Below, piece by piece: positions 1 to 64,000 of a DNA stretch of 64,000 nucleotides (within the stretch, counting starts at the first letter, position 1; the number at the start of each line of letters is the position of its first letter). The stretch lies in the NCBI GenBank assembly GCA_000708835.1, contig DF237131.1:26882-90881 (forward strand). Reading direction: 5' to 3'. The stretch comes from Klebsormidium nitens. Its lineage: Eukaryota > Plantae > Klebsormidiophyceae. Position numbers and translations under genes: made by a program. The notes under the pieces were generated by a model, which saw only the letters and a list, made by a program, of their open reading frames with translations, ran no database searches and was not told the DNA's origin.

Positions 1-1566
1 GCGCGCGGTCGAAGGCGGGGACGTCGCGCTGGGCGTGGCGCTCGGCGAGGGGCGCACCTACAGCAGCCCCTTCAGCGCCGCGATCGTCCTGCGGACGCTG
101 TGCACGGCGCCTGCAGTCGTTTCGGACGTCCTGATCCCCGCGGCCGCGGGCTTACTGCACTGCCTTGGCCGCGCGTACGCCCGGTTCTCGGGCGTGTTCC
201 GGGGGGACGAGTTCCGGCTGTTCTACGTCCACCCGGAAGACGGACGGAGCCCAATCGATGGAGTGCCCATCCCGGAGCTCTCCATCATCACGACGCTAGA
301 CGACGACGAGCTGGACACGTGGCACAGGACAACGGAGGCGCTTCCGAACCTGCTCCACATCTTTGAGCCCGCGCTGCGCCGCGCGGCCGGCGACGCGGTG
401 CTTGAGGAGCGCTTCGTGTCCGAAGTCGTCTCCGCGGACGGCGTCAGCTTTGCTGCGGACGTCCTGCAGATGCGCGCCGCGGCCGCGGACTATCTGGCGG
501 AATGGTACCCGCCGAGCCTGCACGACGTGGGCACGTGGCTGCCGGTTCTACAGGAGACCGCGAAGCAAGTCTGGCAAATGCTGGCCGAGAGGTTCGGGCT
601 CGAAGAGTGCGCATATCCGGTGAGGTTTCTGCCTAATTCTAGTTCCGCTTCTTGACTTGGTTCACTCTCGGGGATTGCTACCCCGGAATAGAGCGCTGCG
701 CAGATTGGATGATTACAACGAGTTCCAAGTTGAAGTCGCACTGCTTTACAAGAGTCGTTATGGATCCAGGGCACGTCTAGATTGGGTATTGATTCTCACA
801 TCTTTTGTCCTTACGACGTCAGCGTTCTGTGCCCCAAATAATACTTTTCTTTCCCAGTAACACTTATGAGAAAAAGAACGGTCTGCTCAGTTCGTACTCC
901 ACTGGTCTTGACACATGACTTACTCTCATAGGCGCAAAGATGCGCGCCAGTCCTCCCATCCTAGCAACCAGTGCATGAATTGGCTGCTAAAAGCAATTTC
1001 TCCCACAGGATTGCACCAAGGACGTCGTCGAAGTTTCAAAAGGGACGTTCAGCAAGTGCGGCGGCTGTGGACGTGTGCGGTACTGCTCCAAGGCGTGCCA
1101 GGTATACCTCCACTGCATAAATCACAACGCCTTCTTCTGTTGAAATTCTGATTTGTAGTATGCACCATGGTTCATGTGAGCGCTTATTGTCCTCAATTCC
1201 CCTAGACTGTCGGCCAAGCTAGTAGTACATGTTCTGGAAAAGCTAACCTAAGAAGCGCTGCAGTGGCGTGCCCTGTCGAAGACCAACTTTCATTTAGCCT
1301 GGTAACCTACTCGGAGTGACTTGAATCCCACGGGATCTTTGAATGAATGCTGGATTTGGTAGACACGAGGCTCCCATTTGGAACCGAATCATTGTCAAAC
1401 TTCAGACGTGCAAACACCCTTGCTTCTGTTGGCAACGACACCCATGCAGCTTCGGTCTACTTATTACATACTGACCCAATTTCTTTTCGTTTTCCTTCAG
1501 GCCTCTCATTGGAGGCAAGGACACAAAGAAAATTGCAAGCGCCGTTCAAAGCCTTCCAAAGCCTGA
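1..1566 (+). CDS. MYND-type zinc finger protein, 5'-truncated by the window edge (exons <1-619, 1009-1101, 1501-1566)
   Basis: The frame is open from base 2. Donors are CCG|gtgagg (620) and CAG|gtatac (1102); acceptors are ctcccacag|1009 and ttccttcag|1501; all phase 0. The spliced product reads ECAYP-DCTKDVVEVSKGTFSKCGGCGRVRYCSKACQ-ASHWRQGHKENC, matching the MYND signature (C..C..CxxC..YCSxxCQ..W..HK..C). The N-terminal region was not recognised. Confidence 0.85.
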
Positions 1567-2523
1567 GCGTAGGATTCTCAACGTTTCCAAGGCCTTCAAG
1601 TAGTTGAGGTTGGAAAGCCGCTGAGATAGGTACAGAGATACAAAAAACGATTAATATACACTGGGTAATGAATAAGAGCGTACACCGGAGGCGACCTGGA
1701 TTCGGCAGCTTGACATGGGTTTCCAAAAAGTTGCGTCTTTTTGGAAGCTGATCAAAGTTGAAGACGTTGATTCCAGAGAAATGTACGGGAACAGATGCTC
1801 AAATTTGTCGTGAAGTCCGAGTCCCGCGTATCTCACACTGATATGCTGAATGAAAGAGCTACATATCTAGCTCTCCGTGTGCTAGGCATCAATGCTATGT
1901 TACAGAGGACGGTTTCAAGTGCACGGCAGGAAAAGCTGCATCCGATGGAGTCCTATAGCGACCATTCTTGCAAGTTAGTGGTCTTGCCTGACATGGATAC
2001 CAGTTTTTTTATGAATAATCTTCATGAGCATATTAGGGAACGGTCATGAGTCATTTAAGCAAAAGTTGCAGCCCCCCAGAGACTTAAGCACCAAGTGGCG
2101 GATTATAGTATTCTTATCTTTCGAAAGTTGGGCGGCTGTAAGAGGCCATTGTAAGAATAATGAGACTCAAAAGGCACGTTATGGACTCTCTCTGACATGA
2201 TATGATGATCACTTTACATGCTAAGAGTTCTGCGGCGGGCCAACTGTGCATCCTATGCTTACACGGGATCTGTCGCAGCGCCGCCTCCGTGGCATCAGTC
2301 TTCACTGCCCTCTACGCCTCCTGCTCTTTGAGGGCCACCCAAGGCGTTTTTGAAGATGAGGGCTAAATGAAATCTACTAAGTGCTCACAAACATTGCAAA
2401 CTATAAGGCACACCAAAGCCAGATTTGGATTGAGACAGATAGTGTTCCAGGGACACAACAGTCCGTTTGTGTCGATGTACTTTCAGGCTGACGGAAGCAA
2501 GAAACTGCTGAGCATGCGACTCC

Positions 2524-3204
2524 TTAATCCGCCATTAATATTGAACCCTCCTTCAAAAAAGAAACCAGGAGCGGCGCCTTCGATCGGATCTTCGCCTTTA
2601 GGATCATCATCTTTTCGACCCGACACTTGAGTGTCTCCAAGTCTGTGAGGATCTTGATCTGCAACTCTGTCAGATCCAATTCATCCAGGTCTCTCTGGTC
2701 CATACTTTCCGCTTGAATATACTCATACGATCCTGCAACCAGAGTGTCATTTTCGGCGAGGCTATCTGAGGCCCTTATCAGCACTCCAGGTCCATAACCG
2801 TTCTTGAGCTTCTGCTGCACATCGTTGGCAGGAAGATTGGCTGTGAAGCGTATCAGCCCGTATTTTGTCTTCACGTCCGCCCAATCTTCTTTGTCTTCTC
2901 CCTCCGGAGCGGTGCCCCTTTGCGCTGCCTTGGGAGGAAGCGTTTCCCTCACAGCCAGCTTATGCCCCATCTTAACATGTTTTGGATATGCCTGAGCATA
3001 CAAATTCGGTGTATGATTGAAGTGCAGCGTCTGAAACGTGCTGATGGCAGTTTTTACCTGCAAATGATGTAATCTCGAACTTGCGGTAGCCAAGGACACT
3101 CTAATGGTTGATAAGTGGTTGGTGTCGTGTCTAAGCGACAGGAGCGCTATGTTTGTTGGAGATACTTTAGCGAGACGCGACGTCACGGTTGGCGCGGACG
3201 CCAT
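2524..3204 (-). CDS. Unknown protein, tandem paralogue A (exons 3204-3058, 2991-2524)
   Basis: Clearly similar to paralogue B: KLAVRExLPPxAAQRGTAPE...GYGPGxLxRASD...xVAGSYEY. Both share the MASA start, LATASS..LQ|gtaaa donor and gctcag|GCATA acceptor. The 66-nt intron here is in frame, so it is inferred from paralogue B. The C-terminus is uncertain. Confidence 0.65.
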   Translation of the reverse strand: MASAPTVTSRLAKVSPTNIALLSLRHDTNHLSTIRVSLATASSRLHHLQVKTAISTFQTLHFNHTPNLYAQAYPKHVKMGHKLAVRETLPPKAAQRGTAPEGEDKEDWADVKTKYGLIRFTANLPANDVQQKLKNGYGPGVLIRASDSLAENDTLVAGSYEYIQAESMDQRDLDELDLTELQIKILTDLETLKCRVEKMMILKAKIRSKAPLLVSFLKEGSILMAD

Positions 3205-3259
3205 TGAGAACTGCATAGAGATTCAAAAGGACTAGTCACAGTGGAATCAGAAGGAAATT

Positions 3260-3390
3260 ATAATACAAAGTAGTCTAGCTTTCATGAAGTGACGTGCCCC
3301 TCAAGAACAAAGTCAAGGTGAGTTTTCCGCGGCCGCGCAGGCGCCGGCCGGGTTTCAAGGTTTAGCAGTCGCGTGATTGCAACCCTGACC
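3260..3390. promoter_or_regulatory. Conserved upstream block of paralogue A (homologous to ~4790-4965 upstream of paralogue B)
   Basis: Both copies share ctagct...gaagtgacgt (a TGACGT bZIP-type core) and ggtgrgtttyccgcggccgcgca...ggtttcarggttta...accct. Regulatory function is inferred. Confidence 0.45.
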
Positions 3391-4118
3391 GGACTCGACC
3401 GTCGAGCAGCCTCCAGGTGGAGGCGACTTAAGTTATTTTCGCACCTTGGATGAAAGCGTGCGTTCCGTGCCATGCAGCAGTGAGGAGGACAGGTTTTGTT
3501 TCAGAGGTTGGGGCACTGACAAACTGTAAAGGCTTGCGATCCTTTTCAGAGAGACTCGTAATTCTGGATCTCGCTTTTGTCATATCGCTCATATTGCACA
3601 AGCTAGCATTTTGTCCAGCTTTTTGCTTCCATAGCACAAGCATTCGAATGAAGATGGCCTGAAACCTGATGCACATGGCATGTGGCAGCCTATACTCGAA
3701 GTCATTGTAGCATGCAAAGCAAGCTAGTGGTCTCAAGTAACACGGGTGGAGAACATTAATTTGTGACTTGTGTCCCTTGATGGATAGTCGAAGGGGGCAT
3801 GCATGGTTATACGTGTTACATCCGGAGGAGGAGGGCAATAAGTCTACATCACGCTGTCGACCTCATCTGATCACGGAGCTCCTTAAGTGCATTGTTCGGG
3901 CCCTTCAACTGCACACTATTATTCATGCACGCCCTTTAACATCAGGACTGAATGAGTCGCACCACATGAAGGTATAGGTACCGAACCATACGGCTCGCAA
4001 AATGCAGAAATGAGTTGAGACACCGAGCTTTTCCGGTGAGGCAATGGCCCGCGTTCGTTCTAACTGACCCACCAAGCATAATAATGTACATCTGACCCCT
4101 TTGTGAATAAACCATCCC

Positions 4119-4745
4119 TTAGAAAAACCAGCGACGCCGTCGGTCCATTTGGATTTTTTTCTGGACCCCCCTATCTATTTTCTCCAGGTTTGCCAGGATT
4201 ACTTTCAACATTTCCGTCATTTTTCTCGTCTGCATTCGGTCCAGATACCTCCCGCGGACATACTCGTATGATCCCGCAACTACGATGTCGTTGTTGCACA
4301 AGATGAGGCCAGTGTCTGAGGCCCTTACCAACAGTCCAGGCCCGTATCCCGAAGCGAGCTGCCGCTGCACGACGTTGGCAGATTGATTGGGAGAGAAGCG
4401 TAACAAGTGCGTCCCTACATCCACCTCTGCCAATTCTGACGCTCCTTCTTCCGGAGCAGTGCCCCTCTGCGCTGCCTGAGGGGGAAGGGCTTCTCTCACA
4501 GCCAGCTTGTATTGCCCCTGCTTGACGACGTAGGTTGGGTATGCCTGAGCACACCAATTAAATTGCAACCAGCTCTATTTGGTGCACATGACTGGCTTTA
4601 CTTGCAACTCAATTGAAAGTGAACTTGCAGTAGCCAAGGGCATCCTGCCCGTCGATGACTCCCATTGGGTGTCGTGCGATCGAAAGGACGGGATTACAGT
4701 TCCTTTTACTCGAGTGACAGAAAGACCTGACGTTGCGGATGCCAT
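4119..4745 (-). CDS. Unknown protein, tandem paralogue B (exons 4745-4602, 4544-4119)
   Basis: Same exon structure as paralogue A. The 57-nt intron contains an in-frame TAG, which supports splicing. The N-terminus is S/T-rich and the C-terminus looks coiled-coil-like. Confidence 0.65.
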
Positions 4746-5205
4746 TGAAGACCTTGCAGTAGTATTCAAGTTTGAAGACGTTGAAAAGTAATACGGTAAA
4801 TACCTAGCTCGAGTGCATTGAAGTGACGTACTGCATGCCATGCAGCTAGCAGCTAGCAGCTCCTAGCTGCTAGCTAGGCCGGTACTATAGGCCCGCCGGT
4901 GGGTTTCCCGCGGCCGCGCAAGCCTCAGGTTTCAGGGTTTAACTGCAGATTGACCGCGACCCTTGTCAGCCGTCCGATCGTTGACTGGATAAATGGACGA
5001 TAAGACATCCTTCTAGCGGCCTGGTGTCTCGTGGTCCTAACCCAGGATCTGGCGGTCAGTATGCTCTCAATTTATCGAACGGCGCACTGTGACCAGTAGA
5101 GAGCGCATTCACACTTGAGACCTCCCTTCTTAGATGGTTGCACTTCAGCATGCACTGAGCAGCATTTTCTGCAGCATTCCGCAGATTTGAAAGTTGACCA
5201 TTGGC

Positions 5206-8200
5206 ATGGGTGCTTTAATACTACCTAATAGTGACACTGATAGGTATCAAAATCTGATGCCTTGCTGCCAGTCACTAACGTGCAGGAGCCGGTTTTTGCC
5301 ACAAAAGACCTGGCCAAGCACAGAACTAGCCACTGCTGGCGTGCACGCGACAGTATTGCATCACCAAAGTGTGAGCGGCTTGAGGCACAGCCGACGAACG
5401 AAGCGTTTGTGTGCAATAAGAAAATTTGGGCGACATTCTCAGGTGCTTGGCAAAGCTGGCCAGCTTGGTCGATGCACGCGCATTTTGGCGCACAAAGAGG
5501 CTGACGGTGGCAAGATGTTGGACAACGTGTCGGAAAACATGGGAATGGATGCTGAAAGTCAGCAGGAGGTGCTAGTGCCTCCCAGCAGCGCTGAGACCGC
5601 AGAAATAAGGCCTACAAAAGAACGGCGAAGCTCGGTTGATGAGTGTGTCTTTGTACCGGTTCTGGGGGCTGAAGCGGAGGCGCCTTCTAGCAGTGGCAGA
5701 GAGGGGCGTTGGCCGCTCCAATTGCCCTGGAATCTGGAGGCAACAAAAGGAGGGGTTGCGGGCCTTGCATTGGGGCAGTTCCTGTCGCTGCTCGTCACTG
5801 CCACCGGCCTGACATCAGCGGTGCTCGCTCAGAAAGGTATCTTGTCTTCCAATTTTCAATTCTCTGATTTTAGAACCTTTCAGTATACTGGAACACGGCG
5901 ATGAAAAGGTGGTAAGGTGGTAAGGTGCAGAGACCTTTGGCAGTGAGCCACAAGAGTGTGAATCTGTGAGCTGCTTGCATCTGCTTAAGTGAAGTGGGCG
6001 ATCAAGTGGTTACCATTAGAATGCTCGGGCACTCGCTACTTCCTGTCAAGATGGTTAGCTCTCTCTAACTTGGAAAGCACTGATTCATAAAGATTGTCTT
6101 TTCATTGATGGTGGGTGGTGGTTTGCCTGGCAGCTTCTTGCCAGCAACTAGACATCAAATGAGGGTTGTTAAGCGATATTTAGCTGTTCCTTCTTCTGAT
6201 TTGAACAGGTGCTCTCAGTGGTGCCCTGATCTTACTCCCGGAAGGCGCGCTTGAGATTTTGAGCAGAACTTGGGTTCCTGCTTTTGATGGCATGCGCTCT
6301 GTGGGGCATAGGAAGGGCCTGGGTCCAAGAAGACAGTTTCTTTTCTATTGTCCGCTCGTAAATCAAGCAGAGAGGTGTATTGCTGTCTCAAACAGGATTG
6401 CAACGACTTTGCTCGTCTGTGAGTTGTTCCCATCCGCCTTTGGAGGCATGAGCCCCTGCGTATCATCCCTTTCTGTCTTACACATCTAGGCTCTAATGCC
6501 GTACAACCTAAACTCTCCGTTTTGAAACAGTCTTGACACTTTGTAAGTCTCTGCTGCAGGTGTAAATATCCCCACCACGCAAGGCTGGCTCAACTACCTC
6601 CTGCTTACAATTGTATACGGGGGTCTGATGCTCAAGAGGAAGAAGCGGCCCCAGGCAAGTTGGCTCTTCATGCACTATCGCCCTTCCTTGTTAGCCTTCA
6701 AAATAAATGTTGAAACTGAGGGTGAAGTACCATAGTCTGCTTCTCTGTTTCTCAGCAAAGTTTTCTCTCTGGATCTTCCGTCAAGATCCTATCTCTGCTC
6801 TCAAACGGGTGAATTAACCGCAGAACATGCTTTCGTTGATTGCACCGTGAAGAAATGAACCGGCATCTTTGGGGGTCAAGTAGACGTGACAACAAGCAAT
6901 TTTGCGAGCTTCTTGTGTTCTGTTACTTGTCGGTGGATATGGAGCTGAAAGACTTCGAAGCTGAGGGCTCGAGTGTCAAAAATCAGGACATGATTGTTTC
7001 TTTTTCCTTGTCAACGGTTTACTCTTGTCTGCAAGACCCCCTTGAAAGTGTACCCCCTACTTCGTTCCTTCACAGCATGAGGTGAAAGCAACTCGAAGCT
7101 TCAAAACCGTGGAGTTGTTGAGACTTTGAAGCAGCTGACGTCTCAGGATCCAACGGTTTTGGAGCTTCGAGTGCTTTCGGAAGGCCCGCTGTCACGTCTC
7201 CCTCTTCCTGCCTTCCTTTTCGTTCGTCCTATCTTCTCAAGTTCCCCCCTCCCTGTCAAGCTTTACTAGCGCTGCTCCCTCACAACTCTAGTCGTCGAGG
7301 CTTTGTGATGACTCGTATTTAAGGGTACCCTTTACTGCCCCGGTCTCCCACCATCCAGGGGTACTCTATTGCTATCATAAAGAATGAGAGTTTGTCGTTC
7401 TTCTCTACAGGTCCCTTGGTACGTCTACGCTCTCCTCGCGCTCATCGACGTGGAGGCCAATTTCCTCGTAGTCCGCGCATACCAGTACACGAGCATCACC
7501 AGCGTGATGCTCCTCGACTGCTTTACCATCCCGTGCGTGCTGCTGCTCACGCGCCTAGTTCTCAAAACGCGCTACGCAGCGCGCCACTTCGCGGGCGTTG
7601 CGCTCTGCCTCAGCGGCCTCGTGCTGCTCGTGCTCTCGGACGTCCATTCTGCGGACCGTGGAGGTGAGCGTCCGTTCTCCCCGCCTTGTTTTCACCTTTT
7701 TATCACTCGGTCTCGAGGTTGGGACCCTTTTTGAAATCTAGAGTTGTAGTGCGTTGGGGCGTTCCAATCGGACCTCTTGTCCGGCAGACTACAAGATAAG
7801 CGTCCGATTCGCAACTCCTCTTACGGTGGAATAGTTGCTCCTCTGGTCAATTGTCAGTACCCGGTTTCTACAAGTCGGCCCGCTTCTCTGTGCCATTTCC
7901 CCAACCCACCTTTTCCTTTGCAATCGGGTGGCAAGGCGACGGTTGCAGGTAAGTTCCTCGTTTTGGACATAGCCAATCTTCTGCAAGCTTCCATTAAGAG
8001 AACTTTCTTGCACTTCCAAACGACTAGGCGGTCCGCCTTACCGCACGCATACCTTAGTCCGCAGTTTCGTTTTCCGCGGTAGCATGGCGGTGCTTATGGG
8101 CAATAGCCGTTTGCTCAGAACAGCCGTGCCTTTCTTCGCACCGTTTTCGAAAGCACTTCTCAGACTCGGCCAACCCGTTTTTTGCACAACAGCACCGTCC

Positions 8201-11200
8201 CTCTGTCCGGCTCATCCCCAAGTTACTCGCTCCATTCACCCCCCTAAAGTAATCCTTTCTCCTCCAGGCGGCAAAGCGGTGCTTGTTGACGACCTCCTAG
8301 TCCTGGCCACAACCCATATTATGCCCGCTCTGTTTTACAAACATATCTTCAGCTCCTCCTTACCCGTTCTTGGGCTACTGTCTCCGTTTCACCTCCTAGT
8401 CCTGGCAGCAGCTCATTCCGCGCCCGCTGTCTTTTCATTATCTCCCCCGCCCAGCGTCCGCCGGTTCGGCCTATGTTTCCGGTCTCCTTTCGAAACCCGC
8501 TCTTTCCTTCCGATAGGCGGCAAGGCGGTGCTTGTGGGCGGCTTTCCTTCTGGCCGGAGCCGAATTTGCGCCCTGCACTGTTTACCACCAATTTTCTCGC
8601 CCGTTCATACAACACGGCCGATTTCCCAAACTTATCAATGAGCTCGCTCTCTTCTTTCCCCCAGGCGGCAAACGCAGTGCTTGTTGGTGACCTGCCACTT
8701 CTGGCCGCCACTGTCCTGTGCGCTCTGTTTCCATCTACTCTCTCTCGTCAACTGAAAACGCGGCTCTTTTTCCGCTCTCTCATTGTGATCCGCTCCATTT
8801 TGCCCCCCAGGCGGCAAAGCGGTCCTGGTGGGCGACCTTCTGGTCCTGGCCGCAATAAAATCCGCGCCCGCTCGATTTTCAGAAATGTCCGGTCCAGCTG
8901 GCCCAATTTCCTTTCTAATGCAGCTCTCTTTTTCCCCCCCAGGCGCCAAAGCGATGCTTGTGGGCGACCTCCTACATTTAGCGCAAGCAATCCGCCGGCT
9001 CAGCTTTCCAAATATTCGCCGTCCAGCTGCAATTCCTCACACATTACGGCCTGATTTTCCGCATCTTCTTTGAGCGCACAATCCCCCTTCTCCCAGGCGG
9101 CAAGGCGGTGCTTGTGGGCGACCTAGTCCTAGTCCTAGTCCTAGTCCTGGCCGCCGCTTATTCTGCGCCCGCGCTGTTGCCAAATAACTTTTGCGCCGAG
9201 CTGCCATCGTTTGGTTCAAAACGCCGATCTCCATCCTGAACCCGCCCTCTTATTCCCCCCCAGGCGGCAAGGCGGTGCTTGTGGGCGACCTCCTAGTCCT
9301 GGCCGCAGCCACGCTGTACGCCGGGAGCAACGTCGGCGACGAGGCGCTGGTGAAACAAGTCGACCGTACGGAACTTCTGGCGATGGTGGGCGCGTACGGC
9401 CTCGCCTGGAACACGCTGCAGCTGCTGTTACTAGAGCGGCGAGAACTGGCGCTCGTGCGCTGGTCCTGGGGGACCGCGCTGCCGTTCGGTGGCTTCTCGG
9501 TCGCGCTGTTCGCGTTCTACTCGCTCGTGCCCTTCATGCTGCAGGTGAGGGGTTTCTATTCCCTCTTTGGTTTTTCTCTAATTTTTGGGAAGGCATTTGA
9601 AGCTTTCCGCAGTCTTGGGCTTTCACAGTTGCTCGTGCCCCTCATGCTGCAGGTGACGGCGGGTTACTTTCGTTTGCTAAAGAAAGTGTTTTAAGACTAG
9701 GGGAGGCGTTCGAGGCACCGCTCTTTTTGCGGTTCGTTTTTCGTTCCCTTCATGCTCCGGCCGGACGACTTTTTTCTTCCCTCTGAACTTCTCTCATCGC
9801 GGAAGGCGTCTTAGTTTTTCACAATCTTTGCGTACTTTCTGCCCCCTGTGCTGCAGGCCAGGCGGCTTTTGGAGCGTTTCTTCTATTTCTTCCGCTGTGG
9901 GATGCGTTTGAAGCTCCCGTGCTCTTCGCGTTGACTTGCTCGAGCCCTTTATGCTACGGGCAAGGGGGTCGTTTTGTTTATCTTGAAAATACCTCGCTGC
10001 GGGAGGCGTTTGAGGCTCCACGGTCTTTGCCTTCTATCTGCTCGTGCCCGTCATGCTGCAGTCGAGGCAGTTTTCAGTGGTGTTCCTTTTAAAGCTTTCG
10101 TGGGAGGGGTCCGAAGCGCCGTTCTCTTTCTGTGCATTCTGGTAGTATCCGCTGGGTGCCTGTGCCGGATCATGCATTTGGACAAGCTCAGGACCAGCTT
10201 GACTCCCAAAGACACTTGTTCCGGTTGTTCTTGTCCGCCTGCATTCATTTCACCTGTGGCCGGCCTTTTTAGACATCTACACTCTCGTCTAGACTCCCGG
10301 GACACCAAGGACGGGAGCCCGGAAAATGCTGAAGCGTTGCTGGTCTTGCCGATACCGACTTACCGACCCCTTTTTGCCATGCAGATCAGGACCACGAGTC
10401 GAGACACCAGACTTTCTCTGACCACTTGGCCTTGAAACCCTAAACCCTCTGACAATGTGAAAACTGCAGAACACCTAACCCTGAAACTCATTTCTTGCAG
10501 ATGAGTGGCTCCGCGCTCTTCAACCTGTCGCTGCTGACCTCAGACATGTGGGCCGTCGCTGTGCGCGCCCTCGTCTTCAGACAGCCGGTGAGGCCGCTTT
10601 TCAAAATCTTGATCCATTGAACAGCAACTTTCTGGGTTTCACCAAACCCTAACCTCAAATTTGACTCGCTCCGCAGCCGGACCCACCCCAAACCCTAAGC
10701 AATTCCACCCGTTTCAGTCACTGAGGATCGCAATCGCTTTCCCGACGTCCCTCGTCGGCTTATGGAAAGGTCCAGATATGCCGACAATGAGGGATTGGTG
10801 CTGCGTCAATGGATAGAAAGGTGTCTTCTATGTAGCGGATCGTTTGTCACTGAGGGAGCTCGACATTGCCTGTCAGCTTCATATGCGCCGCTTTCTGGGC
10901 GTCAGAGGGGCTGTGGTGTGGTGAAACGCTCTTCAAGCTGTCGAGTCGGCTTAGAAACTGTTGACTGACTGCATCGGTTGAGAGGATGCCGACTTTATAC
11001 ACTGCCTGAGCAGGTGCTAAAATCCAAAAATTCTAGCTTCCACCCTCAGCTCTTTCCCCGTGTTCCAAAATATCTGCACGGTCGTTCTTTCAAAGCGCGC
11101 CTTTGACATAAAAAGTCGCCACTGGAAATCCGAACTGAACACGGGAGGCCTATCAAGACCAACCGCCGCCGCCCTCACTTTTTGGTGTGCTGCATCGATT

Positions 11201-11519
11201 GCAGGTGGATTGGCTGTACTTTGTTGCATTCTTCGCCGTCAGCATAGGCCTCGTCCTGTATACCCGTGGGGAAGACGAGGAAAAAGAAACGGGTCAGCCG
11301 GTCTCGTCAAAATACCTGCGGTTAGACACAAGTCGAGAGTCCAAGTGTAGCTCCCTAGGAGAGTCGCCAGGTGGTGCAAAATTCAATCACAGCCTTGACG
11401 GATTTGATGGTGTCACTGACCGGGAAGGGAATCCAACAGAGAAGAACACTCGCCGCTTCGAATGCGAACAAAGTAGGCCTTCTGATATGCATATGGAGAA
11501 TGAACAAGAGATTATTTGA
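5206..11519 (+). CDS. SLC35F: SLC35F1/F2-like (DUF914) drug/metabolite-transporter family membrane protein (exons 5206 or 5515-5836, 6560-6654, 7411-7663, 9264-9544, 10501-10587, 11205-11519)
   Basis: Motifs LALGQFLSLLVTATG, PTTQGWLNYLLL, DVEANFLVVRAYQYTSITSVMLLDCFTIP, GDLLVLAAATLYAGSNV, SGSALFNLSLLTSDMWAV and VDWLYFVAF. All intron phases are consistent. Intron 2 has a GC donor (CAG|gcaagt, 6655). The start ATG is uncertain. Confidence 0.92.
7910..9150 (+). repeat. Array of ~7-8 degenerate copies of the SLC35F exon-4 acceptor plus first ~45 nt, inside intron 3
   Basis: ccccaggcggcaargcggtgcttgtgggcgacct recurs at ~7925 (very degenerate), 8265, 8390 (partial), 8515, 8660, 8805, 8935 and 9092. 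The functional copy is at 9264. Confidence 0.9.
9620..10070 (+). repeat. Degenerate copies of the SLC35F exon-4 3' end plus donor, inside intron 4
   Basis: ctcgtgcccttcatgctgcaggtga is echoed at ~9632 (near perfect), ~9740, ~9840, ~9940 and ~10040, with ~100-nt spacing. Confidence 0.8.
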
Positions 11520-11610
11520 GTCGCTTTGAGAGCAAAAGCTACAGTCTTAGGAGTTGGAGGTTGATTGAGTCGATGTCTGCTTGGGCAGCGCCTAACATAC
11601 CGGTAAATCA

Positions 11611-11784
11611 TGTGTGCCCTAACAGCTGTGTGCCCCAACATTAGTAGACCCCGAGCCACCAAACAAAAAATCTCAACCCAAGAACTATACGTACGCTCCT
11701 CACCCCAACCCACCCTAACCACCAGGCCGACCGCACCCGTCCCCGGGGCGCCTATCTTAAGGGACATTGCGGTTAGGGCACACA
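11611..11784. mobile_element. Small MITE-like element with 16-bp terminal inverted repeats
   Basis: TGTGTGCCCTAACAGC (11611) matches the reverse complement of GCGGTTAGGGCACACA (11769-11784) at 15/16 positions. Its internal core is shared with three other loci. No clear TSD. Confidence 0.55.
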
Positions 11785-14700
11785 AGAGTTATAAAAATGC
11801 GCCTCCTTATTCAAGAGTACGCGTTACTAACTGTTGTGCAATGATGCAACAAAGGCGACATAAACAGACTCGAAGAAGCCGGGTGCATGGCAGAGCACAT
11901 TGACAAAGCGAGGGCCAAGGAAGGAGGATTTTGACAGCGCAACAGCTGAAAAGTAGCACACTAGTGCATAGATAAGCATTTTGTGGCATCGAATTGACGT
12001 GGGCCCGCCTGATTGATTGACTTGATCTTCTTATTTTTCGGGCTCCAGCCAAAGCTTCGCTGAAAGAGACATTGCGTTGGAAGTGTATAGCCGACATAAT
12101 AGACCTGCCGCTAGCAAGCATGGAATACTGAGATCAGGTGTTACTGAGATTGTTGTTGCCAAGACGTCGAATTCAAAAGCTTTGGAGCAAAGCTTGCCCG
12201 AGCTCCTAGATCTGTGGCATGTCATGATTGTATGGCATTTCAAACCGTACGATCCAACCAGTGCGCGGCCTGGCACCCAAACATGTCCGATAAGTGCTGC
12301 GATTCCTGCACAAATCCACCCTATCAGCTAGTCCATTGCGACCCCATTGCGACTCCCACCAAAGGTGGTTATTCGTTGAAGCGCTGTAGTTTTCGTGGAA
12401 CAATGATATACCTATTAAGAGAGTTGGTTGCCGCGCTCGCAACGCAATCCTCGGACACCAAGTACAACGGGCGCTGGTTAAACTGCAGATTGAGAGCTAC
12501 TTCTGATTACAGAAGCTATGAAAGGTAAAAGGTTATCCTGACCCAGCTCACCTCAATGCCAATATGTCTGGCGTTCATTGTGACGACATTATCGTTTGAC
12601 ACCTTATTATCATCTCGAGTACGCCCGGTAATGACACATTTTATTCGTTCTCTGATTGGTCGAAATCGTTTACCATTGACTTCGTTGACCACGAAGTCGC
12701 CTGATTGAACAAAGCGCACCCCGCCCTAGATCGTACATCCAAAAGATCGACACCGTCCAGCTTCCAATCCGACGGCAGAAAAGTACCTAGTCTAGTACAC
12801 CAATGAACCGTCCAGGCCCTTATGATAGTACTAAGTATATATGCTTAAATCACAATTACGGTAATTCGTGTCAGCCGGTCTCCGCGAACCCACAAAGCCT
12901 TACGTCCCCGAGGTGTGGATATGGTACATTCTGATATCAGAGCCATACACATCGTGGTCGTGTACGACTTGTGTACAACTTTGGCACGAGGAATATGACA
13001 TGGGTACAGTACAAGCATCCTGTACACGGCCTGTACCAGGGCTGCACAGTACACGCGAGGTACACGCTTGGCACAAAGCTTGTGCCACTCAGACACATCC
13101 AAGGCATGGGTTTCAGAACTGACATTGAAAGAGCACCCAACGCGCACATGAAGCGCATGGCTGGCGCACCTCGCGTAGACGCTTGGCAAGAAACTAGTAC
13201 CGCGACCGTCGGTCCAAACCGGCCCGGCTGCCCCGCGCTGCTGGCCGGGCGGAAGCGGGTTGCGCGGCGCCCGGTTGTACACCACAGTCGGTACCAGACC
13301 AGTAGCTACCTCAGTACTGTGTGCGTCAGGTATTCACCTGTAACTGCCGTGTCCAATTTTTCCACGTGGCTCATCGGAGGCTCCGTATGGCAGGAGTCCA
13401 GACCATCGACGGTCCCACGGATTCTACTCCGACCTTGAGAGGCAACGGTCACCCAGTTTCAAAACCGTAAACAGATTTCAAGGCAGAATACTTATGAGGA
13501 AGGCGCCAAACTTCTCCTTAGTTTTCAAGAAGCGCAGTATTATTAATCAAGCACCTGCGCCATGTTGAGCGTCCAGTGAGGTGAAGAGTGGAGGATCAAG
13601 CAATGCCGCGGCAGCAAATTCGGGTCTGTGCAGGGGGCTTGCAGGATGGCAAGTCGGAAACACTGGAAAGGTTCAGAGGTGAGCTTAATTGCATTGGGCC
13701 GGTCCTTTAAAGCAGGTGAAATGTCTCATATGAAATATGTGGGCTGATCAGCTGGATGCAGCGTCACAGTCAGGCTGCAGCTTAAATTCTAGGTTTGCAA
13801 CTTTGGGCCTGAACATGCATGCTATGCTCTTTTGTTAAACCATAAGTTCCTATAAGTTTGTTCAATCTTGGTTCAATCTTGCAGCCTTTTCACTGATGTG
13901 CTAGGTAATGAAGAGCTTGCTGGAAGATTCGTGACTGAAGAATATTCATGAAGTTCTTACCAATTCTCCAGCTGCCAAAAACCAACTCAAGCACTATACA
14001 AACACAGTTGGAGGCAGGAGAAAGGCCACTCTTTCTGTTCTTTGAAAGTCAAGCAGGGATCATTTAGGGGTAAGCTTCCAATCTTACAGTCTCTTGGCTC
14101 TCTGTCCAGAGCTTAAGCTTAGCTGATTAGGCTAGATTGCAATTGTCAGTCTTGTAAGCCAAGCAATACTTCATAAGTGACTCTAGATTAGTTGCATTCT
14201 AGTTGCATAGTAGCAGCATGCAGGGTACCTTCATATGCTGTTTAGATTTGTCAGTGAGGACCTTCTGCCCAGCCCTCAATGCTTCAACTTTCATATTGAG
14301 GTTGCGCTGACGTCATCGGTAGATGACTATAATGTGGCATACATTCTGCAAAGTAGCCTCTGCATGTTCTGCAAGTCAGACCACTTTGTGAGTCAGGTAG
14401 GATCGGCCTTACAGCAGCAGACTGTTCTTCAATCACATTTGGCATTGGGTAGACAACAGGCTTCAGCTGGCACCAACTGAGGAGTACTTTGAGGTGAGCT
14501 GCCGGGACCTCAAAGCCGGCGAATCAATTGACCCCTACAAGCTCGTGTTGAGGCATCAGAAGGCGCTTGTCAGTGCCAACATCAATCAGAAGCAGCTTAT
14601 CAGCCTTTCAAAAACGTCACAATGTCAGAGTACTGATCAGTCCACATGCGCATGCTTCAAGTACCAATCCCATGCAATTGCGATACCAGTCTCGTACATC

Positions 14701-15283
14701 TGCAATGGTCGAAGATGAGCTGACATCAGAAGTGCATTGAAGGCGCACACTCTTGGTCTCTTTCGTGCGCACAATGTGTACAGCAAACGCATGGTCAGGG
14801 CATCCTGCACCATACAGTCTGTGTGTGGTGCACGATCGTGTACCTGTCGTGTATCAATCAGTAAATCCCCAATACACTGTGGCCTCGTGTACCATAGTGT
14901 ACCGGATTGATACCGGAATGTACCCGAATGACACCAGAATGTACCCTGGCAAGTTTTGAGATGTACTTTGATAAGCCCGAAAGATAGTGTCCGCCCGCGA
15001 AAGACTACAAGCTACAACCGAAGCTACCTACCCGGTGACACTTGGCCAAAAGTCGGAGCCGGTTAGCCAGCTGGCCCTGCATCTTAACCCGAGTAAGGTG
15101 GCCATTCTCTTTGTCAAATTCATGCATTACCGGTACCTAGGTAGTAGGTACTGTGAGTGACTGAGGTACCAGGTACCGGTACTAGGTACCTAGTCTAAGT
15201 AGGTACTAGCTGCAGTACGTGGCAACTCCGTTCTGGCCGGCCCAAGGGCATGAAAGGGGCTTGTCTGCTAGGGTTTCCTGCTC

Positions 15284-15334
15284 GGGGACGGGTAGGGTTG
15301 GTTTGGGGGTTATGGTAGGTAGGTGTGCGGAGCG
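15284..15334 (-). repeat. Dispersed repeat core (family with 11680-11744, 19170-19210, 44113-44161)
   Basis: The reverse complement, cgctccgcacacctacctaccataacccccaaaccaaccctacccgtcccc, aligns by eye with the other copies. Confidence 0.6.
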
Positions 15335-15936
15335 CGTGAGACTCTGGGTTAGGGGTATTACTAAGATGCCCGGGGCCTCTCAATCTTAGGAGGCGAGCCC
15401 CTCAGGAGACAAGGGAGTTGCAACTTGCCATGCGTTATAAATGATTGCGACCCTGTTTTCCTGCTTCACTTACTTCTTCCAACTGCATCATGCAGCATTC
15501 CGTGGCCGTCATTAATATTCAATTTCAACCCGCAAATTGTGGGCTTCAAGGCACAAGTTGAAGTTACAATGGGCCTGGCCCAGGCTGGAACTGCCCAGTA
15601 GTACCTACTGTACCTAGCTGGTAACAGTACTGTACGTAGACTGTACAGCCGACAGGTACCTACATAGGTAGCTTAGGTAGGTACGTAGGTAGGAGACTTC
15701 AATGGTACACAGAAGTGGCACACCAGTGCACTGGCAGTTCCAGCTGCTTCGAAGTATTTTCAGAGGTAGGTACATTGACAAAGCTCACCTGCTTTCTCAG
15801 AGCCTCGAGAACCAGATAGGTACCCAGCTTATCTACTTCAAGGTGCCTAGTTTCCCTGAGCAATGCTTCCCTTCAGTTCTCTAAACTTCGAACTGAAGTT
15901 GCCAAGATTATTGTGCTGCTGCTTGCTCCTTCCAAA

Positions 15937-18900
15937 ATGGCGCCCTTCATATTGAGCACGTCTTGCAACGTCTACGCCGTGCTTGGCGTGTGCCTAGTCT
16001 TCTTCAGCCTCATGAGCAACAGCCAGAGCCTCTCACGAGCGGCAAACGTCCAGACGTGTGCTGCAAACCAATGTCCCTCGGGTGTTTGTTCAGGCGAGGG
16101 TGCTTGCTGCAACGATGGCGAGAACCCGACCCTTTGTGGGGGTGAGTGCTGTTACCTCGGCAGGGACGGGGACAACAAATGCTTCGGGGACGCGGCCGAA
16201 GGCGTGTGCTGCTCTATTGCCTACAACGCCAACCCCACCAACTGCGGGGGACAGTGTTGCTACCGCTCGTGCATTGGCAATGCAACTGTTGGGACTTGCT
16301 GCCCCGAGGGTTACAGTTTGTGCGGGGGGGACTGCTGTGGTCCGCAGCCTGGGGGAGAGACGAGCTGCAATGGGGATGCAGTGACAGGGCAGTGTCTCTC
16401 AACAACCATCAAAGGAGGCCTTCTTTGTGGGGGCAACGAATGTTTCCGGGACTCTGGGGGCCCTGTTCCCTACACGGTCTGCATTGGCGACGCATTGGCA
16501 GGCGTCTGCTGCTATGACTCTGACGCCACAGAGGTCTGTGGGGATGGTCGTTGTTGTGGGTATCCCTATGACGAGGAGACCAGCACCGCCTGCGCTGCTG
16601 ACGTGGCCCAAACCAACCAACCCTCAGCATGCTGTGGTGGAGGCGAGGTCAACTGCAACGGCTACTGCTGCGACACAGCCGACGGGTACACGTGTGACAC
16701 TGTTCTCGGAAACTGCTGCGGATCGGAGGAGGTGTCTTGTGGCCTGGGCCAGTGCTGCGACGAGTCTTCATTATGTTTAGAAACCAAACCTGGGGACGCC
16801 TCCTCCGGTACCTGCTGTTACAGTCCGCCAGGCAATGGTGCTCCTCCCGTTATTTGCGGGGGGAACTGCTGCTATCCTGGCTTCGGAGACACGTGTTACG
16901 GCGACGCTACCACAGGAGTTTGCTGTCCCCAGGGCGCTGTTCCCCTTGGGGGCATGTGCTGCAACGACGGTGCTACACTCTGTGGGAGTGGGTGCTGCAA
17001 TGTCCAGACTGGGTATGAGGTCTGTCATGAGGCCTCCGGAGTCTGCTGTTTCAAAGATGACGTCCCCTGTGGGAACGATTGCTGCAGTCCGGGGTACTCG
17101 ACCTGCCAAGGCGACCCCTCGTCGCCCTCCGCAAAGTGCTGCCAGGAGGGCTCGGTGTTGTGCGGGGGTTCTTGCTGCGATGAGACACGCTATCAGCAGT
17201 GCATTGGGAATGCTACCTTAGGAGCCTGCTGTTACAAGCCGGCAACCACAGAAGACACGCCTTACACACTGTGCGGAGGGCAATGTTGTCACACCGGCCA
17301 GTACGATAACCGGGGTGGTCCGACCAGCGTTTGCTTTGGAGACGAGGTTGAAGGAGTGTGTTGCGACGAGTCGATCAACCCAGAAGTCTGTGGGGGTCGA
17401 TGCTGCAATGGGGGTCACTGCATAGGCAATGCAACCGTGGGGAACTGCTGCAGATATGACTTGACTATTTGTGGGGGCGAGTGCTGCGACCTTAACGGCA
17501 ATGGGTACTACTGCCTACAAGCTGGAACACCTAAAGAAACCTGCTGCTATGGAGACCAGAGCACTGTTTGCGGGAGCCAGTGTTGTGACGCTGCCCAAGG
17601 CTTCAACTGCTTGGTGGATGGGGCCACAGAGCTATGCTGTTATGGCGACGGCGCCACCATATGCGGAGGTCTTTGCTGCACGGGAGCTTGTATGGGGGAT
17701 GCACAGGATGGAACGTGCTGCTATGGGGCCAGTAACCAGTTCTGTCTGAGTAAGTGCTTCTCTCCTTCCTAGATTGCTTTGCGTCAATATTGATTCGACT
17801 TCTTTCATGCTAGCGTGACTGGTTATCTCCTTGTCTTTGTAAGGAGCTTCACCTGCTAGAGTAGACCATGTTCGTCCTTCCTTGGATGAGTCTACGAAAG
17901 TCGCCTCATTAAAGAATGCTTGTTCAAGCTTCAATAAGCCGGAGTTTGTTCAAAAGAAACCGAGTTTGTTCAAAAGAAATTGATGTTGGAGCCTTCTAGC
18001 CAAGGAGCCGACTCTGTTGTCCAACTAATTCAAACCCCTGGAACGGGTTTCCAGCCCTTGCAATTTATAAGCTGGCAAGCTTTGAGAAGAAGTCTTATTT
18101 AACGTGCATCAAAAGAGCCAAATTCCTGATCTTTGAGTACAGTATGTAAACGGTTTTTACAACTTTGTCAATTCTTTGTTCAGGGTAGAAGAAAGAGCAT
18201 GGTTCAACGTCAAGGAAAAGAAAAAAACCTTCCAATCCTGCAAACAGGTCTTCTGAATGATTATGCTGGAACTTGTCCTGAAAGGTCCTGATCAACCAAG
18301 CTTCTGTTTTAAATCCTTTGCTTAGAACAAGCTGACGTTGGTCATTCCTATAGGTGGCTCTGGCCATGGAGATCCGCATTACCGGCTGGAAGGGTTCCCT
18401 GACGGCAAAGTCCTGGAGTGGGACTTTCACGGCAGAAACAACAAGTGCTACTGCATGGTCTCAGACACAAGACTTGCGGTGAGCACCACCAACTCGTTCA
18501 GCTGTTCCGCTAGAGATGTTTATTTTCGAAGGCTGATGTTGTTGGCGCACGTTTGTAACTGAACGCTCTGGAGCTTTTGGCAAGAGAGGCGGATCCGGAT
18601 AATCCTTCTCAAATGAGCACCTTACAAACTTCAGCAGATCAGCCAAACTGTCTTCTCATACATTGTTATCTGCTCGGAGTAACTTATCTAGAGCTTCAAT
18701 TGTCAGCTACGAAAGCCCTTTGCAGACATCAAAAGAGCCATGCTCGATTTTGGCGACAGCTTTAGGTACCGGCGACTGGCCAGCTGATAGGAAGGAATCT
18801 GGACTGAGCAACCGTTTGTGTGTATCTTTCCTATTCTCGAAAGCTTCGTATGGCGTGGCAGATAATCGCTTGAGCTTGTTACTCGAGGAGCTTGCAAGCC

Positions 18901-21010
18901 TGTTCTTTGAGGTTTCCAACCAAAGTTATGAATTTTTGAAGTCGTTTGTTGCTCTACGGAAGCCACATGCTGAGTTGGAGCGAGCGAGAAGTTCTCATCG
19001 CAATATCAGGCTCGCTGCAAAGCCGTTGAACCACACAGATAGACACCTCTTCATAGGTGGCAGCTTCATCTGGCTCTTACGGTAATTGCTTCTTTCTATG
19101 TCGCAACAATTTAGGATTAGTAGAACTTAGAAATAGTAAGCTCAAACCAAACTTCAAAGCCCAACCTATAAGAACTACCTACTCCGCTCCCGTACCCACC
19201 ATAACCCTAGTAGTTCTAAAAAGTCATTGCTTCTTCTTGCTTTCCAGTTGACGGTACACATGTTCTCCCTGGCACCGGACGCCCGCATTCTGGAGCGTCC
19301 GGAAGACGACGGACTGAACCTTTTTGAGGGCACGTGGATGGACGGGCTGGGGATCCTGTACATTGACGACAGGGGAGAGCAAAAGAGCATCGCCATCGTC
19401 CTGAACACCGATCTGGACCGCGCCGGAGAGGCACCCTTTGAAGTCACCTTCGAGGGGGATGACGTCACCGCTGCCGTCAACGTAAGTTGAATGACAGCAT
19501 GCTGGTCATCCGTTCAAATCAGATTTTGAGTTGCAAGCGGGTTTTCAGTTTTGCCTACCCGCAGGGAGTGTGATGAACAAGTTTGAACATACTTCGATCG
19601 ATTATTTCCTAAACGCCATCACAGTCTATTAGTCCTGGATATTTGTTAGCTGCACGTAGCACAAGCAGAATGCCATTGATACCACCAGTCAGTCTCACAA
19701 GTACGTTTCCAAATCCAAGCTCAAACCTTCTTTCCATCCGCTTCTGTCCGATACATCCGTGTTCACGAAGGCTCCGCTCAAAATCCATCTTGTTGATTGC
19801 TTACTTCCCCAGGCATCGAGCAGACGACGTCAGCAAGCGGATGAAATAGCAGTTTTGTTACTCAGAAGTGACATTGGACAATTGTTATGGGAACCTCGAA
19901 CCTTGAACCTGATCCTGCAGGGCCCCGATAATCAGTGGACAAGCCCTGACGGCACCTCTCGGATCCGCCGTTCCGCCGATCGCGCCAACGCCCTGTCCGT
20001 TTCCGTTGCCGGACTCCTGGAGATGGAGGTTGTGAGCGACGTCGAGAAGGAGCTTATTGCGGACCCGCCCGTCCACTTCCTCAACTTCGACATTAAAGCC
20101 ATCGCCAACACAGCAAACGTGCACGGGGTAAAGCACTCTCCTCGGGGTTGCTTCTTTTCTTGCCAGTGGGATGTCTATTTGCTGCCCGTCGATTCTAGCC
20201 TTGATTCCGGCTCTTTCTTTCTTGGCATGCAGATAATTGCCCCTCACCTTGTTTGCAAACTGCTCCGCGTTTGATGTATCCCTGAAGATTTCTTGAGGCT
20301 CCTGAAAATCATTTGGGGCGGACGCCCCTTCCTAGGTCCTGGGCTCAGTATTCGCCGTCCGAACTCTTGAACTTAACCGTACCGTTTTCTCCCCTTCCTA
20401 GTTCCTGGGGCAAATGTTCGCCCCCGGAGCGGTCGACGAGCGGCTGGCGATGGGCACGCTCGAGGGGCTCCGCCACCGCGAGTACGTCGAAGGCACCGAT
20501 GACGACTACCTCACCTCGGGGCTGACGTCAGCGGACTGCGGCTTCAGCCGCTTCGGCGAGGTGCGGACACGTGTCACGATGCGCTCTATCAGTAGATACG
20601 GGAGGACTGCAAATAGAAGAGCTTCACTTGTTCCGGCTCTGTTGGCGCGCTCTGCTTGTTGGTGCCTGATCCTCGCAAGAGCGTACTCAATGAGTCGCAT
20701 CTCTGGTGCGCCCCGTTTGGTCTTGAAAGCCCCAGCCTCTTCTGAACCTTTCTAAAACCTAAGACCCTGACATGAAAATCTCGTTGAAATAGCCTTCTGC
20801 ACTCGTTTGGGTACTTACTAACAGACGCATGCTTGCAACTCAACACCACTGTCATCCTCCTTCTTTCAGGTGCCGGAAAATTTGGTCGTGGATCCACTGG
20901 TTGCTTCCTCTCGCCGTCTCTTCTCGACGGCCGACTATGAGCTTCCCGTCACCAAGTCAGCCGTTTGCCGGCTGGTTGGGAAAGGGAGGAATGCTTTTAT
21001 GTGTGCCTGA
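15937..21010 (+). CDS. Secreted cysteine-repeat protein with a C-terminal Root-cap/LEA-like (VWD-like) domain (exons 15937-17749, 18354-18478, 19248-19481, 19921-20127, 20402-20560, 20870-21010)
   Basis: Signal-peptide-like N-terminus, then about 17 CGGxCC...CxG[DN]AxxGxCC units in one 1.8-kb exon. The C-terminal motifs GDPH..FHG..CYCMVSD, TWMDGLGILY, VHGFLGQ, YLTSGLTSADCGFSRF and C..GKG..C parallel plant Root_cap family motifs. All six exons join in phase. Confidence 0.85.
19170..19210 (+). repeat. Dispersed repeat core, partial copy, intronic
   Basis: aagaactacctactccgctcccgtacccaccataaccc resembles aagaactatacgtacgctcctcaccccaacccaccctaacc at 11680. Confidence 0.5.
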
Positions 21011-21294
21011 GATTGGACGACACTCCCAGGCAAGGAGAACGGCATAAGTTGCTACTTAGGGACTCTTTTAGATTTGTGGTTTCTCATGGTTTTGAAGTGG
21101 TTGCGTTTTTGTAAACAGTGGCCAGGTCAAGGAACCCGCTTGAGTGATTTGGTAGCAAGTTGGGATTTGCATCTTGTACGGGATAGCTAGGACAGCTCAA
21201 AGTAGGTTGCCGCTCTTATATGGGTCAATTCTAGCTAGTTTGGATCAAAAGAATCAACCTCAACTCCATGTGGTTTTGAGTAAGAAAAAACGTC

Positions 21295-21520
21295 AAAAGA
21301 AATGGTCTACGGTAGTACTGAGTGGTTCTGAAAAAGCGTCCAAAGGAATGGTCTACGGTAGTAGTACTGAGTGGGTCTGGAAAAACCATCGAAAAAAAAT
21401 GGTCTACGGTGGTACTGAGTGGGTAAAAAAAACATCAAAAAGAATGGTCTACGGAAGTGCTGAGTGGGTATGATCAGGCGTCAAAGGAAATGGTCTACAG
21501 TATTACTGGGTGGGTCTGAC
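21295..21520. repeat. Minisatellite, five ~47-bp units
   Basis: aatggtctacggtagtactgagtgg core at ~21301, 21347, 21398, 21442 and 21489, separated by A-rich linkers. Confidence 0.9.
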
Positions 21521-22336
21521 GTTGTAATATCTTCGGGAGCTCAATGAAGGTCAACTGGTGGAGTCCAGGACGTCGATCAGATTAACGTTTTCAGGAAAGG
21601 TGTTTATGTCCCTGTCAAATTCAATGCAAAAACTGAGTCTCTTTGAGGGGGAGGTTTGCACTAAGGGTCGCTGATCCAAAGGATTGATGGGCGGTCCCAT
21701 CCGATCGCAATGTTTCGGACAGTCCTGATTTGGTATTATGCATGGACTCTCGTGAGCGATACGATACTTGTTTCAAGCAGAGGGAGCATGAAGTTGCATG
21801 CGGGTGTAATCATCGACTCTCTCGACTATATTTAAACACTTGCCGTCAAACCCGGATGCAATGATCCCTCGGAGTCGGCCCGGGTCCCACGGGATATAAA
21901 AGCGGTCAGTTGGGCCATGTGCAGCACATATAATTTCTTGCGCGTGCAGTCCAATGAAACAGCGGCCAGTGAGCCACACGAATTGTATACTAACGCAGGT
22001 GGCGCTGACACCACTGCAGCATCGGCAAGTTTGGTAAACGGGCGCATTCCATGGAATCTACTTTAATCAGCAGAAATACATGGATTTGCACAGACATGAC
22101 CCCAAATGATGTTTCATGACGCATGACAGGTGGCAATAGTGCTGACCCAAATGAACCAGATTGGCCTCAGCATTCAGCGTCGCACATCATGCGACAAGAC
22201 AGGAAATGACTCAGCGCTTGAAGCAGGTGATGAAAGGGAATCAAGCAAACAACCCGAAGTTTCTTCAAGTCCTCTAGTCACTAGGTTCTCGCAGTGGACG
22301 CATTGAATCCCGTCTTGCTTAGAAACCATCACAGTT

Positions 22337-25300
22337 CTAGCCCAGTCCAAAATGATATCGCCCCTGAAGCCTATCATTCACTCCGTACTCTAACCGGATC
22401 GGTCCAATCGGTGACATCACCCGAACGCCTCCGCCGAAACCGTACCCCTTGCCTGGCCGGCCTCGTACCCCGGCAGGATCCCCTGCATCAATCGACAGAA
22501 AACGATTTGAGAGGTGTTTCACAATCGAGATTGTAGAGATATCAATCAACGGAAAAGGTTTGGTCGGATGTTTTGCAAAAACGAAACTTGAGGAATCGGG
22601 AATGGTCACAGGGCTGCACATGTAGGACAGCACAGCAACCGCCCCTGACAGAAATGCACAGACGTGATCCATGTGCAACCGACCCGAGTAGCTTGCTCGA
22701 ACGCGTTTCCATACGTCTGCATTCACTCTCTGCATTTGAAAAACAATCAAAGACAGTTGTCCGTAAAGCTTCTGCAAAGAGGAGGAGGCTGAGCGCCAAC
22801 GTCAAGACTGCAAAGCGCGAGTGCAAACGACGTGCGTATTCCTTAAATGTCGCAAATCTGCTTACCTAGCACATGTTTTCCTGAGCCGAAGTCCGTGGCA
22901 GCGTCAACGAAAAGGACGCCCTCCAACAGGTTTGGCTTCTGCATGACAAGCGGGCCAGGAAGTGAGCATCAGAGACTTGATAATTGAAAACCCGAAGATA
23001 GTGTCAAATACTCAAATGCCGTTCTCCGTGAGGAGCAGTCTTCAACAACAACGAGCGCGAATCAAGCAACATACTGTGATCCATTAATCTGGGCACAGCG
23101 CTTTGAGCCTTGTCCAGGGTTTGCAGAAGGTTGGAAACCGTGGACCGGTAATTGGCAGTTTTGTCATGTGAGACAGCAGCAACGGCCTTCCCATTCCCTC
23201 AGAAACAACAAGCTTGGTCGAAGACGACTGTACCGTGCAAGATATGTTAAGAACACTGGGCAACGGCTTTTGTCTTCTGCAGGCTTCCTCGCGAACCAAA
23301 CTCAGAACCAGCAAAATCTGGTTCAAAAACGCTGGCAAGATATGCAAGATCCTTGAGCATAAGTAGGTCAGGCTTACAACGGGGATGATCGCTTCTAGGC
23401 TCCCCGACACGTGCGACTTGCTGGTCCCCAGTTCTCCGTCCTGCCAGCCCCGGACCGAGCCCGTCCCGCCCAGCTCAAAAGCGTCGTACGGCGCCAGATC
23501 GCCCACTACGGTACCCGCTTGCAGCCTGCACACATTCGAACGGCGACAGTGTCAAAATCTTTTACGTCAGCAGGTTTTACCGGACGGCCTGCACCAATCT
23601 GGGGCCGCCCAGCTCATATGAGACGTACGGCGCCAAATCCCTCAACACAGTCCCCGCTTGCAGCCTGACACCAGTCGAAAAGCGACACGTGTCGGAAGTT
23701 TTTATGTGCTCCGGTAACGTGTTATGGAGGGTTCGCTATTTTGCACCTAGCTTCTCGGAAGTTGCGATGGTAATTGGTTTGTATTGGGTGTCATTGTCAA
23801 CGGCACCTCGATTGAGAAAACTGGCAGTAAGACCAAGGCTTCTTACCAACAACACCCATAAAACGACTGTGGTCAGACGAGGGAGCCCCACCAGAGACCA
23901 AACTCAAAGAGCTGCCGCTTGCGGAATGCTGCAAGGTGATTTATTTCTAGAGGTCCTTCGAGCACGCACCTAGCCTGCAGCTCAAGGTAGTCGTTTACAA
24001 CGAGGCCCTTCTTCCAGTTGGCCGTCATCTCGTTGAAGCACAGCCAATTGGGCGCGATGGGAAGCCCCTGCTTCATGCTCAGAAACAACTGCAGACAAAC
24101 ACGAATGCCTATGGAATAATGGAAGCGATACGGGCCTTCTTAGGGCTTAACGGTTCAGTTTGTGATGAAAAGCTCTTCATTCGGGCGCGGCGCGCTTGTG
24201 AGTCTGATACCTCCCCTTCACTGGGCGATACGGCAGGTTGTCGTTCCTAGTTGACGAGTTTACAAACTTGAAAACCTCTCAATGTCCCTCCCGCAAAATT
24301 TGAGAATTTTCACAGTTCCAACAGTGCTTTATTCAGAGGGCCGTGATCGGACAGGGATTGAACGACTGTAGTGCTTTGCTGCAGACTTTGTTGCAAGATC
24401 GTTCTCTTACGAAGCTAGGATAAATCCCAAAATCTTCGCCACAACGCAACGGCCGCAGTTGCTCACCTGTGTGTTCCACGAGAGGTTACCATACACCACC
24501 AAGGCATCATCCCGCGGCTTTCCGCTGCACCACGGGAACGAGTATATCAGTGAAGAAATTGCCAACCAGCAATCGTGTCGTCCCAACCTGCTTCTTAGCT
24601 TCATCCGACGGCTTCTTCCGGTGTAAGGTCGAGAATGGCTGAAAAGCAGAGATCGGCTCCAGCCACTGCTTCTCGTGACTCTTCGCTTTCGAAAAAGGTT
24701 GCCTTGTCAAGACAACACAGCGGGTGGTCTTATGCCCAAAAGTTTGCCGACAGCTTGTCAAGGTTTCTAATTTTTTGTTTCCTAGGCCCTCATTTGCAGG
24801 CTCGACATTCTGGCGCACACGCGATGCATCCGCCCACACCGCATAGACTGAGCCTCGGTTCAGCTCTGGCGGATACATTGGTCGACACAAGGGTAAGTAC
24901 ATAGGATAAGAGCACTTTCATTTTTAAATGGAAAGAACGGAAGGTATACCTAAGTACGTAGATAGAGCACGTCAAGCTAAAATGAAAGAGAACGGGAGGA
25001 AGGTGCCTTGTGAAGCCACTTGCCTGAAGGTGAGCGGGCTGCCGTACATGTCCAACAGCTGCGTCTCCCCAAAGTCGTCCTTCAGGGTGGCGCTCTGCAT
25101 TGACACAATGCGGGCACGTCAGACCGGCTTCGGCCTTTGGGGCACACTTGGATTTAACAACGCGCGCACACTCGTGTCAGACAGACTCATCGTCCTGGGA
25201 AAGAGGTTGCCCACCTTGAAGACAACTTTTTGTGGCAACACATCACATCTGTCCTGCATCACACCTTAGTCCGAAGGCCTTGCCCGACCTCTATCTTTAG

Positions 25301-28300
25301 GGACAAGAAGCAAGATACGTTGCCAGCAACACGCAGGCAAAACACAGAAAATAAAAACTTCTCGCGCCACTACATCATTGCTGAGAGTCGGTGAACTAGA
25401 GTAACGGACTAGCGAAGTGGGGGCCTCTTCAAAGATCCTCAACAGGGTCTATCCCGTGAACTTTTTGAAAGGCGGATGATCCGACGCCGTCTGTATGAAT
25501 TCACCGCTAGCATTCAATCGGTTGAACCCTGCAAGTCAGACAGAGCCTTTCCAGAGATTGGATATTCTCTTCAGCGTACGGCACCTTCCAAGCTTTGCAT
25601 TGTTGATGAGCCGTTGGGTTCGTACGGAACGACCCCAGCCTCGCCCGTCTCTACAGGCTCACTGCCCCAACGGCATCGGCCCGTATCTTATGCACTCGGA
25701 AAACGCACCTGATACTGGATACCCGCCCGCCCCAACCACTCTGGCCGCAGCGGCCGCGAGTACTCAATGCACGCCAGCCGCTTGGCAATTGCGGGACTGC
25801 CCCCCGTCCGCCCCGGGTCGCCCGCCATGTCCTCCGGCTTGGGACAGTGTATGTGGTCCACCGTCTTCAGATTCTGGAACGACAGAGAAGGATGCTGACG
25901 TCAGCACGTCAAAGAGCCAAAGTCGAAGGGAGCGGCCGTTGCACGACAAAAACGTGGTCCACAGCTTCTTTTATCCTGCGTAGAAAAGCGGCACCGGCAG
26001 GTAAGGGGATCTGCAAACAAATGCACTTCGTCGTCGTCGTCAATGCCTTATCTTAGTGACATGGGGGATCGAGGCGGGGAGGAGATGCTGGCATGCCGGA
26101 GATCGCTGATGGGGCCAGAATGTGCGTCATTTGGTTCGACTTTGGGAAGGATGAATTACAAAGGAAACTTTTCCTTCAGGCAGCGTTGCGTCAAAGAGCT
26201 CCCTCAAAAACCTTCAAACCAATAAGCTCGTCTGTCTTCTAAAATGGAGCTTCAAATTCGTCAATTGCTGACTGTTCGCTCCAGTCAGGATAATCCGAAT
26301 GACTTACAGAATACTCACTGATTGTGAACAGAGGTCTGTCAGTCAGTGGATTAACCTGAAATGTGCATCGCTTTGCGTTATTGGCATGGCCCAAAGGTGC
26401 TCTTTGCGGACTGGTAAAGAAGGGCCCAGCCAAGAAACGGTCAATCTGGAACACGAAACGCTCACACACCCGTATTTGTATCCTGCGCCCCGTGCGCTTG
26501 TTGTCACCGTCGAGCCAGGGGTCCAGGTAGTCGAGTTCGCACTTAAAGATGCCCGCGCCCTTCTCGCCCTCTAGCCGCAACCGCTTGCCCTCGCCGAACA
26601 GGTTGGAGTGGGACCACGCCGAAGAGAAGGAAAGGCCCGACAGAAAGTCGCCGCTGTAGAAGAAAAGCTAGCAGGTTTCAGCTCAAAGTGGAATAAGAAG
26701 CGTGGGGGTAGAGTCGGGTAGGGGCCAGCATCCGATACAAACGTAGAAGAGCGGAAGGTCCGTCAAAATAATGGAGACAAGGAGAGGCGCGATGGTAGGT
26801 CGCTGGTACGAAAAAAACGGGGGATGTGAGAAAAACAAGTTGCGAGGAGGTTGTCAAAGGCAATGCGGTGAGAGCAGAACGTCCGCGTGAGTCCAGACCG
26901 CCAAGAAGGAGAGATTCGACAGAAAGTCGCCGCCATGGAAAAACAAGAACGTTCAGAGCACAACAAGGGATTGGGTAAAGCGGGAGAGACGAAACCAGAA
27001 TTTGGGTGGATTCACATTGGGGGCCAAGACGAATAGGGGGCTAAAGGGAATGGGGCGCCTAGAAGCGGAAAAGTGGCTAAAATTGGAAGAGAAAACCGAT
27101 GGAGGGCGCGTTGCTGGTCGAGAGTGGTCATCTGGTCGGGCGAGGGGAGAGCGAGTCTCCCGAAGGAAAAGGTGTTTCGTGAGGAAAGACGCCACTTCGT
27201 TGTATCGCCGGTAGATTTTAAGAAGGTTCCTTGGGTCCTTAAAGAATTCGTGTTAGCGTGTAGGTTAGAAGCAAACGATCCAGTAGATACACGTTGCCCA
27301 TTATGTTGTCCACGTCGCCGATGTCGAAGTCGAAGGGACCTGCAACGGGACGCAGCACTGCTCGAAAAATCACACACTAGGCGGTTGTCAGGACGGGACA
27401 TTCGCATGGGTCAAGCAGCCACACATGACTCCGGCTCGAAGATGAACGACAAAGCGAGACAGATCAAACGGAAGGTGCGTTTCTTTCTCGACCAATGATG
27501 CAGACAATTAAGACAATAAAGAGACCCCGAACGTCCAAAGTAGATAGAGTGCCGGATCGTAAAAGGCGTGAGCTTCCGCCAGACGCGTCGCAAGAGATGT
27601 TTTTTCAGAGCGCCTCGACCTTCTCTGTCGCAGTCGAGGCAGAAGCTATAGCTATACACCATTTTCGACCTTATCATCGCTATTTCGTCTCATCTAAAGG
27701 TCTGTCCCCCTCACAGTGTTGTCGGGCGTTTACATATGTCCCACCCACGATTGCAGGATGCTGGATGACAAAAGTATATTCACTCTCTCCTTTCCCAGCG
27801 TCAGCACGGAACAAAGTCAGCTCCGCAGACGGACATCAACGCAACACGCCACCGCATAAGTCGATCATCACAACAAGCAACCCCCAAGCAGGCCACCCCC
27901 CAACCCGAGCCGGCACTCACTGATTCAGGACGCTGAGCGAGACCCCCCCGGAAAAGTTGTTGAGCACGCTGAACGGCTTGCTCGCGGCCGCTTTCTCCAC
28001 GAGATACACGGTCGCTTCCTGCGCCACGCGGGCTGCACAAACCGGGGGGGGAAAAGAGGCGGGCTTCAAAACACTACGGCAGGGAGTGACACGTACCCCG
28101 CCCCGTTGAGCCCCCCCGCCACCTGTACCGAGCCCCGGTTGTTCTTGCCGTTGTAGCGCTCGCGCAGCGCCAGCTGGTACCCCCCCGGGATGCCCTCGCC
28201 CTCCCAAGGGAACACCGCATCAGGCTCGCCATTCTCTGTGTGGAGCAACCGGGGGGGGGCCGGGGTCAGCCCGGGGGGGGGTGGGACGGGACTTAACCTA

Positions 28301-31300
28301 CTTTCTGCAAAAGCCTGTTTTGTTTCTGCAGAAGGAGCTTGGTACATGAAACGTGACCCGCGGACGCTAAATTCGTCTATAGGGAAAGTGGAGGCGTGTG
28401 GATGCCATGGATGTATCTCCGCCCACAACTCAAACCGGACTTGTTTTAATGCGGTGCTACATGTAAGGCCAAATGGAAGTTTTCCACAATCACGAATCCC
28501 GACAATTTAAGCCCAGTCTGCGTGTCGGTCTGACCATAACAACCTAGTCATAACATTGACAACGAACTCCGTCAGAATGAAAATAGTCACTCGTCCTTGA
28601 ACCGGACTTCGAGCCCCCAGAGCTGCCATCGAACCGGCTTCTTCATTCCCTTCACGACCCGATTGCTCTGCTTCTTACGTTTGTCTCCGAAAGAAGAACA
28701 AGTCAAATGAGCAATCAGTCATGAGCCGACACGTGGCACTCACCCCCGTCGAAGACCTCGGTCGGGATGATGTTGACGTCCGCAAAGATGCCCATGGAGT
28801 GCAGCAGCTGCTTGTTCTCGCGCAGGGTCTCCCCGTTCATCAGCTGGCCCTCCTTCAGGATCAGGTTGCGCTTGATCGTCGACATTTTCGTGTAGCCCCC
28901 CACCTTGTCGGGGCTGCAATTTAAAAAAGGGGAAAAAAAAAACTGTTGGAATTCCTAACCGGGGAGTACGTTGACTAGGTTCAAAGAATGTGTGTGCTGC
29001 ATGCGAGGTGAGGATCTCCGAGAATCTCGTCTGAGAACGGCGTTGCCACACCTCAGTGTAGCCCCTCTGGACTGCGGGGTGAGAAATCCCTCTACAATGA
29101 TTGTGGCCTAAGGTACGTCAACCACGATAAAATATGTTTCCTGTCCCGTGCAGTAAAGAGATGTACGCAAGGTTTCATTACTTGATAGGATACAACGATT
29201 TCCACCCCCTTTTTGGGCTTCCTCTTGCCGGGATGGAGAACGAAGAAGTCACTGCTTCCTTAATTAGTCCTCAAGTATGCTCGCTTTCACTTAAAGTTTC
29301 CAGATAGAGGAGAGTCTCGTGTCCTCTGTGACCTCCACCTTATCCGCGTTGCAGTGCGCAGACATCAGCAATTCGCTCTTACGACTACTTCGATCCTCCA
29401 GAATCAACAAGTAAGGCCGGCCGCTTACATCTTGAATCAAGCCCCGACTGTGTCAGGGGTCTTGGAGGAACACAAAAGCAGATTCTCCTTGACTGATTGG
29501 ACGATCGACAGGTGCGATCAAATCCAAACTGCACTTGGGAGCAAATGGCGAACCGACTGCGCTCGGGTCAAATCAGACTATCCATGTTTGAACAAATCTT
29601 CTTCACGTACAGTGGAATAGAGTGGCATTCATCACAAAACACAGATACTGAGACAAACGGAAAAATCCAAACGGAACGCATTTGAGTGTACTTACTTGTC
29701 TCCACTCTGCACCTTGACGTCGATCCGCCGCAGCCTGGGCTCATGCGCCGTCAGTGTGAGCGTGCCGTCCGGGTCTAAAGTCTCGGGCTTGACAGCCGCA
29801 AAGAACTTCTTGTCAATGTACCACGTCTTGAAGCGGTCGATGACCTCATACAGCTCGTTCATGTTCAGGACCTTATCTACAGGAGAAGAGGAGTGAGATG
29901 TCAGCATACTGTCTCCAGAAACCGAGTGTGACATCAGCGTTTTTCATAGAGAATGACCTGCAGCTTTGAGAAACCGTAGGCAAAGAGGAGTGTAACATCA
30001 GCGTACTTTCTTAAGAGATGACCAGGAACTGTGAGAAGCCGTCAAGAGGTTTGAAAAGAAAATGAGAAGCCACCGGCAGATCTCTGGTGAGGATGATCAG
30101 CATTTTGGAAGAGGAATGAGACTACTTTGCAAAGCAGAAAGCACTCCCACAGGCCAGAAGTTTATGTGTTCTGCGTTCCAACGTTAGTTGCAGTAAGCAT
30201 TGCAATGGAGGAGGACACTGAGAATCAAGGACTCACTTATGAGGGGCTTTGTCTCTTTCTGTATCAGGCTTGTTGGCAGGACGTCGGAACCTTTGACCAC
30301 CACCTTCCTCACAACCGGATGAGGCGCAATCTGCGGAGCAGAAGGACATATGGTTAGATTGCACCACTTCTCAAGACTTGGTCCTTTGCATTGTCAGCAG
30401 TTGGCAGCAGGTACTGTTGTTCAACAAAGTTTCCATTCAAATGAAAAACATAATCCGCGATGCTTGGCGAAGGTTGATCGGCCTCGTTTCAGACAAGGCT
30501 GGCTCAGCGCCGGCTTCCTGAATCTATGAAAGCCCTTTGACTCTCAGAAGCTCGTTTCTTCATTGGGGTTAACGAGTCTCACGCGTTCTGACTTCAAGGC
30601 CATCGTCGCATCTTTCGACGTCAATCTTGGTCAAACTCCAATGTTCTGAGCAAAACGTTCTCTTTCAGTATAAGCAACTGAAATGTCGAAGTGCATTAAC
30701 TCTCTTCAATGCAAGAGTTGTCTGTCCTTCTAATGAAAAATCAACTTGGAGAGGGCTGCTGCCGTCCGCAGAACCAGTGCGGACTATGGACATGATTAAT
30801 TGTTTTCTAATTGGTGGTGGGAGCAGGCAACTTACATGCAACTGGAGCACAACGCCGTCCCTGGTATCCTTGGTATAGGGCACCACGTTCTCAAACACGC
30901 CGAGGCGCCCCAGCCGGTCAATGTCCTCATGAACCTCCTTCACGTTGAATGCAAAGCCCGGCCGGTTTGATATCTTCATCGTCTTTTGGATGAGCGACTT
31001 GAGCTCCGGGTGGTCCATTTCTAGATCATTCCCCTCGGAGTCCAAAATCTGCACTTCGTGGATCAGGAACCGGCCTTCCCGCCCTCTCTTCTGCTGCTCG
31101 CTCGTCCACTCAGGCTTCTCCACGGCACCACTCTCATCGAGATTCTCTCTCAGCCCCGAAAGGCCTGGTTCTTTGGGAGTCTGGCCAGCCCCTTTACTGA
31201 CGACCCCAGCAGCCGCCCCGCCAATTCCGGCTTCCGTCCCCAGTGCACCGCTTATCGACGCAAAGTTTGCATGTCTCCCATACCGAGTCCGTCGCTGCTC

Positions 31301-31534
31301 CGACTCTAAACAATGCTGGACTTTGGACCACGTCCGAGAGGCGCTACTTATCACATCCTCGACGAGCTTGGCGTGCAATGGTACTTTTCTGCGCTCCTCC
31401 ACTTTGCGGTGCTGGTGCCGTTCAGAAGGCCGACTGAGGTGCATCACTCGGCTCAGGGCTTCCATTAGGTCCGCACTGTTTTGTTCTCTTTCAAGAATGT
31501 TTTCCCCGCCCTCCCTTTGAAACTGACCAGCCAT
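22337..31534 (-). CDS. OEP80: Plastid outer-envelope Omp85 beta-barrel protein, OEP80/Toc75-V-like (exons 31534-30836, 30330-30237, 29876-29696, 28913-28744, [A 28235-28097 OR B 28032-27921], 26653-26470, 25873-25709, 25094-25024, 24524-24467, 24088-23970, 23525-23378, 22938-22866, 22482-22337)
   Basis: Three POTRA-like segments (..[26 protein letters not shown]; [12 protein letters not shown]; ..[11 protein letters not shown]). Barrel motifs [52 protein letters not shown] and [38 protein letters not shown]. All phases are consistent if exactly one of exons A/B is used. One GC donor at 25023. Further upstream exons cannot be excluded. Confidence 0.9.
27921..28032 (-). CDS. OEP80-like alternative exon B (112 nt, phase 1 to 2)
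   Basis: tttgtgcag| acceptor and CA|gtgagt donor; encodes [37 protein letters not shown] with strongly G/C-ending codons in this frame. Confidence 0.7.
28097..28235 (-). CDS. OEP80-like alternative exon A (139 nt, phase 1 to 2)
   Basis: ctccacacag| acceptor and GG|gtacgt donor; encodes [47 protein letters not shown]. Confidence 0.75.
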
Positions 31535-32859
31535 TTTGCCTAGTGGACTGGTCGTTTTACCTACTCTGTCAATCCTGAGCTCGACGTCGGCTGCGCCTAT
31601 TTCAGTCCTAGTGAATTACAACACAGAGTATTCCCCTTGCATGTCCTGCAGAACTGCCTGAAATGCAATGCTGCCGCCCGGATGGCTTTCCAGTTTTGTG
31701 AGCACTGTGAAGACGCTTAACAAGCAATCACATGAGCAGGAGAACTTCCTGGCATTGGTTCCATTTTCGCGACTCGAAAGTGGTGAGGTACCGTACCTCA
31801 TCCTGCTGCAAGCGGGTATGCGGTACCCACCCTTCAGGCCACGTGATAATGCCGGGTGGGTACCATAGCCTTAACTCAAGTAAAGAACGGTATGTACCTG
31901 TCCGACCTGGCGCTGCAGATGGGGTCTGAATTTGCATGCCCGGGCTAGAAATTAGGGTTCTCAAGCACTCCAATTTTGAAATAAAATTGTACCTTGGAGC
32001 TCAAGGAAAATTGATGGCTACCGCTGTCAGGCGCACCATTGCGTACTCATCGTTGAGAATCGGAGCAGAACACTTTGGCTTGAGACAGATCAGGAGGTGA
32101 GCATAAGCTTGGTTTTCAGAGCTTGGATTTGTTTGATCGAGCACGGTGTGGTGCGCAAGATCGCACTTTCTATTTCCTCATCAAGGTTGCGAAAAGAAGA
32201 TTTGTTTCTAATTTGAAAATGGTTCTGGATCGTCTTTTCAGGGCAGGCAGTGGGCCTACTGTGGTGGTACGCCGCACATGATTGTTGGCTTGCTTGATGT
32301 TGATCTTTCAAAAGCCCGTGCTGATCAAGGCATGGGCCTGTGGGGCCATATTTGACGCCGCATCTAAGAGCATTACATCCTTCTAGGGCCCGACATGTAG
32401 CAATTTAGTCACCAGCAGGCGCAATCCTGATTGTTAACGCACTGTTTCAAGGTGTCAAACTTTCTGGACACCCTCCTTTTGATCAGTTATGTCTGCTTTT
32501 TGGCAGCGCTGGAATACGATTAAGGTGGTGGTAGTGCTTTTTTAAGACATCACGATATGGTTTTGTTTGGCGATTATCGTCCGTAATAGCTTGGAAGACG
32601 CTTTTCATCCGTGCTCAGGCAAAGCGTTTTCGTAGTCATATTAAGGGGCCAGAGTTAAGCCGTGTAAAAGTCTCAAATAGGGAACAGCTAAAAGGAACAG
32701 CAATCTTGAAAACTTATAAGCTTTCTCAGTAGAATCTTTCACAAACGCAGATCCCAAAGAATTGAGAGACGTCAGCTCCAGTGAGTCTTCATTGACAAAG
32801 GCTGGTTTCCTTGCAGAATCATTCTACACAAGAGCATTTTGGTGCGTCCATTTTCTGCA

Positions 32860-35561
32860 ATGACCCCGAACGCAGTCAAGCCGGAGGGGTCAGCGGCACA
32901 GGTTGATGGAGGAGTGGCGCTAGCAAATGGTGTCGCGGCCCGAGTTGCAAACGGAGCACCATATGCAGGCGCCAATACGGTAGGTCAAGTCAGATGTACC
33001 AAGCAGAACAAGATGTTGCAACCCAATCTTTATCATAGTCATGACCTGGATTGTTGCTTTGTTCTAGTTTTGACAAAGCCCGCACCTTTCCGGGGTTGCT
33101 TCACTAAGAGGCAAGTTGACTGAAAGCCATCTCTGCAAAACCGTTCTTTGATTGTAGTACTCTGTGAACAACCAATGCTTTCTGCTCTTTCCACTTTGGT
33201 TGAAGAGTTTGAACCTACACAGATCCCAACTTAGGCAAGGGCCCACTGGCTTGGATCCAGGAGGAGGCCGGCAAAATTCACTTTGTTCTTCTGGCTGTAG
33301 TGCTGACTCGAGTTGCACATCAAGCCCGTGACTTTCTTGCCCATACCCCTTCACTTTGACAATTGCCAGTTGGAGGTATCAACTTTTGATCCTATCGCTC
33401 GTTCTTTTCTCGTGCTATGCTGGAAAGAAGATCGCAGGCTCTGGTCGATTCCGGAAAGACGAGTCTGTCCAAGATAAACCATTGGGAAGCAAGGTTGGGC
33501 TGTGCTGGCATACCGTGCATCTTAGATCAACTGCCTAGTTTCTGCAGTAGCTTGGCTGACTTCGGGGCCCAAGTGACAGAACAGAAAGAGGGAGAACGTG
33601 GACTCCCGAGCCGCTATGAGAGACCCCTCCTCGCTTTTGCCCCCCAGAATTGACGGTCTGGGTTGGTGGAATCCAATATATATGGACGTCGATCAAAGGG
33701 GTTTAAAAACAAAGAATGGAACTGAAGGGGTCAGGGGCCCCTGGGGAGTCTGCCAGAAGTCCCCGTTCTCCATCCTTGCGTTCTGACAGATCCTCCTTAC
33801 AGCAGACCTACCCACAAGCACGGACTCTGCAAAATGGACTGAAGAGCAATCTCAGGATAACATTGACCTGAGTGTTCTCTGTGCAGTTGGTTCCAGAGGC
33901 CGCGTACAAAGTGTTTCGGCTGGCTGAGGAGGAGAGCGCCTCTGACTGGGTTAAGGACTTGGAGTTGGATGGAGCCAAGGGGTTCCAGCCAACCGGCCAG
34001 CTCATCACGACACCCCCAAAGATCCTCGTCCTGTATGGGTCCCTCCGAGAACGATCGTACTCGCGCCTCCTCGCGTATGAGTTTGCCCGAATCCTCGACT
34101 TGCTAGGTGAGCGGCCACCGTTGGTTAGTTCTCTGTTGATGTAGTCAAATTTCCAGGCAGAAAAAGATGGCTCGTCTCATGTTCGGGTGTCATCTTTGCA
34201 AACCCGGTCCGACTTCTGCTGTTTGAAAGCTTTGCTGTGCTTTCTCTGACCACTTTGTTACCTTCTAATACCATTCTCTTGAAAGGTTCCAAGAGTACGT
34301 TCTCTTTATTTGCAATGCAATGCAGACATTCTCTGTGACAATCGTTATGTTCTCTGCGGTTCGGGCGGGCACAAGCGAAACGTTTCTGAGACAAGTTCCC
34401 GAGGTCCCCTCACCGTTCCCACAAGAACCAAAAACCTTTTGCCGCAAGAGTTTCCGGCATTGCTCCACTTTCCCTCCTTTAAAGGTTACAAAACCTTTCT
34501 CCTAATTCCAGGCTGCGATGTCCGTGTGTTCGACCCCCGAGGCCTCCCCATGAAGGACGAAGTTTCGGACGCTCACCCCAAAGTGTTGGAGATCCGGGAG
34601 CTGTCCGTCTGGTCCGAAGGCCATGTCTGGGTTTGCCCGGAGCAGCACGGCACCATCACTGCCGTCTTCAAAAACCAGATTGACTGGATACCGCTCAACC
34701 TGGGCTCCGTGCGCCCCACGCAGGGACGCACGCTTTGCATCGCCCAGGTATGGTTCGGCTTGGTTGGTGTTTCAGCTCTCTGTGCTTTCCTTGGCTACTC
34801 AGGCAGTGTCGTTTCGTGAGTTGCTTATTTAGAGGTTGTTTCCGCGGACCAAAGATGACGGATTGACTGAGGGGCTCGTGCAAAGGTCATTCTCTGGTTG
34901 CTTCATTGGGAACTTCGAAGACGGGAGACTCGGTTGAGCCCTGGGGCGATCAGCGGTAATCTTACCAGCTATCTTAATAGACTCTTCACTGGCCAGCCGA
35001 TCGTGGAAGGAACCCCTACTGCGTAGTACCCGGTATCAGGGGAGGGGAGCTTGTTTTTCGTACCCATCTACAACGCTCTCGATTGGTATCTCGTGAACCT
35101 TTTCCAAATGCTGAGACCGTATGTCTGTTTTGGATCTAGTGTCAAGCTTCAGTTGGTACAGATTTAGGCGCCAAGTCCGTAATGAGCTCAAAATAATGAG
35201 TTGTCTCGTCCCCATTTTTCAGGTGAACGGGGGCTCCCAAAGTTTCAACGTCGTTAATACCCTCCGGGTGCTAGGCCGGTGGATGCGCATGATAGTCGTC
35301 CCCAATCAGTCGTCGGTTCCCAAGGCGTGGACGGAGTTCGACGAGCGGGGCCGTATGAAAGCTAGCGGCTTGCGGGATCGAGTTGTCGACGTCGCAGAAG
35401 AGTTCCATAAGTTTACGCTGTTGACAAGGGAACATGCAGCCTTTCTGGTCGATAGGTACAGCGAACGGAAGGAAAAGCGGGAGAAAGGGCGCCTCTTATC
35501 TCAAGCGGAGAAAGAGGCGGCCAAAGAGAAGCAGCCCGTCGCCACAAGCACGTCAAAATAG
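32860..35561 (+). CDS. arsH: ArsH-family NADPH-dependent FMN reductase / organoarsenical oxidase (core exons 33887-34106, 34512-34747, 35223-35561; first exon from 32860, 5' structure uncertain)
   Basis: ArsH motifs [101 protein letters not shown] and [28 protein letters not shown]...DRYSER. Canonical splice sites with consistent phases. Confidence 0.92.
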
Positions 35562-38500
35562 CACAGTGTTTCTTCGTGCTCTGATCACCATCCGTGGTTT
35601 TTAAGCAGCTTCGCGTACAGATGAGTTTCTCAATTAACCATGAGCTTGAGATGTATTTTAGTCACACGGTCAAGCTATCACAAGGTATAGCTAAGGAGTC
35701 ATCACTTGATTGATCATTTGCGAAGCGCAGACACAGCGCTCGAGTAGAAGGGGGTCAAAGTGAAACGGTGACGGGGTACTTGGGGTACTTACGTTGCTGA
35801 CAAGGAGCTAAGCAATGAGGTAGAATGCTTCCTGAATTGATTCTTAGCCTAGTCGGAGTTTCAAGATAGGCCACCCGCCCAACTATTTATGCGACCGAGT
35901 CAAGACCATTACTATCAAAAAGTATTGGTAGCTTTGAATATGGAGCCATCAAGTTCTGCGGCACATGCACTGGTATAGTGATTGGACTGGATTTTACATC
36001 CCGTTGCAAGCATAAGGCCATGCTCTAGCCAATCCATTAGTAGCCCGGCATGCATGATTTAATAGGGCTTATACTTGTTTTCAACCGCCGTCTTCGACTG
36101 CCTACTCGATCCGGCCACGCATGTCGAGGCCGGGGCGCTTACGTTCGAATCAAGCCGGCCTCGCCGATCGGCTCCCCCGGAGTTGCTTGCTGAAGTGCCC
36201 TTCAAGTTCTACCGTATGTGTCTGTTTAAATGCCCTTCATGAGCAAAAAGGCTTTCTGTGTTAGGTGAAGTGAGCTTGAGGTATCGAAAGCTGATCATGC
36301 TAAAAGTCGATAGCGATCGGTGCATGTAACGGTCTTTGCAAAAGCCAAGAGCCGCAAACCTTTCCCTAATACCTAGGGAGCGTTGCCTCCTCATAGGAGC
36401 CAAATCGGAGCAACTCGCGGGCCCGAAAAGTGGCGGACGAACCGGATATGGGCCCCGGTTGGAGGCCGGTTCACAGAGAACTGGAACTCGCAATTCGGAG
36501 CCGTTCTGAGTCCCGAACCGAATCTCTATCATCAGCGAATCCACCTTGAACCGGGGGCCTACTAAAGCCCCGGTTGATTTGCCAGATTAAAGAAGCGAGA
36601 TGCTCCAATTCGCTCCCGGTTCAGGTCGAGACGCCCTGTTTCTGAGACGCGGCAAGGCGCCATACGACGGCTCCTTCGCGTCGCGCATTGAATTTACCTC
36701 GGTTTCCGGAAGCTGACTCCATCACTCTGATTCCAGCGCTCATTTCTTAGAAAGAGACAAACGCTTCTGCCAAAGTGCATCTCCTCCTGAGGCTTGCGTG
36801 GGCGAGCCGTTATTCATTTCTTCCAGAGCAGCCGGAAAAAATTGCAGTTCCGTTGCCCTTGACGTTGTTCTTGCGATTGTTAAGTGTGGTTTTGATTCAG
36901 TTCTGTTCGCAAGATGATGGCGCACTCCGTTGCGGGAGCTTTCCCCCGAACAGCTTACGAAACAGCCCATCCTCTGAAATAGGACGCTCGAAAGTGTGAC
37001 CGATGATCGGTAGCAAGTGTTGGCTTTCGCGCTCAAAACGTCCTCAAAGCACCAGCTCTCTGCAAAGGGGCAAACAAAGGATGCGACATCATCATGATGC
37101 GAGACGATATCAGCGGGAAGCAATGCTAGGTCCATTGCAGTTATCGCGAACGTGGAATGAAGAAGCCTGTTCCGTGCCTGAGTAACCCGCTCCTGAAGTT
37201 GGTCGGACCTGCAAGACTGAGAAGACTCTCGAATACAAGCCCATTGTTAAGGAGTGCAATCCACACTTCTGGAGTTCTTAGACGTGCACCTTGAGTATCA
37301 AAGCGCTCTTTCCAACAGACACTGATATTTGCCTGGCAGAACCTTTGAGTCAAACTGCCAGCTTGTGAGCGAGGTAACATCCTCCATCTGCTTCCTCATC
37401 TGAACAAACTCTTCTTTTCTGAGGTGCAGAAAAACCTTCTCTTTTCTATCCGTGAACCTCGAAATCACGGATCACACACCTTGACCCTTCGACTCGTCCC
37501 GCCATGTTGCACGCGTACGACAGACCCAAAGAAATGTCTTACCGTTCAAGTTTCAAGAAAAGACGCTGCAATCCTTTCAAAGCAGTATTTGACGCTCCGC
37601 GTTCTGACGCTGGCGCTCGTGGATGGGCCACTGCGGATTGTTTTTCTGACTCCAAAATATCTGAACGTTGGATGTCTTGAAAAAAGCCGTTCGCACCTCG
37701 CCCGAATCTTGGCTCCCACCCCCGTGGTACGCTAGTCGATCTACCAGACTATGTTCTAGCACCCGGAGGGAGGGTCGGCGTAACTTTGTTCAGGTGCGCC
37801 CTGTTGTACCTGAGTAAGATTGCTGTAAGATTGATTGTCCAGCATAGGTACGGACTTCCGCAAGGGCGTCCCGGATCCGGGCCGGATCAAGAGCGGAACG
37901 GAGCACAGTGTGCTGACTCAGAAAGTCTAAGCCTGCTGAGTCCGCTCATTTGCGATGACTTGCTGGTCAGCTTGCCTGGCGGAACAAGGAACATGGAGAG
38001 TCACGTTTGTGAAGCGGTCAGACATATCTAGGACACCTTGTTCGAATGTAGACGCCTACTGTTCCACATCAATGGCTTCTCTTAGAGTGACCCCTACATT
38101 CTAGTTGATTGCATCCGCTTTTCTCTTGTATACAACGTTCGAATGCAGTCATTAAATCCTTCATAGAATGTCAAAAGCAGCAGTCGACCAGGATTTGAGC
38201 AAACTTTTTAAGCTGGAGTTCGGTGGCTTAGCAGCTTGCAGTGCGACAATATTGCTCCAAATCAGTCTGACCAATGTGGAGCCGGGAAGTGGGGCTCAAA
38301 CAAGTCGAACAAGGTAAGGAGATGGTTTTGTTCAGCACACATGCTCACAAGTCTGACAATACCTCTCTGGAATTGGTTGCTAACGAGACGATACTCAATG
38401 CAATTTGCAGGGTGAAAAGACACTCAGTGCTGTCTGTGCGATAGGTAGGCAAGTCATGACAGGGGAGCAGCAAAGTTTCTTGTCGGTGCACACAAAAGTG

Positions 38501-38821
38501 CCTGCCCCAATGTCAAGTGGACGTCAATGGCTCCACAAGGTAAGGGGAATTGTATCTCTATATTGCTGACAGAAAAAGAAGATCTTTCCATTAGGGGCGG
38601 AGAATCTGACAAAGACTGGGAGCGGGTTCTGCTCCCAGATTGAGCAACGACGTCGTAACGCATCTAAATACTGTCAAACACATTTACTTGCTTCAGTAAG
38701 CTTGTGAATTGGTGATAGGAATCAGTACAACAGATGTAGCCTACATTGATGAATGCCATGCCTTTTTCTTGTCGGTTTGCAAGTTCCCGAGTTCGCCGCT
38801 GCGGTGTCGCAGCCATGAGGA

Positions 38822-40081
38822 GTGCCAACCCTAGAAGATTCCAAGTACAAAACCACTCGTCATCATCATCATCATGATAATCTTTCAGACTCCTGCAAAG
38901 GTACTCTGCATCCTGAGCAGATAGCTGACGTACGTGGAAAGGGTGCTTCAATGTGCACGCATTTCCTCTTTGCAGGTAGCAGGCATCCTGTTGAGAACAA
39001 TTCAAGTATCAGTACTGGCGAAGGGCCACTCAGGTTAGACCTCAAGCGGCCCTCCTTCAAGCATGGGCTGTTTCGTGAGCAGTCCGGCAAATCCCCTGGA
39101 ACGGAGCGAGCCATCATTGTGCGATCAGAAGTCAGTCAACCCACTCCCACCAACTCTCGCAAGAGCGCGGGAATGGGTACCCTTCCGGCTACTCCAGGGA
39201 AGAGGGAAGACGGCTCGCCGACGCAAGCTTTGGGACAGGAAAACGGAACCACGACGTGGCAGGACAAGTTGCCTGCCTCTGAGAGGGAAGCGCTAGAGTT
39301 AGAGGGATGGGGTCGCCTTTCGGAGACTCAGGTGAACGTTATGCGCGACTCGAAACGGCGCGCGAAGGAAGCGTCTGATGCCGCCTTGCCGCGTCTCAGA
39401 AAGAGGTTTGCAAAACTGGGTTTCGATGAAGACCAGCTAAACGTCCTGCGTCACATAGCGGAGAAGGCGCCGATCGTGATCCACTTCAACCCCGACCGTC
39501 GGATGGGCTGGTTCACCAATCGGACGGTCCTGAAGGCTTTCCTGTCCGACACGCACTACCGCAACAAGTACGAGACTGGCGTCTCGGGAGCGTGGAACCG
39601 TGGCCGGGACCAGAAAGAGAGGAAACTGTTCGGGGGTCTGTATCACCAGTCCTGGGGACCCCCTGGTTGGGAACGGCCAAAATACGGGGCCCTCAAGGGC
39701 CTTCCCGTGGGGAACACATTCTTCAGCATTTTCGGGTCTTGCCACTTCGAGCTCCAGAATGACGTCCGCAAGCGCTGTACGTTCGGTTACGGGGTGACGT
39801 CAGATGATCTGAAGCAGACGCCCGGCACGTGCGAGCACTTCGCGCACGTTCTGGCGAGGTGCGGAAAGGACCAAATCCGATGGCTCGTGGCGGTCTCGGA
39901 GAAGCGCTCGTTTGCTCACTGGTCTGAGCCTCACCTTGCAATAGAAGCTCAAATTCATGGGCCGATACAGTTGAAGAAGGACATTAGAGAGGTCCGGTTC
40001 CGCGCTTTCAAGCCGCGGAAAACGCAGAAGCGTCTCCAGCAACTAGCGGAAGCGAACGGTTTCGCAATCAGTAGCTGCTAG
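38822..40081 (+). CDS. DUF3626-like protein in a single long exon (true start uncertain: first ATG 38951, or spliced in via the acceptor near 38975)
   Basis: 420-codon open frame. C-terminal ~250 aa carry IHFNPDR, YRNKYETGVSG, ERKLFGGLY, ERPKYGAL, FGSCHFEL..DVRKRCTF, GT..F.HVL and IEAQIHG.I..KDI, which I recall as the DUF3626 pattern. Not verified by HMM. Confidence 0.7.
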   Translation: MPTLEDSKYKTTRHHHHHDNLSDSCKGTLHPEQIADVRGKGASMCTHFLFAGSRHPVENNSSISTGEGPLRLDLKRPSFKHGLFREQSGKSPGTERAIIVRSEVSQPTPTNSRKSAGMGTLPATPGKREDGSPTQALGQENGTTTWQDKLPASEREALELEGWGRLSETQVNVMRDSKRRAKEASDAALPRLRKRFAKLGFDEDQLNVLRHIAEKAPIVIHFNPDRRMGWFTNRTVLKAFLSDTHYRNKYETGVSGAWNRGRDQKERKLFGGLYHQSWGPPGWERPKYGALKGLPVGNTFFSIFGSCHFELQNDVRKRCTFGYGVTSDDLKQTPGTCEHFAHVLARCGKDQIRWLVAVSEKRSFAHWSEPHLAIEAQIHGPIQLKKDIREVRFRAFKPRKTQKRLQQLAEANGFAISSC

Positions 40082-40993
40082 TCTCGTGAGGCTTTGACGT
40101 AGGACTTAGCGAGCTAATCTATGTTGATCTAGAGACTCATAATCGATCATCGGACAGGATGCTAGTTTTATTGTGCAATAAGAACTCGGTTGCATTTATT
40201 TACGTGCTCGAAGAGTGTGATAAAGATGACGAGGCGGCACGAGCGCTCAACAGGCGATTAAAACCGACCCGTCGTGATTCTTTCAGGTTCGTTGTAATAT
40301 TAGCAGCGGCTTCAGGTCTCGAGCTTTCTTATAGAATCTATATTCTGCTGCATGTACATACAAAAACAAACGGACGAATAGGCGTGATCGGTGCCGCAAA
40401 TGTAGATGAATTCCTTTTCTTAATAAAATACTGTCGAATTCGACGCCGTGTACACATATTAGTAGTTTGTGGACCGTCACAAATCAACCATGCATGATTG
40501 AAGAGTCCATGTTGGACGGGAATTCTATGTTATACCTTCCTTCGGCGGCTTGCAACATATTCGCTAATTCCTAGAGAAGAGACCAACACTGAGTCGATTT
40601 TTGCAAGGCGTTGCAGAGGAATTGATTTCAAGAGAGTGACTAGCTGCGGATGGAAAGTCGACTATGACTTGAAACGACCTTGATCGGCCGGCTTAATTGT
40701 ATCCATCAGTCGTAAGACCTATACGCCATATTCAAAGCCCTCTAGCCGCCGCCGACTATCGTACACCACCGAAGCCCGCTAGCTTATGCGGAGAACTGTC
40801 CGCGCATTTTTGGCTGCGCTTCCGAAGTTCCTTACGAGTGGGCATGGTGCGTGCGAGCTAGTTCCACTTTAAACGTCGGAAGTGAAGAGCTGCGGTTCTG
40901 GCCTTCTACTATATGAGAGGACCAGCTCGTGAGAAGGCACTAATGATCCGTACATAATGACCCGTTGACTGTCGAGAAAAGCAATACGTTTGC

Positions 40994-41397
40994 ATAGCAG
41001 GCCGTTTAGTAAGAAGCTCTTTTTGCATGCCAGGCATCCTTTTTGAAGGCTTGCCAGGACCGTTCCCTAAAGTTTAAGAAAGGAGGCCCAGATATGCAAT
41101 CAAGCATCTAAGGTCAGATCGTCGAAAAGCGCCATGGCACGCCCAATATCATAGTATTTACCAAAGCCAAAACGTATACTGTCAATTCTGATCAAATGAT
41201 ACTGGACACATGTGTTGGTCCGTTTTGGAGTCGGTCATGCGTCTATCGAACCTACAATCCTGCCTTCCTAGACACTGGGGTACGTCCATTTTATGGCAAG
41301 AGCCCGCTGCTCTCGCCAACAGATCGATTTGATCTAAGCTCTTAGCCTGTCTTTAGTATATACACGCTAATTGCTGACTCTACTAAGCAAATCTATC
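40994..41397 (+). repeat. ~400-bp direct repeat, copy 1
   Basis: Collinear similarity with 47631-48030, including caagcatctaaggtcagat, gtctatcgaacctacaa and atggcaagagcccgctgctc.cgccaacagat. Confidence 0.9.
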
Positions 41398-41801
41398 GAC
41401 AATCAAACGGTATTCGTGGACGAATATATGTGCACGGCCTGATTGTTGGGATTTCATCGTCCGCTTTCCGAACACATGAAGACTTTATCCGATCTTGTCA
41501 GAAGTACGGCTAACTCGGACCGCGTATTTTGCAGCCTGTCCAATGCGCTCTTCCAACTCGTTTGTAGCCCTGCAAATGAGTAATAATAACAGCAATCAAG
41601 TTTAGGCGACTGGGCAAGTGCTATTGGAAAGGCGTAGACAACTGCGTTCTTTTCGAGGGAATTACACGTGTTTCCAAGGTTTTCTTCGTGGTCAGAGCAG
41701 ATTCGACTTGCATGATCAGGCACACTTGTGAAGAGGCCACTCGGGAAACAGGACGAAACTGATGACCATACAAGACTGTGTTCCACGAAAAACCGTTTTG
41801 A

Positions 41802-44800
41802 TTACTGCACAAAAGCGTGCGTACGATGTTGCCACCCCTGGTGAAATAGGCAGAATGTTGATAGAACTGGCTTCAAATAAGTGTCAGGCATAATAACCCG
41901 ATAACTCATACTCCCATGGGAGTGAAAGAAAGGCATTCTTGATTTGGACGAATAGCCGGGCGACACGTCAGCATTCAGCTCGTCACGAGAGCGGCTTACC
42001 AGCGACTCAAAGAGCGGCACGGACCCGACGTTGGTACCGCTGACGTAAGCGTACGACGTCCACCCACGCGCCAGCTGCTGCTTGGCCAACAGCGTGACGA
42101 CAGCACGCCCCAGGCCGCTTCTTCGATGGCCCTACGGATAGAAATTAAAAACCTCAACGCTCGTCGCTTAGACAGCGGTGCAAGTCAGTCCCAGTACTGT
42201 TCTGAGTCCAAAGCGGAGCCGAGAAACGTCTGTGATGCTCCCAGGTCGGCAAAAGGCGGAATCGAAGAGGTCTCCAGTAGACACGTCAGAAGGTAGCTCG
42301 TTAGGAAAGGTCGCGTTTCAGTTCCCCAAAGTTTCATCTCCTTTCCTCAGTAACGAGGCAACGAGACAGGGCCAAAGCGGATATAAACATCCCTATCTTG
42401 TCGGCTTCCTGTTTCACGTCAGGAGATGCTGACAGGTGGGGTCAAAAATGCGAAGCGACCTGTCATCCACGTGAGACTGCGGAACCAACTACCAGCTTAC
42501 AATTGAATTCTGACAGACCACATAGTCAGCCATCTCTTTTCTTGGCCACACAGAGCAAGCGAAGTGTCGGCACTTCCTTTTTGGGATTTTTCTGGGTAAG
42601 TTTGCCAAAGCGGGGTAAATGCAAGGTAGATGACAGACTGCCGCCGAGTCGGCCACACTTCCCTCCTTCGAAGCGTTGGTGAGAAATTGCGCAATCGAAC
42701 GTGGACCCTAGAAATGACGCGTTTTGGGCGCTGGCAACAAGCGGTCACCTATCAGATCGCGCTTTCGGCCGGACTTAAGAGAGAGGCGGCCGTTACCGCC
42801 GCACACATATACATCTAAGTTGTGACAGCCGAATGAGTCAAATGTGCGTAAGGCAAAACTCGAACTGAAAGTGAAAGAGGTTCGTGAAAAAGAGAACCGC
42901 CTTCCTTCCGAGCACGTGGGCAAACTAGAAGCAGGAGCGCTTTGAAAAGACAGCTGCCTAGGCACCCTGGAGCGGCACTACAGCGGGCCGCTTCTCGGAA
43001 AATGGCGTAAAATTTTTCAAGGGATCCCCTTTGGATAGAGTGCACGCTCGCCAAATCTAGCCTGGCTTGGGACGGCCCCAGCGCAACTAGGACGGAAGAA
43101 CGTTCTCAACGGGGCTTTCTCACCGGACGCATCGCTTCCGCAGAAAATGTGGCTGCTAACCAGGTTACAAACAGACTTGTGTCCTGGACAAGTAACCCGG
43201 CTTTTAACCTGGTTCCAACGCTGGTTACCGCCCAAGTTTGGTTGTTTGACATATAACCACTTTCTAACCAGCCCACAACCAGCCCAGAACCATCTATGGT
43301 CAAGAGCCGAAAAGTCCTGTGTTCAGGGTTCAGGACCGTTTCAGGGGGGCGCGAAATGGAGGCCTTACCGGCATGACGTTGAGCATTCCCAGGGCCAGGT
43401 AAGGTTGCGTCAGCGCCCACGCCACGAGGGTCCCGTCTGACATCAGCCGCGCCGCGACGGACGGGAGACCACAACTCAGAATCGTCCGGACATAGGCCGC
43501 GGTGCACGGGTAGGTCACGTGCTTCGCGACCTGGCGACACGTTACAAGGAAGGATTGGGCAAAGAGCTTTCGTCATGGCTGGAAGGGACACTTTTTCAGA
43601 TGCCGAATGACGGAGGCGAATCGGGGAGAAGTGCAATTTGTTGAAAGCGGATACATTCTGATTTCACAACGTTGATGTGACTGACACGCCACCTGCTTTG
43701 ACGGCCAGAACAGAGTTCACGAATGTCCACTCGCTAGAGCGATCAGAGAACCAAACAGCAAGAAACGATCGCCGATCCAAGCGCCTGCGGTCAAAGAACA
43801 GGCCATTGCGTGCAAGACCCTTCCGACGTCCGCCCAGATGCAATCGCAGTTGTTCGTTCTTACGGACTGAGGTGCCGATGCCACGCGTCAGTCTGACGTA
43901 CCGCTCTCTTCTCACGTTGGTGGATTCGTCCTTGGCAGCGGCCAGACCACTTGTCGCAGCGAGAAAAACCACGGCAATGACTGCTGCTGACGTCTGATAC
44001 AGGCACACCGGTCAAGGCTTGTACGACAGATGATTGTCAAGAAAGATCATACTAAGCCATGATTATAATAAGCCGGAGCGAAAACTAAAAATCCAAAGCC
44101 AAAAATATACCTGCTCCGCACCCATACAAACCCTAACAAACAAGCTAACCCTACCCGTCCCAGTGCGGTTTCCTTAATATCATACCGGCTTATTTGGGTT
44201 TTTCTTGACTTCAATGTACGACAGGTGTAAACCAATGAACCGTTCTCCATTTCAAGCGTGCGTATGCACAGTGCCTCGGAAGGCGCACCACCCGCAGGTG
44301 TGAAGGGGCTCACCAGCTCCGCGTCCTCAGGCGCCACCGGCCCATAAGTGAGCCCCTCTCGCGCGCAGTCTGTTCCTGAGGAGAGCGCATTTACACCTTC
44401 CGGGCTGAGAACGAAGACGTCGGAATGAGAGTCGTTGTAGAAAGTGTAGTCAGAGCGGAGAGCATCTAGAATGGCGGGCTCGACGCCTGTAAAATCCAAC
44501 AGAGGCGTCGATAAGCTATGGGTGGTACGGCCGTGAAATGCAGAAAAGCCGACACGGAGGGCGATGAGGAAGAAGACAAATGAAGAGAATATAGAAAAGA
44601 CCGACGAGCACAAGGTCAAGGAGTCCGGTTCAATAGTCAAGCGGGGACGCTATAGGGGACGGAAGGGAGTATTGGTTGTATTCTTCCCGCGTGAAATTAA
44701 CCTGAGGTCGCCTTTGAATCAAAGGCTTCTTAAAAAGAACGAGGCATAAGAAGTGGAGTACTCGGTATCTCTTGCACTGAGAATGAGAAAAGACCAACAG

Positions 44801-47040
44801 CAAGGGCGGCACATACTGTAAATTGACGACAGTTCCCAGATGTACGAGCCAGACTCCCGTAACTTTCGAGTACGTGCTTCGAGAGACCGAGGTGTTTGAC
44901 GCTCATAAGCAGTGCGATTGTAGACAAGAACCGTCAGATTGTGTACCTGTTACATTCTGCAAAGAGCGTTGAGGTCCGTCAACTTGAGCAAGGACCAAAT
45001 CGGACAGAAGATAACCGGGTCCATCGTTTGGTGCTTCCAGATTTCTTCCAACCGTCGCCTCCGTGCCCAGACCATATACCATTATAACCTTCCAAATATA
45101 TTGACCAACTTATATATGCTTGGAATAAGAGCGCATTGTGCCGCTTTCCATTCCCGTCCTCGTCGCTCAATAAAATTCCTCACGCTACAGACCAGGCGAC
45201 GAAAATGACAGAGCGCCACCACTTCATACTTTGAAAGCTTTCCATGCATTTTTATTCCAGTCCCCATCCGTACCTCCCAGCCAAAACTCGGGAATCCGAA
45301 ACGCTGGGTGTGCAAAGAACTCGGCAGCAGCGGCATCGTCCTCCGTCCACACGGCACGCACGGGGCATTCGAAGGACGGGAGCCGTTCTTCGTGCATGAT
45401 CACGCGGAAGTCTGGCCATCTGCATTGGCAATGCTTGTATTTGTCAGTGCAGCTATGGTCGTTTCTGAGATGTTCAGTCATCTGGCTGAAAAGATGTACG
45501 GCGGTCAGCTTTAATTTCACGTACGCGGACGGTTGGGCGTGGAAGTCAAGTCAGGATTCGTCTATATTTCGTTTCAATGAAGCGGTGACAAAGAGTTGGC
45601 TATCGGTGGCCCAAAACTTCCACCCAAAATCCTGACACTGGACACAAAATCAGGTCGAGTTGCAGTATAACGGCGTGCTTTTTGGGGCACTGCATATGCG
45701 AAGATTGAGTCAACATGAACTGGTAGAAAGTCGGTCAAGCCTGGCTGGCTGTCAATCAGCTTCTTTGAGGGTCAAGATCTTGTCAGCCAGCCAGCTTAAA
45801 AGGGAACCACTACAGAAGCGCCAAGTCCAACTGCCTTGTGAAAAGTCGGAGAATCATGACGATGGGGGTGCCTGTAAACACAATTTTCAGACGTCGCTCA
45901 AACAAGGGTTCAACACTGTAAAGCTGCCCTAAGGCCCTGAAAACTCTTGCTTGGCTAAGATGTGAGGTTACTGATGAGTATAATTTCTTAAAATTGTTAA
46001 TCAATCTCAAGGGAGTGTTGCGGCCCAGCCAAAATTTTCCATTGGAGCACTTCTTTAAGAGACAGTTAGAATCTGGAAGAGTCACTCGGTAGGATGGATG
46101 AAGTTTGCAACACCATTCTTTCAAAAAAGTGATTTCGTTGCCCTTGCTAGGTTCTAGCCACTAATCAGGAGTGTCACTACAATCTGAATTGCAGAGCTAC
46201 CACTAACAACAATGATAAGCCAGACTGACACTGCAGAAGAGCTCGTTCTTGTTAACAAGCTGGGAGAGCAGGTTTGAACGTGGGCCCCTCTCTCCACATG
46301 TACCACTTGACTACCGCACACGCATTACGTATTCTGAATGTTTGATATGGCGACGAAGACAAAAATGTCGCACTTTATATACGTGGCCCGTTTGGGGTCA
46401 CCGGCACGAGTATGTTCCAATCCTAACTTGCATTATGTTTGTTTTTCAATCAGTCACAAGAAATATCGGCGGCATTGCTCATATTGTCATCAGCTTCTGG
46501 TGCACAACAACATATGAAGCTAATTGAGCATCAAACATGTAATTTAAACCAAGTCCAACATCCAGTCCTAGGGCAAGCTGGATAGTTCTCAGGCTTTCCA
46601 CACTAAGGGGCACTTTTTGCACATGGACATGTCTTATGGTTTCTGTCACCGCAGCCCCCTGAAAGATTTAGGATGTTCCGCGTTTTCACAGTTGCACCAC
46701 TCAGTAACACTACTACCAGTCTATCTTCCTCCAGAGCCTAAAAGTCGAGTCCTCATTTGTCCACGCAGATGCTGCCAGTCCAAGTGCACTCTGTAAGCAC
46801 CGGCCTACATTATTTTTACTATCACCTCTGCCAAACAGAGACACTTTTGTGACAACATTCTTACCTGTCCACGTACCAATGCTGCCGGTCAACGTTGTCT
46901 GCCGTGCGCCCCTCCTCTCGCATGACTTCTTCCGCCACAAGGGATCCATGCACATTGGACGGGGGGTACGACTTGCCCGCCAGCTTCGCGTTCAGACCCT
47001 TCAGCAGCTGCGGCAGATCCGCCTTCCCCAACTGATGCAT
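41802..47040 (-). CDS. GNAT acetyltransferase, glycine-N-acyltransferase/FR47-like (exons 47040-46877, 45485-45274, 44486-44314, 43530-43369, 42131-42000, 41837-41802)
   Basis: Motifs RWPDFRVI, LVAWALTQPYLALGMLNVMP-GHRRSGLG (acetyl-CoA-binding R/Q-x-x-G-x-G) and YAYVSGTNVGSVPLFESLG. Phases are consistent. An acceptor at 47043 suggests a possible extra upstream exon. Confidence 0.8.
44113..44161 (+). repeat. Dispersed repeat core, intronic, flanked by a short inverted repeat (aataagccgg ~44066 / ccggcttatt ~44185)
   Basis: gctccgcacccatacaaaccctaacaaacaagctaaccctacccgtccc matches the family core. Confidence 0.55.
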
Positions 47041-47630
47041 TTCTGTTGACTATGGTTCACCCGACAAAATGCTGACCTCAAGAATGCTGGCGGTATAGGA
47101 GCTTGCAGCGTCACTATGCAACGCCAAAGCTTATGGCAACCAGTGCCTGCTCTTAGTCTTGCTGAAACCCGATTGTGCTGCTAGTGTCCCAATGGCAAAA
47201 GGGTTGGGGCAGGGAGTCAACTACAGCCCTGCAGCGCCCTGGCCGCCAGAATCTGCATGAGCTTTCAGAGCAACTTTTGTTGTTGTGAACAGTCTGGCAT
47301 ATGCAATTCATCAGCTGGAAATTGCAGACTCGCACGTTCACCTGAGGGTGAAGCGGGAACTCCCGGGTACGAGTCGCCGGGAAAATTTACCCTTTTGGGG
47401 CCCCGGTTACTGTCTCGGGCGTTTCGCTTGGGGGATCCCTTGACCTTCAGTTGTGTGCACACTGCAGCGGCCCCTTGGCCCTGGGAGCTGCGTACACATC
47501 TGGACAGTCGCCTGCTGCCGCCTCTGATGGGCCAGCATCGTCAGGCAGGCGCCGCCGTTTCGAAAGGGAACTATCCACACATGTTGAACGATCCGCTATT
47601 ACTGCTACGTAAAACAATAAATTTACACTG

Positions 47631-48030
47631 ATAGCAGGCCGTCTACTTTTAAGCTATCATTGCATGCCATGCAGCCTTGAAGCGAAGACTTGCCAAGACC
47701 GTTCTTTAAACTTGAAAAGAGAGGGCCTGGATACGTACGCAAGCATCTAAGGTCAGATGGTCAAAATGCCCCATGGCACGCACGATAACTATAAAGTCAA
47801 TCCATGAACTGTCAATTTTAAATAAGTGCAGATATTGGTCAGATGTGTTGGTCCGTGATGAAGTCGGTTAGACGTCTATCGAACCTACAAACCTGCTTTT
47901 TCAGACGCTACTGGAGTACGTGCTTTTCATGGCAAGAGCCCGCTGCTCCCGCCAACAGATTCGATCCTAAGCATTTAGCCTGTCTTTTGTATTTACATGC
48001 TAATCGCTGACTCTATTGAGCACCTCTATT
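47631..48030 (+). repeat. ~400-bp direct repeat, copy 2
   Basis: Same orientation as copy 1, with many substitutions and small indels. Confidence 0.9.
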
Positions 48031-48057
48031 GAGTGTGATCGCTTTAACTACTAAGTA

Positions 48058-51000
48058 TCAACTCACCCGGTCAGCTCGAACCAACCTGGGTCTGATAAAC
48101 ATCTACATCGCGTGCTTCGTCTTCTAATGTTCAACACGTGCGCTCCGGATCGCGTACTTTATTTCTGTTTACAACTTTCAGACCCAACTTCGCTGCGAGG
48201 CCCTTTGCGCCCCCCCACTTCTCGAGGGCCCGGGCAATGTCGAACCGCCCTATGAGAAGGGAGAGTGACGTCAGCAAGCCCACAACGCGTAGAGTCCTGA
48301 CCAGGAATGACCATGTACCGTTTCCTTACTTTAACAGAGTCCAAGACGAGCGGTGTATTCCAAGGCAAGACCGAAAAGCCATCCACTTTCCCCGTGTGGA
48401 GGAAAAGGATGCTGACATGCATTCTGACTCAAGCGCAACGGCTGCAAACTTTCAACCTAACAGTCAGGAGGCAAAAGCGTGCCTCTCTGCGAAAAGCTGA
48501 ATCGACTCGTACCTGCTCTTTCAAGCATCCGGCGCGAAGGCATCACGCCCCGGTCTACTCCGATGACGGGCTGGAGGGCCTTGATCTGCAGCGCAAAGCA
48601 TCGGGGCAAAAGGGATTGAGCTTCTACTTGGGTCACTCGATGCCCTCGCAAAGACCATCTGAGAGAAGACCTGGAGCCAATATGCATAGATATCCCTTTC
48701 TTTTATTTTCCTTCTTTCGCCAGGTCCTAAAAGATATCGCTGGCTTCTGCCGGTGTTGACTTGCAGGACCTTTTCTTCTGAACCGCCTGTATTCCCGGTT
48801 TTGAGCTCTCGATCCCCAGAACCTTCAAACCCCAACGACCTAGTAAGTCGATCCTTACCTCTCGCTCGGTATTGGCCAGGTCGCACCAGTACCCCGCTGG
48901 CTCTACTAACGCTGGACTGCATACCCAGTATCCTGGAACCAATAAAGTTACTGAACCCTCGCTACTCTTACAACCGCACACCCTCAATCCTCGGGACACT
49001 TTCAACTCAATCCTCACCTCTCGCTCAATGTTCGCCAGATCGCACCAGTACCCCGCTGGTTTCTGCTGATGCTGAATCTCCAGCCCCAGTCGTGCCGCGA
49101 CAATTGCAGGGCCGCCGTGCAAGCGCATTCCTTTTTCCAGGTCCGCCCGCTTCGAGCCCCGCAACTGCGACCTCGTCGGCATAACCCCCATAACCCCGTG
49201 GCGCAAGATAAACTCTTCGAGCGCCGCCGTCAAAGCGCCAAAATCCGCAAAGTCTGGCCGGCTAAGAGGACGCATATTGCGGGACTCGGTATCCGGCAGA
49301 ATGCTGGCTTTTGGTCTTGCCCTCCGCAGGGGAAAACCCGCGCTCGCTTTCTGCACCGGGTTAGCCCTAACCCTCCTCAGTTGCTTGGCCTGCGGGGCGC
49401 GTTTCACTTTCGTATCGAAAAGCGTTCCGGGAGGAGCGACCGGTAGATGACGGAGCGTCTTTTTCCGAGGGGAACTTTCCGACACCTGGGCGACGTCTGT
49501 GGCTAAGGTGGGGGTCCGGCTGCCCCAGCTTCGACCCCCCCTCGGAGGGGCGCTCGCTCCGGGGGTGTCATCGTTGCTGCTGCGGAAGGAGGGGTCCGAG
49601 TAGATGGACTTTAGCGACTCGACGCGCTTCCGGATCGCGCAAAGGTTGGCGGGCAGGTCTTCATAGATCACCTGCGAGTGCGTGCCGTCAATGTTAGATG
49701 TTGGAGCAACTATTTATTTCGCCCAGTCTGTCACGTGAAAAAAGGTCAGAAATAGGCACAGCGCGTCAATTTGCGCTACGACTTCTTTAATCTACCACAC
49801 CGCATTCCATAGTCTGATTCCGCAACCCCCCCGAGTCAATATCCCAAACCCACCTCTTCAATCTGCGCCTCCGCAAGCATCGAGTCCTCGTGCATGTGCA
49901 TATCCGCCACACAGCTGCAATCGCTCCGAGACTTGGAGAATCGGAGACTTCCTTAACCTCGAGATTCGGAACACCTGCGACTCAGAGTCTGCGAAACTCC
50001 CAAATCGTCGAAACATTAGAAACTCACCTCTTCAATCAGCGCCTCCGGCAGCAGGGAGTTCTTGCGCACGCGCGTCTCGACCAGATTCTTTGAGATCGCC
50101 CTGGGACTGAGAGTATTCCAAGCCTAACCCTTCCACCTGCACCCCGGTGGTCCTGCCAAACCCCCATCTAATACAAAACTCAAACCCACCTCTTCGACCA
50201 GCGCCTCTGGGAGCAGCGAGTTCTTGCGCACGCGCGTCTCCACCAAACACTTTGCAACCGCTCAAAGACTCAGAGACTTCCAATCCTAACCCGTCCACCT
50301 GCATCCCAATCAACAATCCCAAAGGCCCATCTTAACAAACCTCAAACCCACCTCTTCAACCAGCGCCTCTGGGAGCAGCGAGTTCTTGCGCACGCGCGTC
50401 TCCACCACGTACTTGAGCATCGTGTGCCCCGGCCCCAGCGGCTCCAGGAGCCACCGCCCCTCGAACGTATCGAAATCGCCGTCGATCTGCTTGAAGTGGA
50501 TCTCCTTGTACGGCCGTTCGACGATGTCCATCGTCGCCTGCGCGTGCAGCACCATGTAGCAGAGGCACTTCACACCGACCTGGTGTAACCGCACCCGGCG
50601 CTCATCGGGGTGACGCGAGCGGACGTCACTGCGGGCCAAGTTGGGGATGAAGCTGCAGAAAGATCAAGAAATCGTCAAGATCCGCAAGAGCGGTCAGTGA
50701 TGAATATTGGGGGTGACGTAAAGTGATTCCCGCTTCGGGCCAGATTGGGGTGAGTCTGCCGAGTGGCAATGGATTGCTTTTCTGTGGTCAACATGAGTGT
50801 GAATGACTCCAGGTGCAAATTTTTATAGACCCGGAAAAAGATGGACCAGCTGACAAGACACCGAATGTGGGGCCAAATTTTCAGTGTAATGGAGGCACAA
50901 AGGGCCGCCGATTGAAGCAGGAGACCTATGGGGCATCCCATACCCTTTGGTCAGCAGTGACAATAACCTCTTTCTCCAAGCGGACGGAACTCTACGTTTT

Positions 51001-54000
51001 GCACGGAGATTTTCAACCAGATGCACTCATTACGAACGAATGCGAAGTTCCATTTTCATGCAATTTGTGACAATCTGAAGCGGGATGCAAAGTAGAGCTT
51101 GTGGACCTATGGAAAGAAAGCGCGAATACTCCGGACGGACCAAGAGCAAACGATATTAACGCTTTGGACCTCTTCGCTAGCATTCTTGGCTTCATATCCA
51201 GTCGATAAAGCGGTCTTACTTTTTCAAAACAGCAGGCCCGAAGAAGCCTCTTCGAGTACACTTCGCGGAGATCCTCTTCGGGAATGAGGGCTCACTCTTT
51301 CAGCCGTTCGTAGTCCGTCAGAACGTCCCACACCGCCTCCACCGTCGCAGCTATGGTGATGGCCGCAACCACACGACGATGGACTCCGCCCCTTTCCTGC
51401 ATCGACGGAGGAGCGAGAATGCGATCCGCAATCCTTCGGGTAACTTTCCCTCCGCTTCTATCTCTTTCTACACACACGAGTGGCCTCTTCTTTTGATAAG
51501 GAATGGTGTGCACACGCCAGCTAGAAACTTTTGAGGCATCAGCAGAACACGTGGGAGGAAGCAACAAGGGTGAAGCGAAAGAAAGTAGAACGGGAATCAG
51601 GGAGGAACTAGCGAGTGCCAGAGTCAAAGCGAGAAGGCAGCAGCGGAACAAGTGGAAGTCGGACTCCAGAGACACAAGAAGAAGAAGCGAAGAAAACCAG
51701 AGAAGGACGGATGGAGGATACCAGCAAACGGGCCAATTTTGAAGGGGAGCCAAAGGGGCCGGAGGTACGTACCAGGAGGTCGTCCAACCGTCGCAGGTGC
51801 ACTTCGTCCACCCTCTGCTTGAAGCCCGCCCTGATGTCCCGGTCCTCAGGGGGGATCACCGTGCACTCTGCCGGGAAATACGGAGCATCGACCAGCTGGA
51901 AGTTGGACTCGGTGACTGGATCGCGAACGGTGTCAGGGCGCTCCGTTTTACGCCCCCGTTCTCGTTCCTCCTCCCAGCGGACCGTCTTCGTTGCTGTGTA
52001 CCCGGGTTTAGGGACGGGTTCCTTGGTGATGTTTTCGACGGCTGACCGAAGTTCCGATTCTGAATGCGCGTCCGGAGAGCGCCGTGACTCCTGTGCCGAG
52101 AACTCGTTTGTCGGTCCTTTTGCCTCCGGATGAACCTCCTTTTCCTGCAAACCGTTGACCCGCTTTCTTGGAGTGCCGTTTCCGGCACCGTTCTTAGGAG
52201 GACTTGTGACTGCCGTTACCCCACTGCTCGTCGGTTGCCCGTTCGAGCCACTTTCTCCATTCAGTCCGTTTTTTCCATTTGACCCGTTACTAATTTCCAG
52301 TGCGGACCCTCCCCCCTCCACTCCCGTCGTCAAATCGTTTCCTCTTCGATCCTCGTCTTCTTCCGACTCGGTCTTGGTGGCACTCTCACAGGCTGGGCCA
52401 ATTAACCCCGGGTTAGGAGGCTGACCGGGCCCTGACCACCAGCTAACCTCCAGATCTAACCCTGCCCCCGCCCCTGTGGCGACCGTGACTACAGATGGCG
52501 GCAGTGCAGTCGACGACCCGTTCCCGTTCTCGATTTCTAAGTCCAAAATCGGCGCAGCACCCTCTGCTGACGTCAGAGATGGTGCAGTAGATGACGTCAT
52601 TAAAGCCTGTGCGCGGTTGGCAATGGCGCGAAGGTTCCGGGGGAGGTCCGCCTGAATGATGCGCTCGACAAAAGCGGTCGGGAGGATCGCCCGGGGCAGG
52701 ACGTCGACTTCGTAATGCAAGGTCACATGGCCGTGCCTGAGAAGAGGATTTTTTGTTCAAAGTTCTCGACAAGAATCTACAGCGGGTATCGCTGGAGGAG
52801 CGGTTTGAACGGCATGACGGCTAGGGGTATGGTGGAGAAGGAGATTCTCAACCTCGTAGAAACATGGCCTTTAGAAAACTCAGGTATTGGCTTCTATACC
52901 TAGGTGTTTCGTAATCCGGAAACGTGTCAAACTTGTTTGATACAAGCTCAGACAAAAAATGCAACCTTGCTTAGGTGCTTCAACCACCCAGGGCGCTCCA
53001 TACCAACGAGGTCCAACGCTCATGCTTTTAAAACGACCGAGTCAACTCTGACCAAGTGTCCGACGACTTGAATGCCTCACCTGTTTGACTCTCGCAGCGC
53101 CCACTTCCCGGCAAAAAGCTTGAAGTCTCCCTCCACCATCGAGAAGTGCAGCTCCGGCCCCCCAGGCTGCAAACGAAGACCAACCTTGTCAAATTCGTAC
53201 CAGCAACGTGGCCCTCTGCAAGCGTTGACGAGCTAAAAGAATCAAGTGAGAAACCCTGGCCACCTAATGTCTAAGCCTAGTCCTGCGACATGGCATTGAA
53301 ACGTTATGAGGTCGCCCCGTACACCCTTTCAGGCGAAACCGAGTGACGTCAAAGGAAGACAAATCACAGGCAGGAAAGTATTTACAGAAACATCGTAATC
53401 ACTTCGAAGCTTCCATCTTCATGTCCTTCAGGCGCACAGCAGAGGTTGTCTCTGCGAAAAGGGAGAAGATGCATCATGCACCAGAATAAGTAAGAGCAAC
53501 ACCAGAAAAAGTAAGATCAACACCTAACCCAGAAATCGGACGAGACACCTGCTCCTTCAAATTCAAGCAGTGGCCATTGTCCTGTCCATTTTTCCTATTT
53601 CCCCTTCAATGACAAAGTCCTAGGACAGGGAGGAACCTGCTCTGAGCCCCTGGTTATGTAAGCAACAGCTCTGATATAACTCACCGCTGCAAACTTTTCC
53701 TCCAGATCGAGCACCACACGCGCTTCAATCTGCCAGTACATGGAGGACTGGACGCCTAGCTGGAGCAGCCAGATGCGGCCCCGCGTCGGACAAGGGATGC
53801 GCTCACTGCACGATGGTTTACCAGAGAGCTGATGTCAGAGCTGATGTCATCTTGAGTTGACTGGACTTGTTCCAGCCCCTCCAAGGAGCATTTAAGTTGC
53901 TAGAAGCCTGGGAGATTTAAAAGCTGCCTAGTTAGAGCCCAGGAAAGTGCTCATACGCTTTGTGTGTATTGCTTGGGAAAGCATCAGCGACTTATAGGAG

Positions 54001-54891
54001 TTTGAGGGATTACAGGAGTGTGAGGGAGTCTCTCTGTCTGATACAGCAGGAACAAACTCAACGCGCACTGTATTCCCCAAGCTCAGCCAGATTGCGAAAC
54101 GATTCACAACTCAGAAAAACAAGATACTCCTGATAACATTCAAGAGAATCCGCGAAAGTATCCCCTTGGAAACAACCACCCTAAACCCCGGGCTCACGTA
54201 CTGGCAGTTTTGGAATTCCAGACACCAACACTGACCAAAGCAGGACTGGTAATTTGAAGTAGAACCCCATCAAATCTCTCTACCTTTTGGCCAGGTTCGG
54301 AATGAACTCCGCCAGCCTCTCATAGTCCGTCAGCACGCGCCAGACTCTCTCTGCACTCGCCGCCACCTCAACGCTTGCAGAGATATGCCGCTTGCGCCAC
54401 GCAACCGTCTCGATCTTGCACTCCACCCGCTGCGCTTCCGCTGCCCCTTCGGGGAATATGCTTTCAAGGACAGTCTCAGTGAGGTTATGATCGGAGGAAG
54501 TATGGGGCCCCACCCATTTCAACGTGACGCCGGTCTGCTTCTTGGGGTAGGTCTGGGCCTTGTCTGTTGAGGCAGCGGCGATTCTTATGTTTCTTCGAGC
54601 ATGAGTTCTGGTTCCAACATAAGGAGAGGCATGAGGGAAATGACGTCCCAGAAACGAAGAAGAGAAGGGCGTGGAGCCAGCTTTGCATGGTCGCTCGCAG
54701 CATTCCAAGTGTGTTGTATCTTTCGGACGCGTGTCGTAGTGAGGTTTGTCACGCTCAAAGGGCCTCCAAATAAAAGAGGCAGCTGCCCCTTTTGGAGGCC
54801 TTCCTACACTGGCATTAGACGACGTTATATTGGTTTGGATAAGGCCGTAAAAAGGAACAGAACGTGGCAGCCTGTCTAAAGCACCTGCCAT
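48058..54891 (-). CDS. Double polyketide-cyclase/START-like domain protein with C-terminal repeats, resembling Arabidopsis At5g08720-type proteins (exons 54891-54284, 53805-53685, 53166-53081, 52736-51773, 51396-51296, 50652-50352, 49671-49018, 48585-48513, 48249-48058)
   Basis: Two copies of the W.VLTDYERL.EFIPNLA...GDF..F.G.W...L.Y.V...NL.AI pattern. C-terminal MPTRSQL..KPAGYW.DL.N.ERE..MPSRR..ERAGRFDIARALEKWGG. All phases are consistent. The last codons are uncertain. Confidence 0.88.
49845..50245 (-). repeat. Three echoes of the cyclase exon-6 3' end plus donor, in the following intron
   Basis: Copies at 50243-50190 (1 difference), 50081-50028 (5 differences) and ~49885-49850 (degenerate). 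Each ends GAAGAG|gt. Confidence 0.9.
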
Positions 54892-55307
54892 TTGAAACCA
54901 GCAAGATTCTCATAAGTACCTCACAATTGGTGCAATATTGAAGAATTCAGTCACCTTAGCGCAACAACCTTATCTTCGAGCTAGCCTTGCCCCAAACCTT
55001 TTCTTCCACTTCCCCGGTGATGAGTTCTGTATGCAGTACAGCGTTTCTCCTGAAAGTTTATAAAGATGCCACGCCTTCCTTGCTGCGGAGCGCTCCCCAT
55101 GCAGAAGCTGAAGTACCTAGCTGATGCTCAGGCTTCTGGAAGGTAGAAAGAGCAGGTCAGCCTGTTTTATGTAGCGACCCGACGCCAACCCCAAGCTAGG
55201 CGTTACAGTTTGATGTGGAGACGTACAGGGCACCGTAGAGATTGGTTATCCAGAAAACAGTACGTAACGCTGGCCGTCGTTTAAGCTAACCATGGAGGGG
55301 TTTCTTA

Positions 55308-55671
55308 GGGTCTATACACACAGAGCGGGTGTTCTTTTTGGCAAATCGCCGAGAACTCAAGGTGCTGTTTTGCCCAAATTCCCCCTGCAACTCAACGTCG
55401 TGCCGGGGGGTAGCTTCCGCACGCAAAATTGCCCCGTACACGGTCTGATCGCAACAACACCCGGTGTTCGGAGTCCGGACCGTCACCAGGCTTTTTTCGG
55501 GGTGGCCGATTGGAACACCTCGGTGTTGTTGCTGACGTATGACCGTACGAGTCGGCGAAATGGAAACAACACCCCGCGATCGGCACGGTGCTTTTTGGGC
55601 GACGGCAGCACCGCGATTCCTGCTGTACCGTCGCTCGTAAAAACGAACACCCTCTCTGTGTGTATAGACCC
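55308..55671. mobile_element. Tourist-like (PIF/Harbinger) MITE, 364 bp
   Basis: ~32-bp TIRs GGGTCTATACACACAGAG[C/A]GGGTGTTC[T/G]TTTT at both ends, flanked by TTA on each side (55305-55307, 55672-55674). No coding capacity. Confidence 0.85.
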
Positions 55672-55849
55672 TTATAGACCTTCTACCTTCGAAGTAATAA
55701 ATAGCTAGAACTTGAATTGACAATGCCATTGGGAAGAAAGGAGGCGCCTCTCCAGTAAAAACCTGAGCCTCCGGCCTGAGGCTGGAAGAAGAAAGTTTGG
55801 GCATTGACAAAGCGTAAAGAGGGCAGCACATTGCGTTGCTCCCAGGCAC

Positions 55850-58800
55850 ATGTCCAATGCCATGGCTTTGCTCGACTGCAAACCGGGCGTCAGAAGCAAT
55901 CTTCGCCATTGGCAACCAGCCGCTCAAAGAACAAACCCCCTTCTTGGACAGGAGGTTTCGCTGGTAGCAGGATGCAGAAACTCAGTTGTGAGTCCCTTAA
56001 GGCATTGGATTGGTGCTAGTCGTAGAGCGCCTTTGCTGAGTGCCGGTTTTGAATGTGGAGCGAATGGGGCCTGGAAAAGGCATTCAGGAGGAGCAAAGAA
56101 GGTGGGGGCGAGGGGGGCTCGGTTGGACTTGGACTGCTTCTCAAAAAGTGGTGGTACAGTAGAGAAGGTTGCCTCCAGTTGTGGGAGGCCACATTCGAAA
56201 GGCAAACCCTTTCAACTCTCTAGAAATAAAACGCGGGCAGAGGTGTTGAACGCTTCCACCGGCGGCCAAAGCGGCGTTGAGTTTGCTTCGCAAAGCGTTG
56301 GGCCGCAGGCAGCCAGCACTGAGTCTGAGTATGAGGAAGCCGAGTATGCTGTGGGGCGAACGGGAGGCGCTGAGGAGAGCCAGCCGGTGGCAAGCACTAG
56401 CGGCCGAGGCGAAACTATTCTTCCTTCAGGAGCGGAATCAAAGAGTGGCCGGAGAGCCAGAGGTAATGCGTCGCGCCAGTTCAGATATGATGGGGGTGAA
56501 CGGACACGAGCAAGATGGGACTTGAATATGATTGAAACAGAGAGTCCGGAGGCAAAAGAGCAAAAGAGAGCGAGAGCAGAAGTGCTTGGAGGGTCAGAGG
56601 AGAACGGGCGTCAAAAGCCAGCGCTTGGGGCGCGTTTTGACACAGAAACCAATGGCGGGACGCATTTGGGTGCGGTTTCTGGTAATGGTGTCGGAACTGA
56701 GGGTTCAGAGGCGCGCGAAGGGGGCCCGAAAGAAGCGCAGATGCACACGGACGAAAGCGCCGATGCTAATTTGGAAGAGAGGCGCACCCGGAGAGGGGGC
56801 CTGCTGGAACGGGGTGGGAATGCAGATTTCGCGCCCAGCTTGCAGAGCCTTCTGTTGACTTTGAAAAGTGCGAACAACTCTCCCCCGCCCCCAAGCGCCT
56901 CCGCCTCTTTCCCGGGCCAGAAAGACGACCCCCGCGAGTGGCGGCGGCCGCTCCCACCGTCAGACGCCCCCGAAACTGCCCCCCCAAAACGAAACCGGCG
57001 GCGCAGCAAGGCGCGCCAATTGGAGCCGCACCTAGTTACGCAGGTGGTGGAGGAACTGAAGCGGGAGCCGCAGTGGGGCAACATCGCAGGGATTCTTGAC
57101 AAGTGGGAGGGGAGAACTAGTCTGAGGAACTACGAGCTGCTGATGAAGGAGCTGTGCTGGCAGGGGGACTACCTGCGCAGCGTCAAGGCGTTTGCGTGGA
57201 TGAAGGAGCAGCGCAAGTGGTACCGCCCCAGGTCAGGCTGCTGCTTTCATTCTACGAAGGTGCTCTGGGGTGTATGAGGTTGGGTCAGCTCCCAGCTTGT
57301 CATGCGACTTTGCTGGATGTCAAGGTCTCCCGACAAGATTGTGATGAGCTGGGCATAGCCTTCATTGCTGCCGTGTGCACTGTAGGACCTTGTTTCGAGC
57401 AGAAATCGACAGCTGCTCCGAACAAGTGCACTGCGATCATGCGGTCTGGAGCTTAGAAATCATGGAATTCTATTCAAAGAACTTGTACAGTACTTCGGAA
57501 TTTACGGATGCAACTAATTTGTAAGCGTTTGGCAAGATGAATAAAAACCTGTTTTCTGCATCGCAGGGTCGAGATCTACAACCACCTCCTGCAAATGCTC
57601 TCACGCTACGGCAAGCTGGACTTCATCCGGGGCCTCTTCAAAGAGATGGACCTCTACAGCGTCATGCCGAACAGCGAGTCCTGGCAAGCGCTGATCTCAG
57701 CACATGGGAAAGCGGGTTCCACAGAGGGGGCGGTCTGGGCATTTGAGGAGATGCAGCGGCGGGGCGTGCCGGCAAACAACTGGTCGTACAACTGTCTGCT
57801 GTCGGCGTTTGCCCACGGGCGGGAGTGGCAGCGGGCGCTCGAGTACCTGGACAAGTGAGGCTTTTCAAGCTGTTTCCTTATGAGGGACGAGTGGAAAGAA
57901 GCATGGCCGTTTTTTTGCCTGAGATTGGCCGTCTGGGAGCTGCGTGTTTTGGTTTTCGTTGGCACTGGAATCTAAAGCACAGCAGAAGGTTTGCCAGGTG
58001 TGATGGCTCAGACAGGGGTGACCCTGTGCTCTGAAGAAGCCACCGTGTCATCCATCTTGTGGCAGCCTGTTGGAAGATTGGTGCCGTCTAGTTCCGTTTT
58101 CTGTTGGAAGCAAAGCGTCAGGAAAGCACTGAAAAGCAGAAGAGTCGCTTTACTTAGCACCCAAAGAATCTTGGAACACCAGATTGCAGACAGCAAGCCA
58201 GATCCAGCGATTCCTCTCTTTCGCCAGCTTACACAAGGATGGCAGCAGCTTATCAGCAATATCATAAGCTCTTACACCAACGATCTCTTTCCCCCACCCC
58301 TGGATGCCGGGATCTGAATTCCTGGTAAACGGGGAATGATGCACGAGGCTGCCCCGCTACCTCTCTTTCCTCTGTTCGCCACACCAGAGAAACCGACTCT
58401 AGAAGGGAAGGGCTGGAGAATATTGCAAACGTTTCGAGTCATTGAATGCCCTTTGTTTTGCCCAGTTCCGCTCCAGAATGCAAGCGGACGGCGACTCCCC
58501 TGACCGCATCACCTTGTACACGGTCCTCTCGCCGCGCTGCAAATGACTTGAATCATGCAATTGACCATCATTCCGTCCGTTTCGTTCCGCTTCAGGATGC
58601 AAGCGGACGGCATCTCTCCCGACCGCGTCACCTTTAATACGGTCCTCTCCGCGTGCCGCAACGGCGGCCAGTTCGAGCGGGCGATTGACATCTTCGAGTC
58701 CCTCCCCAAGCTCGGCATCTGCCCAAACCGCGTCACGTGCAACACCATGATCACGGTCTACTCCCGCATCGGCCACTTCGAGAAAGTGACGGCGCTGTTC

Positions 58801-61800
58801 GAGGAGATGCTGTCAGCTCCGGGGGGGTCCCAGCAGCGGCCGGACCTGCTCACGTACAATTCGGTGCTTCAGGTAAGGTTTAGCGGATGGTTGATTTTAA
58901 ACTTCTGGTTAGTGGATAAATGATGGCACTGTTTGAAGAGATGCTGGCCGCACCGGGGGGGTCCCATCAAGACGGCAAGTCTGCTCATTCTGCGGCCCAC
59001 TTTCTGCATGTATTCCGTTTCAATGTTACGGCGACAAGGAAGGCACTGAAATGCAATGAAGCAATCAACTGCTCCTTGCAGACTCGAATTTGAGCCTACT
59101 CCATGCCAGCGGAAAAGTAGCAATGGGCATTCTGCCCCTTACGATCGTACTACTAGGTTAGTCAACAAGTGGGAACCCTCAAGTGTAGCGAGCGCCAACC
59201 AAGCCCTAATTGTTCAAGCCTCAAGCAAAATCTTTCTCCATAGGCATACTCCATGAGCGGCGACATTGAGAGGGCGGGCGCGCTGTTCGACCGCATGCTG
59301 CAGCAGGGCCCCCGGCCGAGCCTGGTGACGTGGAACACGCTCATGTCGGCATATGCCAAGCTGGGGCGCCACGAGGAGGCACGTGCCCTGCTGCTGAGGC
59401 TGCGGCAGTACGGGAAGCGGCCGGACGTTGTCTCGTACTCGACGCTCCTGTCGGCATATGCCAAGGCGGGATTGGCCAAGGAGGCGCGAGGGGTGAGGAC
59501 GTGGGGGTTTCAGGGGCTTAAGCGTTCTTATGCTTTTAGAACCTCGGTTTTTGATGCATCCAGAATTATATGTGCGATGCTTCGCTTGTTGTCCGTTACG
59601 AGCTGGAAAGGACGAGTCACTTTGCACGTCAAGAAGCTTCACTCTCACAAGCATGGAACTGCAGGAGACTTCGAACATTAAAACTACGGTAGCTTTTCAA
59701 GGTTTTGGCGAACGGAGAAGCCCAGGTTGTTGACTTTCTGGTTTTGAAGGTTGAGCTTAATGTACTTTGCCAGAACCTGAGATCGTCCAAACCCTAGAAC
59801 CCGCTCTCTTGTTTTCCGCAGGTCTTTGAAGAAATGACAAATGAGGGCGTGAAGCCCAACGCCGTGACTTACAACGCGGTGATGGACGCGTATGCCAAGT
59901 CCAACGACCACGCGGCCGCGCTGACGTGGCTGGAAAAGATGCGTGCCGACGGCGTGACGCCAAATGTCGTCACCTACACGACGCTGATCAACGCGTGCGG
60001 GCGCGCGGGGCGCATCGAGGAGGCGGCGCGGGTGCTGGACGAGGCGGGGGAAAGCTCTGTGAACGTGGTAAGTGTCGGCCTCGCTTCTTCTCCGTCGTTA
60101 CGGATGCTGCCGTTTTGTGATCAGTTGGTCATCCTGACGGTTCTTCATCGTTTTCTGGCGCGTGTTGGACGAGCCGAGAGAAAGCTATAGGAACGTGGTG
60201 AATTCATTTTTGCCCTACCACTTCGCTTGTTTATTTCCGTTCGTTCCGAACGGTTTCACTGATTGTTGACTGCGTTCATCCTGTCGGGCTTTCTGTTCGG
60301 TTTGATTTGTTGTCGGCTCGGGTCCAGGTTACGTTCAACGGGATGCTCTACTCATTTGGTGCTAATGAGGCTATCAGCGCTACCTTTGCTTATGGATTGT
60401 TTCCATCCTGACGGGTTTGTTATCCGCCTAACTGAATGCCAACGCATTTCACTCAACGTTCGCAGCGAATCGTCGTGCGGCGCCAGTTGCTCTCAGCATG
60501 ATGCTGAATGGTAGGTTTTAGCGGCTTTCATAATAACCAGACTGAGTTTCACTTCGTCTTCAGGTGACGTTCAATGCGATGATCCACTCGTGCGGCGCCA
60601 ACGACGCGTTCGACGCGGCGATCCGCGTCTTCGAGGCAATGCGCGTGTCGGGGCTGCAGCCCAACATCGCGACGTACAATGGTGTGCTGGACAGCTTTGG
60701 GCGCGCGGGAAAGCTTGACGAGATGGAACAGGCGTTTCAGCAGATGCTGCGAGAGGGGCTGGTGCCAACGGTCGAAACGTTTACGATCATGATTGACCTG
60801 TACGGGAAGAAGGTAGGCCGGCCGTAATTGGACCCGTTTTGTTCTAGGTTACTGCTCTGCTTCGCTGTGCTGGGCTTCGCCCAGCGTCTCCCTTCCTGGA
60901 GGCTTCCGTTTGCTTTTTACGCCTTCTGGCGGCTGTAAGACGTTCAGGATGAGAGCCAACCTGTACGGAAAGAAGGGGGTTGAGTGGTCGCGTCTTGTTG
61001 GATTCAATGCTGCGTTTTGCTTTGCTCTGTGTTCCTTCGTTTTGCTTTCTTGTGCTTTGCTTTGCTGTGTCTATATGGCTGTGCTTCGCTCAGCGCTCCC
61101 GTCCCTTCGAGCGTTTACGCTTTCTGGTGACAGTCAAATTGATTAACGTCGAACAGAAGGTGGACCTTCACTGGTGTGTTTTTTACCGAAAGTTGGCGTT
61201 GGATGGAGACGGTCGGGGCTCTCGCACTATCAATCTTGGTGACTGCGTCCCCTTCCCTACGACTCTGTTCTACTTTTTCTAATTTCGTACCGGGACATGG
61301 CGTTCTCCACACAACGCTGCGATGCAAGCACACCTGCTCAAACAGGCCTCTCCCGTTGAAAACCGCGCAGCTACGGACTTCAAACGCATGTCTTCACGCT
61401 TCATGTGCCAACAAGTCTCTTCCGACAGGGGGCCCTGTGCCGCCTCAAGTTGCTCACTTTCTCACGCTGACTGTCGACCACTTTCTTTCCGACAGGGCCT
61501 CCCCGAGGAGGCATGGCGCACGTACGAGGCGATGAAGGCCGCGGGCTGCCCGCCCAACATCGTCACCATGACGTCACTCATCAACGCGTGCGCCAAGGGC
61601 AACATGTACTATGAGGGGCTGCTCGCATGGCAGGAGCTGCTGGCCATGGGGCTCGAACCGGATGTCGTCACTTATGGCGCACTCATCGAGATGTGCAACA
61701 AAAACGGCAACTTCGACGTGGCGCTCGAGTTCGGCGAGAAGATGCGGGACAGCGCGCGGCGCGCGGGCGGGCTCAAACCCAACCTGGTTATCTATAACCA

Positions 61801-62512
61801 GCTGTTAGCGGCGGCGGGGCGGCAGCGCGACTTCGACCTGTGCGTGGAGCTGTTCCAGGAGTTGCAGGACAACGGGCACGCGCCGAACAACTGGACGTTC
61901 CACGCGCTTATGGACGCGTTCGGCAGCGCGGGGCGGCCGGATAAGGTGGAGCGCATCTTCCGGGAGATGCACAACGTGTTCGGCGTCGACGCGAATTTGG
62001 TGTCGTATAACCTGCTGGTCGGGGCGTATGCCCGGGTCATCAACTCTCGGGCGCTGGACATCTTCGAGGAGATGAAAGAAAAGGGGATAGCGCCCAGCGT
62101 GATGACGTATAACTGGGTGCTTATGTATATGCGGAAGGCGGGCACCGGGCCGCAGAAAGCGATCCGGCTGTTTAGCGAGATGGTGGCCGGGGGGGTCGCC
62201 CCGACGGCCATAAGCTATGTCGAGATGGTCCGGATATTGCAGCGGGCGGGGATGGACGAGGAGGCGGCCGCAATGCAGAAGGAGTTGGAGTTAGTGCAGG
62301 GCGATGACGCAATTATGAGGGTTGCGGAGCTGACGTCAGAGCGGCAAGTTAGCTCAAGGGGAAACGCGGAAGTTGATTCTAGGGGTTCGTCTGATCTAGA
62401 AACGGATAACCCGGAAGAGTTGTTAGAAAACAAGGCTGGGTTGTCAGACGGGTTGGAAGGCGAGGCGGGCTGGAGACACCTGCTGGTCGCCACGGAGCGA
62501 GGGGTCGATTAG
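55850..62512 (+). CDS. P-type pentatricopeptide repeat (PPR) protein, probably organelle-targeted (exons 55850-57231, 57567-57854, 58596-58872, 59244-59492, 59822-60067, 60564-60812, 61496-62512)
   Basis: Many 35-aa PPR motifs (e.g. PDRVTFNTVLSAC, PSLVTWNTLMSAYAKLG, PNVVTYTTLINACGRAG, PNIATYNGVLDSFGRAG) after a long low-complexity N-terminus. All phases are consistent. Confidence 0.93.
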
Positions 62513-63807
62513 ATACTATTTTGAAGAAACAGATCAGGACAATAGCCTCGTTTTGAAACAGTGACTGTATTGATCTGAGCCATTGAGCTAGCGCGCGTCT
62601 CGTGGTACATTCGCAGAGATGTTTCAACCAACAAACGACATCAATATTTTGATTGTCCCTGCGAGTGCCTTGTTTCGAACTTCGTTCTGTTTCAATCGGA
62701 TTTGCAATCTGAAAGCTAAGTACCGGTGGCTTGCACGTTCGCAATGGTGGGCGCAAAAAGGTAATAAGTCGGCACACCTACGTTTCCGGGCAGCGCGACG
62801 ACTCTTGGCAAAGTCTGTCCTTACATCTTATCAGCATCATTGATATAGTACTCAGTCGGAAAGGCCACCGTCGACGATCCGCACATGGCACGAGAAGTTC
62901 AGATTTTGGGGTGCGCATTCATGCAAAGCATGCATGAGTGTATTGAGAGTGATGCAATGAGCTTGTGCTGGTCCACGCGGGTCAAATTGAGTTGGCCCGT
63001 AAATATCATTCTTGCCTCGATCAATCCCCATACTGAGCCGTGTGCAAGGGACAGCCGCCATCATTGCCCATGAGCTGGAGGCTCCATTAGCCATTAGTCC
63101 ATGAGGTGGGCGCCGGCGGCTATTGTATCTTTCCAGCCATGCTGAAATTAGGCTCAAAGCAGGACGGTGGATCATATATACCCTCATATACTCTCATCCA
63201 TACCCTTTCAAGCTAGTTTGTTCTTTCAATCGGTAGCAAGCAAAGATCTGGATCAAAACCATAGGTTCGTCTTGATGTAAAGCTTACGGCTGATACTTCT
63301 GTTCTCATGTTCCATGGTCACTGTCATGCACACGTAGGCGATGGCTTATGTGTGGAATCCGAACACGTTTTGGAGAGCTGCAATAATCTGGAAGATCTGG
63401 ACAACCAGTATGAGAACCACTGTTGGCACGGTCGAAAGCGGATGACTTTCATCACAGGCAACACAGGCTCGACTGCTCGCTGCTCTTTTTGGAGCATAGT
63501 GCCTTTTACATCAGGACAGTGCAAGAAGCTCACACTTGCCGCGCTCATTTACGAATTATGGGCCCCACGATCAAGCTTGAGTCGATGCAACGACAATGCT
63601 GTGCCCGGCCCGGAGCACAAAAATACGAGTACGCAGCACACACTGGAGAAGGACTCTCCATCCATTGATCAGCTTTGGCACAGTTCGGACTTGTAGCAGG
63701 TTGACCAAACATCCACCCAAGCCCGATACACAGAAACATTTGCACCGGTAAAATACGACCGTTTTGATTGTTCGATGCTGTCAGGGCCAGCCAGGCGCCA
63801 ATTCTGT

Positions 63808-64000
63808 TCAAAACTTGTCAAGATCCAAGCTCTCCACAACGCTTCCGGAAGTGTCGGCGGCCGCCTTAAGGGCGTTTGCCGTATCGCTGTAGCGCTTCAG
63901 GTCGTATCTCTCCAGCGCAGAGAGCGCGTTCTCACTCTCCGTAAAGAGCACACACTCGGCGCATCGCAGTGCGCCCTCCATGATCCCCGGCGCTTTCCTA
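63808..64000 (-). CDS. 3' end of an unidentified gene, truncated by the window edge
   Basis: Open frame RKAPGIMEGALRCAECVLFTESENALSALERYDLKRYSDTANALKAAADTSGSVVESLDLDKF-stop, with GC-rich third positions like the other exons. Confidence 0.6.
   Translation of the reverse strand, partial: RKAPGIMEGALRCAECVLFTESENALSALERYDLKRYSDTANALKAAADTSGSVVESLDLDKF

Follow-up and report, generated by a model that had tools for sequence, protein, structure and literature searches.

Introduction

In BamA and Sam50, the first strand of the barrel (beta-1) has two pairing partners, beta-16 and the C-terminal beta-signal of the substrate (reviewed in PMC8292188). The first biochemical evidence that beta-1 of the plastid protein Oep80 binds beta-signals dates from 2025: S408, a beta-1 residue of the Arabidopsis protein, cross-links to a beta-signal peptide (PMC12373785). 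The way in which Omp85 proteins select and fold their clients is not settled and has hardly been explored in chloroplasts.

Exons 2 and 3 of alpha-tropomyosin are mutually exclusive for steric reasons, and exons IIIb and IIIc of FGFR2 are kept exclusive by reading frame and NMD together with regulators. Competing RNA structures serve the same end in Dscam, 14-3-3zeta and ATE1 (PMC6071210, PMC7797038). Our literature search found no paper in which mutually exclusive exons are linked to Omp85 or OEP80, and no report of such exons from Klebsormidium; nor did we find either-or splicing of the POTRA3/beta-1 segment described for any OEP80.

Here we analyse a stretch of 64,000 nucleotides from Klebsormidium nitens (hereafter, the window), in which a preliminary description had proposed that two adjacent exons, A and B, replace each other in a gene for a plastid Omp85 protein. 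We estimate a probability of roughly three in four that this is a genuine mutually exclusive exon pair in an OEP80-like Omp85 gene, from which two maintained isoforms with different gate and hinge properties are made.

Results

The window carries an OEP80-like Omp85 gene

The gene gives rise to a 14-exon mRNA composed of 13 constitutive coding exons and one of the alternative pair A/B, and RNA joints span its exons 2-8 (Table 1). Pfam POTRA hits fall on the translations of exon 1 and exon 4 (E=1.3e-4 for exon 4), and hits to PF01103 (Omp85) fall on three exons, the Omp85 match beginning in exon 6. An OEP80 profile scored 484 bits against the full-length isoform with B and 467 bits against that with A. 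This alignment is full-length and runs through all three POTRA regions, and 3mc8 and 2x8x, two crystal structures of POTRA1-3, also match this profile. The protein thus has the N-terminus of three POTRA domains expected of a plastid or cyanobacterial Omp85. It also has the C-terminal 16-strand barrel, with VRG(Y/F) in loop 6 and an aromatic last strand, the count of 16 strands being taken from a model of the moss homologue; its SVRGW and RYHFGLG align with the invariant SVRGY and RFHFGxG of the profile. The best database matches were streptophyte OEP80s (E about 1e-120 to 1e-129), at an identity of only about 37%. A search of representative proteins with exon 6 returned nothing beyond a 99-aa fragment and OEP80s from land plants. 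On these similarities we assume that the gene product is an OEP80 orthologue and a beta-barrel insertase of the plastid outer envelope.

Table 1. Features of the OEP80-like gene and of the region around exons A and B (window positions)
Feature	Position	Strand	Remarks and evidence
OEP80-like Omp85 gene, CDS	31534-22337	minus	Pfam hits, open ORFs, OEP80 profile, RNA joints
Constitutive exon 4	28913-28744	minus	POTRA3 strand 1, helices, strand 2; RNA joints, Pfam POTRA
Alternative exon A	28235-28097, 139 nt	minus	phase 1 to 2; RNA joints, orthologous exons
A-B intron	28096-28033, 64 nt	minus	no spliced joint across it in 4 RNA runs
Conserved 19-nt intronic block, TTTTGAAG.CCG.CTCTTT	28071-28053	minus	upstream of B acceptor; 4-way alignment
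Alternative exon B	28032-27921, 112 nt	minus	phase 1 to 2; RNA joints, conservation
Decayed copy of exon-6 acceptor and first codons, 74% identity	26943-26887	minus	repeat search, family D2
Constitutive exon 6	26653-26470	minus	starts in phase 2, takes 2 nt from the preceding exon; barrel strands 2-3 onward

The reading frame admits exactly one of the two exons

Upstream of the pair, exon 4 follows RNA joint 29696/28913 and ends in GACGGGG/gtgagt, which leaves 1 nt (phase 1). Both alternative exons are of length 3n+1 and have proper splice sites (acceptor cacag and donor gtacgt for A; acceptor gtgcag and donor gtgagt for B). They share the same phases and are frame-compatible, and they encode the same part of the protein, as judged by their match to identical columns of the OEP80 profile. 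Translation by script gave an ORF of 748 aa with A alone and of 739 aa with B alone; when both exons are included, translation ends at codon 501, and when neither is, at codon 408. Reading the region and running the script therefore bore out what had been described for the pair: the phases, lengths, splice sites and 64-nt gap, and a frame that is restored by either exon alone and shifted by both or neither. The peptides, too, are those described before. Exon A codes for a long acidic and aromatic loop, the last POTRA3 strand YQLALRER and a Gly-rich strand SVQVAGGL, and exon B for the last POTRA3 strand ATVYLVEK and then a further strand. The isoforms differ in 46 (A) versus 37 (B) residues and are otherwise identical. 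The decayed copy of the exon-6 start sits within the intron between B and exon 6; it has lost its AG and its RNA depth is merely at intron level, which indicates that it is unused.

RNA contigs join each exon to the same neighbours, in sample-dependent proportions

RNA evidence was available as assembled contigs from four public runs (X1, X5, X11 and X13). All four joints predicted beforehand (28744/28235 and 28097/26653 for A, 28744/28032 and 27921/26653 for B) occur in these contigs, so that each alternative exon is joined in RNA to the same upstream and the same downstream exon. The B joints were present in 4/4 runs; the joint from exon 4 into A was present in X1 and X5, and that from A into exon 6 in X5. 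Neither a joint from A to B (28097/28032) nor one skipping both (28744/26653) is listed in the contigs of the four runs, a weak negative because assembled contigs drop rare forms. Together with a frame that stays open with single inclusion only, this agrees with the proposal of exactly one exon per mRNA. We also considered other splice sites that would permit in-frame inclusion of both exons, and the RNA contigs contain no such joints.

The depths, which are contig means, led to several observations. First, A was the major form in two runs, at about 60-68% of joints: depth was 67 at the joint into A against 41 at the joint into B in X1, and 41 against 20-24 in X5. Second, the A and B joint depths add up to the flank depth in X1, and in X5 their total is about 63, where the flanking exons have about 155. 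Third, A was undetected in X11 and X13, where B lies within single 2.5-kb contigs and depth on A is zero; this absence, too, is weak evidence given the loss of rare forms on assembly. Words of the exon A sequence were found in RNA runs of six studies, completely in P1-P4 and partially in P5 and P7; the listed runs of study P6 had none. The isoform ratio thus differs strongly between RNA samples. The variation could reflect regulation, and a difference of strain or library could also explain it, the conditions of the runs being coded.

Both exons are conserved between unalignable introns

Orthologous A and B exons, sought as a check on the earlier proposal, were present in three related genomes (L002, L003 and L004), where both have canonical AG/GT sites and 3n+1 lengths. 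The A orthologues are 145 nt long, an in-frame gain of 6 nt, and the B orthologues 112 nt, whereas the flanking introns cannot be aligned between the window and the relatives. Phase and frame compatibility hold likewise in L002 and L003, and in L002 single inclusion alone is open, as in the window. Between L002 and L003, identity is 99.3% for A and 98.2% for B against 54-61% for the flanking introns, and A is more identical than the neighbouring constitutive exons. At the protein level, B is 97% identical to the relatives. Outside these genomes, a protein-pattern scan of the JGI metagenome collection gave no match; a 21-nt pattern for the junction of exon 4 with A matched five JGI metagenome contigs, all unrelated and due to chance.

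The dN/dS analysis that had been suggested for A and B was made between the window and L002. The constitutive exons have a dS of 1.17 and an omega of 0.02, exon A a dS of 0.35 and an omega of 0.34, and exon B a dS of 0.31 and an omega of 0.18. Synonymous differences are depleted in A and B together (p=5e-6). Within A, synonymous differences outnumber nonsynonymous ones (p=0.025), and its dN of 0.119, against 0.024 for the constitutive exons, means that A changes about 5 times faster at nonsynonymous sites. Judged by these alignments, both exons are maintained as coding across species whose synonymous sites are saturated. The pair is much more than chance, because RNA contigs use exactly these joints and the exons are conserved amid unalignable introns.

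The faster protein evolution of A also fits a reading in which A is tolerated but redundant or neutral, and the isoform ratio reflects noise in splicing or, as a by-product, the general level of splicing factors. Its lower profile score points the same way, as does its dispensability in X11 and X13, where only B was assembled. We consider this unlikely: A predominates in two independent studies, and it has kept its ORF, its splice sites and, through an in-frame 6-nt indel, its 3n+1 length where introns have become unalignable. Nor would redundancy sit well with the near-identity of A between L002 and L003, above that of the neighbouring constitutive exons, and with a dN below dS.

The swapped segment would cover the end of POTRA3 and beta-1

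Both A and B align to the OEP80 profile columns 'gkvdlvmnvver-sgGfsaGgGiss', and B fits the profile better than A by 16 bits. In the AlphaFold model of moss OEP80, a homologue of the two alga isoforms, the last POTRA3 strand spans residues 361-370 and the first of 16 barrel strands residues 377-379, in a beta-1 segment with pLDDT <50; exon 6 aligns with strands E394-404 and E410-419 of this model. The cyanobacterial POTRA1-3 crystal construct 3mc8 ends at the homologous ...VVERS strand, and S408 of Arabidopsis Oep80 is the S of GGGIS, by C-terminal counting in a Brassicaceae homologue. The profile alignment, the moss model and the published Arabidopsis cross-linking together support the view that the swapped segment comprises the loop before the last POTRA3 strand, that strand, the hinge to the barrel and beta-1; the position at the POTRA3 end and beta-1 put forward earlier is thus upheld by the profile columns, the model, the end of 3mc8 and the cross-linking data alike. 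As a lateral-gate strand, beta-1 would make the A and B isoforms differ in gate and hinge, because it pairs with the substrate beta-signal in BamA, Sam50 and Arabidopsis Oep80, and possibly also in client preference or regulation. That the two isoforms have different substrate preferences is purely an inference.

The same segment can be read another way: under regulation, the A isoform would serve as an 'off' or dominant-negative version in which the insertase is inactivated or re-purposed, as a channel or a decoy, with no change of client choice. In A, a 19-residue acidic and aromatic insertion precedes the last POTRA3 strand, and beta-1 is shorter and Gly-rich; A also departs further from the family consensus, and its usage switches strongly between samples. 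Yet A retains the E-R/K with which the POTRA strand ends, as well as the GG of beta-1, and in this resembles a working strand, and we regard an 'off' form as improbable.

Finally, an origin of the two mRNA forms from separate loci or genotypes (a paralogue or a strain mixture), rather than by alternative splicing of one pre-mRNA, is highly improbable: the X5 contig depths do not sum up, the runs carry two organism codes and the genome was viewed through this 64-kb window alone, but the RNA contigs are at least 99% identical to the locus with no variant letters reported, A and B stand in tandem in the window and in 3/3 relatives, the A and B joint depths in X1 account for the flank depth, and pre-mRNA contigs extend from introns into both exons.

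Frame, and probably intron size, would keep the exons exclusive

Under the reading as a mutually exclusive pair, exon 4 would join either A or B, and that exon would then join exon 6. At the least, the reading frame would ensure exclusivity, since inclusion of both exons or of neither gives premature stops, presumably followed by NMD. The intron between the exons may add to this. It is 72 nt long in L002 against 64 nt in the window, and it lacks a YTRAY branch motif, although most introns of the gene have one. The 19-nt block within it is invariant in the 4-way alignment, whereas none of the remaining intron sequence can be aligned between window and relatives. This block may serve as a non-consensus branch site or as a site for a regulator. 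The distance from the A donor to the sole conserved A-containing element of the intron is about 31 nt in the window and 42 nt in L002, which is likely too short for spliceosome assembly. Steric exclusion by the tiny A-B intron thus probably contributes, a view that presumes both the putative branch site and a minimal intron size for the alga; the main text of the genome paper gives no intron statistics. The low synonymous divergence of A and B and the conserved block may reflect splicing-regulatory sequences that set the A:B ratio.

Two candidate RNA pairings were rejected. RNAalifold proposed that the 3' end of A forms a helix with the conserved intronic block, with one compensatory pair; we discarded this helix because single-sequence folds did not improve on shuffles and the four sequences include three that are nearly the same. 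Pairing of the C-runs of the acceptor tracts with exon G-runs occurs in the window only and is not conserved in the relatives. No significant RNA structure was detected, with single-sequence folds at z -1.0 to +0.3 against shuffles.

A and B show no sign of common descent

The preliminary description had also seen in the pair a hint of an old tandem duplication, from the CCCCCCCCGGTT that precedes both acceptors. This shared sequence is present in the window as described, and it is not conserved in the relatives. Between A and B, a blastn-short comparison of the DNA returned only matches of C/G-runs, and local alignment of the proteins scored 17, equal to the mean of shuffles. Neither a third A- or B-like exon nor a decayed copy of one was found in the gene or the window. 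A duplication is therefore unsupported rather than disproved. The exons lack the similarity that is typical, though not obligatory, of mutually exclusive exons, and may have arisen independently and not by duplication.

Discussion

A conserved pair of exons, each joined in RNA to the same neighbours, argues for two maintained isoforms of one OEP80-like protein. More tentatively, and with the odds against it, the pair might act as a conserved sample-dependent switch that swaps beta-1 and hinge, so that two insertases with different beta-signals or gating are made by condition. If true, this would be the first Omp85 machine whose client selection is tuned by alternative splicing. Two natural versions of beta-1 and hinge in an otherwise identical protein would offer a comparison for the role of beta-1 in substrate recognition and gating. 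The pair adds a well-supported case of either-or splicing for the streptophyte lineage, where it is considered rare, and it bears on how exclusive pairs arise because the exons are not recognisably related.

Like classical mutually exclusive exons, A and B are adjacent, compatible in phase and, as far as the RNA contigs show, included one per mRNA, with a frame shift on double inclusion or skipping; they also share with them a very short intron in between, reduced synonymous divergence and a conserved intronic element. They differ in that classical pairs are mostly clear tandem duplicates, whereas A and B have no recognisable homology and are of unequal length (46 and 37 codons). No docking/selector RNA structure of the Dscam, 14-3-3zeta or ATE1 type was found at A/B, and the host is a streptophyte alga, from a lineage with rare reports of such exons.

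Like land-plant OEP80/Toc75-V, the alga protein combines an N-terminal extension with three POTRA domains and a 16-strand Omp85 barrel (PMC12373785, PMC7050246, PMC4195282), and it shares the loop-6 SVRG(Y/W) and the C-terminal R(F/Y)HFG.G strand. It is more distant in sequence, at about 37% identity to OEP80s, than the OEP80s of Chara, Closterium and Spirogloea, which are 65-68% identical to the streptophyte transcriptome query P0017. Its alternative segment covers the equivalent of Arabidopsis Oep80 S408 in beta-1. Relative to BamA and Sam50, of the same superfamily, A or B would provide the homologous strand beta-1 and the hinge between POTRA and barrel. In bacteria and mitochondria, one gene makes one beta-1 and diversity comes from paralogues (BamA/TamA, Toc75/OEP80); in this alga, one gene would make two through splicing.

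An OEP80-like gene with two alternative exons

We modelled the minus-strand gene by combining RNA joints with the continuity of ORFs and with homology to OEP80 proteins of streptophytes. Its translated exons match Pfam POTRA and Omp85, and the encoded protein is OEP80-like as judged from sequence: it contains three POTRA regions and an Omp85 barrel, its loop 6 carries SVRGW, and its C-terminus carries RYHFGLG. Splice sites are AG/GT throughout, with the sole exception of a GC donor at exon 8 (CTTCAG/gcaagt) that the open frame requires; exon lengths and this donor recur in two related genomes (L002 and L003, contigs of related algae). The N-terminal extension before POTRA1 (the first 150 codons) is only ~50% identical to a relative, compared with 92-100% for the remainder of the protein, and resembles a rapidly evolving segment, either for targeting or disordered.

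Re-examination of the sequence bore out the coordinates, lengths, phases, splice sites, and peptides that the preliminary description had assigned to exons A and B, as well as its claim that either exon alone restores the frame. Inclusion of A alone yields 748 aa and of B alone 739 aa, whereas inclusion of both leads to a stop at codon 501 and of neither to a stop at codon 408.

Features of the OEP80-like gene and its alternative exons (window positions)
Feature	Position	Strand	Length	Remarks
Constitutive coding exons, 13	31534 to 22337	minus		plus exons A and B
N-terminal extension	31534-31085	minus	150 codons	before POTRA1
Exon 4, 3' end	28744	minus		phase 1
Exon A	28235-28097	minus	139 nt
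A-B intron	between 28097 and 28032	minus	64 nt
Conserved intronic block	28053-28071		19 nt	upstream of B acceptor
Exon B	28032-27921	minus	112 nt
Exon 6, start	26653	minus		takes 2 nt from preceding exon
GC donor of exon 8	25024	minus		GC-AG intron
Decayed acceptor + exon-start copy	29978-30016			intron of exon 3
Decayed acceptor + exon-start copy	26887-26943			intron of exon 6; AG lost
Decayed acceptor + exon-start copy	23588-23687			intron of exon 11

Both exons are spliced into mRNA

We compared Logan contigs from four RNA runs, one from each of four studies, with window positions 25300-30300; depths are averaged over whole contigs, and sample conditions are coded. The contigs contain the constitutive joints 30237/29876, 29696/28913, and 26470/25873, and a loose end at 25709 runs on into exon 8. 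All four junctions predicted for A and B were found: the B joints (28744/28032 and 27921/26653) in 4/4 runs, the exon 4-to-A joint (28744/28235) in runs X1 and X5, and the A-to-exon 6 joint (28097/26653) in X5. Neither an A-to-B joint (28097/28032) nor a joint skipping both exons (28744/26653) is among the joints listed for the four runs, although contigs prove presence rather than absence.

The share of A differs between runs. In X1, joint depth is 67 for A versus 41-48 for B, which together account for the 106-115 found on the flanks; the X5 values are 41 for A and 20-24 for B. A single 2.5-kb contig passes directly through B in each of X11 and X13, and depth on A is zero, though intron pieces at depth 3-5 were assembled. 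A run search with exon A alone recovered its words in full from RNA runs of studies P1-P4 and in part from P5 and P7; they are absent from all listed runs of study P6. Given the A and B joints and the spread of exon A words, both mRNAs therefore exist, with A ranging from undetected to the major form.

Two side observations concern the same contigs. Across 26470-28913 in X5, A and B together fall well below the flanking-exon depth of 155-159 (X1 sums correctly), a shortfall that may reflect uneven coverage or contigs not shown. At 28251, upstream of the A acceptor, one X1 pre-mRNA contig has one C fewer than the 9-C run, which is due to a polymorphism in length or else to a homopolymer error.

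Both exons are conserved under selection

The preliminary description had proposed a search for orthologous A/B exons and an estimate of dN/dS. With the ORF around exon A as query we obtained one JGI protein, P0160, and with exon B, P0161; the orthologous gene of three closely related algae lies on the contigs of these proteins (L002 and L003) and on a Logan contig (L004). A and B are retained with AG/GT sites in 3/3 relatives. B is always 112 nt, and A is 145 nt, two in-frame codons longer, which preserves 3n+1. In L002, either exon alone leaves the frame open to the stop codon, whereas both or neither produce early stops. This contig also carries PPR-repeat genes upstream of the OEP80-like gene (1-3225).

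Nei-Gojobori estimates between the window and L002 gave dS 1.17, dN 0.024, and omega 0.02 for constitutive exons; dS 0.35, dN 0.119, and omega 0.34 for A; and dS 0.31, dN 0.055, and omega 0.18 for B. Synonymous differences are rarer in A and B together than in constitutive exons (16/59 versus 234/396, p=5e-6). Nonsynonymous change is more frequent in A than in constitutive exons (p=8e-5), and within A nonsynonymous differences are fewer than synonymous ones (p=0.025). Between L002 and L003, identity is 99.3% for A and 98.2% for B, versus 94.6-96.5% for neighbouring constitutive exons and 54-61% for flanking introns. Every exon is alignable between the window and the relatives and introns are not; the sole conserved intronic sequence is a block upstream of the B acceptor, TTTTGAAG.CCG.CTCTTT. 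A and B combine coding constraint and silent-site constraint with a conserved intronic element, as is typical of alternative exons that are functional and regulated. In addition, runs X31-X36 (five other coded organisms, G-K) contain 15-46% of exon A's 31-mers, which suggests near-identical exon A in further relatives or environmental samples.

A and B encode the end of POTRA3 and the start of the barrel

Both isoforms align end to end with a profile of 105 OEP80 homologues, B scoring 16 bits higher than A, and the two exons occupy the same columns ('gkvdlvmnvver' then 'sgGfsaGgGiss'). The best PDB matches of the profile are crystal structures of cyanobacterial Omp85 POTRA1-3. One construct, 3mc8, ends at ...VNVVVNVVERS; the strand is therefore the last of POTRA3. 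In the AlphaFold model of Physcomitrium OEP80 (mean pLDDT 64.8), the last POTRA3 strand (361-370) is followed by 16 barrel strands, the first at 377-379 in a low-confidence stretch and the second at 394-404, matching the beginning of exon 6. Work on Arabidopsis Oep80 (PMC12373785) showed that the beta-1 substitution S408C cross-links to a beta-signal peptide and forms a disulfide bridging the lateral gate. By C-terminal counting on a Brassicaceae homologue, an approximate mapping, S408 corresponds to the serine of GGGIS and falls within the exchanged segment. Ahead of the last POTRA3 strand, A has a 19-residue loop that contains a conserved 10-residue core, and B a loop of 7 residues. The profile columns, 3mc8, the moss model, and the S408 position agree with the placement first proposed, at the POTRA3 end and first beta-strand, and on these grounds A and B supply alternative versions of the pre-strand loop, last POTRA3 strand, hinge, and beta-1.

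Exclusivity and origin of the pair

At the protein level, the reading frame would guarantee exclusivity. A steric contribution is also plausible, because the A-B intron lacks the CTGAC or CTAAC motif found 23-31 nt before the acceptor in most introns of the gene, and its only conserved A-containing element lies near the A donor (31-32 nt away in the window, ~42 nt in L002). We found no convincing RNA structure at A/B.

An old tandem duplication had been suggested as the source of the pair. This origin is unsupported because A and B have no detectable similarity and the gene contains no further copy of either. Separately, the gene holds three decayed tandem copies of splice junctions, 74% identical to the adjacent acceptor and exon start and 97-279 nt upstream of them.

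Comparison with known OEP80 systems

The OEP80s of Chara, Closterium, Spirogloea, mosses, and seed plants share only ~37% identity with the window protein but 58-71% with P0017, the protein from a streptophyte transcriptome that was used as query. In Arabidopsis, a preprint describes CRL as supporting TOC75-V/OEP80 complex formation (bioRxiv 10.1101/2023.03.07.531578). The evidence for splicing of A and B and for selection on both exons is solid; a functional difference between the isoforms is a hypothesis. The searchable literature contains no paper that connects Omp85 or OEP80 with mutually exclusive exons, and none that reports exons of this kind from Klebsormidium. The pair amounts to a familiar mode of splicing acting on the gate strand of an established machine.
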